In this document: in pieces, positions 1 through 64,000 of the stretch | How the letters are laid out: the number at the start of each line of letters is the position of its first letter | Position numbering within the stretch: the stretch's first letter is position 1 | From: Caldisericota bacterium | Lineage (GTDB): Bacteria; Caldisericota; JANLFM01 | Reading direction: 5' to 3' | Length of the DNA: 64,000 nt | NCBI GenBank assembly: GCA_024655865.1 | Contig: JANLFM010000002.1 | Span: 74,405 to 138,404, forward strand | The notes under the pieces: generated by a model | The model's input: only the letters and a program-made list of their open reading frames with translations | Database searches by the model: none | What the model was told of the DNA's origin: nothing | Position numbers and translations under genes: made by a program

Positions 1-1254
1 CAGAACCCTGCTTGATCCGGGATAAAGATCGATTTGTGGAGGATTCAACAATAGGGAGAAAAGTGGAGTTGAAGGGGAAGGCTGGGGTGTGGGTGAAGTG
101 GGAGTAACCGGAGTCTCACTGGTTGAACCGATGCAATAAAGATAGCCGTCGTCGCAGCCAACGAGCAGACGTCCCCCTTGGTCGATCACGGCAGAACTCC
201 TGGTAAAGCTATTCTGGAAAGGCATACGCCAGATCAATTCTCCCTGGCGATTCAAGCAATAAAAAAACCTGTCGTGCCCTCCAAAAAAGATGTTCCCGTT
301 AGGATCAACGGTGGGAGAGGTGTCAATGGGATAATCGGTTTTAAAACTCCAGAGCTTCGTTCCTGTTTCAGTTCTCAGAGCGTACAGATAGCCATCATGG
401 GAACCAAAATACAGGGCACCATCGGGGGAAAGCGCAGGAGTGGAAATGATTGAGCCTTCGGTTTTAAAGCTCCAACGCAGGTTTCCAGACTGATCTAAGG
501 AATAAAGGGAAAAATCCTTGGAGCCGAAGTATACGTTCCCCGAAGAATCCAGAACTGGAGAGGACTCCACTCCCCCCTCGCACTTAAACTTCCATCTTAG
601 GTTTCCAGAGGGAGTAAGGGAATAAAGATAGCCATCCTCAGCTCCAAAGTAGAAATTTCCCCAGGGGTCTCGAGCGGGCGAGGAGAGAATCGCGCCTGAA
701 GCCGTGAAGGTCCAATAGGTCTTCCTGAGATCAGGGCTCAAAGCGTAGAATTTGCCGTTTGCCCCTCCCACATAAACTGTGCCATCCTCACCTATTAGAG
801 GTGAGGAAAGCAAGGAGGAAACATAGGTGGGTAGAAAGAGAATCTCTTTGCCGGTGCTATCAAGGGCATAAAAGAGATAGCCGGAACCTACATAAATCGT
901 GCTCGTTAGAGAGACAGCGGGGGAGGAATCAACGGCACCTCCGTAAAGAAAGTCGTGGCTCCATTTTAGCTTCCCATCGGGGTCCAGGGCATAGAGGTGA
1001 CGGTCACCGCTCCCCAGGTATATCGTTCCATCGGGTCCGATGGCCACAGAACCAGAAATTCTGTACCCGGTTTTGAAGGACCACTTAATTTCCGGCTTCA
1101 ATGGTCCTGCAAATCTGGCTTGACCTGAATGGGCGGGATCGAAACGGTACATAGGAGCTGGAGAAGAAGCAAGCTGAGCCCGAGCTCCGGGGAAAACGGG
1201 CAATCCTGTGACCACCAGGGCAACAATCAGCAGCAAAACCCACCTATTTTTCAT
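1..1254 (-). CDS. Secreted PQQ-like beta-propeller repeat protein (BamB-like). 3' end runs off the window; signal peptide MKNRWVLLLIVALVVTGLPVFPGARAQ
   Basis: Manual minus-strand translation from ATG at 1252-1254 (AAGGAG RBS 8 nt upstream) is open to position 1. Repeated YALD..G...W blade motifs. Not in the ORF track because there is no stop in the window. Confidence 0.7.
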   Translation of the reverse strand, partial: MKNRWVLLLIVALVVTGLPVFPGARAQLASSPAPMYRFDPAHSGQARFAGPLKPEIKWSFKTGYRISGSVAIGPDGTIYLGSGDRHLYALDPDGKLKWSHDFLYGGAVDSSPAVSLTSTIYVGSGYLFYALDSTGKEILFLPTYVSSLLSSPLIGEDGTVYVGGANGKFYALSPDLRKTYWTFTASGAILSSPARDPWGNFYFGAEDGYLYSLTPSGNLRWKFKCEGGVESSPVLDSSGNVYFGSKDFSLYSLDQSGNLRWSFKTEGSIISTPALSPDGALYFGSHDGYLYALRTETGTKLWSFKTDYPIDTSPTVDPNGNIFFGGHDRFFYCLNRQGELIWRMPFQNSFTRSSAVIDQGGRLLVGCDDGYLYCIGSTSETPVTPTSPTPQPSPSTPLFSLLLNPPQIDLYPGSSRVL

Positions 1255-1288
1255 TATTGTGCTCCTTTATTCTCTATTAGAATTACCT

Positions 1289-2683
1289 TCAGGCGCTTGG
1301 AGGCCTCTGGTGAGTACTGTACCAGATTTCGTCAGCCTTTTCCTTCCAGAGCCTGGCTTTCTCGTCCAGAATGTGAGCGTTCTCAGGCTTGAAGATATCG
1401 TCCGCGCCCTCATGCGTGGGGCGCGCTCCAGACTCCCTCACGATCTCCCTTAAAGCCCCGGGAATATCTATGATGGGACAGGGACGAAGGAGGTTATCCG
1501 AGAAAGGTTGCCTGCTCTGATAGGCTTTAAAAAGAGGGTTTTTCAGCACCTCAATCAGGCTCTTCTCCTTGATGTTATCACAGGCAAAATGAACGAAAGC
1601 ACATGGTTCCACATCTCCTCTGGCAGTTATATGAAAATACCTTCTCCCACCAGCTATGCATCCCCCGGCCAATTCCCCGTCATTCCAGAAATCCGCAAAC
1701 TGAATGGGCTTTGTGGACCGGAGCTTGGGCACTTGCCTGGCCAGCCAGCTCCTTTGTTCAGGAGTAATCATCAAATCAAAATTGGGGTCCCTGCCTACCG
1801 GAACGTAGTGGAAAGTCCAGCCATATAAGCATCCTTTATTGATCAGAAAGTCGATGAACTCCTCAGACATTACCTCGTAACAGTTTTCCCTGGTGATCGT
1901 CAGGGAAAAGCCAAAGGGGATTCCCCTTTCTTTGAGGAGATCCATGGCCCGCATCACCCTGGCAAACACGCCCTTTCCCCGGCGCCTATCCGTGGCCTCT
2001 TCCCATCCTTCCAGGCTGATAGCGGGAGTCATGTTGGCAACTTTGAAGATCTTATCGGCCATCTTCTCATCAATCATGGTACCGTTGGTATAAAGCATGA
2101 AACAGGTATCCCTGTGTTTTTCCGCAAGATCAAAGAGATGGGGGTAAAGAAAGGGTTCCCCACCTGACATGACCACCCAGTAAATTCCCAGCTCCCTGGC
2201 CTCCTCGAGCAACCGATCCAGGCGCTCGAAGCTAATGACATCAGTTTTGGGGTATTCCCCCGCCCAACAACCGATGCACCTCAGGTTGCACTTGCTTGTG
2301 GGATCAACGAGGAAAAAGTAAGGAATATGCACCCCCAGCTCTTGCGATTTCCTGATGATGATCGGCTGGCCGAAGAGGATCCAGTTCACGAACCAGTTAA
2401 AGACAACGCCTCTTAAAAGACGGGGGTGTATTTCCGTAAAAACTCGCTTCACGAAGGCCACAACGTGGGGCTTTGAGAGTAAAGCCTCCTTCAACTGCAA
2501 AATGTTCTGACGATGGGATTCCAAACGGGCAAAATGTAAAGACAAATCCAGAAGACGCACAAAATTTTTCTCTGGGTTGCGCCCGATTAAGGTAGCGCTT
2601 TTTTCCAGAACGAACCTTCCCGGCGTTGAGCGGATCAGGCTCATTAAAGTATTATGATCTTGAGTCCTGATTTCCACTCCCAT
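1289..2683 (-). CDS. Radical SAM/SPASM-domain enzyme with ~130 aa N-terminal extension (RiPP/protein-maturase-like architecture)
   Basis: CNLRCIGC (CX3CX2C) at residues ~132-139 and GGEP motif. C-terminal Cys-rich SPASM/twitch-like region (GGCIAGGRRYFHITARGDVEPCAFVHFAC). Strong AAAGGAGGG RBS at the start. Confidence 0.8.
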   Translation of the reverse strand: MGVEIRTQDHNTLMSLIRSTPGRFVLEKSATLIGRNPEKNFVRLLDLSLHFARLESHRQNILQLKEALLSKPHVVAFVKRVFTEIHPRLLRGVVFNWFVNWILFGQPIIIRKSQELGVHIPYFFLVDPTSKCNLRCIGCWAGEYPKTDVISFERLDRLLEEARELGIYWVVMSGGEPFLYPHLFDLAEKHRDTCFMLYTNGTMIDEKMADKIFKVANMTPAISLEGWEEATDRRRGKGVFARVMRAMDLLKERGIPFGFSLTITRENCYEVMSEEFIDFLINKGCLYGWTFHYVPVGRDPNFDLMITPEQRSWLARQVPKLRSTKPIQFADFWNDGELAGGCIAGGRRYFHITARGDVEPCAFVHFACDNIKEKSLIEVLKNPLFKAYQSRQPFSDNLLRPCPIIDIPGALREIVRESGARPTHEGADDIFKPENAHILDEKARLWKEKADEIWYSTHQRPPSA

Positions 2684-2827
2684 GCTTTATCCCTCCTTTC
2701 GGATCGTCTATTAATTTTAATCTTAGAGAAAACGCTAATCAATTTTTGGAAAAAATCTCCTGTTCGGGAATAAATAAATTTCAATTAAATAATAAAGTGG
2801 TGGTTTTGCATTTTATAATTATAAAAG

Positions 2828-3652
2828 ATGAGTGCATTAAGGGTTCCCTCGATGTTTACCGAGTCCGATCTCAAAAATTTGGCAAGGAAAATAGGGCTTA
2901 ACCCTTTTTCCTTAGAGAGAGACCTTGTTTTTGTCTCCCTCCTTCTGGCTATTGGGGGGCTCCCCACGGCTTTCAGAAAGTTAATCCTGAAAGGAGGGGG
3001 AGCGCTTAAGCGCATTTATTTCCCTAACTGGCGTCAGCATGAGAACCTGCGCTTTTCCGTTGAGGAAAAGCAATCGGATCGGGAGTTAATTTCCCTGATT
3101 CAAAATGTGCTCAAGAAGGCGGAGAAGGAGACAGAAATCAAGTTCCAGTATCAGGAAAGCTTCCGGGAAAAAAGGTCCTTCCGCGTTCTTGTGGCTTATG
3201 CCGGACCTTTGAGAAGACCCACGATAATCACCCTACTTTTTTCCTTAGGAGAGCCCCTTTTCCTTTCTCCATGTAAGGAAGATGTGATTACTGACCCCTT
3301 CCCGCTAAAACCCAGGAAGATCTCCACCATGGCTTTGGAGGAGATCCTGGCAGAAAAATTAAGAGATTTTCTCCTTGCGGGAGAACCCAAGGATCTCTAC
3401 GATGCCTGGAGGCTCCTGGCAGAGCACTTCCCGATTTTGGATCGAGAGGACTTCAAAAGAACTCTGGAGCGAAAATGCCAGGCTGCGGGTTTTGACCTGG
3501 AGGGGCCACAGGACTTCCTGGATCCCGAGCTCTTTGTTCCCACCCGCGCCTACTGGGAAATCAAATTGAGCGAGGTAGTTCCCACATTACCTCCCTTCGA
3601 GGAAGTCTATTCTCAGTTCAAACAGCTTTTACCTGCGCTCCTTGCCTCTTAA
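2828..3652 (+). CDS. AbiEii/DUF1814-family nucleotidyltransferase-like protein (type IV TA/Abi toxin family), orphan
   Basis: [11 protein letters not shown]...LRFSVEE N-terminal NTase-like motif and C-terminal [14 protein letters not shown]...[10 protein letters not shown] signature typical of AbiEii. No AbiEi partner upstream. Confidence 0.55.
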
Positions 3653-3810
3653 TCCTTGATCGGTTCAAACATATCCTTTTCCGCTCCACATTCCGGGCAA
3701 ACCCAGTTATCAGGAAGATTGGCAAACTCTGTTCCTGGCTCAACTCCTTGACTGGGATCCCCTTTAGTGGGATCGTATACATAACCGCAGATAGTGCACT
3801 GGTACCTCAT
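3649..3810 (-). CDS. rub: Rubredoxin (53 aa)
   Basis: Manual translation [53 protein letters not shown]. Two CxxCG/CPxCG knuckles. AAAGGAG RBS. Start ATG overlaps the stop of the upstream reductase (TAATG). Below the ORF-track size cutoff. Confidence 0.9.
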
Positions 3811-5024
3811 TAAATACTCCTTTCTATTTCTTTAAAAGTATCCTCAAGAAAGCTTTGAGCTTCCTCGGGGCTCATTTCGCGTTTTTCCTGAACCATCCGG
3901 TTCATGGTTAACCCAGCTTTCTTCCAACCTAAAGCTATGGCTCCCACTACAAGGTTGTCTTTTAAAACGATCTTCAGGTAGATTCCCCTTTCCTGATCTT
4001 TGACTCGGAACTCCTGGAAGCCAGGTTCTAAAGGAATGGTGTTCCCTGCAGTGATCAAGTCCAGGCCCGCGACCTTAAGCACGTTGGAAGGCACGGTGCC
4101 TTCATAGCTTACTTTCTCTCCATTAATGGCAGAGGCGGCTACTGCGGCTTGATCAAGAGCAGGGGGGATAATTCCCCACATTTTTCCTCTCCATTGCGCT
4201 ACATCTCCCACGGCGTAAATGTAGGGGAAGTTAGTTTGCATTTGATCGTTCACGACAATTCCCTTTTCCGTGAGAATTCCTTTCCCCTGAAACAGGGAGA
4301 CTTCCGGTCGAACACCCGCCGAAATCAGAACCATGTCTCCGGAAACCGATTTTCCATCCTTCAATTGGGCTCCTTCAACCTTCTTTTCGCCCAGGAAGGA
4401 GTCGCAGGAAGCCTTAAGGATTACCTCGATCCCTCTTTGCTCAAGAAGATCCTTGAGGAGGGCAGCCCCTTCTTCATCGAGCTGACGTGAAAGCAAGCGC
4501 TCTGAGTGGTCCAGGACGGTAACTTCCTTACCCAGGCGAGCGAGGGCAAAAGCCGACTCCAATCCTAACAAGCCTCCCCCTATTACCAGGGTCTTCCTGG
4601 AGTTCGATAGCGCCCATTCTTTGATCGCCAGGGCACCGGCCAGGGTGCGCAGTGTGAAAATCCCGGAGAGGTCCAGATTTCCAAAGGGAGGCACATTGGC
4701 TCGGGAGCCAGTAGAAATTACCAGGAAATCAAAAAATGCGCTTTTACCACTTTTTGTTTTCAGGGATTTCTCCTCGGGGTAGACCTCTTCCACAGGTGTG
4801 GCATAAAGCACCTCAATCTGGTTTTTCTCGTACCAATCCTGAGGGTAATAAAAAATTTCCTTCTCTCCCAGATTGCCCTGAAGGAATTCGATTAACCTGG
4901 GCCTGGGATAATAGGGATATGGCTCCTCGGCAAAGATAGTAATTTCCGCCTGAACTTTTTTCTCTCGCAAAATCCGGGCTGTGGTCACCCCAGCTACGCC
5001 GTTCCCGATTATGGCAACTCTCAT
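3810..5024 (-). CDS. FAD-dependent pyridine nucleotide-disulfide oxidoreductase (NADH:rubredoxin oxidoreductase-like). Alternative upstream start at 5048
   Basis: [13 protein letters not shown] Rossmann start and a second GGGLLGLE dinucleotide fold. Rubredoxin immediately downstream and coupled. An RBS-like AGAGGGA precedes the internal Met. Confidence 0.8.
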
Positions 5025-5103
5025 TTTTCCCTCTTTCCATTTTTTCAACTAAAACACCCGCATTTAGCAGACATATTCCAGCAATCCCTTGCCCAGGTTC
5101 AGA

Positions 5104-6012
5104 TTACAGGAAAATCTTTCCCTCCATAGCGGGAATTACCTTCCCTCCCACCTTCACCTTGTAGGGATGGCCCATTCTATCTGCTTTTACCTCGACATAG
5201 ATCTTGCTGGGGCGCCCGATCTCCTCACCTTGTTCAATTTGAAATTCCATGGACTTAGGAAGGAGCCCCCTGAGTGCCAGATATGCTCCCAGGCCACCCG
5301 CGGCCGAACCGGTGGCCGGATCCTCCCTTACACCCTGGGCTGGAGAAAAGAAGCGCATGTGCACCAGTGCGTCTTTATCCTTTGTCTCCAGAGTGAACAC
5401 GCAGCAGCCGATCACCCCTAACTTCCTTTCCTGCTCCCTGAGCTCCAGGAATCTTGGCCTGAGTTCGCGAATCGTCCTCAGGTCAGGCAGTGGAACGAAA
5501 ACCTGGGGAATTCCCGTAGAAATAATGGCCACGTCCATCCCCGTGCTTCCGATTACTTCCTTTTCCAACCCCAGAGCGGAGGCTAACTCCTGAATATCCG
5601 TAAGGCAAGCTCCTAACTCAGTCTCTTTCTGGGTCATAACTACGCGCTCCACCTCTCCCTCTTTCAGGTAGATCTCCAGAGGAAGGACTCCCACTTTTAG
5701 CTCCTGATTAATAATGGTAACCGGCTCAGTGACGGGAAATCTTCCCAGCTCAGCCATTACATAGGCTGTCCCCAGGGATGGATGTCCCGCAAAGGGAATT
5801 TCGGCATTTGGGGTGAAAATGCGCACTTTGTAAGCGGCTTCTCTTGACTCGGGCGGAAAGACAAAAGTGGTCTCGGAAGTAGCCATTTCCTTGGCAATCA
5901 ATTGCATTTCCACATCTTCCAGACCCAGGGCATCAGGAATTACTACCAGAGGGTTTCCGCTGAAGTATTTATCGGTAAAGACGTTCACCCTGTGAAAAGA
6001 TACGGCCTTCAT
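5104..6012 (-). CDS. PhzF-family phenazine-biosynthesis-like isomerase
   Basis: VNVFTDKYFSGNPLVVI N-terminus and length ~300 aa typical of PhzF/YddE family. Confidence 0.75.
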   Translation of the reverse strand: MKAVSFHRVNVFTDKYFSGNPLVVIPDALGLEDVEMQLIAKEMATSETTFVFPPESREAAYKVRIFTPNAEIPFAGHPSLGTAYVMAELGRFPVTEPVTIINQELKVGVLPLEIYLKEGEVERVVMTQKETELGACLTDIQELASALGLEKEVIGSTGMDVAIISTGIPQVFVPLPDLRTIRELRPRFLELREQERKLGVIGCCVFTLETKDKDALVHMRFFSPAQGVREDPATGSAAGGLGAYLALRGLLPKSMEFQIEQGEEIGRPSKIYVEVKADRMGHPYKVKVGGKVIPAMEGKIFL

Positions 6013-6097
6013 GAAAATTCCCCCTTTCTTCTATTTTTAATCCCCTCAGAGCCTGCGCTCTGCCCCCTACTTTCTGATCACCCCCTCAAAGAGTTTT

Positions 6098-6910
6098 TTA
6101 AGAATTCGAGCCCAGCCCTTTTGCTGTGGAAATCCGACCGAACTTCTGCCAGCAGCTCAAAGTTCGTTTCAGATACTGATTCGCCCCTTTAAAATCTCCT
6201 TTTTTCTCGCACAGGCTGGCGAGCAACTGGCAGATTTCCCCAGTATCTCGCTCGCAGCCAGAATTCACTGCCAGATCAAGGCACTCCCTCAGGAGATCCT
6301 CCGCCTGCTTGAACTCCTCATCCTCAATGAGCATCAGAGCCCTACGAAACCTGGCCTTGCGCATAAGATCAGCCTGGGATGATTGTTCGGCCTCAAGAAA
6401 ACAGCTCCTGGCTTTCTTCCTGAAATTTAACCTCATTTCCCGATCCCAATGTGCGATTTCCTCATAAAATCGTCCCTGAAAATATTTCAGCCAGAGTCGA
6501 TCGCCATTCTCTAACTCAGGCATCTCCATGAGGTTGCTGATAGTGCCCAATCCATCTTTGAGGATGGTCGTGGTCTTTACTGGCTCAAGCTCGGCCAGAA
6601 GCAGGAGAACGGGGAAAATTGCCGTCTGGACCAGGAGGGTCTCGTGCATCAATCCTCTTTCAGATAGAAGGGAAATTCCCTCCTCCAGCATTCTCTTGGC
6701 CTGGTAAATTTTTTCTACAGAATCGTAGCTCAAAAGAATGGAAGAAAGTTCCCTTAAGGATTGGGCATATTTGCCCCAATCCTCCATCTTCTTAGCCTGG
6801 TTCAAGGATCGACGGTACAGGCTGAGGGCCCTTCTGCGGTGCATCCCGCCCTCTCTTAAATATCGACTCCATTCCTTGCGAGCGCTCTCCAAGACCTTGG
6901 TTAAATCCAA
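6098..6910 (-). CDS. Hypothetical helical (TPR-like) protein
   Basis: 270-aa ORF, no recognised motif. Confidence 0.4.
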   Translation of the reverse strand: MDLTKVLESARKEWSRYLREGGMHRRRALSLYRRSLNQAKKMEDWGKYAQSLRELSSILLSYDSVEKIYQAKRMLEEGISLLSERGLMHETLLVQTAIFPVLLLLAELEPVKTTTILKDGLGTISNLMEMPELENGDRLWLKYFQGRFYEEIAHWDREMRLNFRKKARSCFLEAEQSSQADLMRKARFRRALMLIEDEEFKQAEDLLRECLDLAVNSGCERDTGEICQLLASLCEKKGDFKGANQYLKRTLSCWQKFGRISTAKGLGSNS

Positions 6911-6948
6911 TTATTCAGCTTCTCCTTCCTCGACTTTTCCGGTTCCGA

Positions 6949-7476
6949 TTAATCTAAAAATGTGACAATCTCCTCAAGAGGGCGGCGGGGAGTAATCCTT
7001 CCTTGCTCTCCCGGGAAACCCACCGGAAGTATGGCAACAGGGCGGAGGTGTGAGGGCAGGGATAGGGCTTTTGCCGCCCGGGCCTCATCAAAGGCACCTA
7101 CCCAGCAAGAAGCAAGCCCCAGTTCCACGACCGTGAGCCAAATGTTCATGACCGCGCTCGCCGTGTCCTGAATGCTGTACAGGGTCCTCCCTCTTTCCCC
7201 GTAGCGGACGGCGGATCTTTCGGGATCGGCGCAAACCACAATCACCACTGGTGCCTGGGCCACAAATTCCTGGTCGAAAGCAGCTTCGGCTAAGGCCTGC
7301 TTCAATTCATAATTTCGCACCACATAAAAATGCCAGGGCTGGCGGTTTCCTGCTGAGGGTGCCCTCTGAGCAGCGGTGAAAATTTTCCTCAGGTGCTCTT
7401 CGGGAATGGGGTCACTTCTAAAAGACCTGATGCTGCGCCTTTCCAGGATAATCTCATAAGTTGATTTCCTTTCCAT
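6949..7476 (-). CDS. Nitroreductase-family protein
   Basis: ILERRSIRSF...PSAGNRQPWHFYVV motif pattern of NAD(P)H nitroreductases. Confidence 0.8.
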   Translation of the reverse strand: MERKSTYEIILERRSIRSFRSDPIPEEHLRKIFTAAQRAPSAGNRQPWHFYVVRNYELKQALAEAAFDQEFVAQAPVVIVVCADPERSAVRYGERGRTLYSIQDTASAVMNIWLTVVELGLASCWVGAFDEARAAKALSLPSHLRPVAILPVGFPGEQGRITPRRPLEEIVTFLD

Positions 7477-7484
7477 CCTAACAC

Positions 7485-8039
7485 CTATAGCCCTAACTCT
7501 TCCCGAATAGACTTCATGGCATCCAGGCCCAATCTCACAAAGCTTTCCAGGTCATAGCCAATCTCCGTGCAGGAGGCGATTTGCTCGCGATTGGCGCCGG
7601 CAGCGAAACGCTTCTCCTTGAAACGTTTTAATACGGAATCGGCAGTTAAAGTAGCGAGTTTGTCCGGTCTTACCAGGGCGGAAGCAATGATCAATCCTGT
7701 AAGCTGATCCACTGCTCTTAAAGCTTTCGCCATTAAGGTGCGCGCCTCTTCCCCGTTGTTTTCCCCGTTGTGCGCTCGCACAGCATGGGCCATCTCCGGG
7801 GTGAAGCCCAGACCTTCAAGAATCTCTGCCCCACGCAGAGCGTGCTCCTGGGGAGTAGTCTCCTCAGCGTCCAGGTCATGCAGTAATCCCACCAGCCCCC
7901 ATTGTTCTTCATTTTCTCCCTTTTCCCTGGCCACAGCCTTCATTACGGCTTCTGTTGCCAGCATATGTTTGATCAGGTTCTGGTTTTTGATGTGTTGCTC
8001 GAGTAGAGAAAGTGCTTGGTCGCGATTCACGAAGATCAC
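7485..8039 (-). CDS. HD-domain phosphohydrolase
   Basis: LLHDLD HD motif; ~180 aa HD-superfamily size. Confidence 0.6.
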   Translation of the reverse strand: MIFVNRDQALSLLEQHIKNQNLIKHMLATEAVMKAVAREKGENEEQWGLVGLLHDLDAEETTPQEHALRGAEILEGLGFTPEMAHAVRAHNGENNGEEARTLMAKALRAVDQLTGLIIASALVRPDKLATLTADSVLKRFKEKRFAAGANREQIASCTEIGYDLESFVRLGLDAMKSIREELGL

Positions 8040-8300
8040 CCCTTTCTTTTCTGAATTTTAGCCCTCTTAGGGCTCCAGGGCAAGGAGTCCGTAAATAATG
8101 TGCTTCCTTTCCGACCAAGCTAACCAATATCTTGTAAGGGGGTTAACTTCCTGATGCCAGCACGATGTTTTTCAGAATCAACTCCGCTTCTCCTCCGCTT
8201 CTGCTCCCCTTGGAGGGAAAGAGAGAGATCTTGTTCGGATTTTGGGAGCTCATCCCCAGGCTTGACTAATTGACGATAAAAAGCCAAAATATTTTCCGAC

Positions 8301-8374
8301 TGGGGAGTCGTCTAGTGGTAGGACAGCAGACTCTGGATCTGCGAGCGGTGGTTCGAGTCCATCCTCCCCAGCCA
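8301..8374 (+). tRNA. tRNA-Gln (anticodon CUG)
   Basis: Hand-folded cloverleaf: acceptor TGGGGAG/CTCCCCA, D-stem GTCT/GGAC, anticodon stem GCAGA/TCTGC with loop CTCTGGA (U33, anticodon CTG), T-loop TTCGAGT, discriminator G, encoded CCA. Confidence 0.85.
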
Positions 8375-8551
8375 TTTTCTAAATGAGTATTACTCCCAAA
8401 AGGCCCTCTTAGATCCCTAAGGATTATCATTTAGGATGTCCTTACAATATATTCCTCACTATTAATCACGATCAGAGTTCTTTAACGATCCAGCGGGTAA
8501 AAAGTCAGGAAGGAATAAGTGCCTTCCTATATTTTGTTTAGGAACTGAGAA

Positions 8552-8989
8552 ATGGAAAAGGCAAGAGTGCTTTTCATCTGCACCCACAACTCGGCCCGTT
8601 CTCAGATGGCTGAAGGTTATCTGAAAAAGCGCTACGGGGAATACTTCGAAGCTTATAGCGCAGGAACCGAGCCCACGAGCGTCCATCCTCTGGCTGTGCG
8701 CGTTATGAGGGAAATGGGAATTGATATTTCAGAGCACAGGTCAAAAAGTGTAAGGGAGTTCCTGAACCACCACTTTGACCTGGTAATCACAGTTTGTGAT
8801 AGCGCCAGGGAGGCTTGCCCCTTCTTTCCTGGAGCGAAAAAATACATTCATGCCGGCTTTCCTGACCCTGCAATTATAGAGGGAACGGAAGAGGAAAAGC
8901 TCGCCGCTTTCAGGGAAGTCCGAGATCAAATTATCTCCTGGATCGAAAGGAACCTGAAGCTTTTCATCCCCCGAAGAACTCCCGGCTGA
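8552..8989 (+). CDS. arsC: ArsC-family arsenate reductase / low-molecular-weight protein-tyrosine phosphatase (thioredoxin-coupled type)
   Basis: CTHNSARSQMAEG P-loop (CX5R) plus downstream VCDSAREACP cysteine pair as in Bacillus-type ArsC. Confidence 0.75.
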   Translation: MEKARVLFICTHNSARSQMAEGYLKKRYGEYFEAYSAGTEPTSVHPLAVRVMREMGIDISEHRSKSVREFLNHHFDLVITVCDSAREACPFFPGAKKYIHAGFPDPAIIEGTEEEKLAAFREVRDQIISWIERNLKLFIPRRTPG

Positions 8990-9635
8990 AGCCGCGCAGG
9001 GCAGAAAGGGAAGTCGAGAGCACGCAAACCAATACCTGGAGGAGAACTCCGCCAAAGAACCCCAGGTAGCGCCAGGTGGAAACCAACCCAAGGAGTTCCA
9101 GCTCCCTGAAGTAGAAATACACAAGTATGGAGGCCGGGGCAAGAAAGGCATAGAGAAATAGCGGAAAGAACCATATTTTTCTATTTTTTAGAACAACAGG
9201 GAAAAATGAGAGACCAACTATTAAAGTTAAGGCCAAAAAATCAAAAGTCAGAGTGTCGAAGAAGTACTCTTGAGCAAAATCCCAGCCGAAAATCCAGTAG
9301 GCCAAGGGAGCCGTGAGAAATTGCAAGAGCAGGAAGAGAATTCCCCAGATGGTATTGAGCCCGCGAAATGTGGAAATAATGATCTGCGCTATGCGCATGG
9401 CACCAAAAATAACGGCCAGGAAAGCGCCAGGAAGAGCCCAGAAAATCAGATAAAGCGAGAAATAGAGGGTATCTCCCAGCCAGAAATGGCCAGCCCAAGT
9501 TATCGCCAGAAAAGGCTCAAAGCAAATCCAGGCAAGAAAAATCCATTTAAGAAAGAAGGGTCCGGAGACGAGCTCCTCCTCAAAGGTTCTCGTTTCTCTC
9601 TCGTACTCCTCAAGGTCCCTATTTTTGCCCATCAA
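8964..9635 (-). CDS. Polytopic membrane protein, hypothetical
   Basis: 223-aa ORF with several hydrophobic helices. Same orientation as, and downstream of, the trpB2/ParB-like pair. Confidence 0.45.
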   Translation of the reverse strand: MMGKNRDLEEYERETRTFEEELVSGPFFLKWIFLAWICFEPFLAITWAGHFWLGDTLYFSLYLIFWALPGAFLAVIFGAMRIAQIIISTFRGLNTIWGILFLLLQFLTAPLAYWIFGWDFAQEYFFDTLTFDFLALTLIVGLSFFPVVLKNRKIWFFPLFLYAFLAPASILVYFYFRELELLGLVSTWRYLGFFGGVLLQVLVCVLSTSLSALRGFSREFFGG

Positions 9636-9709
9636 GTAATTTTATAATTTCTCTTCTGCGGAAGAGAAAGAAGCAATAGATAGGCTCCTTTATCCCCCCT
9701 TTCTTTACC

Positions 9710-10186
9710 TTACTGCCAAAGGTTTTCGCTTAAAGGGCTCATTTTTAGAAAATCCAGGGGGATAGGGCACCTGGGTATTTGCCAGGGCCAGATGTGCCTG
9801 GAGGTTTTGCTGGGGTAGAGTTCTCCCCTTAGCCCTCTGGAGATCACACTCTCTTTATTTACGGCGATTTCCGGACGCCAGCTCGCTACTTTTATGGAGC
9901 AATCGCCGTAGTCCACGAGGTAAGCGGGGATGAGCTCACAGCCCAGCTCCTTCAGCGCGCAAACCCTGTGGTGCCCGTCAAGGATCACTAAGGAAGCTCT
10001 ATCCACAACCACCGGGTAGAACAGGAAGCCATCTCTCTTGATTTCCTGAGCTAGTTCCCTGAGGTGATTTTCATCCACCATCTCGTGATGCTTGAGACAG
10101 GGAAAATATACCAGAGCCAGGGCTCCGGGGAACTGTCCCTTATCCCATAAGCTTTTCGTGATGGAGAATGAAAGCCCTTTTTCCAT
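9710..10186 (-). CDS. ParB/Srx-fold (DGHHR motif) domain protein
   Basis: VILDGHHRVCAL motif characteristic of the ParB N-terminal/sulfiredoxin superfamily. Begins 10 nt after the trpB2 stop. Confidence 0.5.
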   Translation of the reverse strand: MEKGLSFSITKSLWDKGQFPGALALVYFPCLKHHEMVDENHLRELAQEIKRDGFLFYPVVVDRASLVILDGHHRVCALKELGCELIPAYLVDYGDCSIKVASWRPEIAVNKESVISRGLRGELYPSKTSRHIWPWQIPRCPIPLDFLKMSPLSENLWQ

Positions 10187-10196
10187 TTTCCTCTCC

Positions 10197-11597
10197 TTAT
10201 GAACCCTCTTGAGCTGATGAAAAGGGAAGGTCTTTCAGGGAGCGCTCGATTTCCTCCCGGGGTTCATAATCCTCGAGCGATCCTTTAAGGTGCGCCTCAT
10301 AGGCTCCCAAATCGAGGTAGCCATGACCGCTCAGATTAAAAAGGATGGACAGGGACTTATTTTCTCTCTTTGCTTCAAGGGCCACATCTATCGCCACCTT
10401 GACAGCATGCGCCGATTCCGGAGCAGGCAAAAAGCCCTCTGTTCTGGAAAACAGGACGGCGGCCTGGAACACCTCCTTTTGTCCCACTGCTTGAGCCTCG
10501 ATGAGCCCCTCTTTGTAGAGCCCGCTGATAATCGGGGACATCCCGTGATAGCGCAAGCCGCCGGCATGAATGGAAGGTGGAACAAAGCCGTGCCCAAGCG
10601 TGAACATCTTCAAGGCAGGGACTATCCCTGCTGAATCACCGTAATCGTAGGCGTAAAGACCTCGCGTTAACGATGGGCAGGCTGTGGGCTCCACGGCGAT
10701 GATCCTTGGTTTCTGCGGGGCTTTCTTCCCAGATTTTTTTGCCTGAAGGAAGGAACGGAGAATTGGGAAAACCAGGCCCGCGAAGTTACTCCCTCCACCG
10801 ACACAACCAATCACCACATCCGGTTTGTCGCCAGCTTGCTCTAACTGGAGCAGAACTTCCTCCCCAATTATCGTTTGGTGCAGCAACACGTGATTCAGGA
10901 CGCTTCCCAGGGAATATTTGGTGAAGGGATTGGAAACAGCATCCTCCACAGCTTCGCTGATGGCAATTCCCAGACTGCCCGGGTGTTCCGGGTTTGAAGC
11001 AAGAATCCCCCTTCCGGTTTCAGTCCTGGAACTGGGGCTGGGAAGGACCTCTGACCCATAAACTTCCATCAGAGTTCTGCGGTAGGGCTTTTGAGTGTAA
11101 CTGATCCTTACCATGTATACCGTGCACTCCAGATCGAAGAACGCGCAGGCCATGGAAAGCGCTGTCCCCCACTGCCCTGCTCCCGTCTCCGTGGTTAGCC
11201 TTTTCACTCCTTCCTTTCTGTTGTAATAAGCCTGGGCCACAGCTGTATTTCCCTTGTGGCTTCCTACCGGACTGAACCCTTCAAACTTGTAATAAATCCT
11301 TGCCGGGGTCTCCAGCTTCTCCTCGAGTCGTCTCGCCCGGATTAGGGGCGTAGGCCTCCACAGGCGGTAAATGTCCAGGACCTCTCCCGGGACGTCAATG
11401 AACTCCTCACTGGCTACCTCCTGACGAATTACGGCCTCCGGGAAGATGGGAAGGAGGTCCTCTGGTGAAATCGGCTCAAGGGTCTGAGGATGAAGGGGTG
11501 GAGGTACTTCAAATGGAAGGTCGTGCAAAATGTTGTACCACCGGGTCACCATCTCCCGTTTTTCTAAAAAAAGATCAACTTTCTTGTTCATGACCAT
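10197..11597 (-). CDS. trpB2: TrpB2-type tryptophan synthase beta-like PLP enzyme (true start MVMNKK; ORF-track start at 11702 is leader read-through)
   Basis: ~450 aa PLP-dependent TrpB-like sequence with long N-terminal region typical of TrpB2. AAAGGAGA RBS precedes ATG at 11597. Upstream ORF portion overlaps a T-box leader and terminator. Confidence 0.8.
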
Positions 11598-11605
11598 TCT
11601 CCTTT

Positions 11606-11900
11606 CTTTTTTGAAATAAAAAAGAGCCGCCCTCTTATGGAGGGCGGCTCTTTTAAACCGCGGTGCCACCTCAATTGGATCCTTAAACGGAATCCCACTC
11701 ATTTCCGGATACGGAGACCAAAAGTCTCTATATATCCTCCCCTTTTAACGGCGGGTTCCCGTCAGAGCCTACTTGTTTGCTTTCGGCCCTGCAACTCCTG
11801 GGTCCATTCGGTCGCTCCTTGCAATATCGGGCTTACACTATCCCCGACTCGCTGAATTGCCGGTGCTGCGCTTACTAGTCCCAATCATCGCCTTTAAAAA
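11606..11900 (-). promoter_or_regulatory. T-box riboswitch leader (probably tRNA-Trp-sensing) with intrinsic terminator; TTGACA-18-ATAATT promoter at 11913-11942
   Basis: Minus strand carries a GA/K-turn motif (GCGATGA...AGTAAGCG) and the T-box sequence AATTGAGGTGGCACCGCGG (UGGC bulge; 11649-11669). A perfect 11-bp stem GAGCCGCCCTC/GAGGGCGGCTC is followed by TTTTTT (11606-11641). A GAA-TGG-A candidate specifier sits in a purine-rich loop. Confidence 0.75.
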
Positions 11901-11960
11901 ATTTATTGGGGTAATTATTGCTCATTCTGGCAATTTGTCAAGAAAATTGAGAAAATTTTT

Positions 11961-12563
11961 TTACACTTTGCTGAGCCTGGCTTTCACAAAAAATATTTCC
12001 TCATTCTCTATCTTCAGCTCTACTTCCAGTCCTTCCTCATCCATCCACCTGGAAATCTCCTCCGAAGAGGGCAAAATGTCAGAGGAGACAGCTTCAATTG
12101 ATCTGTGGCGCTCATTGATTTTCTCCCTTCCCTCAGAGTGGCAGATGATGATCCGGCCTTCATCTTTTAACATCCGAGCCATCTTTCTTAAGGCTCCTCT
12201 CTGATCCACGAAGTGGGGAAAGGAGGAATAACAGATTACTCTGTCGAAGAGCAGGGCCAAATCCAGTTCCATAATATCAGAGACCAGAAAATACACGTTG
12301 GGATAGCGCTCCCTGGGAAATTTACGGTGCGCTACAGAGACCATGCTCGGGGAAAAGTCCACTGCAAAAAGGAGCCCCTGGGAGCCGATTTTTTTCAGAA
12401 TGTAGGGGATCAAAATCCCAGTCCCACACCCACAGTCCAGGACAGCCTGCCCAGGTGCTAAGTCCCCCAAATCCAAGAGCTTTTTGATCTTTTCGGGATC
12501 ATGCTGAACTCGAGAATCCCACTCCTCAGCGAGGCTATCAAAGTACTCTCTGCGAGCGGACAA
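11961..12563 (-). CDS. Class I SAM-dependent methyltransferase
   Basis: VLDCGCGTG motif I and downstream motifs; 200 aa. Confidence 0.8.
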   Translation of the reverse strand: MSARREYFDSLAEEWDSRVQHDPEKIKKLLDLGDLAPGQAVLDCGCGTGILIPYILKKIGSQGLLFAVDFSPSMVSVAHRKFPRERYPNVYFLVSDIMELDLALLFDRVICYSSFPHFVDQRGALRKMARMLKDEGRIIICHSEGREKINERHRSIEAVSSDILPSSEEISRWMDEEGLEVELKIENEEIFFVKARLSKV

Positions 12564-13131
12564 GGCTGGGCTCCTTCAAAATTAGTTTCACCAGCAAGGG
12601 AATCAAAACAAGCTGGATAAGGATCCCGGGAAGTCCTACTACGAAGAGAGCAGAGGCCACCTGAAGGAAGTCGAAATTCTTCCCGACAACCAGAGAGATG
12701 ATCAACCAATTCAGCAAGAGGGAAACGAACCTTCCAACTATCATGGACAGTATGAGCGCTGGGTAGATGCCCAATCTGGCATTGCGGAAAAGCAGGGAAG
12801 TCAACGCCCCGTAAACTAGGAGCTCACCCATCATAGTGAAAACTGTTGGGACAGGGGGCATGGAGGTAAAAAAGAAGCTTAAAAGAGGAGAAAGTAACCC
12901 CACCAGCCCTGACAGTTCCCAGGGAAGAAAAAAACCGGCGATGAGAACCGGAAGGTGCATTGGCAAAAACACATTCCCTCCGATTTTCAAAATGTGGAAG
13001 ACCAGGGGGAAGAGAATCCCTAAAGATAGAAGAAACCCGGCTATGGAGATGTTATATATTGAGAGGACTTTCTGTGATCTCCGTTTTCGCTCTGGTAGTT
13101 TCTTCTCTAATTCCAAACCTTCGTTCTCCAT
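12538..13131 (-). CDS. Small polytopic membrane protein, possible ECF-type S component or metal permease (next to nikR)
   Basis: 197 aa, about 5-6 TM helices, FHILKIGGNVFLPMHLPV region. Family assignment uncertain. Confidence 0.4.
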   Translation of the reverse strand: MENEGLELEKKLPERKRRSQKVLSIYNISIAGFLLSLGILFPLVFHILKIGGNVFLPMHLPVLIAGFFLPWELSGLVGLLSPLLSFFFTSMPPVPTVFTMMGELLVYGALTSLLFRNARLGIYPALILSMIVGRFVSLLLNWLIISLVVGKNFDFLQVASALFVVGLPGILIQLVLIPLLVKLILKEPSLVRSQRVL

Positions 13132-13229
13132 TATTCAACCTCTTGGTGTGAAAAAATAAAAATTAGTAATAAAAAATTAGCACGGCAAGAAACAGTAAGT
13201 CAAGAAAAGGGGGAAAGAGCTTTTAAAAA

Positions 13230-13649
13230 TTAAGCCAGGTTTCTCCCGGTGGAAGCCGCAAGTAGCTTTCCGAGTTTTACCCCTTTGGTAGCGGTAATCT
13301 CATCGGCAACTTTCTGCACACGGTCCTTAGGCCCTCTGAGGACAATCGCTTCCAGGCAGTGATCCTCATCCAGGTGCACGTGCAGGGAGGAGACAACACA
13401 GCCCAGGTTACAGTGTTCAATTTCGGTAATTTTTTCCGAGAGTGCGCGCACGTGATGGTCGTAGACGATGGAAAGGACTCCTACCACCTCTCCCTGGGAT
13501 TCCCGCCACTCCTCCTCCACCAGGGAAGCCCGGATGAAATCCCTGAAAGCCTCCGAGCGGTTCCGGTACCCTTTCCTCCTCAAGAGCTCCTCGAGTTTTT
13601 CTCCCAGCTCCTCCGGTATTGAAATGCTAAACCTGATCGTTTTTCCCAT
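13230..13649 (-). CDS. nikR: Nickel-responsive regulator NikR
   Basis: N-terminal ribbon-helix-helix (IRFSISIPEEL) and C-terminal metal site HVHLDEDHCLEAIVLRG matching the NikR H-x-H...H...C signature. Confidence 0.85.
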   Translation of the reverse strand: MGKTIRFSISIPEELGEKLEELLRRKGYRNRSEAFRDFIRASLVEEEWRESQGEVVGVLSIVYDHHVRALSEKITEIEHCNLGCVVSSLHVHLDEDHCLEAIVLRGPKDRVQKVADEITATKGVKLGKLLAASTGRNLA

Positions 13650-13738
13650 TTCAGGATAAAAATATCATATTTTTTACCCAAGGATGGCTGTTTGGTGCAA
13701 AATATGAATTCAGGAAGCCTGATAAGGGAGGTTTTAGA

Positions 13739-14068
13739 ATGATTACGTACGAGGAATTTTTGAAGGTGGAAATGAGGGTAGGCACAATCCTTGAGGTGGA
13801 GGACTTTCCCCGAGCGCGGAAACCCTCATACAAGTTGAAGATCGACTTCGGCCCTTATGGCATTAAGGTTTCCTCGGCTCAAATTACTGATTTTTACTCA
13901 AGGGAGGAGCTTAAGGGAAAGCAGGTAATCGCCGTTACGAACTTTCCTCCCAAGAATATAGCCGGCTTCCTCTCCGAGGTTCTGGTTTTGGGAGCTGTGC
14001 TCGAGGAAGGAAAGGTAATCTTGCTGGAACTTGAAAGGCCGGCACCTAACGGGACAAGGATCCTGTAA
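13739..14068 (+). CDS. csaA: tRNA-binding domain protein (CsaA/Trbp111, EMAP-like OB fold)
   Basis: FLKVEMRVGTILEVEDFP...KLKIDFG motif pattern of CsaA/MetG C-terminal tRNA-binding domain; 109 aa. Confidence 0.75.
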   Translation: MITYEEFLKVEMRVGTILEVEDFPRARKPSYKLKIDFGPYGIKVSSAQITDFYSREELKGKQVIAVTNFPPKNIAGFLSEVLVLGAVLEEGKVILLELERPAPNGTRIL

Positions 14069-14212
14069 ACTGGATATAGTGAACTTTTAAAGAAGCGGGC
14101 TTTGTCTAATCATCTAAGCTGCTTCTCATCTTTAAAGTCGACAGGTTCTGTTCGTTGCCGTGGGGGCCATTATCTGAGAAAATCAAAACAAGAATATAGC
14201 TGAGGAGGAGAA

Positions 14213-14590
14213 ATGAAAGGGTGGCAAGGTTCAAAATTTATCCTGGTAATTCGCTGGATCGCCAGAATCTGGAGCCTTCTCATTTTTACCGTTGTCTTGC
14301 TGATGTTCTTTTTCCCGGACCCAAACCTGGTGAATCCGGTTCCGCTCACTGATTGGATCACGCTGGGCATTTTTCCCGGATTGGCCATCATTGGATTGCT
14401 CCTTGCCTGGTGGTGGGAGATCTGGGGTGGGATTCTCGTCATTTTCAGCTATCTCGCCCATTTAATGGCCTCATATCTCTGGCTGGGAATGGTAGTTCCC
14501 CCAGGAGGCAATTTGATTCTGGCTTCTGTCTTTCTGCCTCCCGGAACTCTGTTCATCATCTCCGGGTTTTACTCTCGTCGCAGATTTTAA
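14213..14590 (+). CDS. Small membrane protein, hypothetical
   Basis: 125 aa, 4 predicted TM helices. Confidence 0.4.
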   Translation: MKGWQGSKFILVIRWIARIWSLLIFTVVLLMFFFPDPNLVNPVPLTDWITLGIFPGLAIIGLLLAWWWEIWGGILVIFSYLAHLMASYLWLGMVVPPGGNLILASVFLPPGTLFIISGFYSRRRF

Positions 14591-14705
14591 GGATTCCCAT
14601 ATCTTTAACGCCAGAACAGGAAAAATGAAGCATTCCCTCCTCGAGATAAGGGGCAGGCTTTTCTTTTGCCTCAGATAAGGATTCAACGGCTATAAAGGGG
14701 AAAAA

Positions 14706-14734
14706 GGCGGCCATGTGGCCGCCTTTATAATTTT
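14706..14734. terminator. Bidirectional intrinsic terminator between convergent genes
   Basis: GGCGGCCA-TG-TGGCCGCC perfect hairpin flanked by T-rich (plus) and T-rich (minus) tracts. Confidence 0.6.
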
Positions 14735-14789
14735 GACTTCTTAAAACTCACCTCTTTGAGGCACAGCTTTAGAACAGGCGCCTCCTGCT

Positions 14790-15068
14790 CTACGCGCTCT
14801 CCCCTACTTCTTCTCTCAACTTCCTCAAAAGCTCAATAATTTCCTTTTTAGAGGGGAAGGCAATGGCGCCGTTCGGGCAGAGGTTGGAGCAGGCAGAGCA
14901 CCCGACAACGCAATTGTACGGTTGAGCAACAATGGGGTGTCTGTTTTCCTCGTCCCAGAGATAGACGCCATTGCGGCAGAACTCCACGCACTGCATGCAT
15001 CCCGCGCAGAGGTCTTCGTCTATTCGAGGAAACCAGGGAATTTTCTCTCTCGGAATCTCATTTCGCAT
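14790..15068 (-). CDS. 2x[4Fe-4S] ferredoxin-like protein (paralog B)
   Basis: WFPRIDEDLCAGCMQCVEFC (Cx2Cx2Cx3C) and CVVGCSACSNLCP. Paralogous to the upstream gene and shares the WFPRID N-terminus. Confidence 0.65.
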   Translation of the reverse strand: MRNEIPREKIPWFPRIDEDLCAGCMQCVEFCRNGVYLWDEENRHPIVAQPYNCVVGCSACSNLCPNGAIAFPSKKEIIELLRKLREEVGESA

Positions 15069-15360
15069 TACTATTCAGCTCCTCCCTTAAGCTTCTAAGC
15101 GTTTTTCTAAGCTCCTCTCTGGTGGGAAAGCTGATGGCCCCAAAAGGGCATTGGAAGCGACATGATTCGTCACCCACATTGCACTCGTAGGGCTGGGCAA
15201 CAACCGCTACCCCATCCACCCGGGAGAAAACCTTAAACGGGCAAAAGTTAAGGCAGTGAAAGCCGCATTCCTGGGGCTTGCACTTGCTTTTATCAATCCT
15301 GGGAAACCAATTGATCCGTGATCGGGGAAGTCCCGTGTATGTAGAGCGATCTCTGACCAT
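15058..15360 (-). CDS. 2x[4Fe-4S] ferredoxin-like protein (paralog A)
   Basis: NWFPRIDKSKCKPQECGFHCLNFCP and CNVGDESCRFQCP cluster motifs. 11-nt overlap with paralog B. Confidence 0.65.
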   Translation of the reverse strand: MVRDRSTYTGLPRSRINWFPRIDKSKCKPQECGFHCLNFCPFKVFSRVDGVAVVAQPYECNVGDESCRFQCPFGAISFPTREELRKTLRSLREELNSNAK

Positions 15361-15735
15361 CTATTTATTCAGGGCTTCTACCGTTTCCTTAACTTTCTGG
15401 AAAGCTTGCTCAGTTTCCATATTGCGCAGGTCCAGAGGAATCACCTGGGAGTCAAAGTTTGCTCCGACTTCCGCCATGGCGTCCTTGAACATCTTGCGTT
15501 GCATGGTGGGATCGCAGGCGCCGATTATGTATTTAACTCCGGGTTTGATGTAGTCCTTCAAAAACCGATCTCCGTCCTCAACGCAAAGCTGGGGATGAAC
15601 GATGGCGTACTCCACGTCCAGCTCCCCGCGAATCATGTTGATTAATTCCCAGAGGTTCAGTTTGCTGAAACCCGGGCACTGACCGGTGCAGATACACATA
15701 AGAAATTTTGGCTTGGACTCAGACATTATTCTCAT
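15361..15735 (-). CDS. Cysteine-rich MvhD-like/thioredoxin-like protein, uncharacterised
   Basis: FLMCICTGQCPG N-terminal motif and YIIGAC segment resemble the MvhD-type fold but lack the second Cys pair. Abuts the ferredoxin gene. Confidence 0.35.
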   Translation of the reverse strand: MRIMSESKPKFLMCICTGQCPGFSKLNLWELINMIRGELDVEYAIVHPQLCVEDGDRFLKDYIKPGVKYIIGACDPTMQRKMFKDAMAEVGANFDSQVIPLDLRNMETEQAFQKVKETVEALNK

Positions 15736-16150
15736 CCTCCTTCGTAGTTTTTATATCCTGCCAGATATTCATTCCTAAAACGCATTTCCCATCCTTTCTT
15801 AGGGAAACGCGTTCCAGAAACCTTGGTAAATCAGGGGCGAGGACTTCTTCTTCAATGCTCTCCAACGCCCTGTTTAAAAGTTTATGGAAATCGGATTCCG
15901 GATAGACTGGCTCATAGGAAATCCAGCGTCCCTCCCTGCGCTCTAGGACAAGGCCCGCATTTTTTAATTCCTTTAAGCACCGGGAGACGTTATACTGCTT
16001 AATTTCCAAAATGTCTGAAAGTTCACAGACGCAAAGGCCAGGCGACTTTAAGATCAGGCAGTAAACCCTCAGCCTGCTCTGATCGCCTAAGGCCTTTAAT
16101 TTTGCCAGGCTATCTATAAATTTCATATTCATATATGCGCAAATTAGCAT
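15719..16150 (-). CDS. ArsR/SmtB-family metalloregulator (HTH)
   Basis: QSRLRVYCLIL...LCVCELSDILEIKQYNVSRCLKELKNAGLV typical ArsR HTH with Cys pair. First gene of the operon. Confidence 0.75.
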   Translation of the reverse strand: MLICAYMNMKFIDSLAKLKALGDQSRLRVYCLILKSPGLCVCELSDILEIKQYNVSRCLKELKNAGLVLERREGRWISYEPVYPESDFHKLLNRALESIEEEVLAPDLPRFLERVSLRKDGKCVLGMNIWQDIKTTKEDENNV

Positions 16151-16337
16151 ATTATAGGCAGCCTGTCAAGAGCCTGAAAATTCGGGGCATTTGCGGAAGG
16201 TGGGGGCCGCAAATTGTCCAGAGTTCAGGTTTTAGCAAGGAATTGGTTAATAGTGAAGAACTAAGGATTTCTGTAGCGCAAAAGGGTAAATAACGGATCG
16301 TCTAGAAATGCTTTAGCTCACTTTACAGCGCAGGACT

Positions 16338-16778
16338 TTATCCCAGCCACCATTCCTTCGCTCTGATACGGGCATCATAGATCATGCGTGCTATAATATC
16401 CGGGATCTTTCCCACCTCGCGCAAAGGATTCACTTCCTGGAAAGGAACCCAGCGCACTTCCTCAACATCTCCGCCTGGTCGAGGATTACCGGAGACGTAT
16501 CGCGCCAGATATCCGATGAGCACCACCTGTTTTTCAAATGACGTTTCTGGATCGAAGGAGACATAAGCTCCCGTCTGCTGGAGGATTTCCACCTGACTTC
16601 CGGTCTCCTCAAAGGCTTCTCTCCTGGCACAGTCCTCCAAGGTTTCCCCTAGCTGGAGCGCTCCCCCGGGAAGTGTCCAGAGGTTCTTCCAATAGCCCTT
16701 GTTCTGGCGAACAAGCAGAATCTGTTCCTTTCTGATAATGCAAGCGTAACAGGCTACCGTAAATTTACTCTCTTCCAT
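16338..16778 (-). CDS. NUDIX hydrolase
   Basis: Nudix box GGALQLGETLEDCARREAFEETG. Confidence 0.85.
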   Translation of the reverse strand: MEESKFTVACYACIIRKEQILLVRQNKGYWKNLWTLPGGALQLGETLEDCARREAFEETGSQVEILQQTGAYVSFDPETSFEKQVVLIGYLARYVSGNPRPGGDVEEVRWVPFQEVNPLREVGKIPDIIARMIYDARIRAKEWWLG

Positions 16779-16902
16779 CAGGCCCTCCTGGGCTATTTTA
16801 TATCAGTTTACATCCGGACAGGCAATTTAGGAATTCCTTTCCGGGCTCTCTATGAGAAAATGAAACTTGCGGTCCTCCCCTCCGAGCGTAGGCTTTTTTC
16901 TT

Positions 16903-16931
16903 CTTGACAATATCGAACTTTTGTTCGATAC
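16903..16931 (+). promoter_or_regulatory. Sigma-70-like promoter (TTGACA-17-GATACT) with embedded Cheo-type LexA/SOS box CGAACTTTTGTTCG (16913-16926)
   Basis: Perfect CGAAC-N4-GTTCG palindrome between -35 and -10, directly upstream of the dnaE2 RBS. Confidence 0.7.
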
Positions 16932-16953
16932 TCTATTCAAAGGAGAGGGTATA

Positions 16954-19900
16954 GTGAAATTTGTTCACCTCCGCGTGCACTCGGATGGGAGCTTACTTGA
17001 CTCCACCTTTACGCCAGAAAGGCTCGTCCGCGAGGCACAGAAGTTAAAAATGGAAACCCTGGCTTTAACGGACAGGGATTCGCTCCTCAGGGCAGTGGAT
17101 TTCTTCCGGGCGGCCTCCGCGTATGGGGTTCGGCCCATTCTCGGGTTGGAACTTTCCTATTTCAGGAAAGAGCCCTCATCGCGCCCTTACAAAATCCTGC
17201 TTTTTGTGGAGAACGAGCAGGGGTATGGAAACCTGATTTCCCTCTTAAACCAGGCGCACCTGAAGATCAAGCCTGGAATTCCCCCGCAGGCGGAGCTGAG
17301 TGAAATCCTGAGGAAGAACGATGGGCTGTGCGCCTTAAGCGGGTGGAGGGAAAGCGAGGCTGGAAAACTTCTCCTCGAGGGGAACCTGGAGGGAGCTTCC
17401 CGGGCTCTTGCGGAATTGAAGGAAGCCTTTGGACAACGCCTTTTCCTGGAGCTTCAATGGCATGGCGAGGAAGAGGAAAGAAAAATTTTAAAGGGACTCC
17501 TTTGCCTGAGCAAAAATTTGAATATTCCTCCTGTAGCAACCAACGATGTCCACTACCTTCTGCCCTCAGAGGAAAGGCTTTACCGGATCCTGAGCTGCAT
17601 CCGCACCCTGACCCGCCTGGGGGAACCGCATCCGGAAAAAGGAGGGACGAAAAATCGTCACCTGCGCTCGGAAAAAGAAATGGAGATGGCCTTTTCCTTC
17701 TGCCCTCAGGCTCTGCACAACGCCCTCGTCCTTTCCGAACGGCTCCGGTTTTCTTTTCCCCCTTACACGCTGCGTCTGCCTCGTTCGGGCCGGACAGTGG
17801 AACAGGAAAACGCCTTTTTGCGCGAGCTCTGCCTGAAGAAGCTCCCCTGCTTTTACGCTTATTCCGAGCTGGAATACGCGCGCCAGAGGTTAGAGTACGA
17901 GCTGCACCTGATCCAGGAGATGGGCTATGCCGGATACTTCCTCCTGGTTTATGACCTCGTTGAGGAAGCCAGAAAGAGGGATATTTACGTTCTGGGCAGG
18001 GGATCAGCCGCTTCCAGTTTGGTCTCATATCTTCTGGGGATCACCTTTGTGGACCCAGTAAAGGAAAACCTGCTCTTCGAGCGTTTCCTGAACCCAGCGC
18101 GCCTGAATGATCCCCCGGACATTGACCTGGACATTGAAAGAGAGCGCAGGGAGGAGTTGATGGATTACGTACGCCAGAAGTACGGAGAGGACAGGGTGGT
18201 TCATGTGGGCGGATTGAGCACCTTCCGTCTTCAGGGAGCATTGCGCGAAGTAGGAAAGGCAGTGGGAAGGACAAAGGAGGAGATCGACTACTTCCAGGAA
18301 AACCTTCAGTTTAAAAAAGCGCAGAGCCAGGAGGGGCTCCGGTGGCTGGAGTACGCTCAGGCGCTTGAGGGTTTGATCCATCACGTGACCATGCACCCCT
18401 CAGGTTTTGTAATCACAAGAAAACCCGTGCAGGAGGAGGTCCCGCTCATCATCACTCCCGAGGGAGTAAGCACTCAGTACGACATGCGCGCCCTCGCCCG
18501 CCTCGGTTTCCTGAAAATGGATTTTATCGGCTCAAGGAACCTGAGCATGATCCAGGAGACAAAAAGGTTGCTCTCCTCCAATTGGCTCAGGGAAATCCCT
18601 CTTGAGGATCGAGCGACCTGGGAGATGATCGCCAGAGGGGAGACTATCGGATGCTTCCAGTTAGAGAGCCCCGGCATGCGCTCCCTTCTGCGGAAGCTGA
18701 AGCCCAAAAACATAGGTGACCTCACGGTGGCGCTCTCCCTCTATCGACCGGGTCCAATTCAGGGAGGAATGGTGGAATCCTACATTCGCCGTCACCATGG
18801 AAAGGAGCCTGAAAGCTTCCTTCATCCCCTGCTTAAACCCATCCTTCAGGAAACGCACGGCGTGATCCTCTATCAAGAACAGGTAATGCGCATCGCCTGC
18901 GAAATAGGCGGATTCTCTATGGCAGAAGCGGACGTCCTGAGAAAAGCGATGAGCGACAAGGCTGAGGCCGTGTTAACCTCCATGAGGGAGCGTTTCCTTC
19001 AGGGCGCGGTGACAAAAGGAGTAACTGCGGAAATAGCGCAAAAGATTTACGACTTTCTGGAGAAATTTGCAGGATATGGCTTTAACAAGGCCCACAGCGC
19101 CTCCTACGCTATCATCTCTTACCAGACCGCTTATTTAAAAAGGAATTTTCCCCGGGAGTTTTTCAGCGTGCTCCTCTCTACGGAGCAAGGCTATTACCAG
19201 CCCTTTGTTTACGCTGAGGAGGCAAGGAGGCTGGGTGTGCCCATCCTGCTCCCAGACATCAACAGAAGCCAGAAGAGATGCACGGTGGAGAATGGCGGTA
19301 TTCGCCTTGGCCTTTCCTACATTAAGGACCTGGGCCCGAGCCAAATAGAAGAGATAATTGCCAGAAAACCTCAGGGGGGATTCAGAAGTTTCGAGGAAGC
19401 GCTGCACTTGCTCTACCAGTATTTAGACCGCAGAGCTTTTGAAGCCCTGATCAAGGCAGGAAGCATGGACTCCTTTGGCTTAACTCGTCCCACGATGCTC
19501 GCAAGCCTTCCCTACCTTTTCCGCCGCTTGAGGGAAAAGCCCGCCCTTATGGAGTTCAGGGAGGCGCAGCCAGCGTTTTCCCTTTGCCCTCTTCCTCAAG
19601 AGGAGGTCAGAGAATCCTGGGAGTTCACCGGGGTCTATGCGCCTTCCCATCCTCTCCAGGTATATAAAGATAAACTCACCTCTTACCTTACCGATGCCAG
19701 TCTCAAGGTAAAGGACCTTCCCAGAGGAAGCAAAATCAGAGCAGCTTCACTTTTGACGCTCGCCCGCCTGGAAAAAACGAAAACCGGAAAAAGGATAGGC
19801 TTCCTGACTCTCGAGGACCTCGGCGGCCAATGGGAGGCAATACTTTTCCCGGAGGAGCTCTCGCGTTTCTTCCACCTTCTCCGCGCTCGTTCCCTGCTTC

Positions 19901-20046
19901 TTTTAGAAGGTGAGATAAACGAGCGCGACGGAGAGCGGAGCCTGGTGGTCAAGGATCTAAAGGCTTTGAACTTCCACAAGAAGGGAACACCCCTTTTGAG
20001 CGATAATTATTATGTGCACAGATTAGGGGGTATAGTTACAGGATGA
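16954..20046 (+). CDS. dnaE2: Error-prone DNA polymerase III alpha-like (DnaE2/ImuC-type); probable GTG start (ORF-track start 16867)
   Basis: PHP domain start KFVHLRVHSDGSLLDS and polIII alpha core motifs. ~1030 aa, shorter than replicative DnaE. AGGAGA RBS before GTG at 16954. 4-nt overlap with the downstream dinB. Confidence 0.8.
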   Translation: MKFVHLRVHSDGSLLDSTFTPERLVREAQKLKMETLALTDRDSLLRAVDFFRAASAYGVRPILGLELSYFRKEPSSRPYKILLFVENEQGYGNLISLLNQAHLKIKPGIPPQAELSEILRKNDGLCALSGWRESEAGKLLLEGNLEGASRALAELKEAFGQRLFLELQWHGEEEERKILKGLLCLSKNLNIPPVATNDVHYLLPSEERLYRILSCIRTLTRLGEPHPEKGGTKNRHLRSEKEMEMAFSFCPQALHNALVLSERLRFSFPPYTLRLPRSGRTVEQENAFLRELCLKKLPCFYAYSELEYARQRLEYELHLIQEMGYAGYFLLVYDLVEEARKRDIYVLGRGSAASSLVSYLLGITFVDPVKENLLFERFLNPARLNDPPDIDLDIERERREELMDYVRQKYGEDRVVHVGGLSTFRLQGALREVGKAVGRTKEEIDYFQENLQFKKAQSQEGLRWLEYAQALEGLIHHVTMHPSGFVITRKPVQEEVPLIITPEGVSTQYDMRALARLGFLKMDFIGSRNLSMIQETKRLLSSNWLREIPLEDRATWEMIARGETIGCFQLESPGMRSLLRKLKPKNIGDLTVALSLYRPGPIQGGMVESYIRRHHGKEPESFLHPLLKPILQETHGVILYQEQVMRIACEIGGFSMAEADVLRKAMSDKAEAVLTSMRERFLQGAVTKGVTAEIAQKIYDFLEKFAGYGFNKAHSASYAIISYQTAYLKRNFPREFFSVLLSTEQGYYQPFVYAEEARRLGVPILLPDINRSQKRCTVENGGIRLGLSYIKDLGPSQIEEIIARKPQGGFRSFEEALHLLYQYLDRRAFEALIKAGSMDSFGLTRPTMLASLPYLFRRLREKPALMEFREAQPAFSLCPLPQEEVRESWEFTGVYAPSHPLQVYKDKLTSYLTDASLKVKDLPRGSKIRAASLLTLARLEKTKTGKRIGFLTLEDLGGQWEAILFPEELSRFFHLLRARSLLLLEGEINERDGERSLVVKDLKALNFHKKGTPLLSDNYYVHRLGGIVTG

Positions 20047-21209
20047 AGAAAAGGCGAATCATCCACGTGGATATGGATGCCTTTTTTGCCTCTGTGGAGG
20101 AATTGGACAATCCCTTCCTCAAAGGGAAGCCCGTGATCGTGGGTGGTCACCAGACGAAAAGGGGAGTGGTCTCTTCCGCCAATTACCTGGCGCGTTCCTA
20201 TGGAGTGAAAGCCGCCATGCCCCTCTGGCAGGCAAAACAACTCTGTCCTCAGGCCGTGTTTCTTCCGGTTCGCATGCACCGTTATGCGGAAATCTCCCGA
20301 AGGTTCCTCGAGATCTTCTTCGATTACACTCCTCTTGTGGAGCCCATGGGCTTCGACGAGGCCTATCTGGATGTCACGGGCTCTGAGCACCTTTTTGGCC
20401 CTGCACTGGAAATCGGCAAGGAAATCCAGAGGAGAGTAAAGGAGGAGATCGGCCTTTCCTGCTCGGTGGGGATATCCTATAACAAATTCCTGGCCAAGAT
20501 CGCTTCCGGGTGGAAGAAACCAGGAGGGCTATTTCAAATTCTCGAGGAGGATGCTCTGGATTTCCTTGAAGAGCTTCCCCTGGAGGAGCTCCCCGGAGTT
20601 GGTTATGCCACTAAGGAGCGCCTGGAGCGCATGGGCTTAAGAAAAGCAGGAGAACTACGCCAGGTTCCCCTGGAGGTTCTGGAAGCGGAGTTCGGCAAAA
20701 TGGCTTTAGAGCTCCTGGCCTATGCCCAGGGGATCGATGACCGGCCCGTTACCCCTGTCTCTGAGAGAAAATCCATAGGGGAAGAGTGCACTTTCGCACA
20801 AGATATCAGTGATCCGGAGAGGCTCCTTATGATACTCCTGGAGATGACGGATAGGCTGGCCAGGTACCTGAGACAGGAGGGCTTCCGCGCTCAGAGGGTA
20901 ACGGTGAAAGTTCGCTTTCCCAATTTTAAGACCATCACCAGATCGGATACTCTGCCCCAGCCCACAGATGTAAACGATGAGATTTATCAGGCAGCAAAAA
21001 GGCTCTTCCTGAAGTCCCTTCCCGGTAGGGTGCGCCTCTTGGGACTGAGCCTCTCAGGGCTCGTCAAAGTGGAGGAACTTCTTCTTTTTCCGGAAGATAA
21101 AAAAGTTAAGGATGAATCCCTGGTTAAAGCCCTCGACAAAATCCAGGAAAAGTACGGTGAAGGAGCCATCGAGAGGGCCTTGAGGCTGAGAGGAAAAAGA
21201 AAAGGGTAA
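20043..21209 (+). CDS. dinB: Y-family DNA polymerase IV (DinB)
   Basis: IHVDMDAFFASVE catalytic motif (Asp/Glu retained); 388 aa. Confidence 0.85.
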   Translation: MKKRRIIHVDMDAFFASVEELDNPFLKGKPVIVGGHQTKRGVVSSANYLARSYGVKAAMPLWQAKQLCPQAVFLPVRMHRYAEISRRFLEIFFDYTPLVEPMGFDEAYLDVTGSEHLFGPALEIGKEIQRRVKEEIGLSCSVGISYNKFLAKIASGWKKPGGLFQILEEDALDFLEELPLEELPGVGYATKERLERMGLRKAGELRQVPLEVLEAEFGKMALELLAYAQGIDDRPVTPVSERKSIGEECTFAQDISDPERLLMILLEMTDRLARYLRQEGFRAQRVTVKVRFPNFKTITRSDTLPQPTDVNDEIYQAAKRLFLKSLPGRVRLLGLSLSGLVKVEELLLFPEDKKVKDESLVKALDKIQEKYGEGAIERALRLRGKRKG

Positions 21210-21271
21210 AGCTCTGGGTAACTTAAAGGGTCGGGCAAAATTTTCTTTGCTTTTTGGTTTAAAATTAAATC

Positions 21272-22342
21272 ATGCAGGAAGATGTTAATCTCGATCGGCC
21301 AGAAGCTTTAAGAGCACAGGACCCCGGCGGAATGCTGGGTGTAACCTATCACACGGCAGAGGGAATCGAGGAGATCCTTTCCCTCGGTCGTCAGCTGGAA
21401 AATGAAATCCCTCGCTTAAAGTTTACCCGGACCATCTTTCTGGGAACCGGAGGGGGCTCACGGGCGGCTCTCGATCTCTTGCACTCGTATCTTTTCCACT
21501 CCTTCCCCTACCCTTTCTATATTTATCAGGGATACGGTCTGCCCGGATTCGTGGACAGCGAAACCTTAGTCCTCATCCTCAGCCATTCCGGGGAGACAGA
21601 GGAGAGCCTCTCCCACTTCGAAGAAGCTCGAAGAAAAACTGAGAAAATTCTCGTTATTTCCGGTGGCGGCACGCTCACTCGACTGGCGCAGAAGCACGGG
21701 TTCTTTTGCTTCCCGGTACCCGTGGGAATGGAGGCCAGATCCGCCATGCCCTATTTGTTCTTTGCCGCCCTTTTTCTGCTTTCCAAGCAAGGAATTCCCT
21801 TGGATGAGGAGGAAATCCAGGAGGCCGTTTACACCTTGAAGATGGAAAGGGAGCTTTTAAAGGAGGAAATTCCCCTTTCCAGTAACCCGGCGAAAACTCT
21901 GGCTCTGAAATTAAAAGGGTTAATTCCTTTTATTTACGGGTCCTACGGGTTCTCCGATGCTCTTGCTGAAAGGTTCCGCAGGCAGCTTGCGGAAAATGCC
22001 AAGACGCTGGCACACGCTAATATCATTCCTAACATGCACCACGATGAGATAGTAGGATACGAGGAAAAAAGTCTCAGGGATAAGGTGATAGCGGTTTTAA
22101 TTAGAGACTTCCTAGAGGAAAAGAAAATTAAAAAAAGGTTTGAAGTAACAAAGGAAGTTTTAGGGGAAAGGGGGGTTCCCGTTTTAGAGGTTTATCCGCT
22201 GAATAAGGGCTCTAAGGTGGCGCGCCTGTTTTCTTTGATTCAACTTTTAGACTATACATCGATCTACCTTGCGCTCCTCAGGGGATTCAACCCGCGGGAA
22301 GTGGCCATTATCAAGCTCCTCAAAGAGAGAATGAAGGAATGA
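21272..22342 (+). CDS. SIS-domain protein, bifunctional phosphoglucose/phosphomannose isomerase family (archaeal-type PGI/PMI)
   Basis: Two SIS-like segments (GTGGGSRAA..., SHSGETEESL). Length and context with the ROK kinase downstream (4-nt overlap). Confidence 0.55.
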   Translation: MQEDVNLDRPEALRAQDPGGMLGVTYHTAEGIEEILSLGRQLENEIPRLKFTRTIFLGTGGGSRAALDLLHSYLFHSFPYPFYIYQGYGLPGFVDSETLVLILSHSGETEESLSHFEEARRKTEKILVISGGGTLTRLAQKHGFFCFPVPVGMEARSAMPYLFFAALFLLSKQGIPLDEEEIQEAVYTLKMERELLKEEIPLSSNPAKTLALKLKGLIPFIYGSYGFSDALAERFRRQLAENAKTLAHANIIPNMHHDEIVGYEEKSLRDKVIAVLIRDFLEEKKIKKRFEVTKEVLGERGVPVLEVYPLNKGSKVARLFSLIQLLDYTSIYLALLRGFNPREVAIIKLLKERMKE

Positions 22343-23280
22343 AAAGAGGGATTGGCATTGACCTGGGCGGGACAAAGATATTGGGAATCCTCATGGAGGA
22401 AGGCGGCAGGATTCTCCGGAAGGTTGATGGAAATACCGGGGATCCCTCTTCGGAAAAGGAAGTCCTCCGGAACCTGTTTTCAGTGATCGAAAGCCTGATT
22501 GAAGAGGGGCCTGTTTCCTCTATCGGCATTGGCTGTGCCGGACCAGACGATTTTGAAAACCAGGTCGTGGTCACCTCACCCAATTTGCCCTTCATCAAAA
22601 ATTACCCCTTAAAAAGGGTGGTGGAGGAGCGCTTCGTCATTCCCACTCTGGTGGATAACGATGTGAAAATGGCAGCCCTGGGGGAGCTAATTTTTGGCGA
22701 TGGCAAAGATCTACAGCCCTTTTTCTTCATCACCCTTGGAACCGGAATTGGTGGTGCCCTGGTCTCAGAAGGAAAAGTTTTCCGGGGGGTTTGCAACACC
22801 GCAGGAGAAATCGGACACACCGTCTTTGATTGGGCAAGTACAGAAAGGTGCGGATGCGGTAAATACGGATGTCTGGAAGTCCTTGCCTCCGGGACCGCAA
22901 TTCGCCGATACGTCCTTCGCGGTTTGGAATCCGGTCAACCTTCCGTCCTCCAGGGGGTTCCCCCGGAAAAGATCAACGCCAGATTAGTGGCGGAAAAGGC
23001 CAGAAAGGGCGATGAGCTTTCAAGGGAAGCTTATCTTAAAGCAGCCTACTGGATTGGGGTGGCCTTCTCCCATCTCGTCCAGATCCTCAATCCCCGGGCG
23101 ATCATCATTGGAGGAGGAATGAGTGAGGCCTGGGACCTGATGGAAGGAAAATGCCTGGATGTTCTGGCCTCCTTAACCATGGAGTTTCCCCTGAAGCACT
23201 TAGAAATCCGCAGGTCCCCTCTGGGAAATTTAGCAGGAGTGATGGGGGCTTGCTGGATGGGAATGAGTTCCATAAAATAG
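22339..23280 (+). CDS. ROK-family sugar kinase (glucokinase-like)
   Basis: GIDLGGTKI N-terminus and ROK zinc motif CGCGKYGCLE. Confidence 0.85.
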   Translation: MKRGIGIDLGGTKILGILMEEGGRILRKVDGNTGDPSSEKEVLRNLFSVIESLIEEGPVSSIGIGCAGPDDFENQVVVTSPNLPFIKNYPLKRVVEERFVIPTLVDNDVKMAALGELIFGDGKDLQPFFFITLGTGIGGALVSEGKVFRGVCNTAGEIGHTVFDWASTERCGCGKYGCLEVLASGTAIRRYVLRGLESGQPSVLQGVPPEKINARLVAEKARKGDELSREAYLKAAYWIGVAFSHLVQILNPRAIIIGGGMSEAWDLMEGKCLDVLASLTMEFPLKHLEIRRSPLGNLAGVMGACWMGMSSIK

Positions 23281-23322
23281 GGGCCACAAAAGGTGGCCCC
23301 TCAGCCTTTTTGCTGATTCGAT
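23281..23322. terminator. Intrinsic terminator (GGGGCCAC-AAAA-GGTGGCCCC hairpin + T tract)
   Basis: Perfect 8-bp hairpin followed by CAGCCTTTTTG; lies between the convergent ROK kinase and Dps-like genes. Confidence 0.6.
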
Positions 23323-23333
23323 ATCCGCTTTTC

Positions 23334-23822
23334 TTATTTGAACGACCTCAAATCCTCCAAGAGGACTTCCAGATCCTCCTCGTGCTCCACTTCATCTTCC
23401 AGAATCTCAATGAGCAAATGCATGGTCACAATGTCCTTGCCCTCAACGAACTGGATGAGTTTCTGGTAAGTGGAGATCGCGCATTGCTCGCCCTTAATGT
23501 TCTGGAGAAGCAATTTTTCAGTATCAGGATCCACAGGAGCATCGTAGCCACAATTTGTGAGTTTGTACCACTCCTCCGGTTTTAAAACCGGCGTACCTCC
23601 GAGCTGAATGATCCTCTTAGCAAGGATCTCTGCATGCTCAAATTCCTCCTTGGCGTGCTGGGAAAGCTCCTTCTCCACCTCACCGTGCATCCGACCTTTT
23701 ACAACCAGAGCACCAACCCAGTACTGGTAATAGGCCAGCCATTCGTCGGAAAGGGCTTTATTTAGAAGTTTGAGCAGTTCATCAAGTTTCACACCAACAA
23801 TCTCTCTCCCTTTGGTTCCCAT
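23334..23822 (-). CDS. Dps-family / ferritin-like diiron protein
   Basis: Ferritin-like four-helix pattern (EEFEHAEILAKRI, EDEVEHEED), 162 aa. Confidence 0.65.
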   Translation of the reverse strand: MGTKGREIVGVKLDELLKLLNKALSDEWLAYYQYWVGALVVKGRMHGEVEKELSQHAKEEFEHAEILAKRIIQLGGTPVLKPEEWYKLTNCGYDAPVDPDTEKLLLQNIKGEQCAISTYQKLIQFVEGKDIVTMHLLIEILEDEVEHEEDLEVLLEDLRSFK

Positions 23823-24587
23823 TTCTCTCTCCTCTCTAAAAAATTTCTTTTTGTTACTATTATAACTTTAAAAAACCATCAAATATTTCTTTTATAATTT
23901 GATCTCATTTAAAGAGGTGTGTGAAAAAGTTGTCATACTTTTTATACTGCAACCAGTTCCTCTTTCGAGTTAGCCCTGGGCTATAGTTCTCGCCCCCGAT
24001 ACCTTGTGCTCCAGTCTTTGATCATCAAGCATCTTTTTCTTTCCCTGTGGTGTTTTCTTTGAATTGGCACCAGCTGCACGTGCATGACCCAATTTTCGTC
24101 ACGTTTTCTGTGAGCGCGGATGAGTGGATCTCAGGGTAGGAATCGCTCATTTTTTTTACCGTCAGGGAGCAGTATGAGAGACTATAACTATCAGAGAAAG
24201 CCAGACTCCGCTTGTGGGGTTGCGCTGGGATTGGCGATCAAAAGAGTGATCTCCCCTTTGGCATTCTTTCCCGCAAGCAGCCATAAGGGCGAGAAATTGC
24301 TACCTGAAACTTGTAAGCTCAGCCGTTTGGGGTGGGCTGTGAGCTTAGACCAGAGGACTGGAAATAAGAGCTTAAGGAGCTCAAAAAAGAAAGCTTGAAG
24401 ACGGACTGTAAGGACTAGAGTAAAAAAGCCCGAAAGCAGGAACGAGAAGGTACTTAATGCTTCACTTGAGTGATTGGCTTTTATTTTCCTTACTTTCCCT
24501 TTCTGGAATAAAAGGAATATATAATAAATACCGTGGTTAAGAGGAGAAAGCGTCCTCAGCCCGCTTAAAATATCAGGAGGGATAAGG

Positions 24588-25955
24588 ATGAGAATCTTTT
24601 CTTCGCTGGGGCTTGATGAGATTTACTCTTTCAAGAAGAGCATCCGCTGGACCTTTATAATTCTAATGTGTATGTCAGTCATCCTCCTTGCGGATCAGAA
24701 CGTGATGTCCCCCAATATTCAAGCGATCGAAAACGAGTTTCAAATCACGGATCGGGAAATAGGCCTCGTGGGCTCGGCCTTCACCCTGGTAGCAGCTATC
24801 ATCACTCTGCTCTGGGGGTACCTATCGGACAAGTTCTCCCGAAAATGGCTGCTTGTTGCCGCCATCCTCGTGGGCGAAATCCCCTGCTTCCTCACGGGCT
24901 TTGCCAGGAACTACAACGAGCTTTTGACTTTGAGGATTTTAACCGGAATTGGAATTGGGGGCATGGTCCCGGTTACTTTCTCCCTTTTAGGGGACCTTTT
25001 TACGGAAAAGCAGAGGGCAACCGCCCAGGCCTGGTACCAGGCCGTCACTGCAGTGGGTACGCTCCTGGGAATGATTGTTGCTGGATTCCTGGGACCCGCC
25101 CTGGGATGGCGCATCCCCTTCATGGTGGTCTCCGCGCCCAATTTCCTTTTCCTTCTGGGTCTGGTCCTCTTCGGCGGGGAACCCAAAAGGGGAGGAGGGG
25201 AACAGGAAATCAAAGATTTAGTACTTTCAGGCAAGGAATATAAGTCCAGGCTCAAGGTCAAGGACTACATCAATTTAGTAAAGACCCCCTCCAACATCTG
25301 GCTTTTCATCCAGGGAATCCCGGGAACTGTGGCCTGGGGAATCCTTCCTTTTTACATCATCACCTTCTACCAGAGGCATAAAGGCTTCTCAGTGGAGCTG
25401 GGGACGATCCTGATGCTCGTTTTGGGAATCGGGGTGATCCTGGGTAAGCTCTTCGGTGGAATTATCGGCAACAAGCTTTACAACAAGGACAAGCGTTTGC
25501 TCCCGATATTCAATGGGGTAACCACACTCCTGGGGATTATTCCCTTGATGATCACGCTTTCCTGGCCCGCACCTCAAAATCCCACCTTTTCCTCCCTTAT
25601 CCCTCCTGCGGTTTTTGGCTTTCTGGGGGCGGCGATCATCGCCATCGCCGGGCCCAACGTTCAGGCCATGCTCATGAACGTGAACCCCCCGGAGTACAGG
25701 GGGGCGATTTCCTCCATTTTTAACCTGACTGACTCCATCGGTGCGGGCTTCGGCCCTTACATCGGTGGCCTCCTCTCCACAGCCAGGGACCTCGATTTCG
25801 CGATGAAGACCTCCACCCTTTTCTGGATCCCCTGTGGGCTTCTCTTCTTCGTTTTGATCAAATACCTCCCTCAAGATACTGAGAAACTGCGGCGCAAGAT
25901 GTCCGCAGTCCGCCAGGAAATGGAAAAGGGCAATGCCAGTGGAGCTGGTTTATAA
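24588..25955 (+). CDS. MFS transporter
   Basis: 12-TM topology, MFS motif G-x-L-S-D-K-F-S-R-K. Confidence 0.8.
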   Translation: MRIFSSLGLDEIYSFKKSIRWTFIILMCMSVILLADQNVMSPNIQAIENEFQITDREIGLVGSAFTLVAAIITLLWGYLSDKFSRKWLLVAAILVGEIPCFLTGFARNYNELLTLRILTGIGIGGMVPVTFSLLGDLFTEKQRATAQAWYQAVTAVGTLLGMIVAGFLGPALGWRIPFMVVSAPNFLFLLGLVLFGGEPKRGGGEQEIKDLVLSGKEYKSRLKVKDYINLVKTPSNIWLFIQGIPGTVAWGILPFYIITFYQRHKGFSVELGTILMLVLGIGVILGKLFGGIIGNKLYNKDKRLLPIFNGVTTLLGIIPLMITLSWPAPQNPTFSSLIPPAVFGFLGAAIIAIAGPNVQAMLMNVNPPEYRGAISSIFNLTDSIGAGFGPYIGGLLSTARDLDFAMKTSTLFWIPCGLLFFVLIKYLPQDTEKLRRKMSAVRQEMEKGNASGAGL

Positions 25956-27615
25956 GGGCGGAAGAGCGGCTCTCAAGGACCGGGAAATCCCCTTCCACGA
26001 TTCCCTGAGTCTGGATGGGCTGAAAATTCAGCTTTCTTTTGAAGAAGGGGAAATTCGGGGCACAGTCCAGGAAGAGAAGGAGCTATTCCTGGAAAGGGTG
26101 GGGCTGGAATTTGAAATCCAGGGGGAATACTCCTTTTTCAAAAATGGCTTTCAGTCCTGGTCGCCCTCTTTAGAGATAAAGAGGGAGCCTCCTCCACCCC
26201 GGATTCTGATCAAGGCTCTGGCCCTGCACTGGGACGATCCGGGGTATTTGAAGGAGATTTCCTATTTCCAGAAGTCCCACTTTCTCACCTACCTCAGGAG
26301 CGGAGATCAATATCTTTACCTTGAAGCGCAGGATCTGCCCATTCCCCTCGTGCACTTCCTCTTCCGGGGAAAAACTCTAAAAGTAGTCTCGGAGATCAGG
26401 CGCTCCGGCCCCAACCAGTTCACCTTTCTGGATTTAAAAATGGAGAGGCTTTCAGCCCTCCATCCCGCAAGGAAGAAAATGGAGCGCATTTTCGGTTGGA
26501 CAAGCTGGTACTATTACTATAACCGGGTGCGCCCGGAGGACGTCCTTTTAAACCTCGAGCTCTCGCGCAACTTTCCTTATCCCCTCACCTACTTTCAAAT
26601 CGACGACGGCTGGGAAAAAGCCATCGGGGATTGGGAGGAAAACGAGAAATTTAAAGGAAGGCTCCGGGAGCTTGCCTTAAAGATCAAGGACACAGGATAT
26701 AGACCCGGAATCTGGCTTGCTCCATTTATTGTGGAAAAGAAGTCCCGCACTTTCAAGCGCAGGGACTGGCTCCTGAAGGATGAATCGGGAAGATCTCAAG
26801 TTGCCGGGTTCAATCCTGTCTGGGGAGGGCACTTTTACGCTTTAGACCCCACTCATCCCGAAGTGCAAAGCTACCTCCGGGAGAGGATCGAAACCTTTCG
26901 GGAGATGGGCTTTGAGCTCTTCAAGATGGATTACCTCTATTCCCTGGCCCTCCAGGGAGAGCATTTCAAGGAGAACCTCTCCCGGAGGGAAGTGATCGAG
27001 GAGGGGTTGAGCCTCCTCAATTCTGCTTGCGGGGATGCCCCAATCTTGGGTTGCGGAGCTCCCCTCCTTACCTCCAGAGCCTACGATTTCCTGCGCATCG
27101 GACCGGATGTGGCGGATAAGTGGGAGGATAAGCTTATCCGCCTGGCAGGGCACATCGGGGGAGTGGAAGCGAAAAGCTGCTTGAGCAACACCCTTTCCCG
27201 CTTTTTCCTGGATGGCCGATTTTGGCTTTCTGATCCGGATGTGCTCATCTTACGAAGAGGGAAACTCAACCCGGAACAAAGCCGGACTCTGATCCTGGCT
27301 AATTTCCTCCTCTCTCATTTCCACTTTTACTCCGATCCTTTAGACATTGTTCCCAAAGAGAATCTCGAACTTTTGCGCACCCTCGAGCCCTTTTTGGATT
27401 TTTCCCCCGAGGAGGGAATTCCCGGAGAATACTTCACCTTCAGGGGAAAATCCGGGCGAAAAGAGGTTTTAGGATTTATCAACCTGAAATCCCGGTCTTT
27501 CGAGGTTAGGGTCGAGGAGGGATTCAAGGAAGTCCTCACAAGGGGAAGGGGAAATCTCCTGGGACCATTTCAGACCAGGGTATTCGCGAGGGAAGAGAGT
27601 GATATCGCGCTATGA
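25933..27615 (+). CDS. GH36-family alpha-galactosidase-like glycoside hydrolase (short, ~550 aa subtype)
   Basis: GWTSWYYYY and FQIDDGWE motifs typical of GH36/GH27 alpha-galactosidases. Confidence 0.65.
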   Translation: MPVELVYKGGRAALKDREIPFHDSLSLDGLKIQLSFEEGEIRGTVQEEKELFLERVGLEFEIQGEYSFFKNGFQSWSPSLEIKREPPPPRILIKALALHWDDPGYLKEISYFQKSHFLTYLRSGDQYLYLEAQDLPIPLVHFLFRGKTLKVVSEIRRSGPNQFTFLDLKMERLSALHPARKKMERIFGWTSWYYYYNRVRPEDVLLNLELSRNFPYPLTYFQIDDGWEKAIGDWEENEKFKGRLRELALKIKDTGYRPGIWLAPFIVEKKSRTFKRRDWLLKDESGRSQVAGFNPVWGGHFYALDPTHPEVQSYLRERIETFREMGFELFKMDYLYSLALQGEHFKENLSRREVIEEGLSLLNSACGDAPILGCGAPLLTSRAYDFLRIGPDVADKWEDKLIRLAGHIGGVEAKSCLSNTLSRFFLDGRFWLSDPDVLILRRGKLNPEQSRTLILANFLLSHFHFYSDPLDIVPKENLELLRTLEPFLDFSPEEGIPGEYFTFRGKSGRKEVLGFINLKSRSFEVRVEEGFKEVLTRGRGNLLGPFQTRVFAREESDIAL

Positions 27616-28529
27616 TTTTAACTTTGACCATCAACCTGGCAATTGACAAGGTGGCCATCCTGGAGAAGTTCGAGGCAGGAAAGGAAAACCGCATCCAGCT
27701 CGTCTCCTCCCTCCCTGGAGGGAAAGGGGCAAACGTTTCCCGGGCCCTGAAAAGCTTCAAGGAGGAAGTCTTGATCTGCGGACTGAAGGGTGGGAAAAAC
27801 GGGGAGTTCATCGAGGAGGGTTTAGTCAGAGAAGGAATCAACCCCATCCTTTTCCCCATCGAGGAAGAAAACAGGGTCTGCCTGATCCTGGTGGAAAAAT
27901 CGGGGGTTGTGACGGAAATTTACGAGGTGGGGCCAAGGATCGAGGAGGAGATCCAGGAAAAATTCCTGAACTTCTTCAGGGAGGTCTGGAAAGATTTTTC
28001 CTGGATCATAGTTTCAGGAAGCCTTCCTCCCGGTTTCCCTGAGGATTATTACGCCCGTTTGCTCAGGGGAAGAAGAGGCAAAAAGCTCTTCCTGGATTTC
28101 CACACCGGAGCCCTGCTCAAGGCCCTTGAGGAAGAGGTCTTCCTTCTGAAAATCAACGAGCGGGAATTCCTGAGGACATTCAAGGAGCCCGATCTCCTTC
28201 CCGCAATAAAAACCGTGATCGAGAAATTTCCCATTCAGTATCTAGTGGTGACCCTTGGGGAAAACGGCGTCCTGGGAGCGGATCAGGAAAAAATATACAG
28301 CATTACTTCCACCTATAAGCCTGGGGTGATCTGCCCGGTAGGCGCTGGGGATGCCTTTATGGGAGGTCTGGTGCACGCTTTTAAAGAGGGCAAGGATTTT
28401 AAAGAGGCGCTGCTTCTGGCAACGGCGGCCTCGATTTCCAACGTGACCCTTTACGAAGGAGGAAGGGTTAATCCCGAGGAGTTCGAAAGAATCCTGAAAG
28501 GAAAATATCTCCAGATTGAGATCTTATAA
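27612..28529 (+). CDS. PfkB-family sugar-phosphate kinase (1-phosphofructokinase/tagatose-6-P kinase-like)
   Basis: ILTLTINLAIDK start and C-terminal GAGDAFMGG motif of PfkB/FruK/LacC. Confidence 0.75.
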   Translation: MILTLTINLAIDKVAILEKFEAGKENRIQLVSSLPGGKGANVSRALKSFKEEVLICGLKGGKNGEFIEEGLVREGINPILFPIEEENRVCLILVEKSGVVTEIYEVGPRIEEEIQEKFLNFFREVWKDFSWIIVSGSLPPGFPEDYYARLLRGRRGKKLFLDFHTGALLKALEEEVFLLKINEREFLRTFKEPDLLPAIKTVIEKFPIQYLVVTLGENGVLGADQEKIYSITSTYKPGVICPVGAGDAFMGGLVHAFKEGKDFKEALLLATAASISNVTLYEGGRVNPEEFERILKGKYLQIEIL

Positions 28530-28547
28530 TGGAGAAGGAGGAAGAGA

Positions 28548-29771
28548 ATGGAGTTTCTCTGGGGAACTGCAACCGCCGCCCATCAAGTAGAAGGGGGTAA
28601 CTATTACAACGACTGGTGGCTCTGGGAGAAAACAGGGCGAATTAAGACCGGCGATTCCTCCGACCCGGCCTGTGACCACTATCACCTTTTTCGGGAGGAC
28701 TTTCAATTAATTAAATTTTTGAATAACAACGCTTATCGTTTCTCCGTGGAATGGTCGCGGATAGAGAAGGAGGAGGAAAAATTTGACGAGAAAGAGATCG
28801 AACATTATGTAGAAATGCTCCAGGAGTTGAAGCGCCTGCACATCGAGCCGGTCCTCACCCTGCATCACTTCACTCTCCCCATCTGGCTTGCGGAAAAGGG
28901 CGGAGCCGAGAACCCTGATTTTCCGCGCTACTTCGCGCGTTTCGTAAAAAGGGTGGTTCCTGCTTTTAAGGACTACGTGCACTACTGGATCACGATCAAC
29001 GAGCCGGTGGTGCTCGCTGTCCTGGGCTACCTTTTCGGGGAATGGCCTCCGGGAATAAAGAGTTTCCGCCGGATGGCGAAAGTGGGAAGGAACCTCCTTT
29101 ACGCCCATCGTGATGCCTATTTAGCGATTAAAGAGCAATCGCCCTCAGCCCTTGTCTCCATCGCTCACAACATGCAGAACTTCTACCCCTCATCTTTCTG
29201 GAACCCCGTGGACGTCGTCCTGGCAAAAACCGTGGATCGCTACTATAACTTTTCCTTCCTGGAAACGCTGATCGATGGAAAAATCAGGAGGCCCTTTGGA
29301 AAAGGGGAAAGGGATTCGTCGCTTCAGGAAACCTTGGATTATATCGGGCTGAACTATTACACCCGCGCTTTCCTGCACTTTGGGTTTAAAGGATTTCAGG
29401 AGGTGAAGAAGAAAGCCCTGAGGAACGATTTCGGCTGGGAGGTCTACCCTCAGGGGATCTACGAGATCCTGGTGCGTCTCAAGCCGCTGGGGAAGGGGAT
29501 CATGATCACGGAAAGCGGAACTGCGGATCAGGAGGATAAAATCAGGCCCCGGTATCTGAGGGACATCATTTCCTGGATGAGAAAGGCAAGCCAGGAAGGG
29601 GTAAAGACCATCGGGTATATGCACTGGTCTTTGATGGACAACTTCGAGTGGCTCGAGGGTTATTCCATGCGCTTCGGGCTCTTCGAGGTGGACTTCAAGA
29701 CCCAGGAGCGCAAACCCCGCCAGAGCGCCTACGTCTATCGGGAGATCGCCGGAGAGAAAGCTTTCCCATAA
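28548..29771 (+). CDS. GH1-family beta-glycosidase
   Basis: FLWGTATAAHQVEG N-terminus, ITINEP acid/base motif and ITESG nucleophile region. Confidence 0.85.
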   Translation: MEFLWGTATAAHQVEGGNYYNDWWLWEKTGRIKTGDSSDPACDHYHLFREDFQLIKFLNNNAYRFSVEWSRIEKEEEKFDEKEIEHYVEMLQELKRLHIEPVLTLHHFTLPIWLAEKGGAENPDFPRYFARFVKRVVPAFKDYVHYWITINEPVVLAVLGYLFGEWPPGIKSFRRMAKVGRNLLYAHRDAYLAIKEQSPSALVSIAHNMQNFYPSSFWNPVDVVLAKTVDRYYNFSFLETLIDGKIRRPFGKGERDSSLQETLDYIGLNYYTRAFLHFGFKGFQEVKKKALRNDFGWEVYPQGIYEILVRLKPLGKGIMITESGTADQEDKIRPRYLRDIISWMRKASQEGVKTIGYMHWSLMDNFEWLEGYSMRFGLFEVDFKTQERKPRQSAYVYREIAGEKAFP

Positions 29772-29862
29772 GCAACTCATTTTGCATAAACCTGACGAGT
29801 TTTTGACAAACACGGGCCTCGTCATCTAATTTTGCAAAAACGAAACTCCAGAGGAGGACACT

Positions 29863-31224
29863 TTGAAAAAACCACAAGGAATGGCGAATTTCTTTATCAT
29901 CTGGGTTGGGCAGGTTTTTTCCCTTTTAGGAACGGCAATGTCCGGCTTCGCCCTGACCATCTGGGCCTGGAGCGCTACTGGAAAGGCAACTTCCCTCGCT
30001 TTAGTGGGATTTTTCAGCTTCTTTCCCATGGTTATCGCCAGTCCTTTTGCCGGGGCACTCGTCGACCGCTGGAACAGGAAGCTGACCATGATGCTTTCCG
30101 ATATTGCCTCCGGTTTGATGACCGTGGTCGTGCTCGTCCTCTACCTTTTGGGAAAACTACAAATCTGGCACCTTTTTATCACAGGGGCCATTTCGGGTAT
30201 TTTTCAGGCTTTCCAGTGGCCAGCCTACTCTGCCGCCATCACTATGATTATTCCCAAGGAGCATTACGGCAGAGCCGCAGGATTGATGTCGGTAGCAGAA
30301 TCTGGCTCAGGAATCCTCGCCCCGATCATGGCCGCGGCCCTTCTGGGATTTGTCGGAATCGCCGGCGTTCTGGCCATCGACCTCATCACTCTGGCCATGG
30401 CCGTATCGGCTCTTCTCATCGCTCATGTGCCCCAGCCCCCACGCACGGAAGCAGGGCTTGAGGCTCAGGGGAGCTTGTTCAAAGAAGCGGGATACGGTTT
30501 TCGCTATATATTCGCCAGGCCTCCCCTACTGGGGTTGCAGCTTGTGTTCTTCATGGGGAACCTTCTTGCCGCCATCGGAGGAACGGTGGTGGCCCCCAGA
30601 ATCCTGGCTCAGACCGGAAATAACGCCACAATTCTGGGCACAGTTCAATCTGTAGCAGGAATTGGAGGCGTGCTGGGAGGAATTATTATGAGCATCTGGG
30701 GAGGGTTCAAGCGAAAAATCCACGGGGTGCTCACGGGGTGGATTCTTTCTTTCGCCTTCTTAAGTGTATCTTTTGGCTTAGCCCAGACTCCTCTTCTCTG
30801 GGCGGTGTCCTCTTTTCTGGGAAGCATGATTATCCCCATCATTAACGCTTCCAACCAGGCTATCTGGCAGTCTAAAATTCCTCCTGACATTCAGGGCAAG
30901 GTCTTCTCCGTGCGCCGGTTGATTGCGCAGCTATCGGCTCCTATCTCTATGCTCATCGCCGGACCCCTGGCAGACAATGTCTTTGAACCCTTAATGAGAA
31001 GTCAGAATTCTCTCTCTAACTTTCTTTACCCCGTCTTCGGTATCGGTCCCGGAAGGGGCATGGCCTTAATGATTTTCCTCATTGGGGTACTGGGAATCCT
31101 GATTGCCGCATCTAGTTACCTGATTAAACCTGTTCGGGACGTAGAGCTCCTGATTCCTGACTACGATGTGTACCTGAAGGCGGAAGTTCAGGAGGAAGCC
31201 GTACCCACTTCAGCCTCCCAGTAG
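29863..31224 (+). CDS. MFS transporter (EntS/macrolide-efflux-like subfamily)
   Basis: 12 TM, FSLLGTAMSGFAL and ALVDRWNRK motifs. Confidence 0.75.
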   Translation: MKKPQGMANFFIIWVGQVFSLLGTAMSGFALTIWAWSATGKATSLALVGFFSFFPMVIASPFAGALVDRWNRKLTMMLSDIASGLMTVVVLVLYLLGKLQIWHLFITGAISGIFQAFQWPAYSAAITMIIPKEHYGRAAGLMSVAESGSGILAPIMAAALLGFVGIAGVLAIDLITLAMAVSALLIAHVPQPPRTEAGLEAQGSLFKEAGYGFRYIFARPPLLGLQLVFFMGNLLAAIGGTVVAPRILAQTGNNATILGTVQSVAGIGGVLGGIIMSIWGGFKRKIHGVLTGWILSFAFLSVSFGLAQTPLLWAVSSFLGSMIIPIINASNQAIWQSKIPPDIQGKVFSVRRLIAQLSAPISMLIAGPLADNVFEPLMRSQNSLSNFLYPVFGIGPGRGMALMIFLIGVLGILIAASSYLIKPVRDVELLIPDYDVYLKAEVQEEAVPTSASQ

Positions 31225-31236
31225 TAATATTAAGAA

Positions 31237-31977
31237 GTGATCTTGGGATTAATTCTTTTAGCGACCACAATCGCTTCCCTGACCTCCCTGGTGGGAGCCA
31301 CGATGCTCCTCCTGGGTCAGAAAAAAGGCCTGGTAATTTTTGGTCTGGTAAACCTGGCCACAGGAGCCCTGATCGGGGCTGCCTTTTTCCATCTGATCCC
31401 CGAGTCCTGGGAAAAAACTACTCTTTCCCCTTACTTCCTCATTTTGGGGATTTTACTTTTCTTCATTCTGGAAAAATTCCTTTACTGGAGGCACTGCCAC
31501 TCGGGCGAGGAGTGCAAGGTGCACGTGGAAGCCTTTTCGTATTTGAACCTTATCGGAGACGCAGTGCACAATTTCATTGATGGGGCGGTGATCGCTGGCG
31601 CTTTTCTCGCCAGTCCCGCTCTGGGTTGGGCCACCACGCTAGCTGTAGTTCTGCACGAGGTCCCTCAGGAGCTGGGGGATTTCGCCATCTTGCTTCACGG
31701 GGGGTTCACTCCCGGAAAAGCGCTCTTTTATAACCTCTTAAGCCAGATGACTTGCATTCTGGGAGGAGTGTTGACCTATCTTGTGGGGGAAACAGTCCAC
31801 AATCTGGAGCCTTTCCTGCTTTCTTTCGCCGCAGGCGGCTTCCTTTATATCGCGCTTGTGGACCTACTTCCAGAGATGAGGCACAGTACGGGATTGAAAA
31901 GTGCCCTCTCGGAAGTCATACTTATCTTAGCGGGGATCTTCTTGATGTGGGGGTTGAAAGCGGTGATGGCTGTATGA
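31237..31977 (+). CDS. ZIP-family metal (Zn/Fe) transporter
   Basis: HNFIDGAVIAGAF and HEVPQELGDFAIL motifs of ZIP/ZupT. Confidence 0.8.
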   Translation: MILGLILLATTIASLTSLVGATMLLLGQKKGLVIFGLVNLATGALIGAAFFHLIPESWEKTTLSPYFLILGILLFFILEKFLYWRHCHSGEECKVHVEAFSYLNLIGDAVHNFIDGAVIAGAFLASPALGWATTLAVVLHEVPQELGDFAILLHGGFTPGKALFYNLLSQMTCILGGVLTYLVGETVHNLEPFLLSFAAGGFLYIALVDLLPEMRHSTGLKSALSEVILILAGIFLMWGLKAVMAV

Positions 31978-32936
31978 GCATGCGTATTCTGGTCTGGGGA
32001 GCTGGCCCAGTAGGGCTTTATCTGGGAGTTTGCCTCGAGGAGGCCGGGGCAGAGGTGCACTTTTTAGGGAGGAGAAAGGTGCTCGAACCCCTTAAAGAAG
32101 GTTTTCTAATTGAGGAGGAGGGGGCAAGGCAAGAGGTCAAAAACTTGAGGGTCTTCTTTGACCTGGAGGAGGTGCGTGGAACTTCCTACGATTGGGCGAT
32201 TATAGCCTTTAAATCTCATCACAATCTGGCGGTAGCCCCTCAGCTTTCCACTGTTCAAGCAAGAAAAATTCTAGTCGTGCAGAACGGAATCGGGAACGAG
32301 GAATTTTTCATGGGCTATCATAACTGTGTGGCCTCAGGGGCGTTCACCAAGGTGGTGCACATCAAGGATGGCGTCTTGAAGGCCTCAAAGGGAGGAATAG
32401 GGCTGGCCCCAGAAGGGATAGTCGAGGATCTTTCCGCCCTTTTTGCCCTGAGGACCCGGGTAGCAATTTACCCGGATTATCGTCCTATGAAGTGGAGCAA
32501 GCTTCTTTTGAACATCCTGGGGAGTCCCATCGCCTGCGCTTTGAATTTGCCCCCTCAGGATTACATGTATGATAAAAGGGGCATTTGGCTGGAAAAAATC
32601 CTACTCAAGGAATTTTTGGGCCTCATCAGAAAAATAGGGATTCCCTTAGTGAATCTCCCCGGGTATCCGGTAAAGCTTTTTCCTTTGCTTCCTTATCTTC
32701 CCGCCGGGCTTTTCCGACGCATTTCCAAAGCGCGGGGGGAGAAGCTACCCTCGCTCCTTGCGGATTCCCGGGAAGGACGTCCTCTGGAAATCGGGGCCCT
32801 CCTTTTGAACCCCTTGAAGGAAGCGGAAAAGCATAACTACCCGATGCCCCTTGCTTCCCTGATTTACAAAATATTAGAGGGAACCCGGACAACTACCCTG
32901 AATTCCCTCTACAAAGAGTATCTGAAAACCTTTTAA
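31974..32936 (+). CDS. Ketopantoate reductase family (ApbA/PanE-like) 2-dehydropantoate 2-reductase; start MSMRIL (ORF-track N-extension to 31752 is an artefact overlapping the ZIP gene)
   Basis: [16 protein letters not shown] Rossmann start. ATGA overlap with the ZIP gene stop. Confidence 0.7.
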
Positions 32937-33586
32937 GGAAGCTTCTCCGGCTCCGGATAGCCCTCAGCGTTCTCCACCGTTACCCTGAGCATTTTATCCC
33001 CCACCTGGATTTTCCTGACCACCTCCATACCCTCGATCACCTGACCGAAAACAGTGTACTTCCCGTCCAGGGATGGTTGGGGAGCAAGGCAGATGTAAAA
33101 CTGGGAACCGGCAGAATCAGGATCGTCCGCTCTGGCCATGGCCACAGTCCCTTCCAGGTGCTTGCGGGAGTTGAACTCCGCTTTGATATGATATCCCGGT
33201 CCCCCCGTGCCATTGCCGTTAGGGTCGCCTCCTTGAATTACAAACCCGGGTTCCACCCTGTGGAAGGTTAACCCGTCGTAGAAGCCCTTCTTAGCAAGAT
33301 AGATGAAGTTAGCCACGGTATTGGGGGCATCCTGAGGATACATCTCAAATTTGATCGTTCCCTTTTCCGTTTCGATGATGGCCAGAGGCAGGTTCCCGGA
33401 AGTAGGGGTCTCCGAGGAAGAAGGAGTGGTGGGGGTCTGAGCCGGAGAAGGAGTGGTAGTTAAAGGGAAGGGAACCGGAGACTGGGTGGGATTCATGCCC
33501 GATTCCCGGCAACCTGCCGCAAAAAGCGAAAGAGCAAATAAAGATAAAAGGAAGAGCACCAACCTGGTTGATTTTCGCATTTTCAT
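32933..33586 (-). CDS. Cyclophilin-type peptidyl-prolyl cis-trans isomerase, lipoprotein
   Basis: Signal peptide + lipobox LFAAGC, then cyclophilin core [15 protein letters not shown]. Confidence 0.85.
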
Positions 33587-33804
33587 CCCTCCAGCTTTTG
33601 CTTCAATTTAAGGATGAGCTCGTTTTCCAGTTCTGGCTCTTTTAACCAGCGCTTAAGCTCCTGCCAGACAAGTGGGCAGTCCTCCTGGGGTGAGTAACCC
33701 AGGACTTCCCTGATCGCTTTATCCAGAAGTTTTCTGGATCCCTTTGTATCCGGAAGTGCGATCTTCTCCATCAATCCTTTCAGGTGCCTAATGTAGCAGG
33801 TCAA
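33583..33804 (-). CDS. Small hypothetical protein (73 aa)
   Basis: 4-nt overlap with the PPIase gene start; no motif recognised. Confidence 0.35.
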
Positions 33805-33880
33805 GCTCTCTCTCCTTTCTCGAATATTTTCTTCAATCTTTACACATTCTTCAAATTTGTTTTATGGAGATTTTAAATAA

Positions 33881-34492
33881 TTGGAGGAGAATGGTCTCAG
33901 AAAGGAGGGAATGAGAATGAGAAAAATAGTTATGGGAATTCTCATTGCCGGATTACTGGTGTCCCTTGGAGTGGGGCTGACCTGGGCGGCTGACAACAGC
34001 CAGACCACGAATACTCAAACTTCCAGCACTGTTCAACAGGGAACGACCACGGACACCGTGAACTGCCCCGAGTACTTCAGAAGAGGGATGAGGCATCTGG
34101 GGGACCTCGAGGAGAGGGCCCAGAACCTGGAAGAGAGAGCAGCAAACCTGAAAGAAAGAATGCTCTCCGACCTGAAGGATAAATTGGGGTTGACTGATGA
34201 CCAGATTTCCCAGATTCAGACCGCCATCCAGTCTGCCCAGGATACGGTGCAGACCCTTCAGGATCAACTCAAGACAGCTCAGCAGGATCTCAGGGATGCC
34301 CTTAAGGCTAACCCCACGGACACAGTGAAGCTGGCCCAGGCTCAAGAGACAATCGCTTCCTTAGAGAAGCAACTCCTGGACAACCGGGTGCAGACGGCAC
34401 TGAAGGTCAAGGAAATTGTCGGGCCCGATAAATTCGCGCAGTTAGACGGCTGCTTCGGCCTTTTCCTCGGGCCTCGCCCATTTGAAAAATAA
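33881..34492 (+). CDS. Secreted coiled-coil protein, Spy/CpxP-like (LTxxQ-type) candidate; probable internal start at 33911
   Basis: Signal peptide, Q/T-rich coiled-coil with LGLTDDQISQIQ repeats. Confidence 0.4.
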   Translation: MEENGLRKEGMRMRKIVMGILIAGLLVSLGVGLTWAADNSQTTNTQTSSTVQQGTTTDTVNCPEYFRRGMRHLGDLEERAQNLEERAANLKERMLSDLKDKLGLTDDQISQIQTAIQSAQDTVQTLQDQLKTAQQDLRDALKANPTDTVKLAQAQETIASLEKQLLDNRVQTALKVKEIVGPDKFAQLDGCFGLFLGPRPFEK

Positions 34493-34528
34493 CCCCAAAC
34501 CCCTTTCAAACCTCCTCCTTAAATCACG

Positions 34529-34560
34529 GCCCCGGACGGGGCCGTGATTCTTTATTCCCC
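34529..34560 (+). terminator. Intrinsic terminator (ATCACGGCCCCG-GAC-GGGGCCGTGAT + TTCTTTATT)
   Basis: 12-bp perfect hairpin after the secreted coiled-coil gene. Confidence 0.6.
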
Positions 34561-34608
34561 TGAACTCCATTATAATGTGAGCCAAATCCAGGAAGGAGTG
34601 ACTTTAAA

Positions 34609-35697
34609 ATGAGGACTGTCCCGGCCAACGATCTCTTGGAGTTTGCAAAGGTCGTGCTCATCCGCCTTGGGGTTCCGGAAGAGGACGCCCGAATCGTGTC
34701 TGATGTCCTGATCCAAGCTGATCTGAGAGGAATTGATTCCCACGGCATAGCCCGCCTCAGGCGCTATGTTAAGGGATTAAAGGAAGGATATATTAAACCT
34801 GAAGCGGAAATTAAAATAATAAGGGAAACTCCGGTCACAGCAACCCTCGATGGAGGTGCAGGGCTGGGCCAGCTCATCTCGGTTAAGGCCATGGAACTTG
34901 CCATTAAGAAGGCCAGGGAGAATTTCCTCGGTTTTGTAGCAGTGCGCAACACAAATCATTTTGGGATCGCGGGGTACTATTCTATGATGGCCTTGAAAGA
35001 GGGAATGATCGGTATCTCCACCACTAACTCAGAGGTGTGCATTGTTCCTACCTTTGGCGCAAGGGCAATGTTGGGAACGAACCCCATAAGCATTGCTGTT
35101 CCCGCCCTGAAGGAGCGTCCTTTCGTCCTGGATATGGCCACAAGCACTGTGCCCGTGGGGAAGATTGAGGTTTACGATCGCCTGGGAAAATCCCTTCCTG
35201 AGGGGTGGGCAGTAGATGAATACGGGGAAAACGCCCGGGACCCGGCCAGGGTGATCGAAAACGTTTATGGCCACAAAGGGGGTGGGCTCCTCCCTCTGGG
35301 TGGCCTGGAAGAGGAATCCGGAGGACACAAAGGGTACGGTCTGGCGCTGGTCGTGGAGATCTTCAGCGCTTTGCTTCCCGGAGCTCTGTATTCCGAGCTG
35401 GTTTACCCTGTTGATGAGGAAGGGCGTCCTCTTCCCCCGAACATCGGCCATTTTTTCGGAGCTATGCGCATAGATGCTTTCCGCGATCCTGAAGAGTTCA
35501 GGAAAGATATGGACGATCTCCTGAGGCGCTTGAAAAATTCCCCAAAGAGAAGAGGGAAAGAACGCATTTACATTCATGGCGAGAAAGAAATGGAAATGGT
35601 TCGTTTAAGGGAAAAGGAAGGCATCCCTCTCCTGGACAGAGTAGTCCGGGATCTCAAGGATATAGCCAGAGATCTGGGAATTGTGCCTCCTTTTTAG
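34609..35697 (+). CDS. Ldh_2-family malate/L-sulfolactate/L-lactate dehydrogenase
   Basis: DSHGIARL and NTNHFGIAGYY motifs of the Ldh_2 (MdhII/ComC) family. Confidence 0.8.
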   Translation: MRTVPANDLLEFAKVVLIRLGVPEEDARIVSDVLIQADLRGIDSHGIARLRRYVKGLKEGYIKPEAEIKIIRETPVTATLDGGAGLGQLISVKAMELAIKKARENFLGFVAVRNTNHFGIAGYYSMMALKEGMIGISTTNSEVCIVPTFGARAMLGTNPISIAVPALKERPFVLDMATSTVPVGKIEVYDRLGKSLPEGWAVDEYGENARDPARVIENVYGHKGGGLLPLGGLEEESGGHKGYGLALVVEIFSALLPGALYSELVYPVDEEGRPLPPNIGHFFGAMRIDAFRDPEEFRKDMDDLLRRLKNSPKRRGKERIYIHGEKEMEMVRLREKEGIPLLDRVVRDLKDIARDLGIVPPF

Positions 35698-35816
35698 ATA
35701 ATGACCCTTTGCGGTGATCTCCCGGGTTCTTTTCGATGAGAACTCCTTCAAGTAGCCTTCACGATGTGAACGATCAGGAGCACTTAAAAATCCCTCAAAG
35801 AAAAAGGTTCCCTTGC

Positions 35817-36299
35817 TTACAGCTTGTACCCGAACCTGCGCAGGAGCTCCTTCCTCTCCCTGATTTCCTCCTCTCCTTCGACCCCTTTTGTCTTAAACCC
35901 GTCAATTACGCCCAGAATCCCCCTCCCCTGTTCATTCTCTGCGAGAATTATGGTAACCGGGTTGGCTGTGGCGCAAAAGATGCGGCAGACCTCGGGAACC
36001 ATTTTTATCGCATTGAGGACGTTAATGGGGTAGGCATCCCTGAGGAAAATAATAAAAGAATGTCCTGCGGCGATTTTCAGGGCGTTTTTCCTGGCAAGTT
36101 CAATTAAATCATGGTCGTTCCCGGTCCAGCGCACCAGGCATGGCCCTGATGATTCACAGAAAGCCAGACCAAACTTAATAAACGGGGATGCACTAATCAG
36201 GGCCTCGTGAAGGTCCTCAACGGTCTTAATAAAGTGGGACTGCCCCAGGATGAAGTTCAACCCTTCCGGATTTTCCACCGTTACGGAGATTAATTCCAC
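35817..36299 (-). CDS. Adenosine-specific-kinase-like (PF04008-like) small protein
   Basis: ~160 aa, [17 protein letters not shown] pattern recalled from archaeal/thermophile adenosine-specific kinase family; recall-based. Confidence 0.4.
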
Positions 36300-36422
36300 A
36301 ATATCTACCTCCTTTCCTCTTCCCTGTTTATTCTCCAGGAAGGCCTCGCTTGAGGCAAGAGGGAATGAAAAATATTGATTTCTCCTGATTTAATGCTCAC
36401 AATAGAGGCGAGGAGGGTCAAA

Positions 36423-36758
36423 ATGAGCTACTGTGTAATCATAACCACGACTTCCACAGAGGAGGAAGCCTTAAAGATAGCCGAGTCCCTCGTAGAAATG
36501 CGGCTCGTGGCTTGTGCCCAGGTATTAGGGCCAATAGCCAGTACTTATATCTGGCAGGATAAGAGGGAAATCTCCAGGGAGTGGCTCTGCCTCTTCAAGA
36601 CCGAGGAGGAACTTTTCCCCATCATCGAGGAGAAAATCAAAAGGCTACATTCTTACACTGTCCCCGAAATTGTTTCCTTGCCCATAACCAAAGGGAGCAA
36701 AGATTATCTTGCCTGGATAGAAGAGGTCCTCTCCGAAGGGAAGGAAGGGAAATCTTAA
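36423..36758 (+). CDS. cutA: Divalent-cation tolerance protein CutA
   Basis: IITTTSTEEEALKIAESLVEMRLVACAQV...HSYTVPEI pattern; GAGGAGGG RBS before MSYCV. Confidence 0.85.
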   Translation: MSYCVIITTTSTEEEALKIAESLVEMRLVACAQVLGPIASTYIWQDKREISREWLCLFKTEEELFPIIEEKIKRLHSYTVPEIVSLPITKGSKDYLAWIEEVLSEGKEGKS

Positions 36759-36786
36759 AAGAAAAGGCCGAAAACAGAGGGAGAAA

Positions 36787-37008
36787 ATGCTAAAGGTGCG
36801 CACGGTAACGGAAGCCAAGAAGAAATTCCTCGAGCTCCTGAAGGAGGCGGAGGAAAATCCCATCCTGATCACCAGAAAGGGGCAGCCCTCAGTGGTAGTG
36901 ATGAACGCCGAGCTCTATGAGTCGATTATGGAAACGATCAGGTTTTACGCCTACCCGGAAATCGCTCGGGCATTAGAGGAATGGGGAAAATCCGAGCAGG
37001 AGAAATAG
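36787..37008 (+). CDS. Phd/YefM-family type II antitoxin
   Basis: VRTVTEAKKKFLELLKEAEENPILITRKGQPSVVVMNAELYESIMETI is a canonical YefM/Phd fold sequence. Confidence 0.75.
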   Translation: MLKVRTVTEAKKKFLELLKEAEENPILITRKGQPSVVVMNAELYESIMETIRFYAYPEIARALEEWGKSEQEK

Positions 37009-37565
37009 AGCTCTTTTTTACCCCTTCCGGGATAGAGGGAAGGAAAGGGACAGGGTGTTACCTTTTTCCCTACCAGAGGTACTCCCACCTCCCCTTCTTC
37101 ACTCTGCTTATTCTGGCAGGAAGGGAAAAGGAAGAGGACAAAGTGCTGCAGATCCTGGAAAGTTATAATCTACCGATTATCAGAGAGATCATCGCCGTAG
37201 TGAGCAGGGAAGTGGACTGGAAGAAGTTTCGGGAATGGCCACAGTTGAAATTGGTCTACTCAGCGAAACCTGATGATGTGATCTTAACTTCCCTCAAAGA
37301 TGGGCTCCGGGCTTTAAGTCCAAGGTCTCAAGCGGTGATCCTCTGCCTGGCGAATAGACCCCTGGTCAGGATAGAGAGCCTGGAAAAGCTCATCAGATCG
37401 TCCCTCGAAGAGAAGAAGAACATTTTCGTCCCACTGATCGGGGGAGAGCCCTCTCACCCGATCATCATTCCCAGGAACACCGCGGTTCAAATGCTCAAAA
37501 TCAGAAAGGAGATGGGCATCCCCTACTTCAGCAAGAGGTGGAGGAAAGAGGTACCCTGCGATTGA
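36981..37565 (+). CDS. MobA-like NTP-transferase domain protein with degenerate N-terminal glycine loop
   Basis: C-terminal AVILCLANRPLV...FVPLIGGEPSHPIIIPRN matches MobA-like motifs. N-terminal LAGG.S.RMG replaced by LAGREKEEDK. Overlaps the antitoxin gene by 28 nt. Confidence 0.4.
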   Translation: MGKIRAGEIELFFTPSGIEGRKGTGCYLFPYQRYSHLPFFTLLILAGREKEEDKVLQILESYNLPIIREIIAVVSREVDWKKFREWPQLKLVYSAKPDDVILTSLKDGLRALSPRSQAVILCLANRPLVRIESLEKLIRSSLEEKKNIFVPLIGGEPSHPIIIPRNTAVQMLKIRKEMGIPYFSKRWRKEVPCD

Positions 37566-37566
37566 T

Positions 37567-38628
37567 ATGCCCATCCTGTTGCGAGGGCTTCTTGTTGCTC
37601 TCTCAACCCTATCTTTAGGGGGTCTTCTCTGGGTGGGGACGTTTTTTCTCCCCTACCCCGTTTACCTTGCCGCTTCCTACGCTCTCTTCGCCCTTCTTCT
37701 GCTTTTTTCCGCCCTTTTCAAAAGCAAAGAAAGAGGGTTCATAGAAAAGCTTTTCCTCTGGGAGGCCCTGCTCCTTTTCCTTTTAATCATGGCGATCCGC
37801 CTCCCATCCTACGCCTTGTCCGGGATCCTTTTAGAAAAATTGCCCGCAATCTTTATGGTCCTCCTTTGGGCTCTCTGGGTGAAGGGATGGAGGGTCTCTT
37901 CTCTGGGACTGACCTTTTGGAAATTCCCAGAGCAAGTCCTCGTAGGCCTGAGCTTCGCGCTGCTTTACTGGATTTTATACCAGGCTACTTTCGCCCTGTA
38001 CACCTGGGTCACCTCTGGTATTGCCACTTTCTATTTCTTTAATTATTCGCAGGATGTTCCCCGGGGAATTCCCCTCGATCCCGTCTCTTTTCTTATCGTC
38101 CTCTTCCTCTACTCAAATTTTGCCGAGGAACTCTTTTTTCGCGGTTTTCTCCTCAAGGAAGTTTACCGGGAAAAAAGGAAAGCACTCTTCTTTTTTCTCC
38201 TTCAGGCAGCGCTCTTCAGCCTGTATCACATCAACTACGCCCTCTTCCCTGGTGAAGGAAAAGGTCTGGACTGGGCCTACCTGGGATTTTATGTCGCCTG
38301 GACATTCTTATTCGGAATCGGTTTCGGCTTTGCGTACCTGATCTCCGGAAGCGTGATTTCCACGACTATCCTCCATGTCCTGGGAAATGTCATGCAGAGC
38401 AACTGGATCCTGCTTTTTTACCCTTTATCACAAAAAGGTTCCCCCTACCCCCAGGAGACTGCTCTGGCATTCAGGGAATCAATAGTCAGGCCCGCTTTAA
38501 TTTTGAATGCTTTCCTCTTCGCCCTCGTCCTGGGCATGATCTGGCTTTTGAGAAGGGGACGTGGAAGAATTGCTCCCGGAGTGAATGCTGCCCCTGGCCA
38601 GGGAAGCGAAGACCCCCACTATCGATAG
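37567..38628 (+). CDS. CPBP-family (CAAX/Abi) intramembrane metalloprotease
   Basis: EELFFRGF (motif 1), FSLYHINY (motif 2), ILHVLGNV (motif 3). Confidence 0.8.
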   Translation: MPILLRGLLVALSTLSLGGLLWVGTFFLPYPVYLAASYALFALLLLFSALFKSKERGFIEKLFLWEALLLFLLIMAIRLPSYALSGILLEKLPAIFMVLLWALWVKGWRVSSLGLTFWKFPEQVLVGLSFALLYWILYQATFALYTWVTSGIATFYFFNYSQDVPRGIPLDPVSFLIVLFLYSNFAEELFFRGFLLKEVYREKRKALFFFLLQAALFSLYHINYALFPGEGKGLDWAYLGFYVAWTFLFGIGFGFAYLISGSVISTTILHVLGNVMQSNWILLFYPLSQKGSPYPQETALAFRESIVRPALILNAFLFALVLGMIWLLRRGRGRIAPGVNAAPGQGSEDPHYR

Positions 38629-39942
38629 CCCGGCAAAGAAGGCAAAAGCGGTCTTGAAGCTGGACAAAAAAGCTCCCGGATTTTCTGAAACCTGAGCGCT
38701 GCCCAAAAAGAGGGAAAAGATAAAGGTCACGGTCATGAGGCTGAAGGATTGGCCCAAAAGCCTGCTTGTCCCCAGAACAGATGATGCTATCCCGTAATTC
38801 TCCTTCCTTATGGAGTTCATGACAGCGTTAGTGTTGGGAGCCGCGAAAAGGCCGAAGCCCAATCCCATCAAAGAAAGGTTTAATATCACAAGCCACAGCG
38901 GAGTTTCTTTCCCCATAAAGGAGAATACCAGCAAGGAAAGCCCAGAAAGGCCCATTCCCAGGGAGGCGATCAAGCGAGGCTCCAGTCGGTCGGAAAGTCG
39001 GCCTGAAATGGGAGAAAAGAGTGCCTGGATCAGGGGCTGAGAAACCATGATTAAGCCCGAGATCTGGGGTGAAAACCCCTTCACCACCTGCAGGTAAAGG
39101 GAAAGGAGGACGGCCGTGGAATTCGTAGCAGCGTAATTGATTAAAGCAGCAAGGTTGGAAAAAGCAAAGGCAATATTCCGGGAAAGCAGTTTTACGTCAA
39201 GCAAGGGCCATCTCGTGCGGGATTCCCTTAAAAGGAATAGGAGAAGGAGAATAACACCACCACAGGCGAGGAGAAGATATCTCCAATCCCGAGCGTTGGA
39301 GAGCCCCAGTACCAATAGAACAATGGAGATTCCATAGAGCAGGGATCCCCCTGCGTCGAACTTTTCCTCGACCAGAGGTCCGGGAATAGAGCCCTTGAGC
39401 CAGATGAGCTCGAGGATTAAAGAAACCGTTCCCACAAATGCCACAAAGAAAAAGATCGTCCTCCAGCCAAATTGAGTAAAAAATCCTCCCAGCACGGGCC
39501 CCAGGGAGAGCCCCAGGTAGATTGAAGCTGTGTTGATTCCCAGGGCTGCTCCCCGCTTTCCCGGAGGGAAAGCGGCAGAAAGCAGGGCGTTGTTGGAAGC
39601 GAAGATCATCGCCGCTCCTGCACCCTGGACCAGGCGCCCGGCCATCAGAAACCAGAAATTGCTGGCCAGGGCACAGAAGATAGCGGAAATGGAGTAAAGA
39701 GCGGTTCCCCAGACAAAAACGGGTTTCAGCCCCCTCATGTCTCCCCACCTGCCAAAGGGCAAGATAAAGGCTGCCGTGGAGAGGATAAAGCCGGTTACAA
39801 TCCATGTAAGAAGGGTAGCCGGGATTTGAAACTCCTTCTCAATGGAGGGCAGGGCTAAACTTAAGGCAGAAGCCATAAAGGCCGCAAGAAATGAGGTCAA
39901 TACGCACAAAATGAGGATCGCTCGTTCAGATTGTCTATTCAT
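38497..39942 (-). CDS. MFS transporter, DHA2-like (14 TM)
   Basis: LPSIEKEFQIP...GRWGDMRG and LVQGAGAAMIF motifs. Confidence 0.8.
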   Translation of the reverse strand: MNRQSERAILILCVLTSFLAAFMASALSLALPSIEKEFQIPATLLTWIVTGFILSTAAFILPFGRWGDMRGLKPVFVWGTALYSISAIFCALASNFWFLMAGRLVQGAGAAMIFASNNALLSAAFPPGKRGAALGINTASIYLGLSLGPVLGGFFTQFGWRTIFFFVAFVGTVSLILELIWLKGSIPGPLVEEKFDAGGSLLYGISIVLLVLGLSNARDWRYLLLACGGVILLLLFLLRESRTRWPLLDVKLLSRNIAFAFSNLAALINYAATNSTAVLLSLYLQVVKGFSPQISGLIMVSQPLIQALFSPISGRLSDRLEPRLIASLGMGLSGLSLLVFSFMGKETPLWLVILNLSLMGLGFGLFAAPNTNAVMNSIRKENYGIASSVLGTSRLLGQSFSLMTVTFIFSLFLGSAQVSENPGAFLSSFKTAFAFFAGLSIVGVFASLARGSIHSGSNSSTSPSQKPDHAQDEGEEESIQN

Positions 39943-39956
39943 AGAAATTTAAAATA

Positions 39957-41165
39957 TCAAAAGTGGCTGAGGTTTTTCAACCCCAAAATAACCGATATCT
40001 CCTTCAGTTCCTCGGAAAGGTCACCAGGAGTAATGACCAGATGATTGGCCAGAGGAAGGTGTTTGATAAACTCAGCTTCCGGAAGCTTCAAGCTAATTTG
40101 CGTGCGGCAGAGGTTTTCCTTTCTTTGCCAGGGCAAAGTTTGAGCGGAGGAGAAAAAAATACCTTCCAGGGATGGGGCGATTTTACATAAGGTATAAGTG
40201 CCCTGAGTAATCACTCCTTCAAGAGCTACGCTTTTTCCGGATTCGAAATGAGGGGAAAGGGAGAAGTCACTCGTTAAGCCAGGAGCAACAGTACAATGGG
40301 CAAGCACGATCTGATCCCTGTCAATCCAGGCCAGGTTCGCCATGAACGAGGGCCTTCCGGAAAGGGCAGAAAGGAGGAGCAAGGTAAGGAGGGAGGGCAA
40401 ATCTCCTTCACAGGCAGCTGGAACCCCGGAGTTGTTCAAGTTGGCCAGAGCAAGGCAACCAGTTTGCCCGGTCTGGCCAAGAAGGTCGAAGCAGGAGAGC
40501 GCGATCCCGGAGTAGTTTTCCTTTTTCGCCAATTTCTCGATCACGGCGCTCAACCTGAGCACTTTAGGAAGACATCCTTTCTCAACGCCCTTCCAGGGAC
40601 GTGTCAAGTAAATCCCCATATCCTGAACGGGTTCGGATTCGTTCCAGGATTGAATCAACCATTCAAGGGCGACCCTTTCCACGGAAATATTCCATTTCTG
40701 GCGCAATTTCTCCTCATCCAGGTGGCTTCCCACAAGCCAGGAGGCAGGTTCTCCAATCAGGGCCAGGCGGGCCGAAAGGAATTTGCTCAGGGCTTCCCTT
40801 ACCTTTACCTTTAAGGGGATCAACTTTTTCAACTCCTCGATCGTTACAATCTGCACTCTCTTTTTGCTCGCTTCGAGATAAGTGCGGAGCTCCAGGGCTG
40901 CAGGAAGAGAATTCATGGCCGGGTGGACTAAAAGGATGTATTCTCGAGCCTCGATTGCGGCCCCCATTTTTTCCGTGCCTCCCGTGATAAGGAAAAGAAT
41001 TACAGGACTATCAAAAGAAAGCTTATCTTGAGGATCAACGAGCAGGGGGAAGAAATTTAAAAAATGAAGTTCCTCCCCAAGCTGAAATCGCACCCTGCTT
41101 ATAATTTCCGCTATGGTCCGCTCGTTGCCTAAAGGAGACGCTAAAGGGATTAAGGGGAACTTCAT
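39957..41165 (-). CDS. L-arabinose/L-fucose isomerase-fold family protein
   Basis: AACEGDLPSLLTLLLL...SFMANL...LAHCTVAPG resembles AraA EGDWKTAALLRIM...SFME...GSHMLEV region. 4-nt overlap with the upstream HD-GYP gene. Confidence 0.5.
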   Translation of the reverse strand: MKFPLIPLASPLGNERTIAEIISRVRFQLGEELHFLNFFPLLVDPQDKLSFDSPVILFLITGGTEKMGAAIEAREYILLVHPAMNSLPAALELRTYLEASKKRVQIVTIEELKKLIPLKVKVREALSKFLSARLALIGEPASWLVGSHLDEEKLRQKWNISVERVALEWLIQSWNESEPVQDMGIYLTRPWKGVEKGCLPKVLRLSAVIEKLAKKENYSGIALSCFDLLGQTGQTGCLALANLNNSGVPAACEGDLPSLLTLLLLSALSGRPSFMANLAWIDRDQIVLAHCTVAPGLTSDFSLSPHFESGKSVALEGVITQGTYTLCKIAPSLEGIFFSSAQTLPWQRKENLCRTQISLKLPEAEFIKHLPLANHLVITPGDLSEELKEISVILGLKNLSHF

Positions 41166-42709
41166 TTTTCCTCCTCAAAAGCAAAAAGCGAGAGGAAGAG
41201 CTCCACTACCCTGGGGTCGAACTGGGTGCCGGCGTTCTTCTTCAACTCGTAGACCGCCACCTCTCGGGGTAAGCTATCCCGATAAGGTCTTTTTTCTCTC
41301 ATCGCGGAATAGGCATCCACAACCGTTAAAATCCTCACAGGCACGGGAATTTCGTAATCTTTGAGTCCATCAGGATAACCCTTCCCGTCCCAGCGCTCGT
41401 GGTGCCAGCGAACAAATTTGGCGACATTTGCCAGGCCAGGGATGCTAGAGATAATGCGCTCTCCGATTATCGAGTGTTGCTTCATGATCTGCCATTCCTC
41501 GGGAGTAAGCCTGTCCGGCTTACGGAGCACGGAATCGGGAATACCAACTTTACCGATGTCGTGGAGCACGGCAGCGTATTGAAGGTCCTCCAGCTCCTCT
41601 GAGGAAAGTCCCATCAGGGAACCGATCTTCCGGGTGATCTCCTGCACGTCCTTGAGGTGGGTTCCTGTATAGCTGTCCTTAGCTTCCACCGCTAGAGAGA
41701 GGCTGGTAATCGTGCCGAGAAGGGTGTTCCTCAGCTCTTCTTGCTTTGCCAGTGCTTCTTCGCGGGAGAGAAAAGCTTGAAGGGCAATAGCTGCTAAATG
41801 TCCCGCTATGGTGAGGAAGGAGATGTCCTCCCTTGTTAGTTCCGTTTTTTTCTGGAAATTTAGGTCAAGGACTCCCAGAAGAATGCCCTGGTAGACTAAG
41901 GGGATTCCAAAGTACGTCTTTACAAGAGCTCTGGCGTTTTCGGGGAACTTAATAAATCTCGGGTCACTGTTCACATCCGGAATATACAGGGGCATACGTT
42001 CCAGAGCAGCGTGGCCCGCTCCTCCCTCGCCAATGCGGAAGTCCTTCTGTAACCCAAACCAGTTAGGTGGCCCCTTTGCCGCCCTGATTTTGAGCACGTC
42101 TCCCTCCAGTACCCGGAGGGCCACAAAGGCCTCGGGATACAGGTAGGAGAGAATTTTAAGAATGGCGGAGAGCGCTTCCTCTAGGGACGGGGAGGAAATA
42201 ATCTTTTCACTCAAGTTAAGCATTACATCGGGCAAACCGTTCCCGCTCTCCCCCGTTCTTGCGTTATGACAGAAGAGGAATTGGGAAAGAAGGGAGGACA
42301 GAGCTTTAAAGTTTCTCTTCTGGGCCGCAGTAAAATGGAGGTTGTTCCGAGAAAAGGCAATTATCACTCCCTGTGGCCTGTTCACGCGAATAGGAGCAGC
42401 ATAGGCATAGCTCCGGGGAAGGCCTGGAACCGCAAGGGCTTCGCGACTGGAAAAGATTTTTGTGGAATTCAGGGCCGTTTGCACGAATTTTTCCTGAATA
42501 AGGAAATCCATAGCCTCGGATTCCAGATTACCCATTGAACTGATGCCGTATTCCCACTTGCCACCCCCTTTGAGTAATATGACAACCGCTCTCGCATGAA
42601 GGAAGGGTTTGATAACGGCGCAGGCCCGGGAGAGGAATTTCTCGACATTTCCCTTTTCCAGAGCTCTTTTAAGAGAAGAAAAGATTTTAAGCTCGGGTTT
42701 TTCGCTCAC
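41162..42709 (-). CDS. HD-GYP c-di-GMP phosphodiesterase with N-terminal GAF sensor domains
   Basis: HD...HHERWDGKGYPDGL HD-GYP signature; N-terminal ~330 aa GAF-like. Confidence 0.8.
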   Translation of the reverse strand: MSEKPELKIFSSLKRALEKGNVEKFLSRACAVIKPFLHARAVVILLKGGGKWEYGISSMGNLESEAMDFLIQEKFVQTALNSTKIFSSREALAVPGLPRSYAYAAPIRVNRPQGVIIAFSRNNLHFTAAQKRNFKALSSLLSQFLFCHNARTGESGNGLPDVMLNLSEKIISSPSLEEALSAILKILSYLYPEAFVALRVLEGDVLKIRAAKGPPNWFGLQKDFRIGEGGAGHAALERMPLYIPDVNSDPRFIKFPENARALVKTYFGIPLVYQGILLGVLDLNFQKKTELTREDISFLTIAGHLAAIALQAFLSREEALAKQEELRNTLLGTITSLSLAVEAKDSYTGTHLKDVQEITRKIGSLMGLSSEELEDLQYAAVLHDIGKVGIPDSVLRKPDRLTPEEWQIMKQHSIIGERIISSIPGLANVAKFVRWHHERWDGKGYPDGLKDYEIPVPVRILTVVDAYSAMREKRPYRDSLPREVAVYELKKNAGTQFDPRVVELFLSLFAFEEEK

Positions 42710-42916
42710 CTTGTCCTTATTTTATCGGAATTTCCAACTTTTTCTACAATTCTCTGTGGAAATTTGAATTATTCAAGGAAGGAATAGACGGGCGATTCTT
42801 GAGGCAATCTTTTCTCCAGAGCCCCTTTCTCTCACAGAAAATCGAGGAGCAAAAGGATTAGATCTTCATGGGTACCATGTCGGGATAAACGTTCTGCTAT
42901 CATTCTATAGGCGGAT

Positions 42917-44644
42917 ATGAGGAAACCACCGGGAGAGAAATTTTTATGGCCTAAAAGATTGAGGCCTGAAATCAGGCTTCATCCTTCTTTTATTGCTTTG
43001 TTCCTCCTTTTTTGGGTCGTGGCCCGAATCTATATCCCCATTATTTCCCCGAACTTCGAATCCAGAGAGGCCTGGCTACTTGCGTCTTTAATCACGCTTT
43101 TCTGTGCTATTTCTCTCGTTTTTCACCTTTATGCCCACAGAGGCATGGAGCGGCTTCTAAAGGTAAAGAATGGAACCCGGGCAGCTTTAGGTTTTCTGGG
43201 TGATCTCGCTCAGGAAAGGTCTTGGAGCACTTCAGCAGGAAAAGAGTTTTTAATCTCGGCAAGCGGTCCCATCCTCCACGGCATGCTCGCTTTAGTTTCT
43301 TACTTTTTATGGAACGCTCAGTTCGGCCCGGCATGGAACGCCGCGACCTCCTTCTTGATTATTTTTAACCTCTTCCTTGGGGCTCTGAACATGGCACCCT
43401 TTTACCCTTTCGATGGGGGGAGAATTTTCCTGGCCCTTCTTCCCCCAGTTTCCGAGAGGAAAATGTCCCTTTTAGGAAGGGGGGCATCCCTCGCTTTATT
43501 CGCGTGGGGTTTATTCCTCTTTTTCCAGGGAATCCAGTACGGCCGGGAATCCGGATCATTCACAATGCTCCTTGCCCTCTTGATCTTCTGGGAATCCCAG
43601 GGAACTTTTAATCTTCCTCCCGGCTGGAAAAGGGTATCAAGGTTTAAGTTCTTGAACGTGGCCCTTTCCCTTATCCTTGTCCCCCTGATGCTTCTTTCTT
43701 TTCTCTCCTTCCTTCCCCTTGCTTCCGGGATCGAGGCCCCAGGAACAGCGCTCCAGGTAGAGGGAATGATTAAATTGCCCTCTGAGTTTATTCATCCTCC
43801 TCAGGGCCATTTTCTTTTGACTTCGGTTTTTTCCCAGACCCCAATAATTTTCGCGGAGTGGCTCTATGCAAATTTCGATCCCGGCGTGGAGATCGTCCCT
43901 CCGGAGCGCGTGATTCCCCCGGTGGTCACTGCCGAAGAATGGATGAGGATGAATTACATGAACCTTGAGGAAAGTAAGGCCAACGCCATCTATGTGGCTC
44001 TGACCCTTGCCGGTTACCACCCGACCCTTGAAGGACAAGGGGCAAGGGTCGTTTCTATAAATGAGGAGAGCCCGGCGAAAGGGGTGCTTCAGAGAGGGGA
44101 CATCATCATCCAGGCAAACGGGATAAAAATTGAGCAGGCACAGGATTTAAAAGAAGTGATCAGTTCCTCAAACCCTCAGGAAAAAATTAAGCTCACGGTA
44201 AAAAGGAATAACGAAGTCCTCTTCCTGGAAACTTCCCTGATCAAGCCGGAAAAACCCGATGAGAAGCCTTATCTGGGTATTACCGTGGAAAGTGCAGAGA
44301 TGGTGCTTGAAACTCCTATTCCGGTTAAGATTGCCCCTCAAAAAATAGTGGGCGGCCCCTCCGCGGGATTGATGTTCTCCCTTTCCCTTTATAACCTCCT
44401 CATTCCCGCTGATCTCACAGGGGGGAGGCTAATCGCCGGGACCGGAACCATTGACCGAGAAGGAAAGGTAGGTCCCGTCGGAGGAGTAGAAATGAAAGTG
44501 AGGGCAGCAGAAAGAGCAGGAGCGGAGTACTTCCTCTCACCTGAGGAAAATTACCAGGATGCTCTGAAGGCTGCATCAAAAATTAAGGTAATCAAAGTAA
44601 AGACCATTCAGGAGGCCATCGTCTTCCTGAAATCCTCAAATTAG
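42917..44644 (+). CDS. Membrane PDZ-domain Lon-like (S16) protease with N-terminal M50/site-2-protease-like domain (HExxH replaced by HLYAH)
   Basis: GALNMAPFYPFDGGRIF (S2P NxxPxxxDGG motif), PDZ (GARVVSINEESPAKGVLQRGDIII), Lon C-terminal GGPSAGL catalytic Ser motif and downstream Lys. Confidence 0.65.
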   Translation: MRKPPGEKFLWPKRLRPEIRLHPSFIALFLLFWVVARIYIPIISPNFESREAWLLASLITLFCAISLVFHLYAHRGMERLLKVKNGTRAALGFLGDLAQERSWSTSAGKEFLISASGPILHGMLALVSYFLWNAQFGPAWNAATSFLIIFNLFLGALNMAPFYPFDGGRIFLALLPPVSERKMSLLGRGASLALFAWGLFLFFQGIQYGRESGSFTMLLALLIFWESQGTFNLPPGWKRVSRFKFLNVALSLILVPLMLLSFLSFLPLASGIEAPGTALQVEGMIKLPSEFIHPPQGHFLLTSVFSQTPIIFAEWLYANFDPGVEIVPPERVIPPVVTAEEWMRMNYMNLEESKANAIYVALTLAGYHPTLEGQGARVVSINEESPAKGVLQRGDIIIQANGIKIEQAQDLKEVISSSNPQEKIKLTVKRNNEVLFLETSLIKPEKPDEKPYLGITVESAEMVLETPIPVKIAPQKIVGGPSAGLMFSLSLYNLLIPADLTGGRLIAGTGTIDREGKVGPVGGVEMKVRAAERAGAEYFLSPEENYQDALKAASKIKVIKVKTIQEAIVFLKSSN

Positions 44645-44649
44645 GGTGG

Positions 44650-45516
44650 TCAGGAGGAGCTTTTCTTTTTCTCTGAGCGAGAATAGTCCACCGCGGCCCT
44701 GGCTAGTTTGACTGCGATACTCCCTCCAGGAACGATCATCCCTAAGGCATCCGCTCCCAGGTCGAAAAGCAGATCCTTCTTCAAGACGGCCTTAACTGCC
44801 TGTTTGAAGGTTCTACCACCGGTTCTCATTTCCCCAGTGAGGCCATCGAATTCCGCCACTCCCTGGCGCTCCTTGGGAATCCAGTGATATTCAAAAGCGT
44901 AAACCGGTCTGTAGTAAAGCTCGATCCTTGACAAGGTAATTTTCTCTTCATAAACTTTATCCGCCTGCAAGGGCTTCATCAGTTCCTGCAGCACCTGGCG
45001 TACTACGAAGGAAGCTCTGATTTCTGGCGGGATTACTACTCCCTGAAAGGGGTAATTTTCCAGATCCTCGATCTCCTCCAACCTGAACCTGAAAGCATAA
45101 GAATAATCACGCTTTTCTCCACTAATTCCATCAAAATAGGAAACCCCCTGATGCTCCTCCTTACATTGTTCAGTGCCGGGGACAATGATAACGCGACCCA
45201 GCTTCTTGTCCTCACAAGGCGTGAAGTTCAAATTAGCAATCGTGACGCTTTGAACCTCAGGACCGGAGATTTGTACCGGAAATTTGCGCAGGCGGTCATA
45301 AGCATAGCTCGTCCTAAATTCTATAAGCCAGAATGGCTCGTATCTTTTCTCTTCGTAGGTAATCTTGATATCCTCTCCCTTGGGGCGGCTGAGCAAGCTA
45401 GAAAGACCAGATGAGAAAACCCCTGCTTTCTTGTCCCAGGCGCGTTCCCTGGCCTGTTCCATGCTGAGAATCTCGGGAATTAGAAAAACTTTCTCTTCAG
45501 AAATAGTGATCTCCAT
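44650..45516 (-). CDS. Hypothetical protein, no recognisable domain
   Basis: 288-aa ORF with good RBS (GAGGGGA); monocistronic with 375-nt upstream noncoding region. Confidence 0.45.
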   Translation of the reverse strand: MEITISEEKVFLIPEILSMEQARERAWDKKAGVFSSGLSSLLSRPKGEDIKITYEEKRYEPFWLIEFRTSYAYDRLRKFPVQISGPEVQSVTIANLNFTPCEDKKLGRVIIVPGTEQCKEEHQGVSYFDGISGEKRDYSYAFRFRLEEIEDLENYPFQGVVIPPEIRASFVVRQVLQELMKPLQADKVYEEKITLSRIELYYRPVYAFEYHWIPKERQGVAEFDGLTGEMRTGGRTFKQAVKAVLKKDLLFDLGADALGMIVPGGSIAVKLARAAVDYSRSEKKKSSS

Positions 45517-45891
45517 GTTTCCCCTCGTTTTTTCTAGATTTTACTACTAAATGAGGTTCTGAACGCTTCCGTAACAAAAATCTTTGTGAAATCGGGGGCA
45601 AGTTTGGGCGGAATCTCCATCCGGCTCAAAAAGGTTTTAAGGCCCATTTTGCACCTTATATCCAGAAGCTCAACTGGAGAGCAGAAACTGGCTTTCTCAA
45701 TAATGCAAGCTACGTCTCCGATCTTTCTTTAAATTTACAAAATTATAAAAGGAGAGAGGAAGGCACCAGCGCAAAAGAAAGGAATAAATGGGCAATGGAA
45801 GGATAGGCAGGGGAAATTTTTTCCAAAACTTAACAATAATTTGCTAAAATACCCCTTTTCTTAATATGATTTTTAAAAAAGGAGAACAGCC

Positions 45892-46698
45892 ATGTCTCTT
45901 AGATACAGAGAAAACATCTTATGGGGAGTTTTTTTCTTAGTCATCGGTTTTTTTCTTCTTTTAGATAGATTGGGTGTTTTTGGAACAGTAGAATTTCCGC
46001 TTTCATCCATTATTTTTCTGGCCTTCACCCTTGCCTTTCTCGGCCTTTATTTTTTCAAGGAGCGCTCCTGGCCAATGCTTGTCCCCACTTTCGTGTTCTT
46101 AGGGCTAACCCTGCTCACTTTGAACGGATCCCGGGGATGGTTTCCGGGAGAGGTGGGTGCAGGGGCTCTGCTTATCTGCATCAGCATCCCCTTTCTGATC
46201 GCCTTTTTCCAGAAGACCTGGAACTGGGGGGTACTGATCCCGGGAGGAATCCTTTTCTTTGTGGGAGTTGCGGTAGCGCTCTCGGCCTATCTTCATTCTT
46301 CCTTCGTGCCCGCTATCATCCTCTGGGGGATAGGGATCTCTTTCTTCTTTGTTTTTCTGGCCAAAAATTCCAATTGGTGGGCGATAATTCCCGGAGGGAT
46401 TTTGTCGACTGTGGGGTTTCTTCCTCCTTTAACCGCCTTTTGGGGAGTAACTTCTGCAGGATGGGTGGGCGGTTTAGTGTGCGCTGGTTTTGCGGCCACA
46501 TTTGGTCTGGTTTACCTCGTAGACCCCAAATGGCAAACGCGCTGGGCCCTTTATCCCTTCGGCTTCCTGCTCTTTTTAGCCTTATGTTTCGTCTTCTTCG
46601 GAGAACTGGCCGCCAAATGGTGGCCCCTTCTTTTAATCGCCCTGGGCGTGTACCTTCTGGTTATCAATTTGCTGCGCTGGAGCAGGTCCAGAATTTAG
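45892..46698 (+). CDS. Polytopic membrane protein with internal (W)xIIPGGIL repeats, hypothetical
   Basis: 268 aa, ~8 TM, repeated GVLIPGGILFF / WAIIPGGILST segments. Confidence 0.45.
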   Translation: MSLRYRENILWGVFFLVIGFFLLLDRLGVFGTVEFPLSSIIFLAFTLAFLGLYFFKERSWPMLVPTFVFLGLTLLTLNGSRGWFPGEVGAGALLICISIPFLIAFFQKTWNWGVLIPGGILFFVGVAVALSAYLHSSFVPAIILWGIGISFFFVFLAKNSNWWAIIPGGILSTVGFLPPLTAFWGVTSAGWVGGLVCAGFAATFGLVYLVDPKWQTRWALYPFGFLLFLALCFVFFGELAAKWWPLLLIALGVYLLVINLLRWSRSRI

Positions 46699-46785
46699 CA
46701 ACTAATTGTTGCACAAATAAAAGTGAACCTTTTGGGCTCCATTGGCGTATGTAGATATAAGAAATAAAAAGGAGGGAGTCCAGAA

Positions 46786-47472
46786 ATGGCATTCAGGAAA
46801 ACGGTTTTCTTTTTAGCGCTTCCCGCCCTATTGGGAGCTATACTTCTTTTTTCACCGTTCCCAGGCTCTGCGCAAGACCGGGGCCTTGAGGAGCGTTCAA
46901 GTTTGGCTCAGACAGAAGGGAGTTCTACCTTAGGGGACACTTCTCAAATTCAGCCTCTTGCCCAGGAAATGGATACTCTTTCCCCAGATCAGGGAGAAAT
47001 CACGCCCCTCCTGAGCACGAACCCCTGCCAGGGCTGTCAAAATCTGGGGGAATGTGGCAATCCGGCAAGCCAGACTGTCTCAGGAACAGTTTTCGAGCAA
47101 TGCGAGCACGTTCGGGCAAGAGAAAGGGTGGCTACAGAGAACTGTGAACAAATCCAGATCAGGGAGAGGGTTACCCAGGAGAATCGGGCTCTTAAAGCCA
47201 CAGATACCCCCAGCACTCCGAAAGGTGTGCACGCGGCGATTGATCTCCCTGAAGAAACTGTGGAAGCACTGAGGAGTCAAGGTCTGGGATACGGAGAAAT
47301 AGTCATTATCCAGGAACTGGCGGAGCAGTCTGGAAAAACCGTGGACGAGATAGTTGCCCTTTTCCAGGAGGGCTATGGATGGGGAGAGACAGCTTCGCTC
47401 TTGGGAGTTGACTTCCACGGTATCGGAGAAATTGTCTCTCAAGGACAGAAAAGCACCCAACGCGGAAAGTAA
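46786..47472 (+). CDS. Secreted hypothetical protein with Cys-rich segment
   Basis: Signal peptide; CQGCQNLGECG...CEHV...CEQ cysteine cluster. Confidence 0.45.
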   Translation: MAFRKTVFFLALPALLGAILLFSPFPGSAQDRGLEERSSLAQTEGSSTLGDTSQIQPLAQEMDTLSPDQGEITPLLSTNPCQGCQNLGECGNPASQTVSGTVFEQCEHVRARERVATENCEQIQIRERVTQENRALKATDTPSTPKGVHAAIDLPEETVEALRSQGLGYGEIVIIQELAEQSGKTVDEIVALFQEGYGWGETASLLGVDFHGIGEIVSQGQKSTQRGK

Positions 47473-47495
47473 CTAATTTTTACGCTGAAAAAGAA

Positions 47496-47538
47496 AAAGC
47501 TCCGAATGGTATAAAAGCCCTCGGAGCTTTTCTTTTTC
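47496..47538 (+). terminator. Intrinsic terminator (AAAGCTCCGA...TCGGAGCTTT + TCTTTTT)
   Basis: 10-bp stem, 15-nt loop, T tract. Confidence 0.6.
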
Positions 47539-47589
47539 CGGAAATGAATTCCCCTTTTTATTTGTTTTAAAAAAAGCTAAAATAGCTTC

Positions 47590-47618
47590 CTTAGCACTCT
47601 CTTGACAGGAGTGCTAAG
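47590..47618. promoter_or_regulatory. Perfect 10-bp inverted repeat CTTAGCACTC-N9-GAGTGCTAAG overlapping a TTGACA -35 element; candidate repressor operator for the ABC operon
   Basis: Exact reverse-complement arms read directly from the sequence; 38 nt upstream of the ABC ATPase start. Confidence 0.55.
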
Positions 47619-47656
47619 ATTGAGAATTAAATGTTTGCTTCCGGGAGGTAGAAAAA

Positions 47657-48670
47657 ATGGATGTAATAATCGAAGCAGAAAAATTGACGAAGATCTACCC
47701 CGGCGGCGTGCTGGCTGTGGACCATATTGACCTCTCTGTAAAGGAAGGAGAGATTTTTGGTTTCCTGGGTCCGAACGGCGCAGGGAAAAGCACTACCATA
47801 ATGATGCTCGTAACCCTTCTTCATCCCACTGAAGGAAAGGCCCGCATTGCCGGGTGGGATATAGTACAACATCGTGGTCGAGTGCGCAGCGTTCTGGGCT
47901 ATGTTTCCCAGGATATCGCCGTGGATGAGTATCTCACGGGCTGGGAAAACCTTCTGCTCCAGGGCAAACTCTATCACCTTTCACCCCAGGAGATTAAAAC
48001 CAGGGGAAAGGAAGTCCTGGAAATGGTGGACCTCTGGGAGAGAAAGGACGAACTGGTCCAGAATTATTCAGGAGGTATGAGGAAGCGCCTGGACATTGCC
48101 TGTGGGTTGATTCACCGGCCGCGCATTCTTTTTCTGGATGAGCCCACCCTGGGATTGGACATCCAGACCCGTTCCAAGATCTGGGAGTACATTCGCCAGC
48201 TTCGCTCCGAGCACAAGATGACCATCTTCCTCACCACACATTACATGGACGAAGCCGATAAGCTCTGCGATCGAATCGCCATTATCGACCACGGGAAGAT
48301 CATGGCAATTGGAACCCCTTTGGAGTTAAAACGCTCCGTGGGAGGAGACCTCGTATCCATTAAGTTTCAAGAAAACGGAAACGGTCAGAGGGAGGAAATT
48401 TTTACTGCTTTGAAGGAATTCCCCTTGGTTGAGAGCGTAAAGGAGAAGGACTCTCAACTTTTGATTGTTACTAAAGACGGGAACACGGCAATCCCCCAGA
48501 TATTGTCCAGGCTGCACGATATGGGGGCAGAAGTTCAAAGTATCTCCATGAAAAGACCGTCCCTGGACGACGTCTTTCTCTTTTACACCGGCCGACAGTT
48601 GAGGGATGAGGAAGCCTCCCCTCAGGATTTTTATCGGATGCGAATGGCCTTAAGGAGGGCAAAAAGATGA
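47657..48670 (+). CDS. ABC transporter ATP-binding protein (ABC-2 exporter type)
   Basis: Walker A GPNGAGKST, signature LSGGMRKRL, Walker B ILFLDEPT. Confidence 0.9.
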   Translation: MDVIIEAEKLTKIYPGGVLAVDHIDLSVKEGEIFGFLGPNGAGKSTTIMMLVTLLHPTEGKARIAGWDIVQHRGRVRSVLGYVSQDIAVDEYLTGWENLLLQGKLYHLSPQEIKTRGKEVLEMVDLWERKDELVQNYSGGMRKRLDIACGLIHRPRILFLDEPTLGLDIQTRSKIWEYIRQLRSEHKMTIFLTTHYMDEADKLCDRIAIIDHGKIMAIGTPLELKRSVGGDLVSIKFQENGNGQREEIFTALKEFPLVESVKEKDSQLLIVTKDGNTAIPQILSRLHDMGAEVQSISMKRPSLDDVFLFYTGRQLRDEEASPQDFYRMRMALRRAKR

Positions 48671-49446
48671 AAAGGTTAACAAATATCCTATCTGATATCT
48701 GGTATGTTTGCTGGCGGGAAATGAAGCACTTCTGGGGCCAGAAGGTGCGCATTTTAATGAACATCATTCAACCTGTGATCTGGTTGGGATTGATGGGCAA
48801 CATGTTCTCCAATATCACAGCCATTCCCGGCTTCCCTGCAAAGTCATACCTGCAGTTTATGACCCCGGGTGTGATTGCCATGACTTCCATCTTCGGTGCA
48901 GCTTTTGGGGGTATGTCCATCGTTTTTGACCGTCGTTTTGGTTATTTGAACAAGCTCCTCGCCTCCCCCATTTCCCGCGTCTCCATTCCTATGGGGAAAA
49001 TGCTTTCCAGCGCCCTACAGGCGGGAATCCAGAGCATTATTATCGTGTTGATCGCTCTGGCTTTAGGAGTGAAGTTCGGCACTGGATTTACGGGCGTCCT
49101 AGTTATGGTGCTGGTTGCCATGCTCCTAACCCTGGCGATCTCAGGAATATCCCTTTCCCTCTCCGCAGTTTTAAAAACTCAGGAATCCCTGATGGCCGTG
49201 GTGAACTTCCTCACCATGCCTCTGATCTTCACCTCAAACGCCATGTTCCCTACAAATATGATGCCCAAATGGTTGGCTTCAATTGCTTCCTACAATCCTG
49301 TCTCTTTCGCTGTGGAACCCATGCGCAATTTAATTTTGGGCTCCTGGAATTGGGGCGCCCTGGGAGTTGATATCGTAGCCTTAATCGGATTTGGGGTTTT
49401 GATGACCATAATCGCAACATTGCTTTTCCGGCGTAGTGTAGCTTAA
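48667..49446 (+). CDS. ABC-2 type transporter permease
   Basis: 6-TM ABC-2 permease; 4-nt overlap with the ATPase gene. Confidence 0.8.
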   Translation: MKRLTNILSDIWYVCWREMKHFWGQKVRILMNIIQPVIWLGLMGNMFSNITAIPGFPAKSYLQFMTPGVIAMTSIFGAAFGGMSIVFDRRFGYLNKLLASPISRVSIPMGKMLSSALQAGIQSIIIVLIALALGVKFGTGFTGVLVMVLVAMLLTLAISGISLSLSAVLKTQESLMAVVNFLTMPLIFTSNAMFPTNMMPKWLASIASYNPVSFAVEPMRNLILGSWNWGALGVDIVALIGFGVLMTIIATLLFRRSVA

Positions 49447-49459
49447 AATTTGATTCACG

Positions 49460-51856
49460 ATGCAGTTCAGGTCCACGGGAGAGTTTTCCTCTCTTTCCAT
49501 AGAAGAAGCCTTTAAGGAGCTGGAGAGCTCTCCTCGGGGCTTGAGTGAGGAAGAAGCCAGGGCTCGGCTTTCACTCTGGGGTTACAACGAAATCCCGGAG
49601 AAAAGGATGAGTCCTGTTGTGTTTTTCCTTACCCGCTTCTGGGGACCCATGCCCTGGCTTTTGGAAATTGCCATTCTCTTCTCTTTCTTATTGGGGCGGA
49701 CTCTGGAAGGCGTTTTGATCTCTTTTCTCCTCCTCTTGAACGCCATCATTGGGTTCTGGCACAGGTGGAACTCCACAAAGACCGTGGAACTTTTAAAGAA
49801 GAACCTGCATGTGAGCGCTCGAATTTTGAGGGATGGTGAGATCAAAATTAGAGAGGCCAGGGAATTGGTCCCCGGGGATGTAGTTTATCTCAAGCAGGGA
49901 GATTTCATTCCCGCAGACCTGAAAGCGTTTCGGGGTGAAGCTACGGTGGACCAATCGGCGATCACCGGGGAATCTCTGCCAGTTTCTGTAAAAGAAGGCG
50001 GAATTTTGTATTCCGGATCAATACTCAAGCGGGGTGAGCTGAAAGCTCTGGTTTTGAACACCGGCATTCGTTCCTTTTACGGTACTTCTCTGGAACTCGT
50101 GAGGATCGCCCAACCCAAATCCCACCAGGAGGAACTAATTCTCAAAGTTATCAGGTACTCCCTTTTCTTCGCCATGTTCTGCGCCTTAGGAGCCTCGGTA
50201 TTCGGTATTTTTGCCGGCTTGAGTCTGATTACAATTCTTGAGTTTGACCTGACCGTGCTCATGGGAGCGGTACCGGTTGCTATCCCGGTGATGCTTACTA
50301 TCGTCCAGGCAGCTGGGGCTGTGGAGCTCTCGAGGAAGGGTGTTCTCGTTACCCGCTTAGACTCCGTGGAGGATGCCGCTTCCTGCGACATCCTCTGCCT
50401 GGACAAAACGGGGACGATCACGGAAAACAGGATCACCGTGGAGGGAGTGATTCCTCTTGAGGGGAACGAGGAGGAAGTCCTCCTCTGGGCAGGATTGGCT
50501 TCCGAGAAGGACTCCCAGGATCAGATTGACTCCGCAATTCTGAGTGAAATAGAAAAAAGAAAAATTGACCTTTCGACTTATCGGAGGCTCTCATTTATCC
50601 CCTTCGATCCGGAAACGCGCAGGACGGAAGCCCTTGTGGCAAATGAGGGCGGCCAGGTGCGTGCTCTTAAAGGAGCCCCTCAGGTAATCGCAGAACTCTT
50701 TACTCTCGAAAAGAAGGATAGAGCGAACCTTGAGGGGATAGTTGAGGAATTTTCAAAAAAGGGCGCAAGGAGCATTGCTGTAGCTATAGAGCGAGAAGGA
50801 CGGGCCAGGGTTTTGGGAGTGATCGGCCTTTATGACCCTCCACGCAAAGAGGCTTTCTCCACTATCAAGAAGTTAAAAAAATTGAACGTGAAACCGATCA
50901 TGATCACCGGGGACAACATTCTGATTGCCCGGCAAATCGCAAAACTCGTGGGCATCGGACCTCGAGTGCGAAGCTTCGCTGAATTAAAAGAGCTCCCGGA
51001 TCAGGAATTCGCTTCCGCACTTGAGCAACTGGACGGGATCGCCGAGGTCTTCCCCGAGGACAAATATCAGATTGTGAAACACCTTCAGGAGAAAGGTCAT
51101 ATTGTAGGAATGACCGGAGATGGAGTGAACGACTCTCCTGCCCTAAAGCAGGCGGAGTTGGGGATCGCCGTGGAAAACGCCACGGACGCAGCTCGGGCCT
51201 CAGCCAGTGTGGTATTAACCAGACCCGGGATCGATGTAATTCTGGACTGCCTGATCCTCTCCCGGAAGACCTTCCAGAGGACCTTGACCTGGATTTTAAA
51301 CAAGATCATAAAAGTGGTGGAGTTTTCCGCGCTGCTCACCTTAGGATTCCTCTGGCTTAGGACCAGCGTGCTTCCCCTTTTGTATATGGCACTTCTGATC
51401 CTGGCTAACGACTTTGCCACAATGTCTCTGGCCACTGATCGGGTAGAGTTCTCCAGTTCCCCCAATGTCTGGAATGTGAAAAATATTGCCCTGGCAGCTT
51501 TAATTCCCGGCTTGCTTTTCTTTGTGGAGGACGCACTGATCCTTATCTGGGGAAAGTCAATTTTCCCCTTGCCTCAACTTCAAAGCCTGGTACTTCTTGC
51601 CCTGGTCTTCAACAGCCAGATGCGCATCATGCTTGTCAGAGAGAGAAGACACTTCTGGTCTTCCTTGCCCGGTAGAGCACTAACCCTGGCTTTTCTTTTC
51701 ACCCTCGTTACTTTTTCAGCTTTAGCTGTTTTTGGGGTCGTGTTTTATCCCCTTTCCCTGGTGGTCGTCCTTGGCCTTTTCCTCTTCATTCTCGCTTGCG
51801 CCCTGATTATCGATTTCCCCAAGTTTTACCTTTTCCGCAAGCTCCTACAGACCTGA
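49460..51856 (+). CDS. P-type cation-translocating ATPase (P3A/H+-ATPase-like or P2-like)
   Basis: DKTGTITEN phosphorylation motif, TGES, MTGDGVNDSPALKQAELGIAV hinge. Confidence 0.85.
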   Translation: MQFRSTGEFSSLSIEEAFKELESSPRGLSEEEARARLSLWGYNEIPEKRMSPVVFFLTRFWGPMPWLLEIAILFSFLLGRTLEGVLISFLLLLNAIIGFWHRWNSTKTVELLKKNLHVSARILRDGEIKIREARELVPGDVVYLKQGDFIPADLKAFRGEATVDQSAITGESLPVSVKEGGILYSGSILKRGELKALVLNTGIRSFYGTSLELVRIAQPKSHQEELILKVIRYSLFFAMFCALGASVFGIFAGLSLITILEFDLTVLMGAVPVAIPVMLTIVQAAGAVELSRKGVLVTRLDSVEDAASCDILCLDKTGTITENRITVEGVIPLEGNEEEVLLWAGLASEKDSQDQIDSAILSEIEKRKIDLSTYRRLSFIPFDPETRRTEALVANEGGQVRALKGAPQVIAELFTLEKKDRANLEGIVEEFSKKGARSIAVAIEREGRARVLGVIGLYDPPRKEAFSTIKKLKKLNVKPIMITGDNILIARQIAKLVGIGPRVRSFAELKELPDQEFASALEQLDGIAEVFPEDKYQIVKHLQEKGHIVGMTGDGVNDSPALKQAELGIAVENATDAARASASVVLTRPGIDVILDCLILSRKTFQRTLTWILNKIIKVVEFSALLTLGFLWLRTSVLPLLYMALLILANDFATMSLATDRVEFSSSPNVWNVKNIALAALIPGLLFFVEDALILIWGKSIFPLPQLQSLVLLALVFNSQMRIMLVRERRHFWSSLPGRALTLAFLFTLVTFSALAVFGVVFYPLSLVVVLGLFLFILACALIIDFPKFYLFRKLLQT

Positions 51857-51859
51857 CCT

Positions 51860-52561
51860 TTAAGTTTTTTTCTTTTTCTTTTCCAGGGAGTACTTCTTCA
51901 GGTAAACCTCATGCATCAGCCAGGCCTCAACGGGACTAATGGGCACTGCTCCCCCCAGGAACTGGGATTCGATAAAAGCCTTGCAGGCCTTCTCTAAAAT
52001 CTGACAAGCCACAAAAGCCTCTTCCAGATCCCTGCCCACACAAATGGCCCCGTGATTGGCAAGTAAAACTGCATTTCTTCCCCTTAAAGCCCTAACCGCT
52101 TTTTTTGCCAGGGATTTCGTCCCGGGAAGAGCATACTCAGCCACCCTGACCGAGGGGCCCAGGATCTGGGCCATATCGTCCAGAATAGGCGGCACCTCTC
52201 GGCGCGATGCGGCCACCGTGCTGGCGTTCATAGAATGAGTATGGATGATGGCACCAACGTCCGGTCGATTTCTGTAAATCTCGGCATGAAGTTGTTTCTC
52301 GCTGGAGGGTTTCAGCTCCCCCTCGTAGTGCAAATCATTGAGACTCACTAAAACCATATCCTCAGGGGTAAGTTTCTCGTATTCCATGCCGCTTGGGGTA
52401 ATCACCATGAAGTTCTTCCCCACCTTCACGCTAATGTTTCCCCAGGTTCCAGAGACGAGATTTTCCTTCAAAAGCCTTTTCCCGGCTTCACAAAGAAGGC
52501 TTCTGGCTCTTTTAACTTCCTCCGCATCTAGTATCATAGTGCTTCCCTTATCTGAGTTCAT
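51860..52561 (-). CDS. Class II aldolase/adducin-family protein (L-fuculose-1-phosphate aldolase-like). Alternative start at 52537
   Basis: HTHS...NHG metal-ligand His pattern of FucA/AraD-type aldolases. Confidence 0.8.
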   Translation of the reverse strand: MNSDKGSTMILDAEEVKRARSLLCEAGKRLLKENLVSGTWGNISVKVGKNFMVITPSGMEYEKLTPEDMVLVSLNDLHYEGELKPSSEKQLHAEIYRNRPDVGAIIHTHSMNASTVAASRREVPPILDDMAQILGPSVRVAEYALPGTKSLAKKAVRALRGRNAVLLANHGAICVGRDLEEAFVACQILEKACKAFIESQFLGGAVPISPVEAWLMHEVYLKKYSLEKKKKKT

Positions 52562-52566
52562 CCCTT

Positions 52567-53832
52567 TTATTCTCTTTTGTTATTCTTTTCGCTTTCATCA
52601 TCTTTTGTCTTAACATTTCTTGCGGCCATAAGCGCGGATTCCTTAAGCCTCAAAGCCAAAAGAAAAGCCACGAACATCAGCGCGATCAGAAGAAGAAGCG
52701 AATAAGTCATATCTCCAGAGGAGGAGCGCAAGGCGTCCATAACATAAATGAAGATGATTCCGGAAATCTGCCCCATCATCATCAAAATCCCGTAAGATGT
52801 GCCCTCGGGCACCGGATAGGCCACTTCCGCCCCGTATTGAAAACCGACTGGACCCATACCCATGACGAAAAATCCCATAATGGAAGCGGAAACCAAAAGC
52901 CATCCGTAACTTTTAAAAAAGGTCAGACCCAAAAAACCAGGAATGGCGGCCAAAATGGACCATACTAAAATAGGCACGCGCTTCCTCACTTGATCGGAAA
53001 TGAGAGGCAAAACCAGGGCCCCGAAGAGACCAGCCACCACGAGAAGCCCGCCGATGAGACCAGCCTGGACGGAAGAGATCCCACGAGGGTTAAGGATGTT
53101 CTCCACCCAGGTCATCACAGCGTTAAAAATGCCCATTACAATGAAGAAACAGGCCATCAAAATTACGAAGCTACCTTTGCGCCAGAGATCGCGCAGATCT
53201 TTTAAGTTCAATCGGTTCACAAGCTCTTCTCCGGGACCGGGAGGTGCGGGTGGGCGCTCCCGGGAAAAGACGAGAAAGATCACGGCACAAACGACGGCTG
53301 CGTATCCGTAAACGAGGAGCATCCTTTCCAGACCAAGGTTTTCAGTCAGCAAGGGGGTCAAAACCATGGCCACGATCATCCCCACGTAGGTGGCCATAGT
53401 GGCGATCCCTGTTGCTGTAGCCCTTTCTTTCAGCGGAAACCACCTGGCGGCCACCTTGGTGATGGAGTTGACTAAAAAGGGCTGGGCTATGGCCACGCCA
53501 ATCTGGAAAATGGTCACCGCGGTGAAGTTCGAGGCAAAAACCCCTCTGAGCATACCGAAGAGGGCGGAAATCAGGGCTCCCACACCCATGGCAGCACGGA
53601 AACCCCTGGAGTCCACAAGCCAGGAGGCAAAAGGAGCGACTACAATGTACACGATCATGTAAGCCATGGAAAGGAAGGCAATGCTTAGCGGGGAAACCTG
53701 ATAAAAGTCCTTGGCGATGTCGGTGATTGGAGCAAATGTTAGCCAGAAAACGTTAATCGTGACCAGAATTGGGATCATGGAAAGCAATATTACCCATCTA
53801 TATGGGTAGATCCTGTACTCCGCTTTTTCCAA
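52567..53832 (-). CDS. MFS transporter
   Basis: 12 TM MFS architecture. Confidence 0.8.
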   Translation of the reverse strand: MEKAEYRIYPYRWVILLSMIPILVTINVFWLTFAPITDIAKDFYQVSPLSIAFLSMAYMIVYIVVAPFASWLVDSRGFRAAMGVGALISALFGMLRGVFASNFTAVTIFQIGVAIAQPFLVNSITKVAARWFPLKERATATGIATMATYVGMIVAMVLTPLLTENLGLERMLLVYGYAAVVCAVIFLVFSRERPPAPPGPGEELVNRLNLKDLRDLWRKGSFVILMACFFIVMGIFNAVMTWVENILNPRGISSVQAGLIGGLLVVAGLFGALVLPLISDQVRKRVPILVWSILAAIPGFLGLTFFKSYGWLLVSASIMGFFVMGMGPVGFQYGAEVAYPVPEGTSYGILMMMGQISGIIFIYVMDALRSSSGDMTYSLLLLIALMFVAFLLALRLKESALMAARNVKTKDDESEKNNKRE

Positions 53833-53851
53833 TTCAGTGTCCTCCTTATTT

Positions 53852-55381
53852 TTAAAAGCGATGAGAATTAATCTCCCTGTAAACCCTTTCCAGGGAAAAG
53901 TAAAGGGACTGATAAGAAGCGAAAAGCCGATCGTAAATTAAGAAATTTTCCGGGTGGGGGGAGTAGGAGCTTTTAATTCTTAAAAGGTTCTTTACTTCAG
54001 AGAAGCTTTTGCACACCCCCAGGCCCACGGCCACGCACATGGCCGCTCCTATTGCTCCAGCAATCTCCGGATGCTCTGGAACCTCGATCCTTTTTTTAGT
54101 GACATCGGAAATGATTTGCATCCACTCGGGGTTCAGGGCTCCCCCACCGATCACTTTTAAAACAGGAGGGTCGAATCCAAAATCCCGTTTATAGTTCTCC
54201 AGGATCCACCTCAGGTTATAGGCTACTCCCTCATAAGCCGCCTTCACCAAATGGCCTCTTTTGTGTTCGGGACCGATGTTGAACATAGTAGAACGGGTTG
54301 TGGTAGTGCTCACCGGGCAACGTTCCCCATAAATCCAGGGGGTGAGGATCAGGCAATCGGAGCCAGCAGGGACCTTCTTTGCCTCCTCGTTTAAAAAGGC
54401 GTAAATATCGGGGATATCAGGGTCATGGAGCTCCTTGCTGTAGAATTCCTCAATGATCCACTTGAGCACCGAACCCGCGGATTCCGTGATTCCCACCAGG
54501 ATATTCATCTCCGGGTCCGCGCTCTGGAGGCAAGCGGCGCCGTGCTTAAACTTCAGGTCGCGTCTCGTGGAAACACCCACCCAGGCAGAAGTGCCCAAAT
54601 AAATGTGAGCTTCTCCCTCCTCCACGGCGCTCGAGCCCACGGTAGCGCTCTGAGTGTCGTCACATCCCCCCACTACTGGTGTGCCTTCCTTTAAACCCAT
54701 GGCCTCTGCCGCTTCCTTAGTGAGTCCGCCCACTACGTCTATGGAGCGCACAAGTGGGGGAAGTTTTGCCGTATCTATACCCGCGGCCTTGAAGAAAATC
54801 CGCAACCAATCCTTTTTCTTCAAATCAAAACCGTAAGAGCTGGCCCCCGACCACTCCGCCACCTTCTTTCCCGTAGATTTGAACTTCAGGTAACCGTTTA
54901 CGTCCAGAAAATACTCCGTTTTCTCGTATATCTGGTGTTCTTCCTCTTTGATCCAGAGGAGCTTGGGAATTACGTCCTTTCCCGTAAGCTTGATCCCTAC
55001 GAAGCTTTTGAACACCTCCTCGCCCAGGAACTTCTTCATGATCTTCCGGGCTTGCTTTTCCGCTCTGCCGTCCACCCAGGTGATATTTAGCCGTAGCACG
55101 TTCCCCCCTTTGTCCACCGGGATGATTCCCATAGCCTGAGTAGTGTAAGCGATTCCTAAAACCTCTTCCGGGGAAATTCCGGATTTCTCCATAATCTCTC
55201 TGGTGGTTTTTACAATTGCTTTCCAGTAGTCCTCAGGATCCTGTTCCGCCCAATTCGGATGAGGGTTATAAAGTGGATAAAATTCCGTGGCATGTGAGAT
55301 AATCGATCCTTCCACATCAAAAAGAGCGGCTTTGGTACTGCTCGTCCCTACGTCGTGAGCGATTATATACTTCGTCTTCAT
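53852..55381 (-). CDS. FGGY-family carbohydrate kinase (xylulo-/fuculo-/rhamnulokinase-like)
   Basis: YIIAHDVGTSSTKAALFD N-terminus and FGGY C-terminal motifs; 509 aa. Confidence 0.85.
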   Translation of the reverse strand: MKTKYIIAHDVGTSSTKAALFDVEGSIISHATEFYPLYNPHPNWAEQDPEDYWKAIVKTTREIMEKSGISPEEVLGIAYTTQAMGIIPVDKGGNVLRLNITWVDGRAEKQARKIMKKFLGEEVFKSFVGIKLTGKDVIPKLLWIKEEEHQIYEKTEYFLDVNGYLKFKSTGKKVAEWSGASSYGFDLKKKDWLRIFFKAAGIDTAKLPPLVRSIDVVGGLTKEAAEAMGLKEGTPVVGGCDDTQSATVGSSAVEEGEAHIYLGTSAWVGVSTRRDLKFKHGAACLQSADPEMNILVGITESAGSVLKWIIEEFYSKELHDPDIPDIYAFLNEEAKKVPAGSDCLILTPWIYGERCPVSTTTTRSTMFNIGPEHKRGHLVKAAYEGVAYNLRWILENYKRDFGFDPPVLKVIGGGALNPEWMQIISDVTKKRIEVPEHPEIAGAIGAAMCVAVGLGVCKSFSEVKNLLRIKSSYSPHPENFLIYDRLFASYQSLYFSLERVYREINSHRF

Positions 55382-55469
55382 TTTCCCTCCGTCGAGCTTC
55401 CGGTTTAAGGAATTTTCACCCCATAGGGGGTCTTACTTCTAATTATTATATCAAATTCCATAATTGTAT

Positions 55470-55498
55470 TTGACATTAAAATTGAACTTGAGTATACT
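55470..55498 (+). promoter_or_regulatory. Sigma-70-like promoter TTGACA-17-TATACT for the TetR gene (divergent region with the FGGY kinase)
   Basis: Consensus hexamers with 17-nt spacer about 22 nt upstream of the TetR start. Confidence 0.55.
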
Positions 55499-55519
55499 TT
55501 TTGTGAAAATTTTTGGAAA

Positions 55520-56137
55520 ATGAGCAACAACCTTTCACGCAGAGAAAGAAAGAAAAACGCCACGCGCTCCAGCATCCTGAGAGCCGCCAGGCACCTCTTT
55601 GAGGAGAAGGGCCCGGAGAACACCTCTATCGAGGAGATTGCCGAAATGGCCGATGTCTCCAAAAGCACCTTTTTCAATTACTTCCCAAACAAAGAGAGTC
55701 TATTCACTGCTATTGCCGAGGAGGAAGTGCAGGACATCCTCCTTTTAGAGGAGGAGCTGAGCTCGGAAAAGAGCGCCCTTAAAAAAATCAGGGCCATTAC
55801 TAAGAGGATTCTCGAGGACGTTATCCCCTACCTTCATTTGACCGGTAAAATTGTCTTCACCTCAATAATTTCAACTGATGGGCGCCCCTCTCCCTTTTTG
55901 GAGATCAATTTCCTCCTTGAGCGAATTGTTAAAGAGGGACAGGAAAAGGGGGAAATTGCTGCAATCTTTTCCCCCACGGATATCGCTACGGCCATCATGG
56001 GTTGCTGTTATGGCCTGATTTTCCGCTGGATCGAGTTAGGTTATAAAGCGGGATCAATATCCGAGCTGGAGAAGATCCTGGATATGCTTTTTCTAAGTAT
56101 AAAAGGGCCTCATGCCCAAGGTAGCCCTAAAAAATAA
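55520..56137 (+). CDS. TetR/AcrR-family transcriptional regulator
   Basis: N-terminal HTH ATRSSILRAARHLFEEKGPENTSIEEIAEMADVSKSTFFNYF. Confidence 0.85.
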   Translation: MSNNLSRRERKKNATRSSILRAARHLFEEKGPENTSIEEIAEMADVSKSTFFNYFPNKESLFTAIAEEEVQDILLLEEELSSEKSALKKIRAITKRILEDVIPYLHLTGKIVFTSIISTDGRPSPFLEINFLLERIVKEGQEKGEIAAIFSPTDIATAIMGCCYGLIFRWIELGYKAGSISELEKILDMLFLSIKGPHAQGSPKK

Positions 56138-56156
56138 AGAAAAGGGAGGGAAAAAC

Positions 56157-57614
56157 ATGGAAAAGGAAGGATACGCTATTTCCAGATGGGAAGAGCCCGA
56201 TGAGGTTTACCGAAAGCTCAATGAACTGGTAAAACAGCCCGTAAGGCGCATAAAGCATGAGGTCATGAACGCCTACCTGGAATATTTCAATTCCAGGTGC
56301 GCGGGCTCCAGAAAAATCGTCGAGGAAGCCAAAAATTACATTCCTGGAGGCGTGCAACACAATCTGGCTTTCAACTACCCTTTCCCTCTCGTGATTGAGA
56401 AAGCGGAGGGCGCTTACCTCTGGGATATTGACGGAAATAAATACATAGATTTCCTGCAGGCTGGTGGGCCCACTATTTTAGGAAGCAATTATGCGCCAGT
56501 TCGAGAGAAAGTGATTGAACTCCTCCAGACCTGTGGACCGGTTACGGGGCTCTTCCACGAGTATGAGCTTAAATTGGCCCAGCTGATCAACAAGTATATG
56601 CCCTCCGTGGAAATGTTCCGCATGTTAGGAAGCGGTACCGAGGCCGTGATGGCTGCGCTCAGGATTGCTCGCCTGGCAACGGGAAAAACCAAGGTGATCA
56701 AGATCGGTGGAGCCTATCACGGATGGAGCGACCAGATGGTCTACGGCCTCCATGTCCCCGGAACTGGAAGGTATGAGGCCCACGGCATTCCTAAGAGCTG
56801 TACCCGGCATACCCAGGAAGTCCCTCCCAACGATATCCACGCTTTAGAGCGAAAGCTCAAGATGAACCGCCTGAGGGGGGGGACAGCAGCTGTAATCGTG
56901 GAACCTCTGGGGCCGGAAAGCGGGACCAGGCCGGTGTACAAGGATTACAACAAACAGGTCAGGGAACTCTGCGATAAGTATGGTGCTTTGCTCATCTTCG
57001 ACGAGGTAGTCACAGGATTCCGGGTTGGGTTAGGAGGGGCTCAAGGATACTTTGGGGTCAAACCCGATTTAACCATCTTCGGAAAAATAGTTGCCGGAGG
57101 TTATCCCGGAGCAGGAGGAGTAGGCGGGAAAAGGGAACTGATCAAACTTCTTGCGGCGGGAATCGAAAGCGGCAAAAAGAGGGCTTACGTAGGAGGAACG
57201 CTGGCCGCCAATCCCCTGAGCTCGCTTGCCGGGTATTACACCATTCTGGAAATTGAGAGGACCAAAGCCTGCGAAATTGCGGGAAGAGCCGGAGACAGGC
57301 TCACAAAGGGGTTAAGGAAGCTGATCGAGAAGTACAGGCTTCCTTACGTAGCCTATAACCATGGTTCCATCTGCCATCTGGAGACATCGGGAGCAATGTT
57401 CGTGAAGATCGACCTGCTCCACCTGAAGAAGTCCCTGAAGGACATCCACGAGCGCAAGTTTATGATGGAGGAAATGGGGGCCGCCTATATGGCTGAGGGG
57501 ATTATCACCCTCGCTGGGAGTAGAATGTACACCAGTCTCGCGGATACCGATGAGGTCATAGATGATGCCTTAAACAGGTTCGAACGAGTGTTCCAGAGCG
57601 TAGAAGGCGCCTAA
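56157..57614 (+). CDS. Class III PLP aminotransferase, glutamate-1-semialdehyde 2,1-aminomutase-like (start MEKEGY; ORF-track start 56112)
   Basis: GSGTEAVMAALRIAR and LIFDEVVTGFR...FGKIVAGG (Lys) motifs. GGAGGG RBS before ATG at 56157. Confidence 0.8.
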   Translation: MEKEGYAISRWEEPDEVYRKLNELVKQPVRRIKHEVMNAYLEYFNSRCAGSRKIVEEAKNYIPGGVQHNLAFNYPFPLVIEKAEGAYLWDIDGNKYIDFLQAGGPTILGSNYAPVREKVIELLQTCGPVTGLFHEYELKLAQLINKYMPSVEMFRMLGSGTEAVMAALRIARLATGKTKVIKIGGAYHGWSDQMVYGLHVPGTGRYEAHGIPKSCTRHTQEVPPNDIHALERKLKMNRLRGGTAAVIVEPLGPESGTRPVYKDYNKQVRELCDKYGALLIFDEVVTGFRVGLGGAQGYFGVKPDLTIFGKIVAGGYPGAGGVGGKRELIKLLAAGIESGKKRAYVGGTLAANPLSSLAGYYTILEIERTKACEIAGRAGDRLTKGLRKLIEKYRLPYVAYNHGSICHLETSGAMFVKIDLLHLKKSLKDIHERKFMMEEMGAAYMAEGIITLAGSRMYTSLADTDEVIDDALNRFERVFQSVEGA

Positions 57615-57674
57615 GCATTCCTGGAAGAGAAAACCAGCCTAAAAAGTCCATTCTCAGGAATATTCGGAAGGAAA

Positions 57675-58784
57675 ATGAAGTATAAATATGAGAGCGAAGA
57701 GAACGCTGTCTACCCTGAGAAAGGAGAAAAACTCTTGAGCGAGTTTCAATTAAACGAAGAGAAAGTCCTTGAGGCCCTGAAGGAAGTGATCGACCCCGAA
57801 TTGAACGCTTCTATAGTGGAATTGGGGATGGTAAAAAACCTAAAAGTGGAGGAGGGAGTCGTTTCCCTGGATTTTACTTTAACCACCCTATCTTGCCCTT
57901 TTAAGGAAAGCCTCGTGAACTTAACCAGAGAAAAAATCGCAGCTTTACCCGGCGTGAATGAGGTGAAGGTCAACCTGCGTCAGATGAGCGAGGAGGAAAA
58001 GAAAAAGCTCCTTCAAGACCGTCTCAATGTGGAAACGAGTTCCTTTAACCAGATTAAGCACGTGATCGCCATAATGAGCGGAAAGGGAGGAGTAGGAAAA
58101 TCCCTGGTCACGTCGTTATTAGCCCTTTCCCTTTTCGTGAAAGGGAAAAAAGTGGGAATCCTTGATGCAGACATCACTGGACCCTCTATCCCTCGTATTT
58201 TTGGCCTGAAAGGCTTTCCTGAGGCCTCAGAGTTGGGAATTACTCCTCTGATCACCGCAGAAGGAATCAAGGTCATGTCTATGAACTTTTTTCTCGAGGA
58301 GGAGGGGCGCCCGGTAATCTGGAGAGGACCTCTGATCACTAAAGCTATCCAGCAGTTTTGGAGCGACGTCCTCTGGGGAAGTCTGGATTATCTCCTTGTG
58401 GATCTTCCCCCAGGAACGGCCGACGCTCCCTTAACTGTTCTCCAATCAATCCCTGTGGATGGCGTAATTTTGGTCACAAGCCCTCAGGAACTGGCGAGCG
58501 TAATTGTGCACAAGGCTGCGGAGATGAGCAGGGCTCTGGGAACGCCCATCCTGGGAATTGTGGAAAACATGTCCTATTTTGCCTGTCCGCACTGCGGAAA
58601 GGAATCAAACCTCTTTGGCCCGAGCCACACTCAGGAGCTGGCGCGTTCGCTGGGAGCCCCGATTCTTGCAAGGTTGCCAATTGACCCTCGCTGGGCGGAA
58701 CTGGCAGATCAAGGGAAAATAGGGGAAATCCCCCTGGATCTTTTCCAGCCCGTTGTGCAATTCATCTTTGAAAAATTCGCTTAA
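57675..58784 (+). CDS. apbC: Mrp/NBP35/ApbC-family Fe-S cluster carrier ATPase with N-terminal DUF59 (MIP18-like) domain
   Basis: DUF59 region (VIDPELNASIVELGMV), P-loop SGKGGVGKS, CPHCG motif. Confidence 0.85.
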   Translation: MKYKYESEENAVYPEKGEKLLSEFQLNEEKVLEALKEVIDPELNASIVELGMVKNLKVEEGVVSLDFTLTTLSCPFKESLVNLTREKIAALPGVNEVKVNLRQMSEEEKKKLLQDRLNVETSSFNQIKHVIAIMSGKGGVGKSLVTSLLALSLFVKGKKVGILDADITGPSIPRIFGLKGFPEASELGITPLITAEGIKVMSMNFFLEEEGRPVIWRGPLITKAIQQFWSDVLWGSLDYLLVDLPPGTADAPLTVLQSIPVDGVILVTSPQELASVIVHKAAEMSRALGTPILGIVENMSYFACPHCGKESNLFGPSHTQELARSLGAPILARLPIDPRWAELADQGKIGEIPLDLFQPVVQFIFEKFA

Positions 58785-58956
58785 AGGGGGAAACCTCCAA
58801 GGAGAGCCCCTTTTCTATACAAAATTTGTGTTTTACCCGTATTTCCCGGTCTCCTAAAACAAGGGGAAGTTATATAATTTTTAAAAGAGCGTCTGGGAAC
58901 ACTATTAAGTTCACCTCGAAATTCCAGGCTCATATTAAAAGAAGAGGAGATAAAAA

Positions 58957-59568
58957 ATGGTCAAATTTTTTACTTTCCTTTCCGTTTTGGCTTGCCTGGT
59001 TTTACTGATTTCGGGCTGCGGAGGAACTCCATCCACGGAAAAAACTCCAAGTCCGACTTTATCGAGTTCTGAGACCGTTAAACCCACCCCCACGAAAACG
59101 ACGGAAATAATCACAGAAGGAGCAAAAAGGTTTGCCCTGGGCCAGTCCTTTGAGTATTCCAACGCTACCTTTACTTTTAAAAGCGCAGAGTTCATGGATA
59201 AGATTCCAGCTTACTTAGAGGAAAAGACTTATACGCCCAAGAACGGGAAGTATCTCGTGGTTTACTTCTCCTTTAAGGGAAACGAGCAGAATGAGGGAGG
59301 AGGAATAAATACGGACATCTTCCTCCTTCGGGACTCCCAGGGAAGAAATTATCAGATGTCCTCGGATCTTAGGAATTACGAGGACAACGATTTGGCTATG
59401 GAAAAGAAGATGCAAGTTCCGGGCATGCTTTTGTGGAATCAGGAAAATGAAGAAGATTCCCTCCTGGTTTATGACGTTCCCACAGACGCCTCCGGGTTCA
59501 CGATGAACATCATTTACGCGGAAGGAAAGCTCATAAAGACCTTCGCCATTATAGACCTGAGATTGTAA
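58957..59568 (+). CDS. Lipoprotein, hypothetical (DUF4352-like)
   Basis: Lipobox LISGCGG after signal peptide; 203 aa. Confidence 0.5.
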   Translation: MVKFFTFLSVLACLVLLISGCGGTPSTEKTPSPTLSSSETVKPTPTKTTEIITEGAKRFALGQSFEYSNATFTFKSAEFMDKIPAYLEEKTYTPKNGKYLVVYFSFKGNEQNEGGGINTDIFLLRDSQGRNYQMSSDLRNYEDNDLAMEKKMQVPGMLLWNQENEEDSLLVYDVPTDASGFTMNIIYAEGKLIKTFAIIDLRL

Positions 59569-59600
59569 AACAAAAGAAGGGATCATTAAGGAGTTCAGGA

Positions 59601-60137
59601 ATAAATTTCCCTTACTTAGCTAAAACGCCTGGTTCGGAAAGAAAGATCCTGATCACTGGACCTCCCGGTTGCGGAAAGACCACGCTGATTAAAGAGCTCC
59701 ACAGCCGCTTTCCTGACTTTTGTGGTTTCTGGACGGAAGAAATAAGAGAAAGAGGAGTCCGCACGGGCTTCCAGATCGTCACTACCTGGGGCGAAAGATT
59801 TCCTCTTTCTTCGGTCTACTCCTCATCACCTTTCCGCGTGGGAAAATACGGGGTGGAGGTGGAAAACATTAATCTGGTGACTCAAAAGTTGTGGGGACTT
59901 CTTGGGGAGGGAAAACGGAGTTTCCTCATAGACGAAATTGGAAAAATGGAATATTTTTCCCGGGAGTTTCGAGAATTGATCAGGGAATTGTTCCATAATC
60001 CGGAAACAAGGCTTATTGCCACTATTGCAGAGAAGGACTTTCACCCGGAAATCAAAGTTTTAAAGGAAAAAGGGGAATTATATTATCTTACGCGCAAAAA
60101 TTTTGACGAGGTACTTTCCAAGGTCCTGAGATTCTGA
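59601..60137 (+). CDS. Nucleoside-triphosphatase THEP1-family (PF03266-like). No canonical start codon; ORF-track call 59838 is an internal fragment
   Basis: Frame open from 59580; Walker A KILITGPPGCGKTT at 59643-59684; continuous with the 99-aa ORF. TAAGGAG RBS at 59587-59593 but the nearest in-frame codons are ATA/ATC/CTG. Confidence 0.55.
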   Translation: MNFPYLAKTPGSERKILITGPPGCGKTTLIKELHSRFPDFCGFWTEEIRERGVRTGFQIVTTWGERFPLSSVYSSSPFRVGKYGVEVENINLVTQKLWGLLGEGKRSFLIDEIGKMEYFSREFRELIRELFHNPETRLIATIAEKDFHPEIKVLKEKGELYYLTRKNFDEVLSKVLRF

Positions 60138-60286
60138 TTTGCTTGAAAAGCCCAAAAGATATCTAAAATTGGCCTTCTCGAAATTACTCAAAAATGGCTC
60201 CAACCTGCACACGAGAATTAGAAAGCTACGGGAAATGATGTGGTATTTCTTGCTAAAAAATTTCCCGTCTACCATTCTGTATATTT

Positions 60287-62139
60287 TTGAGCATAATATT
60301 CAGCATAAATAAGCGAAGAGAGATGTTCGAAGAAATCAAGGAGGGCAAGAATAAACAATCAGCAAGAAGGGCAGGCGTAGGAGTCTTTATCTCCTGGTTC
60401 GCCATTTTGCTCGTGGTATGGTTCCTCAACCCTAAACTCTTCCATCTTCTCTCTGTTATTTACTGCATAATAATAGCCTTCGGTATTTACACGGTGGCCT
60501 GGAACTCGAGGCAGCGTTTGGAGGCCAATCCCCTCCTGCTGTTGGGGGTTGCTTTCTTCTTTGTTGCCGTCTTTGACCTGCTCCATATTTTTGCCTCCGA
60601 GGACTTAGCGCTTATGAATTTTTCGGGCGCAAATATCTCCTGGCAATTCTGGCTAGTAGCCAGGTATCTTCAGGCTGTCTCTCTTTTAATAATTCCTTTT
60701 TTCGGGACGCGCAGGTCCAGCCTACCGATCTTGTTTCCAGTTTACCTCCTGGTTTCCCTCGTTCTTTTCCTCGCTATTTACTTATGGAAATTCTTCCCCC
60801 CTTCTGTTGTGGATAGCGGGGGTATAACTTTGTTTGCCGAATGGAGCGTCTATTCTCACATTGCTCTCATGGGCATTTATCTTTTCTTCTTTTTAGTTTG
60901 GCACAAAAAGATATCTAAAGCCCTCTTTTTCTTACCACTCCTATTTGTCCTCTTCCTACTTATTTCGGAAACTTGCTTCCTGATCTTTCCTATGAATTCG
61001 GAGTATTTCTCCCTCTCAATTCATTCTTCACAATTAGTCGCCTACTGTTTCCTCTACCTGGCAATGGTCGTTTCCGCGATTCAATATCCTTTTGATACCC
61101 TTTATCACAATTTGAAAGAAAGCGAAGAAAAATACCGATCTTTAGTTGAAAATATGGCAGATGGAGTAATTCTTATCGATGAAGGAGGAAAAGTGGTCTT
61201 TGCCAATCCTCAGGCGGAAAGGATATTTGATGTGCCCCAAGGAACTTTAGTGAATCGCTCAATTTATGATTTTTGCTCAGATTGGAGGAAGGAAAACCAG
61301 AATTACCCCCCCCCCCCCAGAAAAGAATGGAAACGGAAATTATTTGCAGCAACGGTACCAAAAAGATCCTCAGCATGGCATCTACTCTCATCCCTGACCA
61401 GAAAGGAGTACGCCATCAAACCCTTCTTATTGTAGAAGATATCACTAAACGGAAAAGAGCCGAAGAATGGAAAGCCGACTTCACCCGGGCAGTGGCCCAC
61501 GATATCGCGAACCCTCTTTCCGCAGTCAGGGCTGCTTTGGAGCTTTATTCATATCGAAAATTAGGAGATCCCACTGCTGAGGAATACCTGGAAACTGCCA
61601 AATTAAATATTGAGAGAATCGCAAACCTTATTTCCAATTTATCCTTTTCCGTAGATCTTGCTCTAAATAGAGAAAAAGAGAGAAGTCCAATAAAATTAGA
61701 TGCTCTTCTTGCCCGGATTCATAAAGCTCTTGCACCCCTCTTCCAGAGAAAGGGTGTTGAGTTTAATTTAAAAATCGATAATGGAGAAATTCAGGTGCTA
61801 GCCAACGAAAATCTGGAAAGGGCTATTGGAAATATCCTGGATAATGCCTTAAAGTTCACACCCGAAGGAGGCAGAGTTGAGGTTTCCTTGAGAAAAGAAG
61901 GAGAGAAGGCCCTGATCACAATTAGCGATACCGGTACGGGGATTTCTCGCCATGATCTACCGCACATCTTCGAGCGCTTTTACAAGGGAGAGAGCGCTCA
62001 CACCGGAACGGGATTGGGGCTCTACACAGTTAAGCTCACGATCGAGGAACACGGTGGAGAGATTTCCGTAGAAAGTGAGCCGGGGAAAGGAAGCAAATTC
62101 TCCATTTCCCTCCCGCTTCTTTTAAAGAGTTCAGGTTAA
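60287..62139 (+). pseudogene. Sensor histidine kinase (membrane MASE-like domain + PAS + HisKA + HATPase_c) split by a frameshift in a C13 homopolymer at 61306-61318
   Basis: ORF 60287..61435 ends inside the PAS domain. ORF 61273..62139 (frame -1) continues PAS then HisKA (AHDIANPL) and HATPase (DTGTGI, GTGLGL). One extra C (or -2) restores a single ~615-aa ORF. Confidence 0.7.
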
Positions 62140-62257
62140 ATCTGTCAACTTCCAGGATGGCTCCTTAAATAGTCTTTATTGAAATATGATCCTTGTGGCT
62201 GAAGGTTGCCAAACTATTATCTAACCAAATCCATTGGGTTCTCTGCTGTCTAAAACA

Positions 62258-62292
62258 AAAAGGGGCGGACGAACCGCCCCTTCTGAATTTTA
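62258..62292 (-). terminator. Intrinsic terminator (GGGGCGG-ACGAA-CCGCCCC) serving the minus-strand moaD/AOR operon
   Basis: 7-bp GC stem followed on the minus strand by TTTTTGTTTT. Confidence 0.6.
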
Positions 62293-62307
62293 CAATTTAC
62301 TTAAGCG

Positions 62308-62535
62308 TTATCCCCCAGAGTAGACGTGAGAGATCACCAGGCGGTCTCCCTCTTTGAGGGGGTGCTCCGGTGGGACTCCCTGACCTCCCACAGTGATAAT
62401 CATGGGGGAATTGCCGGGAATCCCCAGACTCTCAATGAGTTGAGACACAGTGGCTCCTGGTGAAATTTCCACGTCCTTTTCGCTGAAACCGACCTTCTGA
62501 ATCAGGTGTCCTATGAGCTTGACGGTGACCTTCAT
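62308..62535 (-). CDS. moaD: MoaD/ThiS-family sulfur-carrier protein (C-terminal GG)
   Basis: 75 aa ending ...VYSGG; immediately downstream of the AOR gene. Confidence 0.7.
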   Translation of the reverse strand: MKVTVKLIGHLIQKVGFSEKDVEISPGATVSQLIESLGIPGNSPMIITVGGQGVPPEHPLKEGDRLVISHVYSGG

Positions 62536-62542
62536 TTTGATC

Positions 62543-64000
62543 TCATTCCAGCCTGATGAATTTTTCCACCTTAAGAGCTTCTTCTTCCAAGCCTAAGTCT
62601 TTTGCTGTTTTCCTGGTGGGAATTCCCCTCTTATCCCAGCCGCGAATGTTGTAGTAATGATCCAGGAGCTGATTGTACTTGTCCAGTTCCAGGACTTTTC
62701 CGGCAATAATCCCTTCCTTATCCGCATTGGAGGGGTCGAACCAGGCCATTGGGGGGTAATCCCTTGTCCTGTCCCAATCGGGGAACTCCCGGGCCCAGAA
62801 GAACTTCATCAGGGCGTAAATCCTGTCTGAAATTTTCCAGAAATCCTCTAATGTCCAGTTCAGGCCGGTGATCCTGTTGAAGTAGACAGGGTAGTGCTCC
62901 AGACCCCATCCCAGTTCCACCCAGGGGAAGCGGCAGGCCGGAAGATACTCAAAAAGTCCTCCTCGGATTCTCTGGAGCTCAATCACCTTCTCCGCCTTTT
63001 CCCTGCCGTATGATTCACGGGTAGTATGCATGATCTCAAAGGTGATCACCCAGGATTCCTTGTGGTGAGCCCCGATGGGACTTGTACCATAAGCTAAAGC
63101 CATTCCCGGAATGAATTTACAGTTGTAGGCGGAGATCTCCAGCCCTTTGACGTGCATGGCGTAGCTGGAAGAGCCTTTGCCAATCTTTTCCGCCATACGC
63201 ATGGTGCCATCCGCCAGGAAATTCCCTACCCCTTCTCTTCTGGCAATGAGTTTTAAGAGGTCCTTAGCCTTTTCGGCATCACCGAAATGGAAGTCGCCGT
63301 CTATGGCTCCGTGATCAATAGCGTCAGCATAGAAAGCAAGAACTGCGCCGGCAGAGATAGCATCAAGGCCCAGATCATCACAGAGGTAGTTCAGAGAGCC
63401 CACCTGGTCAAGCTCGAAAATTTCCAGATCCGCTCCGAGCATGCCGATGTTCTCGTAATCCATTTCCGCCTCGTGTCCCTCATGATCTCTGATGGTGATA
63501 CCACAGCGCATGGTGCAGTTAGGGCATCCGTAAGTGGCAATTCTCGCGGCGTTCAGGCGTTCCCCATCGATCTTCCAGGCGTCGGGATGGAATGTCTTGC
63601 GCATATTGCGCACCGGAAGGGCGGCTACTTCGTTGCACCAGGCAAGGACTCCCGTAGTCCCCTGTTTGGACCAGCCAGTGCGTTTGTCCAGTTCGCCAAC
63701 TTTTTTGAGGTCGCCCAGACCGACCTCCCTGATTCCCTCTGGGTCCGCCACCGGGATTTCCTTCGTCCCCTTGGCCACAATGGCCTTGAGATTTTTGGAA
63801 CCCATAACAGCGCCAATTCCCGGCCTACCGCCGGCTCTTCCTTCCATGCTGCGCACCATGGCGTAGAGCACTTTATTCTCTCCCCCGGGCCCGATAGTGA
63901 GCAAACCCACACCTCGTCCGTACTTTTTGTAGAACCAGTCGTTAGTATCATAGGTCCCTTTGCCCCAGACTTCTAAAGCGGGCAGGAATTCCACCTTATC
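62543..64000 (-). CDS. aor: Tungsten-type aldehyde:ferredoxin oxidoreductase (AOR family). N-terminus lies beyond the window end
   Basis: YGCPNCTMRCG [4Fe-4S] motif and LCDDLGLDAISAG pterin-binding region typical of AOR. ORF open to position 64000. Confidence 0.85.
   Translation of the reverse strand, partial: DKVEFLPALEVWGKGTYDTNDWFYKKYGRGVGLLTIGPGGENKVLYAMVRSMEGRAGGRPGIGAVMGSKNLKAIVAKGTKEIPVADPEGIREVGLGDLKKVGELDKRTGWSKQGTTGVLAWCNEVAALPVRNMRKTFHPDAWKIDGERLNAARIATYGCPNCTMRCGITIRDHEGHEAEMDYENIGMLGADLEIFELDQVGSLNYLCDDLGLDAISAGAVLAFYADAIDHGAIDGDFHFGDAEKAKDLLKLIARREGVGNFLADGTMRMAEKIGKGSSSYAMHVKGLEISAYNCKFIPGMALAYGTSPIGAHHKESWVITFEIMHTTRESYGREKAEKVIELQRIRGGLFEYLPACRFPWVELGWGLEHYPVYFNRITGLNWTLEDFWKISDRIYALMKFFWAREFPDWDRTRDYPPMAWFDPSNADKEGIIAGKVLELDKYNQLLDHYYNIRGWDKRGIPTRKTAKDLGLEEEALKVEKFIRLE

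Follow-up and report, generated by a model that had tools for sequence, protein, structure and literature searches.

Why should a gene for a small protein, labelled ParB/Srx-like, begin 10 nt after trpB2 in a Caldisericota bacterium, and what would such a pair do behind a T-box? TrpB2 was reportedly first viewed as a stand-alone scavenger of indole and later shown to prefer O-phosphoserine, and the puzzle, said to be two decades old, is where this substrate originates and why it is used. Our analysis of the locus, which lies in a 64,000-nt stretch of DNA (the window), suggests an answer. The operon probably serves an indole salvage induced by tryptophan starvation, in which a predicted kinase would turn serine into O-phosphoserine for the synthesis of tryptophan. 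This reading is built on results that were established directly: the anatomy of the T-box and its tryptophan specificity, the identities of the genes, their homology relationship to serine kinases in the case of the small protein, and a linkage that is conserved.

Operon layout and the T-box leader

All features described here lie on the minus strand. trpB2 (10197–11591) encodes a TrpB2-type tryptophan synthase beta chain of 464 aa. The preliminary description had blamed the leader for an artificially long gene call, rightly so: a 501-aa ORF (10197–11702) was called because the reading frame stays open across the leader. The true start codon is the ATG at 11591, with a ribosome-binding site, AAGGAG (11599–11604, read from the sequence), 7 nt before it. 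The assignment to TrpB2 is supported above both curated cutoffs (NCBIfam NF009057, 709.5 bits against 366; TIGR01415, 651.8 bits against 518.85), whereas the protein reaches only 152 of the 392 bits required by TIGR00263, the model for TrpB1. The best PDB matches were 6hul_B (473 bits) and 4qys_B (414 bits). The TrpB2 motif HAGGLRYHG is invariant, and its core AGGLRYHG, in place of the AGLDY of TrpB1, was found in 78 of 80 further TrpB2 loci. Both the PLP lysine K113 (motif SHK) and R347, which is aligned opposite an Asp of TrpB1, are invariant in our TrpB2 alignment (A3). This type of Arg presumably binds phosphate, and we take it to be the specificity residue of TrpB2. TrpB2 enzymes have been described as O-phosphoserine dependent (Busch et al. 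2014, as cited by PMC11917138). By analogy with this known preference, the TrpB2 of the window is predicted to use O-phosphoserine.

The second gene (9710–10186) encodes a protein of 158 aa, which we name mini-SerK. Its start at 10186 lies 10 nt past the trpB2 stop codon, exactly as first described. The claim that both genes share one control is likewise supported, since consensus and terminator scans found neither a promoter-like site nor a credible terminator between them. The sole promoter-like site within 9300–12300 is the one ahead of the leader; the second gene thus shows no promoter of its own. A terminator-like site inside the mini-SerK gene (10128–10111) was disregarded, as such sites occur at chance frequency (5 found against 4.9 expected in the terminator scan).

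The leader promoter consists of a −35 hexamer TTGACA (11936–11941) and, after a 16-nt spacer, a −10 hexamer AATAAT (11914–11919); the T-box match begins about 17 nt further downstream. The two hexamers make 11 of 12 consensus matches. The promoter scan alone did not rise above chance (1 site found against 2.2 expected in 9300–12300); the site is conserved in a Caldisericota relative (locus L001), where both hexamers are kept. The promoter proposed earlier, TTGACA-18-ATAATT, therefore exists as a site, but its spacer was off by one: the alternative hexamer ATAATT has 17 nt. A sigma-70-type promoter at this place would drive a leader of about 316 nt.

The leader RNA itself (11637–11897), comprising Stem I with a K-turn, the specifier loop, Stem III and the antiterminator, matches Rfam RF00230 from 11897 to 11637 over the full model (positions 1–219) with 118 bits (gathering score 93; E 1.8e-25), which bears out the suspected T-box. 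It is 88% identical to the leader of L001. The GA motif that had been pointed out is present as the GA/K-turn motif at the base of Stem I (GCGAUGA...GGAG). The cmscan alignment places a UGG (Trp) specifier codon at 11804–11806, trailed by a purine in the context GAA-UGG-A (11806–11803); the codon is the one expected for tryptophan. According to the structure line of the same alignment, the T-box sequence and antiterminator occupy 11640–11675. The T-box sequence AAUUGAGGUGGCACCGCGG (11675–11657) carries UGGC at 11668–11665, as was claimed for the bulge. In the antiterminator, laid out as GAGG-UGGCACC-GCGGU...GCCGCCCUC, GAGG pairs with CCUC and GCGGU with GCCGC, leaving a 7-nt bulge, UGGCACC, that includes UGGC, the complement of the tRNA 3′ end GCCA.

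The terminator scan and the MFE fold agree on an intrinsic terminator (11618–11654) of 15 pairs with the loop CAUAA, followed by U6. Its core is the perfect 11-bp hairpin reported before, a G+C-rich helix of GAGCCGCCCUC (11650–11640) with GAGGGCGGCUC (11634–11624), which extends to 15 pairs (11654–11620). The 5′ strand of the terminator is the 3′ strand of the antiterminator, so the two structures compete for it. These features support a tryptophan-specific, transcription-terminating T-box. As the UGGN bulge of T-boxes covaries with the discriminator base of the tRNA, the earlier argument from UGGC to a tRNA with G73 follows by analogy. The only tRNA gene in the window is for tRNA-Gln; a tRNA-Trp gene is absent from it.

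The T-box as such is ordinary. Its recurrence is wider than a threshold search suggests. Rfam at the gathering threshold, applied to 15 TrpB2-linked loci, found a T-box ahead of trpB2 only in L001. The window leader matches many loci by blastn, and searches by E-value threshold recovered full-length T-boxes of 42–87.5 bits in 17 more loci, which rules out a lineage-specific T-box. Related leaders of Bacillota have large insertions and score under the gathering score, which overlooks most T-boxes associated with this gene pair. Altogether, the same leader (UGG specifier, GGUGGCAC and terminator) precedes trpB2-serK in 18 further loci of Bacillota, Caldisericota and Ignavibacteriales. GAAUGG stands at the same position in 19 of 19 aligned leaders and GGUGGCA(C/U)C is kept in 18 of them; the terminator helix is retained in 18 leaders, with compensatory changes at 5 of its pairs.

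Downstream, a 222-aa multi-pass membrane protein (8964–9632) may be the product of a third operon gene. It is 58% identical to a product of L001 whose gene starts 10 nt after serK. The protein has no Pfam or NCBIfam family; its 5 homologs, of which the named ones are annotated as Caldiserica, confine the family to Caldisericota. The 75-nt gap after the mini-SerK gene holds no convincing terminator and no significant structure (z = −0.64), and the membrane-protein gene is possibly co-expressed by readthrough.

The small protein and the free serine kinases

The second product had been described as ParB/Srx-like with a DGHHR motif. The motif is there, but the label is too shallow, as SerK and SbnI are far closer. 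From its sequence and modelled fold, the protein appears to be a cut-down relative of the free serine kinases, its nearest characterised relatives being SerK of Thermococcus and SbnI of Staphylococcus. The best NCBIfam match was SerK with 65.8 bits, which is below the SerK equivalog cutoff of 380 (NF053625); SbnI followed with 35.5 bits. In a phmmer search of the PDB, 1vk1/5x0b were matched at E 1e-12. A profile of the family found SerK at E 5e-26 and SbnI at 2e-13, against 1e-3 for Noc. The AF2 model (pLDDT 88.5) shows one domain of 158 aa with the ParB-CTPase fold, for which Foldseek ranked SerK (TM 0.73, rmsd 2.3–2.9 Å) and SbnI (TM 0.60–0.69) at the top, whereas ParB, Noc and Srx reached a TM of at most 0.43.

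The matched stretches of SerK are residues 15–116 and 204–241; the approximately 87 residues between them (~117–203) are missing in mini-SerK. E35 corresponds to SerK E30, which is the mutated position in 5x0e and 5x0j, two structures of product complexes; DGHHR (D70–R74) aligns with SerK 69–73 (D69–R73), and KTSRH aligns with SerK 221–225. E35 and DGHHR are invariant in 36 homologs, and the set of Glu, DGHHR and KT(S/T)RH is invariant or nearly so. As for SbnI, the assignment of its catalytic residues is our assumption. The family would define a putative catalytic core of about 130 residues. Free serine kinases were formerly described as limited to a few hyperthermophilic archaea and SbnI. 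The homologs are now far more widespread: with a cutoff of E 1e-10, a profile search collected about 1,700 sequence clusters, among them Bacillota, candidate phyla radiation (CPR) bacteria and DPANN archaea. Automated annotation labels such proteins 'ParB N-terminal domain-containing'.

A reading of the protein as a chance neighbour of trpB2, acting as a ParB-type DNA binder or nuclease or as a sulfiredoxin-like repair enzyme, is most improbable. The Pfam ParB_N match that hints at it is weak (PF02195, 20.6 bits against a cutoff of 26.3), TIGR00180 likewise stays below its cutoff (20.2 bits against 58.45), and the Foldseek matches to ParB, Noc and Srx are distant. The single domain of 158 aa leaves no helix-turn-helix or dimerisation domain, and, in place of a parA/parS context, trpB2 and a membrane-protein gene flank it. 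The catalytic Cys of sulfiredoxin lies in the motif FGGCHR; mini-SerK has LDGHHR, with DGHHR in place of that Cys, and its TM to Srx is at most 0.40. The ParB, nuclease and Srx readings were all dismissed.

Partners of mini-SerK and the proposed pathway

If the protein is a serine kinase relative, its place beside an O-phosphoserine-dependent TrpB2 gives it an obvious role. The linkage, which had been suspected to be conserved, is indeed so: in 34 of 69 mini-type loci, the mini-SerK gene and trpB2 are adjacent and co-oriented, and either of them may come first. The linked loci come from Bacillota, Caldisericota, Ignavibacteriales, CPR bacteria, 'Gammaproteobacteria' MAGs, Micrarchaeota, Diapherotrites and Bathyarchaeia. 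Since it is conserved across phyla and gene orders, the linkage is not due to chance, which also speaks against the ParB/Srx reading. Among bacterial loci, 30 of 34 show it, and 2 of the 4 exceptions lie at a contig edge. The genes overlap by 4 nt in nine loci, and trpS directly follows trpB2 in six CPR and gamma-MAG loci. Conversely, in a metagenome scan with a TrpB2 alignment, none of 80 TrpB2 loci sampled at similar divergence had mini-SerK within 3 kb. This rules out mini-SerK as a general TrpB2 partner; it is an accessory, because most TrpB2 genes occur without it.

In Crenarchaeota and Bathyarchaeia, the mini-SerK family adjoins CysO, an O-phosphoserine sulfhydrylase (PDB 1wkv, 345 bits). 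Two unrelated consumers of O-phosphoserine as partners point to a shared substrate and not to a shared protein surface. Furthermore, mini-SerK is naturally fused to cysteine synthase in two proteins (P0065 and P0119); other fusions are to a nucleotidyltransferase (P0126) and a hexapeptide transferase (P0099).

The following sequence of events is proposed. The UGG specifier of Stem I would read the anticodon of tRNA-Trp. With uncharged tRNA-Trp, the free 3′ end, G73-C-C-A, would pair with the UGGC bulge and lock the antiterminator; with charged tRNA-Trp, the competing terminator of 11–15 bp and U6 would form, and transcription would stop before trpB2. Readthrough would express trpB2 and mini-SerK, and possibly the lineage-specific membrane protein. 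Reduced to the catalytic ParB-fold core that archaeal SerK and staphylococcal SbnI contain, mini-SerK would be a minimal free L-serine kinase that phosphorylates L-serine to O-phospho-L-serine, and TrpB2 would condense O-phosphoserine and indole to tryptophan and phosphate. We infer that the shortened protein acts as a kinase and that TrpB2 receives its product. A SerK-like archaeal protein has been reported to bind CTP rather than ATP (PMC12704722), so that the phosphate donor need not be ATP.

A more far-reaching version is tentative at best. In it, TrpB2 and mini-SerK would be physically associated as a complex of two enzymes, in which the partner activates and hands over the serine-derived substrate and not indole, and mini-SerK (130 aa) would be a portable module for O-phosphoserine-dependent PLP enzymes (TrpB2, CysO, CysK/M) across bacteria, CPR, DPANN and Crenarchaeota. 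The 4-nt overlaps and the cysteine synthase fusions are compatible with a complex without proving it. On this view, serK-trpB2-trpS would by itself suffice in reduced genomes to take indole all the way to Trp-tRNA.

Several observations count against the proposed kinase pathway. The protein is short of about 87 SerK residues and scores far under the SerK cutoff, and most TrpB2 genes do without it. Many mini-type loci, for instance in Thermoplasmata and some Bathyarchaeia, have no adjacent O-phosphoserine-using enzyme. In one locus (L028), the mini-SerK gene comes after a canonical trpC-trpB1-trpA cluster, and TrpB1 uses serine. O-Phosphoserine is normally supplied by the SerA/SerC pathway.

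Two readings keep the homology and change the function. That mini-SerK is no kinase at all and acts as a nucleotide-binding regulator or scaffold of TrpB2 (of CysO in archaea), like TrpA for TrpB1 or as a CTP/ATP switch, seems unlikely to us. The ParB-CTPase fold is often a switch or scaffold instead of an enzyme (PMC12704722), a third of SerK is missing from the protein, and overlaps of 4 nt and fusions to PLP enzymes fit a complex as well as a pathway. Yet the invariant residues belong to the SerK active site (catalytic Glu30 in its HE pair, DGHHR and KTxRH), a catalytic base would be superfluous in a pure scaffold, and the two unrelated partners again speak for a common substrate. It is quite unlikely, too, that mini-SerK is a SerK-type kinase or phosphotransferase with another substrate or direction (threonine, homoserine or another hydroxy-amino acid, or O-phosphoserine + NDP to serine + NTP), so that the TrpB2 product would not be tryptophan. 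An identity to SerK of merely ~16–30%, the fusions to a nucleotidyltransferase and a hexapeptide transferase, and the unrelated neighbours of many members would allow for this. Against it, the UGG T-box in 19 leaders and trpS after trpB2 in six loci tie the pair to tryptophan supply, and all characterised relatives (SerK and SbnI) phosphorylate free L-serine (PMC5120207; PDB names).

Thus, we prefer the reading of a serine kinase that supplies TrpB2. For the lineages that carry it, a predicted serine kinase whose gene is transcribed together with trpB2, is often coupled to it in translation and is induced by tryptophan starvation provides a testable answer to the TrpB2 puzzle: the phosphorylation of serine would let scarce indole be trapped irreversibly. 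A full-text literature search returned no publication describing the mini-SerK/TrpB2 pairing, and no paper with TrpB2 together with 'serine kinase' or 'free serine kinase' with 'tryptophan synthase'.

Comparison with known systems

SerK (Thermococcus kodakarensis TK0378, PDB 5x0b; P. furiosus 1vk1) is the best match in sequence and structure, with the same ParB-CTPase-derived fold and, in common with mini-SerK, the motifs H-E (Glu30), DGHHR and KT(T/S)RH. In length the two differ, SerK having about 242–244 aa and mini-SerK 158 aa, without SerK ~117–203. SerK feeds CysK, an O-phosphoserine-dependent PLP enzyme, and Makino et al. found no clear SerK homologs in bacteria (PMC5120207). In contrast, the mini-SerK of the window is bacterial and its partner is TrpB2.

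In the SbnI-SbnA pair of Staphylococcus aureus (staphyloferrin B), a ParB-fold serine kinase is encoded beside an O-phosphoserine-consuming fold-type-II PLP enzyme; the arrangement is the same here, with a predicted kinase. SbnI (~254 aa) has an extra C-terminal regulatory, DNA-binding part, and NCBIfam names it a transcriptional regulator and O-phospho-L-serine synthase, whereas the unit of the window is under a T-box. Furthermore, SbnI-SbnA makes diaminopropionate for a siderophore, and the present unit would make an amino acid for translation. CysO of Aeropyrum pernix (PDB 1wkv), the O-phosphoserine-consuming PLP enzyme with which the mini-SerK family is paired in Crenarchaeota and Bathyarchaeia, is absent from the window, and its product is cysteine, not tryptophan.

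Next to the known TrpB2 enzymes (PDB 4qys, 6hul), the TrpB2 of the window is a full-length member with SHK and AGGLRYHG. Known trpB2 genes have been described as stand-alone or in trp operons, and no second conserved neighbourhood was seen for trpB2 (Merkl 2007; PMC1854888); the present one has beside it a gene whose product would putatively supply the co-substrate. The leader shares with the Trp T-boxes of Firmicutes (trpS, trp operon) the K-turn, the UGG with its purine, the UGGN bulge and the competing terminator and antiterminator. It differs from them in governing trpB2 together with a serine-kinase homolog, and in its host phylum, Caldisericota.

Tryptophan T-box leader and trpB2

The trpB2 unit on the minus strand is almost certainly under T-box control. 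The leader (11897-11637, minus strand) matched the full-length Rfam model at 118 bits against a gathering score of 93 (E 1.8e-25), bearing out the T-box proposed in the preliminary description, and is a standard member of RF00230. In the alignment to the model, the GA/K-turn motif sits at the base of Stem I, and the specifier codon is UGG (11806-11804, loop context GAA-UGG-A), the single codon for tryptophan and the one expected beforehand. In the 3′ part of the leader, the antiterminator pairs GAGG/CCUC and GCGGU/GCCGC enclose a 7-nt bulge, UGGCACC. The UGGN bulge of T-boxes covaries with the tRNA discriminator base, and bacterial tRNA-Trp typically carries G73. Thus, the terminal C of the leader bulge predicts a cognate tRNA with discriminator G73. 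The only tRNA gene in the 64-kb window is tRNA-Gln(CUG) (8301-8374, plus strand), and no tRNA-Trp gene was found there.

The antiterminator 3′ strand, GCCGCCCUC, doubles as the 5′ strand of the terminator (11654-11620, minus strand). This hairpin has 15 pairs, including the perfect 11-bp G+C-rich core noted earlier, a CAUAA loop, and a following U6 tract. Apart from this hairpin, a scan of 9300-12300 showed no terminator-like site of any strength. The sole promoter-like site in that region precedes the leader, so the second gene shows none of its own. This promoter comprises TTGACA (11941-11936) and AATAAT (11919-11914), both on the minus strand. The promoter of the preliminary description is present, but its spacer is 16 or 17 nt, not 18; all the other sequence features noted there are real.

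The true start of trpB2 (11591-10197, minus strand) is the ATG at 11591, with a ribosome-binding site, AAGGAG (11604-11599), 7 nt upstream. The 501-aa ORF from 11702 is an over-extension running through the leader, as had been suspected. The product is TrpB2, as first named, and a standard member of its family: it scored above both cutoffs (NCBIfam NF009057, 709.5 bits; TIGR01415, 651.8 bits), compared with 152 bits for the TrpB1 model. Its nearest relatives of known structure are TrpB2 proteins of Sulfolobus (6hul_B and 4qys_B), and the PLP-lysine motif SHK (K113) and HAGGLRYHG are invariant in the TrpB2 alignment. In a pairwise alignment with the genuine TrpB1 of a Moraniibacteriota locus (L028), R347 faces the Asp of AGLDY; we take this type of Arg to be the substrate-discriminating residue of TrpB2.

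The comparative support for the Trp specificity of the leader is strong. A Caldisericota MAG (L001) is syntenic with the window, and its leader, including the promoter, is 88% identical. Upstream of trpB2 in 17 more loci (Bacillota and one Ignavibacteriales-labelled MAG), the T-box model matched at full length with 42-87.5 bits (E 1e-6 to 1e-17). These leaders fall below the Rfam cutoff because of large insertions, 35-130 nt between Stem I and Stem III. Hence, 17 of the 18 Trp T-boxes ahead of trpB2 in relatives score under 93 bits (e.g., L013:3805-4209 and L005:3936-4329), and those sub-cutoff cases, among L002-L056, would escape standard annotation. In the MAFFT alignment, GAAUGG occupies the specifier position in all 19 leaders, and in 18 of them GGUGGCA(C/U)C precedes a G+C-rich hairpin with its U run. 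Five pairs of the terminator helix carry compensatory changes. The T-box sequence of the 42-bit leader (L003) is degenerate, and this leader may be decaying. Unrelated RNA elements were also seen in the relatives: a Moco riboswitch (L012:1183-1304), a group II intron domain (L003:4362-4529), and five tRNA genes clustered immediately past serK (L010:4302-4709).

Upstream of the leader, the minus strand carries a NikR gene (13230-13649), a gene for an ECF-transporter S component (12538-13131) and, overlapping the latter by 26 nt, one for a SAM methyltransferase (11961-12563). The methyltransferase gene ends at 11961, ahead of the leader promoter, and no terminator was seen between the two. Farther away, a stand-alone 109-aa tRNA-binding-domain protein of the CsaA/Trbp111 type (13739-14068, plus strand) weakly matches the C-terminal tRNA-binding extension of a tryptophanyl-tRNA synthetase, that of L057.

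The partner gene and its downstream neighbor

The second gene (10186-9710, minus strand) starts 10 nt past the end of trpB2 at 10197, as described before, with GGAGAGG ahead of it. The riboswitch and operon of the earlier reading stand, but its account of the partner as ParB/Srx-like was incomplete, as SerK and SbnI match better than ParB, Noc, or Srx. Pfam returned only a sub-threshold ParB_N match (20.6 bits versus a cutoff of 26.3). Among NCBIfam families, the best scores came from SerK, an ADP-dependent L-serine kinase (65.8 bits), and from SbnI (35.5 bits), with Noc and ParB trailing at about 20 bits. The top PDB-sequence matches were Pyrococcus furiosus 1vk1 and the Thermococcus kodakarensis 'free serine kinase' 5x0b (E 1e-12), followed by SbnI (6e-7) and, from E 0.09, ParB-type proteins. 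A 36-homolog profile gave the same order (SerK 5e-26, SbnI 2e-13, Noc 1e-3).

The alignment with SerK falls into two pieces, family positions 7-104 with SerK 15-116 and 97-134 with SerK 204-241, which indicates a SerK that has lost about 87 residues from its middle. The counterpart of SerK E30, which is replaced by A or Q in the product complexes 5x0e and 5x0j, is E35; D70-G-H-H-R74 corresponds to SerK D69-R73 and K127-T-S-R-H131 to K221-H225. H34, E35, D70-R74, T128, and H131 are invariant across the family. A confident AlphaFold2 model from the 36-homolog alignment (pLDDT 88.5, pTM 0.81) ranked SerK first in a Foldseek search of the PDB (TM 0.73, rmsd 2.3-2.9 Å), SbnI next (0.60-0.69), and ParB, Noc, and Srx at 0.43 at most. 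Neither an HTH domain nor the Srx cysteine is present in the sequence or the predicted structure. On the basis of these searches, the residue mapping, and the fold, we named the protein mini-SerK. It lies outside the curated membership of SerK proper; on the evidence available, from sequence and model, it is predicted to act like a serine kinase. ADP serves SerK as phosphate donor (PMC5120207); for an archaeal protein resembling SerK, CTP binding has been reported (PMC12704722).

A gene for a 222-aa multi-pass membrane protein (9632-8964, minus strand) follows 75 nt downstream of serK, with no clear terminator in the gap. In L001, the gap between serK and the orthologous gene is 10 nt. The protein matched no Pfam or NCBIfam family, is 100% identical to one from an NCBI 'Caldiserica bacterium' MAG, and has no more than five homologs in the databases, annotated Caldiserica wherever a source is named. 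The gene may belong to the T-box-controlled unit as a third member peculiar to this lineage; its product may be, for example, a transporter, and nothing points to a substrate. A convergent gene of the low-molecular-weight phosphotyrosine phosphatase/ArsC type (8552-8989, plus strand) runs 26 nt into the 3′ end of the membrane-protein gene.

Gene neighborhoods of mini-SerK

One genome per species was scanned, which yielded 80 loci, 69 of them counted as mini-type; ten Asgard loci of full SerK length (L070-L079) and a spurious one (L080) were set apart. The Asgard homologs (about 245 aa) have a conserved CbiQ-like and ThyX context rather than PLP enzymes (e.g., L071:5064-7292). A TrpB2 gene directly adjoins mini-SerK on the same strand in 34 of the 69 mini-type loci, a conserved linkage, and the adjacent TrpB2 proteins are 49-83% identical to that of the window. 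Among bacterial mini-type loci, the figure is 30/34. Of the four exceptions, two are located at the edge of a contig, and another, in the Moraniibacteriota MAG (L028:2749-6381), stands behind canonical trpC-trpB1-trpA, still Trp-linked, with the serine-using TrpB1 as partner.

The order is trpB2-serK in Bacillota, Caldisericota, Ignavibacteriales, Magasanikbacteria, Microgenomates, and Micrarchaeota, and serK-trpB2 in Gottesmanbacteria, 'Gammaproteobacteria' MAGs, and Diapherotrites; in nine loci the two genes overlap by 4 nt. In six loci (L044, L055, L057, L059, L062, and L066) from CPR hosts (Gottesmanbacteria and Microgenomates) and 'Gammaproteobacteria'-labelled MAGs, trpS comes next, giving serK-trpB2-trpS (e.g., L057:5989-9288). 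The trpS assignment rests on TIGR00233 (264-267 bits, two scored), and some of these synthetases have a C-terminal tRNA-binding domain. For reduced genomes, this arrangement has the look of a compact indole-to-Trp-tRNA route.

The association is one-sided. Within 3 kb of metagenomic TrpB2 genes (56-65% identity), mini-SerK was found in none of 80 loci (L081-L160), 78 of which carry HAGGLRYHG. Thus, the putative kinase is an accessory of some lineages. The obvious reason would be that O-phosphoserine comes from the SerA/SerC pathway in most organisms. In these metagenomic loci, trpS lies directly upstream of trpB2 in four (L091, L094, L098, and L114), and trpA or trpC is nearby in a few.

Many archaeal mini-SerK members have uninformative neighbors. 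In Sulfolobales, Thermofilaceae, Pyrodictiaceae, Fervidicoccaceae, and Bathyarchaeia, a 390-aa PLP enzyme adjoins the gene (L007, L016, L023, L031, L039, and L045; e.g., L007:5977-7935), and its best structural relative is Aeropyrum pernix CysO (PDB 1wkv, 345 bits). Some of the Thermofilaceae and Bathyarchaeia loci also have a gene for a NifS/IscS cysteine desulfurase in the vicinity. An exhaustive profile search returned 3,530 cluster representatives at E ≤1e-3, 1,742 at 1e-10, and 238 at 1e-30, with cysteine-synthase fusions of mini-SerK among the top matches (P0065, and P0119 with 395.7 bits to cysKM). Other fusions join mini-SerK to a sugar-1-phosphate nucleotidyltransferase (P0126) or a hexapeptide-repeat protein of the gamma-carbonic-anhydrase or acetyltransferase type (P0099), and two proteins (P0062 and P0064) contain two mini-SerK stretches each. 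In a crude NJ tree, the window protein belongs to the clade of TrpB2-linked bacterial genes, apart from an archaeal clade of CysO-linked ones.

Proposed function and relation to known systems

Adjacency and fusions repeatedly tie mini-SerK to two PLP enzyme families, TrpB2 and cysteine synthases of the CysO/CysK/M type, and this recurrent pairing is our main argument for its function. The native substrate of TrpB2 enzymes has been reported as O-phospho-L-serine (Busch et al. 2014, as cited in PMC11917138). On what we regard as the best reading, tryptophan starvation would induce the unit through the T-box, mini-SerK would convert serine to O-phosphoserine, and TrpB2 would combine the latter with indole to yield tryptophan. 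We consider the kinase role of mini-SerK fairly probable.

Free serine kinases are already known, namely SerK and SbnI. For the pairing of TrpB2 with a serine-kinase homolog, we found no description in the searched literature. No paper with both TrpB2 and 'serine kinase' was found in a search outside which most subscription journals lie, so that a prior description is possible. Merkl (2007) reported no conserved trpB2 neighborhood outside trp operons (PMC1854888), and Makino (2016) no clear SerK homologs in bacteria (PMC5120207). A 2025 survey of the ParB-CTPase fold is silent on tryptophan and PLP enzymes and relied on Pfam gathering cutoffs, which the window mini-SerK misses (PMC12704722).

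The A. pernix CysO is an O-phosphoserine sulfhydrylase that recognises O-phosphoserine (Makino et al., PMC5120207), and an enzyme of this type is the neighbor of mini-SerK in Crenarchaeota, which points to cysteine synthesis from serine via O-phosphoserine outside Thermococcales. The staphylococcal pair of SbnI and SbnA provides a parallel to mini-SerK and the PLP enzymes to which it is tied.

Follow-up and report, generated by a model that had tools for sequence, protein, structure and literature searches.

A Glu-less M50 membrane domain fused to a YlbL/SepM-type Lon-like protease: a candidate bacterial site-2 pseudoprotease family

The gene described here, from a window (the whole analysed stretch of DNA from a Caldisericota bacterium, 64,000 nucleotides long), joins an M50 membrane domain with a remodelled metal site to a protease of the YlbL/SepM type, both of them known kinds. 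In the alignments of its family, loss of the Glu of HExxH is strictly coupled to replacement of Gly by Asp or Glu in the edge-strand GG motif of the site-2 protease (S2P) fold, a coupling that we report as a new finding. To our overall reading, in which the Ser-Lys site is the working protease and the M50 module a non-hydrolytic intramembrane platform for binding clients, we give an even chance of being right. The family is a candidate bacterial S2P pseudoprotease; it forms a large, widespread and conserved lineage in which the catalytic Glu is missing.

The ORF list has a single ORF with an ATG start and 575 aa at this locus, and the JGI contig Ga0417229_000185 carries the identical gene call; a promoter and terminator scan at the gene gave nothing above background. 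The features of the gene and its product are as follows.

42917..44644, + strand: whole gene, encoding the fusion protein with an M50-like six-TM domain, TM7 and the Lon-N, PDZ and Lon-C segments (ORF list, homologues and AF2 model)
42983..43594, + strand: M50/S2P-fold membrane domain, aa 23-226, with six TM helices; a beta-hairpin lying between TM2 and TM3 re-enters the membrane
43124..43138, + strand: H70-L-Y-A-H74, aa 70-74, at the HExxH position (aligned on HELGH)
43202..43204, + strand: Asp96, a clade-specific acid on the reentrant loop's edge strand, where the S2P GG has its second Gly
43388..43420, + strand: second S2P motif, N158-MAP-FYPF-D166-GG, supplying the Asn clamp plus the third of the metal ligands
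43595..43705, + strand: linker rich in Lys and Arg and predicted to be cytoplasmic, aa 227-243, and then TM7, aa 244-263 (AF2 helix, K+R counts)
43712..44011, + strand: first half of the Lon-S16 proteolytic fold, aa 266-365, upstream of the PDZ insertion
44012..44251, + strand: PDZ domain, aa 366-445, inserted within the Lon-like domain
44252..44632, + strand: second half of the Lon-S16 proteolytic domain, with the catalytic dyad Ser482 and Lys527
44351-44368, + strand: GGPSAG including Ser482, aa 479-484
44495-44497, + strand: Lys527 of the predicted dyad

This layout is borne out by domain searches, as the preliminary description had anticipated: Peptidase_M50 (PF02163; 32.9 bits against a gathering cutoff of 27.2), PDZ_2 (50.4 bits at aa 370-440) and Lon_C (PF05362; aa 480-566, 35.3 bits and above threshold) are all matched in Pfam, while the SepM model NF041438 of NCBIfam starts aligning at aa 254. 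The single-chain AF2 model of the 575-aa protein (pLDDT 91.8, pTM 0.87) has a helix at 244-263 and low pLDDT for the linker residues. The last 320 aa make up a full module of the YlbL/SepM type, comprising an anchor, a Lon-S16 fold interrupted by a PDZ domain and the Ser482-Lys527 pair, so that the description of this part as TM, PDZ and Lon-S16 with GGPSAG is confirmed by Pfam and NCBIfam with the dyad intact. TM7 is the counterpart of the single N-terminal anchor of YlbL/SepM and would take the chain outside. Counts of Lys and Arg, with a family mean of 3.2 in the linker versus 0.04-0.07 in the outer loops, are consistent, by the positive-inside rule, with an N-in, C-out topology. The Ser-Lys site would accordingly be extracellular, a location also proposed for YlbL, and the remodelled metal site would be directed to the membrane's cytoplasmic half. 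We read the protein as an envelope protease with seven TM helices.

The M50 assignment of the N-terminal domain, judged by profile comparison, is well above chance. A profile built from 20 sequences over aa 1-245 matched mjS2P (PDB 3B4R, E=3.4e-18) and SpoIVFB (8VJL, E=2.5e-13), placing the family's H-x-x-x-H, here HLYAH, on the HELGH of both proteins and the N158-P161-D166 motif on NLIPAFPMDGG of mjS2P. The 575-aa protein has the six TM helices and membrane-reentrant beta-hairpin of the S2P core, and residues ~1-230 form a complete group-III S2P (M50) fold like those of mjS2P and SpoIVFB. The M50/S2P domain proposed earlier is thus genuine over ~230 aa, and HLYAH does stand in the place of HExxH with the Glu missing; the second motif is also present, but in the canonical spacing NxxPxxxxDG rather than NxxPxxxDGG, which was off by one residue. 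A scan of the whole sequence found no HExxH or HxxEH at any other place, so an intact motif elsewhere in the protein, which would have told against a degenerate site, is absent. Such a motif occurs in one of 121 family sequences, at a non-conserved position.

Calling the motif degenerate captures the loss of Glu and misses that the change is not random. Both H70 and H74 are kept in all 115 ungapped family sequences, while position 71, Leu here, is Glu in 0/115 aligned sequences and takes L, A, V, I, S, T, G, H, N, R, F and other residues, i.e. it is unconstrained. In the family alignment D166, P161 and P164 are conserved at 100%, N151 at 99% and N158 at 98%; the Asn clamp and Pro kink are the equivalents of RseP N389/N394, from which their role is taken (PMC9401612). 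An alignment of the 120 closest homologues has H70, H74, D166, S482 and K527 invariant. The three predicted metal ligands, i.e. the His pair of TM2 and the Asp of NxxPxxxxDG, would thereby all be retained. A few distant members have lost one His (L001 with HVAAQ, P0154 with QVVAH, P0173 with HTIAP); GGPSAG is kept in L001 and P0173, and P0154 aligns through the Lon domain without a match to the pattern. Glu110 was considered as a substitute base and ruled out, being equally conserved in canonical HExxH proteins.

The edge-strand GG motif of S2Ps, which lies before the metal site, reads G95-D96 in this protein. Position 96 is Asp or Glu in 116/116 family sequences and in 42/42 Glu-less representatives, versus Gly in 96/99 canonical HExxH relatives, although, being the product of one evolutionary event, this correlation has an n of 1. 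Its counterparts are G68 of EcRseP, G62 of AaRseP and G68 of SpoIVFB (PMC9401612, PMC11864173, PMC11486902), the last lying two residues past F66 (reentrant-loop apex); in AaRseP the main chain of Gly-62 pairs with the P1' residue of the substrate, beside the zinc-bound P1 carbonyl (PMC11864173). Beyond the edge strand, canonical sequences have E at position 101 in 40/99 cases and at position 103 in 65/99, and the family has Trp, Pro or Ala where these acidic residues stand, with Trp101 a gain; their mutation reduces SpoIVFB activity (PMC9401612). No covariation was seen in the family alignment between side-chain size at 71 and Asp versus Glu at 96, which lends no support to direct packing of the two. 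The coupled switch makes inactivity of the M50 module, as the preliminary description held, plausible rather than established.

The same architecture occurs in at least 155 homologue clusters (90% identity) with 94-100% of the length covered; the added S2P module, called unusual in the preliminary description, is thus no isolated oddity. Members with taxon labels are Chloroflexota (Anaerolineae, Ardenticatenaceae and Chloroflexia), at ~40% identity to the 575-aa protein. A genome scan using Lon-motif patterns, in which the matches listed were mostly single-TM YlbL/SepM genes, included among those listed at least four full-length Chloroflexota loci. Mean pairwise identity is 44% in the M50 domain, 44.5% in PDZ and 28% in the linker plus TM7; conservation of the M50 domain at the level of PDZ implies that it is functional and not decaying, and the family as a whole is under purifying selection. 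The nearest HExxH relatives of the M50 domain are M50+CBS proteins, and candidates for stand-alone Glu-less M50 proteins were rejected, the short matches being truncated or frameshifted fusions. Current database names, such as 'PDZ domain-containing protein', 'S16 family serine protease' and 'Lon-like protease', conceal the M50 domain and its changed active site, and in the literature searched we found no description of an M50-YlbL-type fusion.

Across the five gene contexts examined there is no conserved neighbourhood beyond the closest lineage: synteny is confined to a relative of 64% identity and involves HD-GYP/GAF, ORFs without Pfam matches, a 268-aa membrane ORF and an ABC transporter, whereas the more distant members among the five lie in unrelated contexts. 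Neither these contexts nor other evidence ties the protein to regulated intramembrane proteolysis, of which it had been suggested to be a derivative. In one locus (L086) an ECF sigma/anti-sigma pair lies ~2.6 kb downstream of the gene and is not conserved.

As for function, we posit that the TM segment of a single-pass client would dock on the reentrant loop of the M50 domain via beta-strand addition, and that the ectodomain of the docked client would be kept close enough to the tethered PDZ/Lon-like protease to be cut by it. The M50 module itself has most likely lost the ability to hydrolyse peptide bonds, and Asp96 probably engages the metal site, e.g. as a fourth ligand, which would turn a catalytic site into a structural one. 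Precedents for the two halves of this scheme exist: SpoIVFB E44Q (PMC11486902) and AaRseP E18Q (PMC11864173) hold substrate stably on the reentrant sheet, and soluble YlbL without its TM is inactive, its authors having proposed TM-mediated recognition of YneA (PMC6051672). Against the docking scheme, gene context is conserved only in the closest lineage, and the retention of all ligands and both Asn along with a new invariant carboxylate, precisely where P1' pairs, is a pattern that might also be expected if the catalytic base had moved.

Before other roles for the M50 domain are weighed, the fusion could be thought to have arisen from assembly error or frameshift joining an M50 and a ylbL-like gene, or to be a decaying gene, given its metagenomic source and the several database relatives that are visibly frameshifted or truncated. 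This has next to no chance of being correct and is effectively refuted: the uninterrupted fusion, about 575-610 aa long, recurs with the same architecture in >100 independent sequences, drawn from assemblies of JGI, ENA, NCBI and Logan, and in genome MAGs, one of them on a 10.4-Mb contig; the AF2 model is confident over the junction at the pTM given above; and all domains are strongly conserved. A more substantial alternative, which we nonetheless consider unlikely, makes the M50-like domain a mere anchor or a platform for oligomerisation that binds no clients, perhaps with a metal in a structural role, and leaves substrate choice entirely to PDZ and Lon. Structural zinc typically has four protein ligands (His, His, Asp, Asp), and the set predicted here would suit such a role, as would the absence of one His from some members; moreover, a single TM helix suffices for the YlbL/SepM proteins of Bacillota and Actinomycetota, which match just aa ~250-573. 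However, the conservation at 98-100% of the reentrant edge strand and of N151, N158, P161 and P164, whose S2P equivalents clamp and unwind substrate, goes beyond the needs of a plain anchor, and TM7, the true equivalent of the anchor, is the least conserved part of the protein.

A further alternative, likewise improbable, is that the M50 domain is still an active intramembrane metalloprotease whose base has been relocated from the HExxH helix to Asp/Glu96, on the edge strand that faces the metal. Such a 'with-no-Glu' site-2 protease, performing non-canonical cleavage in the membrane with the carboxylate moved to the P1'-pairing position, is a reading to which we give the same low probability. 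It draws on the perfect two-state switch at position 96, on the equivalence of that position to the P1'-pairing Gly-62 of AaRseP (PMC11864173) and to SpoIVFB G68, on the interchange of Asp and Glu there, which points to selection on the carboxylate itself, and on the conservation of the metal ligands, two conserved Asn and PxxP kink at 98-100%. Weighing against it are the single evolutionary origin of the switch, the loss of the acids of the hydrophilic compartment at 101 and 103 with the gain of the bulky Trp101, the lack of constraint at position 71 beside the presumed water site, the independence of size at 71 from Asp versus Glu at 96 and the His ligand missing in occasional members; furthermore, the effect of a side chain in place of the P1'-pairing Gly may instead be to block strand addition, or to ligate the metal. 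Were the relocated base real, this would be the first single polypeptide to unite an extracytoplasmic site-1 protease (Ser-Lys) with an intramembrane site-2 protease (Zn).

Either outcome would be informative on S2P mechanism, the family being a bacterial counterpart of iRhom/EGY3-type pseudoproteases in the one case and an instance of catalytic-residue migration in the other. For the recognition of membrane-anchored substrates, the authors of the YlbL study suggested the TM segment. Under our preferred reading of the M50 module as a docking platform, the family may show how proteases of this type capture membrane-spanning substrates, and the fusion of an entire substrate-docking S2P fold to a YlbL-type protease offers a natural test system for TM recognition.

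Finally, the two halves of the protein find parallels in known systems. In its layout, an anchor and a PDZ-split Lon-S16 domain, the C-terminal half resembles Bacillus subtilis YlbL (DdcP), Streptococcus mutans SepM and the actinomycetotal Lon-like PDZ proteases. The alignment of residues 254-572 spans the SepM family model NF041438 from end to end (positions 9-339 of 340), at 170.1 bits and below its 200-bit equivalog cutoff; the spacing of 45 residues between S234 and K279 of YlbL equals that between S482 and K527; and among the matches listed, Bacillota and Actinomycetota members have 30-40% identity to the C-terminal module. In contrast to the one TM anchor of YlbL/SepM, a six-TM S2P fold here precedes the anchor TM7, and the ylbL-coaD-rsmD neighbourhood of Bacillota (PMC6411480) is absent. 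Neither Pfam nor NCBIfam gave a match in the protein to the AAA+ module of LonA/LonB, and the TIGR lon models match just the last ~90 residues with scores far under their cutoffs.

On the membrane side, the group III S2Ps (MEROPS M50B; mjS2P 3B4R and SpoIVFB 8VJL) have the same His/His/Asp positions, NxxPxxxxDG and Asn clamp, from which the present domain departs in the absent Glu, the change of GG to G-D/E and that of the acidic cluster to W-P-A. Canonical M50+CBS relatives bear a cytoplasmic CBS pair, in the stead of which there are here TM7 and a protease predicted to be extracytoplasmic. Among group I S2Ps (RseP, RasP, MucP), RseP has a PDZ tandem between the core TMs that serves an active HExxH site as a size filter, whereas here the PDZ follows TM7 inside an appended serine protease and the metallo-site lacks Glu; TIGR00054 (RseP type) scores 30 bits against a cutoff of 147.6. 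The plant S2P homologue EGY3 and, in the rhomboid family, the iRhoms and the derlins are conserved without catalytic residues and act through binding of membrane clients (PMC9355673, PMC3149277). EGY3, which has M50 membership in common with the present family, is reported in plants only and is unfused to another protease, whereas here every metal ligand is kept and a carboxylate has been gained. Chemically analogous are the trap mutants SpoIVFB E44Q (8VJM) and AaRseP E18Q (9J83), whose ligands are intact in a site without Glu and which retain substrate stably through beta-sheet augmentation; the GG edge strand is unaltered in them, as is the acidic cluster, whereas the natural family has remodelled both.

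The fusion gene encodes a Glu-less M50/S2P domain joined through a seventh TM helix (TM7) to a YlbL/SepM-type PDZ/Lon-S16 protease, and the ORF list of the window and the Pfam and motif searches place its parts as follows:

42917-44644, + strand: fusion ORF, ATG start, 575 aa, uninterrupted
Peptidase_M50 (Pfam): 32.9 bits against a cutoff of 27.2
aa 70-74: HLYAH
aa 158-168: NMAPFYPFDGG, canonical NxxPxxxxDG
aa 370-440: PDZ_2/PDZ_6/PDZ (Pfam)
aa 479-484: GGPSAG
aa 480-566: Lon_C (Pfam)

An identical gene call is present on the JGI metagenome contig 3300038743|Ga0417229_000185. The region aa 254-572 aligns end-to-end with the NCBIfam SepM-family S16 model at 170 bits, under its 200-bit equivalog cutoff. 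The domain make-up thus agrees with the preliminary description of an S2P-like domain with HLYAH for HExxH, followed by PDZ and Lon domains with GGPSAG; the second S2P motif is also present, in the form NxxPxxxxDG, one residue off the spacing originally given.

A profile built on aa 1-245 in 20 diverse members of the family matches the M. jannaschii S2P (3B4R, E=3.4e-18) and SpoIVFB (8VJL/8VJM, E=2.5e-13), and in these alignments the family's S-L-x-x-H-x-x-x-H falls onto SVVLHELGH and its N-L-x-P-x-F-P-x-D-G-G onto NLIPAFPMDGG. An AlphaFold2 model built from 87 family sequences (pLDDT 91.8, pTM 0.87) has six TM helices in the N-terminal part, TM2 and TM3 being separated by a beta-hairpin, and after TM6 a low-confidence basic linker leads to TM7 (aa 244-263) and the Lon/PDZ module. 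Together, profile and model identify the N-terminal region as a true S2P. A motif scan found neither HExxH nor HxxEH elsewhere in the protein, so that, with M50 kinship apparent from the profile matches, the earlier reading of a degenerate S2P stands.

This M50-YlbL fusion is a family and not a one-off: at least 155 homologue clusters were found (120 of these listed), nearly all of 575-610 aa with M50, PDZ and Lon_C, and the more than 100 independent full-length homologues exclude a fusion artefact. Where a source is named, it is an Anaerolineae or Anaerolineales MAG; among the matches listed, full-length genome matches come from Ardenticatenaceae, Chloroflexia, Oscillochloris and Anaerolineales, and Bacillota and Actinomycetota genomes align over aa ~250-573 only, as ordinary single-TM YlbL/SepM proteins. 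In the family alignment H70, H74, P161, P164, D166, S482 and K527 are invariant, Q99, W132, N151 and N158 are each >90% conserved, and Glu never occurs at position 71. Mean pairwise identity is 44% for the M50 domain, 44.5% for the PDZ, 55% and 66% for the N- and C-terminal halves of Lon, and 28% for the linker plus TM7; purifying selection thus acts on the M50 domain. One Chloroflexia orthologue (MAG MFD02416.bin.2.180, L002 6001-7458), in which the N-terminal ~100 residues appear out of frame, the HxxxH region is absent and AIAAQAW stands where GDAAQVW is expected, is probably a pseudogene or the product of an assembly indel.

Comparison of 42 Glu-less with 99 HExxH representatives points to a coupled active-site switch, which is a new finding. 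The second Gly of the 'GG' following the HExxH helix is Gly in 96/99 canonical proteins, whereas every one of the Glu-less representatives has an acidic residue there (Asp in 39, Glu in 3); across 116 aligned family sequences this position, residue 96, holds Asp 97 times and Glu 19 times. Canonical proteins have downstream acidic residues, with Glu at position 101 in 40/99 and at position 103 in 65/99, where the family instead has Trp101 (108/116), Pro102 and Ala103. Glu110 was rejected as a replacement base, being common to canonical proteins too. In EcRseP the corresponding segment, P65-L-G-G-Y-V-K71, is the 'edge strand', which borders the hydrophilic compartment of the active site and forms hydrogen bonds with a zinc-bound inhibitor (PMC9401612). 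In substrate-bound AaRseP(E18Q), Gly-62 pairs with the P1' main chain, and since Y63 corresponds to EcY69, it is the second Gly of LGGY (PMC11864173). By sequence equivalence to these published structures, Asp96 is predicted to sit in the middle of what was once the active site.

With aa 1-250 as query, phmmer run exhaustively gave 1103 matches at E up to 1e-3. All those better than ~1e-13 are Glu-less, and the complete ones extend through the Lon domain, with the Lon Ser motif in nearly all; short Glu-less matches were rejected as stand-alone proteins, being fusion copies that are truncated or frameshifted. The weaker matches carry HExxH and are about 365-400 aa long; M50+CBS, the make-up of most of six sampled, is group III, of the SpoIVFB/mjS2P type. 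With these as nearest HExxH relatives, the Glu-less clade has swapped a cytoplasmic CBS pair for TM7 and a probably extracytoplasmic YlbL-type module. Three M50 relatives of about 330-400 aa (P0209, P0215 and P0221) have HDLAH, with Asp for the Glu of HExxH, and P0209 and P0221 at least retain the GG motif; in them the S2P catalytic motif varies naturally in a separate way. P0157 (385 aa), an M50+CBS protein with canonical HELAH, has a strong C-terminal Pfam match to ribosomal_L24 (78 bits, aa 314-385), for which fused gene calls or an unusual domain arrangement may account.

Six-TM group III S2Ps have an N-in/C-in topology. Combined with the distribution of Lys+Arg, which averages 3.05 at the N-terminus and 3.18 in the TM6-TM7 linker across the family and 0.04-0.07 in loops 44-48 and 134-137, this topology implies that TM7 takes the PDZ/Lon module outside, making it probably extracytoplasmic, with the remodelled metal site likely in the cytoplasmic half of the membrane. 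YlbL too is thought to act extracellularly (PMC6051672).

The fusion gene appears monocistronic, and promoter and terminator scans gave background level. Its neighbours are:

37567-38628, + strand: Rce1-like CPBP (type II CAAX) intramembrane protease gene, about 4 kb upstream of the fusion
39957-41165, - strand: 402-aa ORF, no Pfam match, 4-bp overlap with the next gene
41162-42709, - strand: GAF-GAF-HD-GYP (HD_5) gene, divergent from the fusion gene
44650-45516, - strand: convergent 288-aa ORF, no Pfam match, ending 5 bp from the fusion-gene stop
45892-46698, + strand: 268-aa polytopic membrane ORF, no Pfam match

These neighbours are conserved in the nearest lineage only: the GAF-GAF-HD-GYP gene and the 402-aa ORF are syntenic in two homologous loci (L082 and L083), not in more distant relatives, and both loci conserve an ORF of identical length to the 268-aa one. 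In L082, the contig of the 64%-identical relative, the CPBP gene again accompanies the fusion gene, so that this lineage encodes intramembrane proteases of two unrelated folds near each other. In one distant relative (contig of P0027; L086, 9357-10873), genes for an ECF sigma factor and a zf-HC2 anti-sigma factor lie about 2.6 kb downstream of the fusion with an ABC transporter between; the arrangement is not conserved elsewhere and so hints only weakly at a connection with anti-sigma processing.

Of the catalytic parts, the Ser482-Lys527 dyad is the certain one; in vivo, YlbL needs S234 and K279, the equivalents of these two residues (PMC6051672). For the M50 module we favour, with about even confidence, a non-hydrolytic role in which a client TM segment would dock on the reentrant strand and Asn clamp, thereby presenting its ectodomain to the tethered PDZ/Lon protease. 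This is favoured because the Glu was lost together with the acidic cluster, position 71 is unconstrained, E-to-Q trap mutants keep substrate stably bound, and YlbL shows no activity in a soluble form that has no TM, its authors having proposed TM-mediated recognition (PMC6051672). It is also favoured because one His is sporadically missing in a few distant members: L001 (Ardenticatenaceae MAG, 6001-7704) has HVAAQ, P0154 QVVAH and P0173 HTIAP. All three keep Asp96, NxxPxxxxDG and the Lon domain (P0154 is unmatched by the GGPSAG pattern), which suggests that some lineages can dispense with the metal site.

The main rival, which we consider doubtful, takes Asp/Glu96 for a general base that has migrated, the module still being an S2P; the perfect switch at position 96, its location where P1' pairs and the invariance of the metal ligands speak for this, but the switch arose once in evolution, and the size of residue 71 shows no co-variation with Asp versus Glu at 96. 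That the module is a plain anchor is unlikely, fitting poorly with the 98-100% conservation of the substrate-clamping residues.

The M50-PDZ-Lon architecture is already in databases, unnamed, its members carrying only 'PDZ domain-containing protein', 'Lon-like protease' or 'S16 family serine protease'. In the searchable literature we found no description of the M50-YlbL fusion or of a Glu-less bacterial S2P clade, and a survey of PDZ proteins gives PDZ+Lon for Actinobacteria and Firmicutes only (PMC6411480). Known analogues of the Glu-less M50 module are found in the plant S2P pseudoprotease EGY3 and in the iRhoms.

Follow-up and report, generated by a model that had tools for sequence, protein, structure and literature searches.

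Two open reading frames on the forward strand of the window, by which we mean the whole 64-kb stretch of DNA analysed here, encode between them the parts of one signalling protein. The upstream frame extends from an ATG at 60323 to 61435, with an alternative TTG start at 60287, and encodes a MASE3 domain (146.7 bits) followed by the first half of a PAS domain, which matches positions 1-49 of the PAS profile only. The downstream frame (61273-62139) encodes the second PAS half together with a HisKA domain (39 bits) and a HATPase_c domain (103.9 bits). Within the PAS-coding part lies a run of 13 consecutive C residues at 61306-61318 of the forward strand, a position and length that the first-pass annotation had given and that a direct count bears out, and the upstream frame stops 117 nt past this tract, in the wrong frame. 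When the insertion of one C was simulated, a single open reading frame resulted, of 605 aa from the ATG at 60323 or 617 aa from the TTG at 60287, and the removal of two Cs gave 604 or 616 aa from the same starts, in agreement with the earlier proposal that either edit restores a kinase of roughly 615 aa.

In the repaired protein, Pfam identifies the MASE3 domain, a single PAS domain (residues 269-379), and HisKA and HATPase_c domains that both score above the Pfam cut-offs. The locus had previously been described as a membrane-plus-PAS part and a PAS-plus-HisKA-plus-HATPase part; the two open reading frames stand, but the two PAS domains do not, since Pfam shows one PAS domain cut in two, with profile positions 1-113 matched in the repaired and intact alleles only. 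The HisKA domain carries the phospho-acceptor His, the HATPase_c domain has its conserved N and G boxes, and residues H393, N504, D536, G538, G562 and G564 are near-invariant in an alignment of homologs. The gene product is thereby predicted to be a HisKA-class two-component sensor histidine kinase with MASE3 and PAS input. Separate translation of the kinase half was considered and rejected: the only Shine-Dalgarno-like sequence, GGAGGA at 61284-61289, has no start codon at a fitting distance.

A phmmer search with CheY, PhoB and Spo0F receivers (E < 1e-3) against open reading frames of at least 80 aa found no response regulator near the kinase in the 64 kb, and no other kinase was detected in the window. 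Orphan kinases are common, and a missing neighbouring regulator says nothing about the identity of the kinase. Between the kinase stop and a convergent ThiS-like gene lies a GC-rich hairpin with T tails on both strands (62258-62284), which is likely a bidirectional terminator, as judged from a consensus match only. Close relatives of the kinase in a collection of 5.8 billion proteins form two clusters only, with at least 94% identity, and protein and contig scans gave no ortholog beyond the species-level lineage among the matches listed, the next-best of which share 28-31% identity. This drop from at least 94% to 28% suggests that the kinase is confined to a single lineage of uncultured bacteria at species level, labelled Caldiserica/Caldisericota in one record and Coprothermobacterota in another.

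The C13 tract is the only homopolymer longer than 8 nt in the window, which also contains one G8 and one T8 and whose next-longest C run is 6 nt. Its length far exceeds what base composition would give by chance: C runs of at least 13 nt are expected about 0.0008 times in the window if bases are independent and 0.012 times under a first-order Markov model. The tract encodes PPPP (residues 329-332 of the intact allele), and codon usage does not force its sequence, since CCC makes up 40% of the proline codons in the window and the sole other PPPP is written CCTCCTCCACCC. Both in simulation and among the observed lengths, changes that are not multiples of three break the kinase frame, and the position of the tract within the open reading frame is therefore one at which a change of length would be predicted to alter expression, as at phase-variable SSR loci.

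Tract lengths and reading frames across assemblies

Our survey covers 13 independent assemblies of one species-level lineage, from at least 10 samples. Twelve further assemblies of the locus were found by exact look-up of neighbouring and cluster proteins, with the L088 locus coming from a protein-based scan of genome and metagenome contigs, and all tract lengths are those of the consensus of short-read metagenome assemblies, not of reads. The window is 100% identical to the JGI metagenome contig Ga0417229_000185 (L002). Reading frame at this locus depends on the C tract and on a run of Ts 31 nt upstream of it, which is T5 in the window (61270-61274, forward strand) and T6 in all intact alleles and all other clades. 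The first-pass annotation had proposed a comparison with other strains, and among the 13 assemblies the tract proved to be C11, C12, C13, C14 or C8AC. The kinase is in frame in the four T6+C13 assemblies (L003, L170, L171 and a third contig carrying P0124) and out of frame in T6+C14 (L001, L172), T6+C12 (L175), T6+C11 (L173, L176, L007), T5+C13 (the window) and T5+C8AC, a tract of 10 nt (L174); in JGI 3300001095 the locus is broken in the tract, with L088 ending in 9 Cs and L004 starting with 8 Cs. The tally is thus four in frame, eight out of frame and one broken at the tract. The in-frame share, 4/12, equals the expectation for random tract lengths, and C13 is the modal length, found in 5 of the 12 resolved assemblies. 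L003 corresponds to NCBI GCA_030018195.1, where the kinase is annotated as one 605-aa protein; L001 and L003 may share the same source reads.

The alleles follow a simple rule. Where the lengths of T-run and C tract add up to a sum that leaves a remainder of 1 on division by three, the full 605-aa kinase frame is open, and any other sum leaves two fragments. This rule bears on the earlier claim that it is the C13 tract that puts the window out of frame. A +1 change anywhere from 61273 to 61435 would join the two open reading frames, so that the window sequence alone cannot locate the shift at the C tract, and comparison with intact alleles places the difference elsewhere: the 605-aa alleles of L003, L170 and L171 also have C13, but with T6, and the window has one T fewer at 61270-61274. 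The frame error of the window therefore maps to the T-run and not to the C tract, contrary to what had been claimed, and the case illustrates that a conspicuous homopolymer need not be the lesion: here the lesion lies 31 nt away, in the difference between T5 and T6. A second, independent assembly, L174, likewise has T5 and shares SNPs with the window on both sides of the T-run, and we conclude that T5 is an inherited marker of their clade. This clade would accordingly run in a shifted register, in which C14 or C11, and not C13, would be "on"; no T5+C14 or T5+C11 allele was seen among the 13 assemblies, and both T5 assemblies are out of frame. The 31-nt segment between the two runs (61275-61305, forward strand) reads LLRLEEGKPEL in T6+C13 and CSDWRKENQNY in T5+C14 or T5+C11, and Pfam cannot choose the native reading of these 11 residues (44.4 versus 44.5 bits).

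The C tract differs in length between haplotypes that are otherwise identical. L001 and L003 show no mismatch over 20,228 nt and carry C14 and C13, respectively; L170 and L172 show none over 12,876 nt and carry C13 and C14; and L171 and L173 show none over 8,186 nt and carry C13 and C11, a difference of 2 nt. L176 is identical over 1,354 nt to both L170 and L172 except in the tract; a single haplotype is thus seen with C11, C13 and C14 in the runs SRR29054603, SRR29054604 and SRR29054607, whose neighbouring accession numbers suggest that they probably come from the same study and platform. On- and off-frame lengths therefore coexist on one haplotype, the consensus sequences giving no direction of change, and at the level of the assembly consensus the polymorphism is confined to a single locus with unchanged flanks. 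Over the roughly 41 kb that the three pairs cover together, the tract changed three times and no substitution occurred, implying a tract rate at least 1,000 times that of per-base substitution, a figure that technical error could inflate. Local mutation rates at SSR loci lie 100-10,000-fold above the basal rate (PMC11868660), and the rate implied here fits this range. A NextSeq/NovaSeq poly-G artefact was ruled out, as the tract has coding sequence before and after it in 13 assemblies, which stem from several projects. The split of a nearby FGGY kinase gene was likewise rejected as a sign of error-prone assemblies, since the stops in L170-L172 come from substitutions and not from homopolymer indels.

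Selection on the kinase gene and predicted position of the tract

Apart from the two runs, the kinase gene is intact, with no other stop or indel in any strain (7 haplotypes). Whole-gene dN/dS is 0.11-0.32 in all informative pairs (binomial p against neutrality 0.002 to 1e-15), and the purifying signal is present both upstream and downstream of the tract. Neighbouring genes give values of 0.04-0.24, and an out-of-frame slice of the N-terminal part, used as a control, gives 0.7-1.0, the look of neutrality. A long-standing pseudogene is excluded by the low dN/dS in all pairs and the lack of any further stop or indel. On its private branch the window has accumulated 10 synonymous and 12 non-synonymous changes (omega about 0.36), compared with 21 and 6 on the branch of L007 (Fisher p = 0.036), which suggests that constraint on the window's branch is somewhat relaxed; the branch still departs from neutrality (p = 0.017). 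The two T5 haplotypes, both out of frame, are separated by 23 kinase substitutions with a dN/dS of 0.27 (p = 0.002), which falls to 0.17 downstream of the shift. This signal could be explained by minority in-frame variants (T5+C14/C11), by recombination or by recoding on the tract. Read in the T6 frame, the C-to-A change that interrupts the tract of L174 turns CCC into CCA and is synonymous.

An AlphaFold2 model of the intact allele has a mean pLDDT of 72.6, with the MASE3 region poorly modelled and the PAS and kinase cores mostly above 85-90 (the kinase core mostly 85-98). The value falls to about 52 at residues 321-330. On this model the T-run falls at F317/L318 and is followed by the frame-dependent residues (318-328), by PPPP (329-332) and by the next strand (336-341), so that the tract maps to a low-confidence loop between a PAS helical segment and the strand that follows. 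The inter-run segment and the tract are thus predicted to code for the PAS loop under least constraint, which fits a protein that can take either PPP or PPPP and either reading of the 11 residues.

Candidate explanations for the variable tract

On balance, we lean towards the reading that the C tract is real and slippage-prone and behaves like a phase-variable locus in an orphan MASE3-PAS-HisKA-HATPase_c kinase. A phase-variable switch was among the options of the first-pass annotation, next to a true pseudogene and a homopolymer sequencing error, and that first option gains support from the C11-C14 lengths on identical or near-identical haplotypes and from a gene that is otherwise intact and under selection. 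We infer that the polymorphism is biological and that switching would be reversible, frequent and useful to the organism. Slipped-strand mispairing at replication would add Cs to the tract or remove them from it, and a change of one or two bases would move the kinase core into or out of frame. At "off" lengths the product would be a MASE3 protein of 336-370 aa with half a PAS domain and no kinase, and length changes by whole codons would be tolerated, PPPP being in the least constrained PAS loop. In this way, changes in the DNA may turn signalling through the orphan kinase on or off in some of the cells, with the window representing an "off" allele in a clade whose register was moved by a deletion in the T-run.

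It seems unlikely, although the case deserves to be set out, that the kinase is instead a recent pseudogene in the T5 clade, killed by the change from T6 to T5, and that the C tract is a neutral hotspot with no regulatory role. The T5 marker occurs in two independent assemblies, both out of frame, and their tract lengths, 13 and 10, sit in a T6-compatible register, as if T5 had arisen on an in-frame allele and had gone uncompensated. The raised omega of the window branch, the shortened and interrupted tract of L174 and the loss of the ATG start from the adjacent NTPase gene in the same strain would agree with such a history, and independent nonsense mutations in the FGGY kinase gene of other strains point to gene decay in the lineage. 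However, purifying selection is apparent between the two T5 haplotypes and is stronger still downstream of the shift, the private branch of the window is non-neutral, no second lesion has accumulated, and the interruption in L174 is silent in the T6 frame. Selection that persists in a clade in which both assemblies are out of frame would also be expected under recoding, either by transcriptional slippage on the 13-nt run or by ribosomal frameshifting on CCC at a polyproline stall, with the tract tuning the amount of kinase; we consider this very improbable. The run exceeds the length of the RNA-DNA hybrid and its PPPP codons are perfectly slippery, genes with a frameshift at a long homopolymer are in some bacteria rescued when the polymerase slips, and CCC-C is known to be prone to +1 shifts, but known transcriptional slippage occurs mostly on A/T runs and minority in-frame DNA variants are a simpler account of selection in the T5 clade. 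We give as little credence to the further idea that the kinase is functional even in the T5 clade via recoding and that the tract acts as a two-register rheostat, in which the DNA length would set the amount of full-length protein; if true, it would account for the persisting dN/dS of 0.27 between T5 haplotypes.

The variation might also be of technical origin, arising from miscalls, PCR stutter or assembler choice, in which case the T6 strains would truly be C13 and intact and the window either a T5 pseudogene or a miscalled C14, an account that we regard as improbable. Both sequencing and library PCR readily make errors at long G/C homopolymers, most departures from the modal C13 are of one base, and in JGI 3300001095 the assembly is interrupted in or close to the tract. 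All the data are short-read, the shortest tracts are partly on short and probably low-coverage contigs (L176, 1,354 nt; L175, 4,172 nt), and the compared loci hold no homopolymer of at least 9 nt that could serve as an internal control, only a G8 that is stable but too short. Yet C11 is found on long contigs too (L173, 67.6 kb; L007, 13.7 kb), and consensus lengths differ between the runs of neighbouring accession that are probably from one study and platform. Moreover, the C8AC allele includes a substitution, and neither this interrupted allele nor the 2- and 3-nt differences between otherwise identical haplotypes can be simple consensus miscalls. The sequence context of the T5/T6 difference, for its part, is not prone to error, and two datasets reproduce the difference.

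Relation to known phase-variable loci

To our knowledge, nearly all descriptions of homopolymer phase variation concern cultured, host-adapted pathogens. The locus described here is of interest in that it was recognized through public assemblies in an uncultured environmental lineage, in that the target would be a regulator and not a surface structure, and in that two runs jointly set the register. If reads confirm the polymorphism, a regulator from a little-studied lineage would join the genes subject to contingency-type switching, and different samples could be genotyped at this locus.

By analogy, the closest precedent is bvgS of Bordetella pertussis, in which a C6/C7 difference in the sensor-kinase gene switches the virulence phase, according to PMC1891110, which cites Stibitz et al. 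1989. In both cases a C run lies in the coding region of a two-component sensor kinase, one C more or less shifts the frame and cuts the kinase short, and populations contain a mixture of alleles. The tract described here, in contrast, is about twice as long (11-14 versus 6-7 nt) and lies in a PAS-domain loop, and its gene encodes an orphan MASE3-PAS-HisKA-HATPase_c protein, not a hybrid kinase of the BvgS type, with homology limited to the kinase core. The host, moreover, is an uncultured environmental bacterium and not a host-restricted pathogen, and the locus is known from sequence alone. A second parallel is provided by flgS/flgR of Campylobacter jejuni, where homopolymer slippage turns off a histidine kinase and its regulator and second-site intragenic indels can restore the frame (Hendrixson 2006, 2008, as summarised in PMC7677240). 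Such second-site restoration resembles the interplay of T-run and C tract at our locus, where T6+C13 or T5+C14/C11 would open the frame. In C. jejuni the tracts consist of 7-8 A/T bases, whereas ours is a C run, and the C. jejuni system has a flagellar sigma-54 regulon as output and experimental reversion, whereas the evidence here is genomic, with no partner response regulator detected within 64 kb.

Contingency loci with poly-G/C tracts are known in Neisseria, Haemophilus, Campylobacter and Bordetella (review PMC11868660; Bordetella survey PMC1891110). Like these, the kinase gene has within its open reading frame a G/C run of at least 8 nt that is polymorphic in length among close genomes, and it is otherwise intact; its local mutation rate may, as the consensus sequences imply, likewise be far above basal. 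Unlike these, which mostly affect surface structures, restriction-modification systems and methyltransferases of host-adapted bacteria and usually form a genome-wide set, the tract would act on a regulator in an environmental lineage and is the single one seen within 64 kb.

The variable tract also has consequences for annotation. An exact look-up of the 288-aa downstream open reading frame of the window gave no match, because gene callers chose a later start. Depending on the MAG, this kinase gene appears in the annotation as a single protein or as a pair, which is a practical caution for annotators.

Divergence around the kinase gene

In the segment at window positions 58957-62139, the MASE3-PAS-HisKA-HATPase_c sensor kinase gene and the upstream gene for a 203-aa putative lipoprotein have between-strain dS values of 0.07 to 0.24, whereas the values for flanking genes, such as those encoding aldehyde:ferredoxin oxidoreductase and an aminotransferase, are far lower (0.01-0.08). 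The SNP patterns are mosaic between clades, which suggests that divergence or recombination is concentrated locally here.

The next gene upstream, an NTPase_1 (PF03266) gene (59625-60137, + strand) that directly precedes the kinase, has ACG in place of its ATG start codon, a substitution confined to the strain of the window. Apart from the start, the frame of 170 codons is open and shares 96-98% identity with the strains that carry ATG; as a consequence of the altered start codon, gene callers give just a 99-aa product that begins at an internal GTG.

Strain differences in neighbouring genes

The gene for an FGGY carbohydrate kinase, which corresponds to about 53852-55380 of the window (- strand), is intact there and carries premature stops, each created by substitution, in other assemblies of the same locus. 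L170 and L172, which represent one strain, share a TAA stop (L170 668-670), while L171 has a TAG stop (L171 83-85) at a codon that reads TCG in the window (54470-54472). Because the two strains carry different stops, these comparisons point to independent inactivation of the FGGY gene within the lineage.

The class-III aminotransferase gene contains, in frame, the second-longest G/C homopolymer of the window, a G8 run at 56875-56882. This run is kept unchanged in L170, L171 and L172; it is missing in L001 and L003, two further assemblies of the locus, where it is shorter than 7. Gene content downstream of the locus also differs among strains: L170 and L172 encode a 214-aa HAD-family hydrolase (L170 11550-12194), in place of which L171, L001 and L003 have just a 47-aa ORF (L171 11550-11693).

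Rfam matches and database records

Two elements in the window, and no others, matched Rfam above the gathering score, namely a T-box leader (11637-11897, - strand, 118 bits) and a tRNA gene (8301-8371, + strand).

In NCBI, one MAG of this species-level lineage is labelled Caldiserica/Caldisericota and another (about 98% nucleotide identity) Coprothermobacterota. In the former, the kinase gene has two protein records (MCR4432741.1/MCR4432742.1), named 'PAS domain-containing protein' and 'HAMP domain-containing histidine kinase'; in the latter it is annotated as a single 'MASE3 domain-containing protein' (MDI6868241.1).
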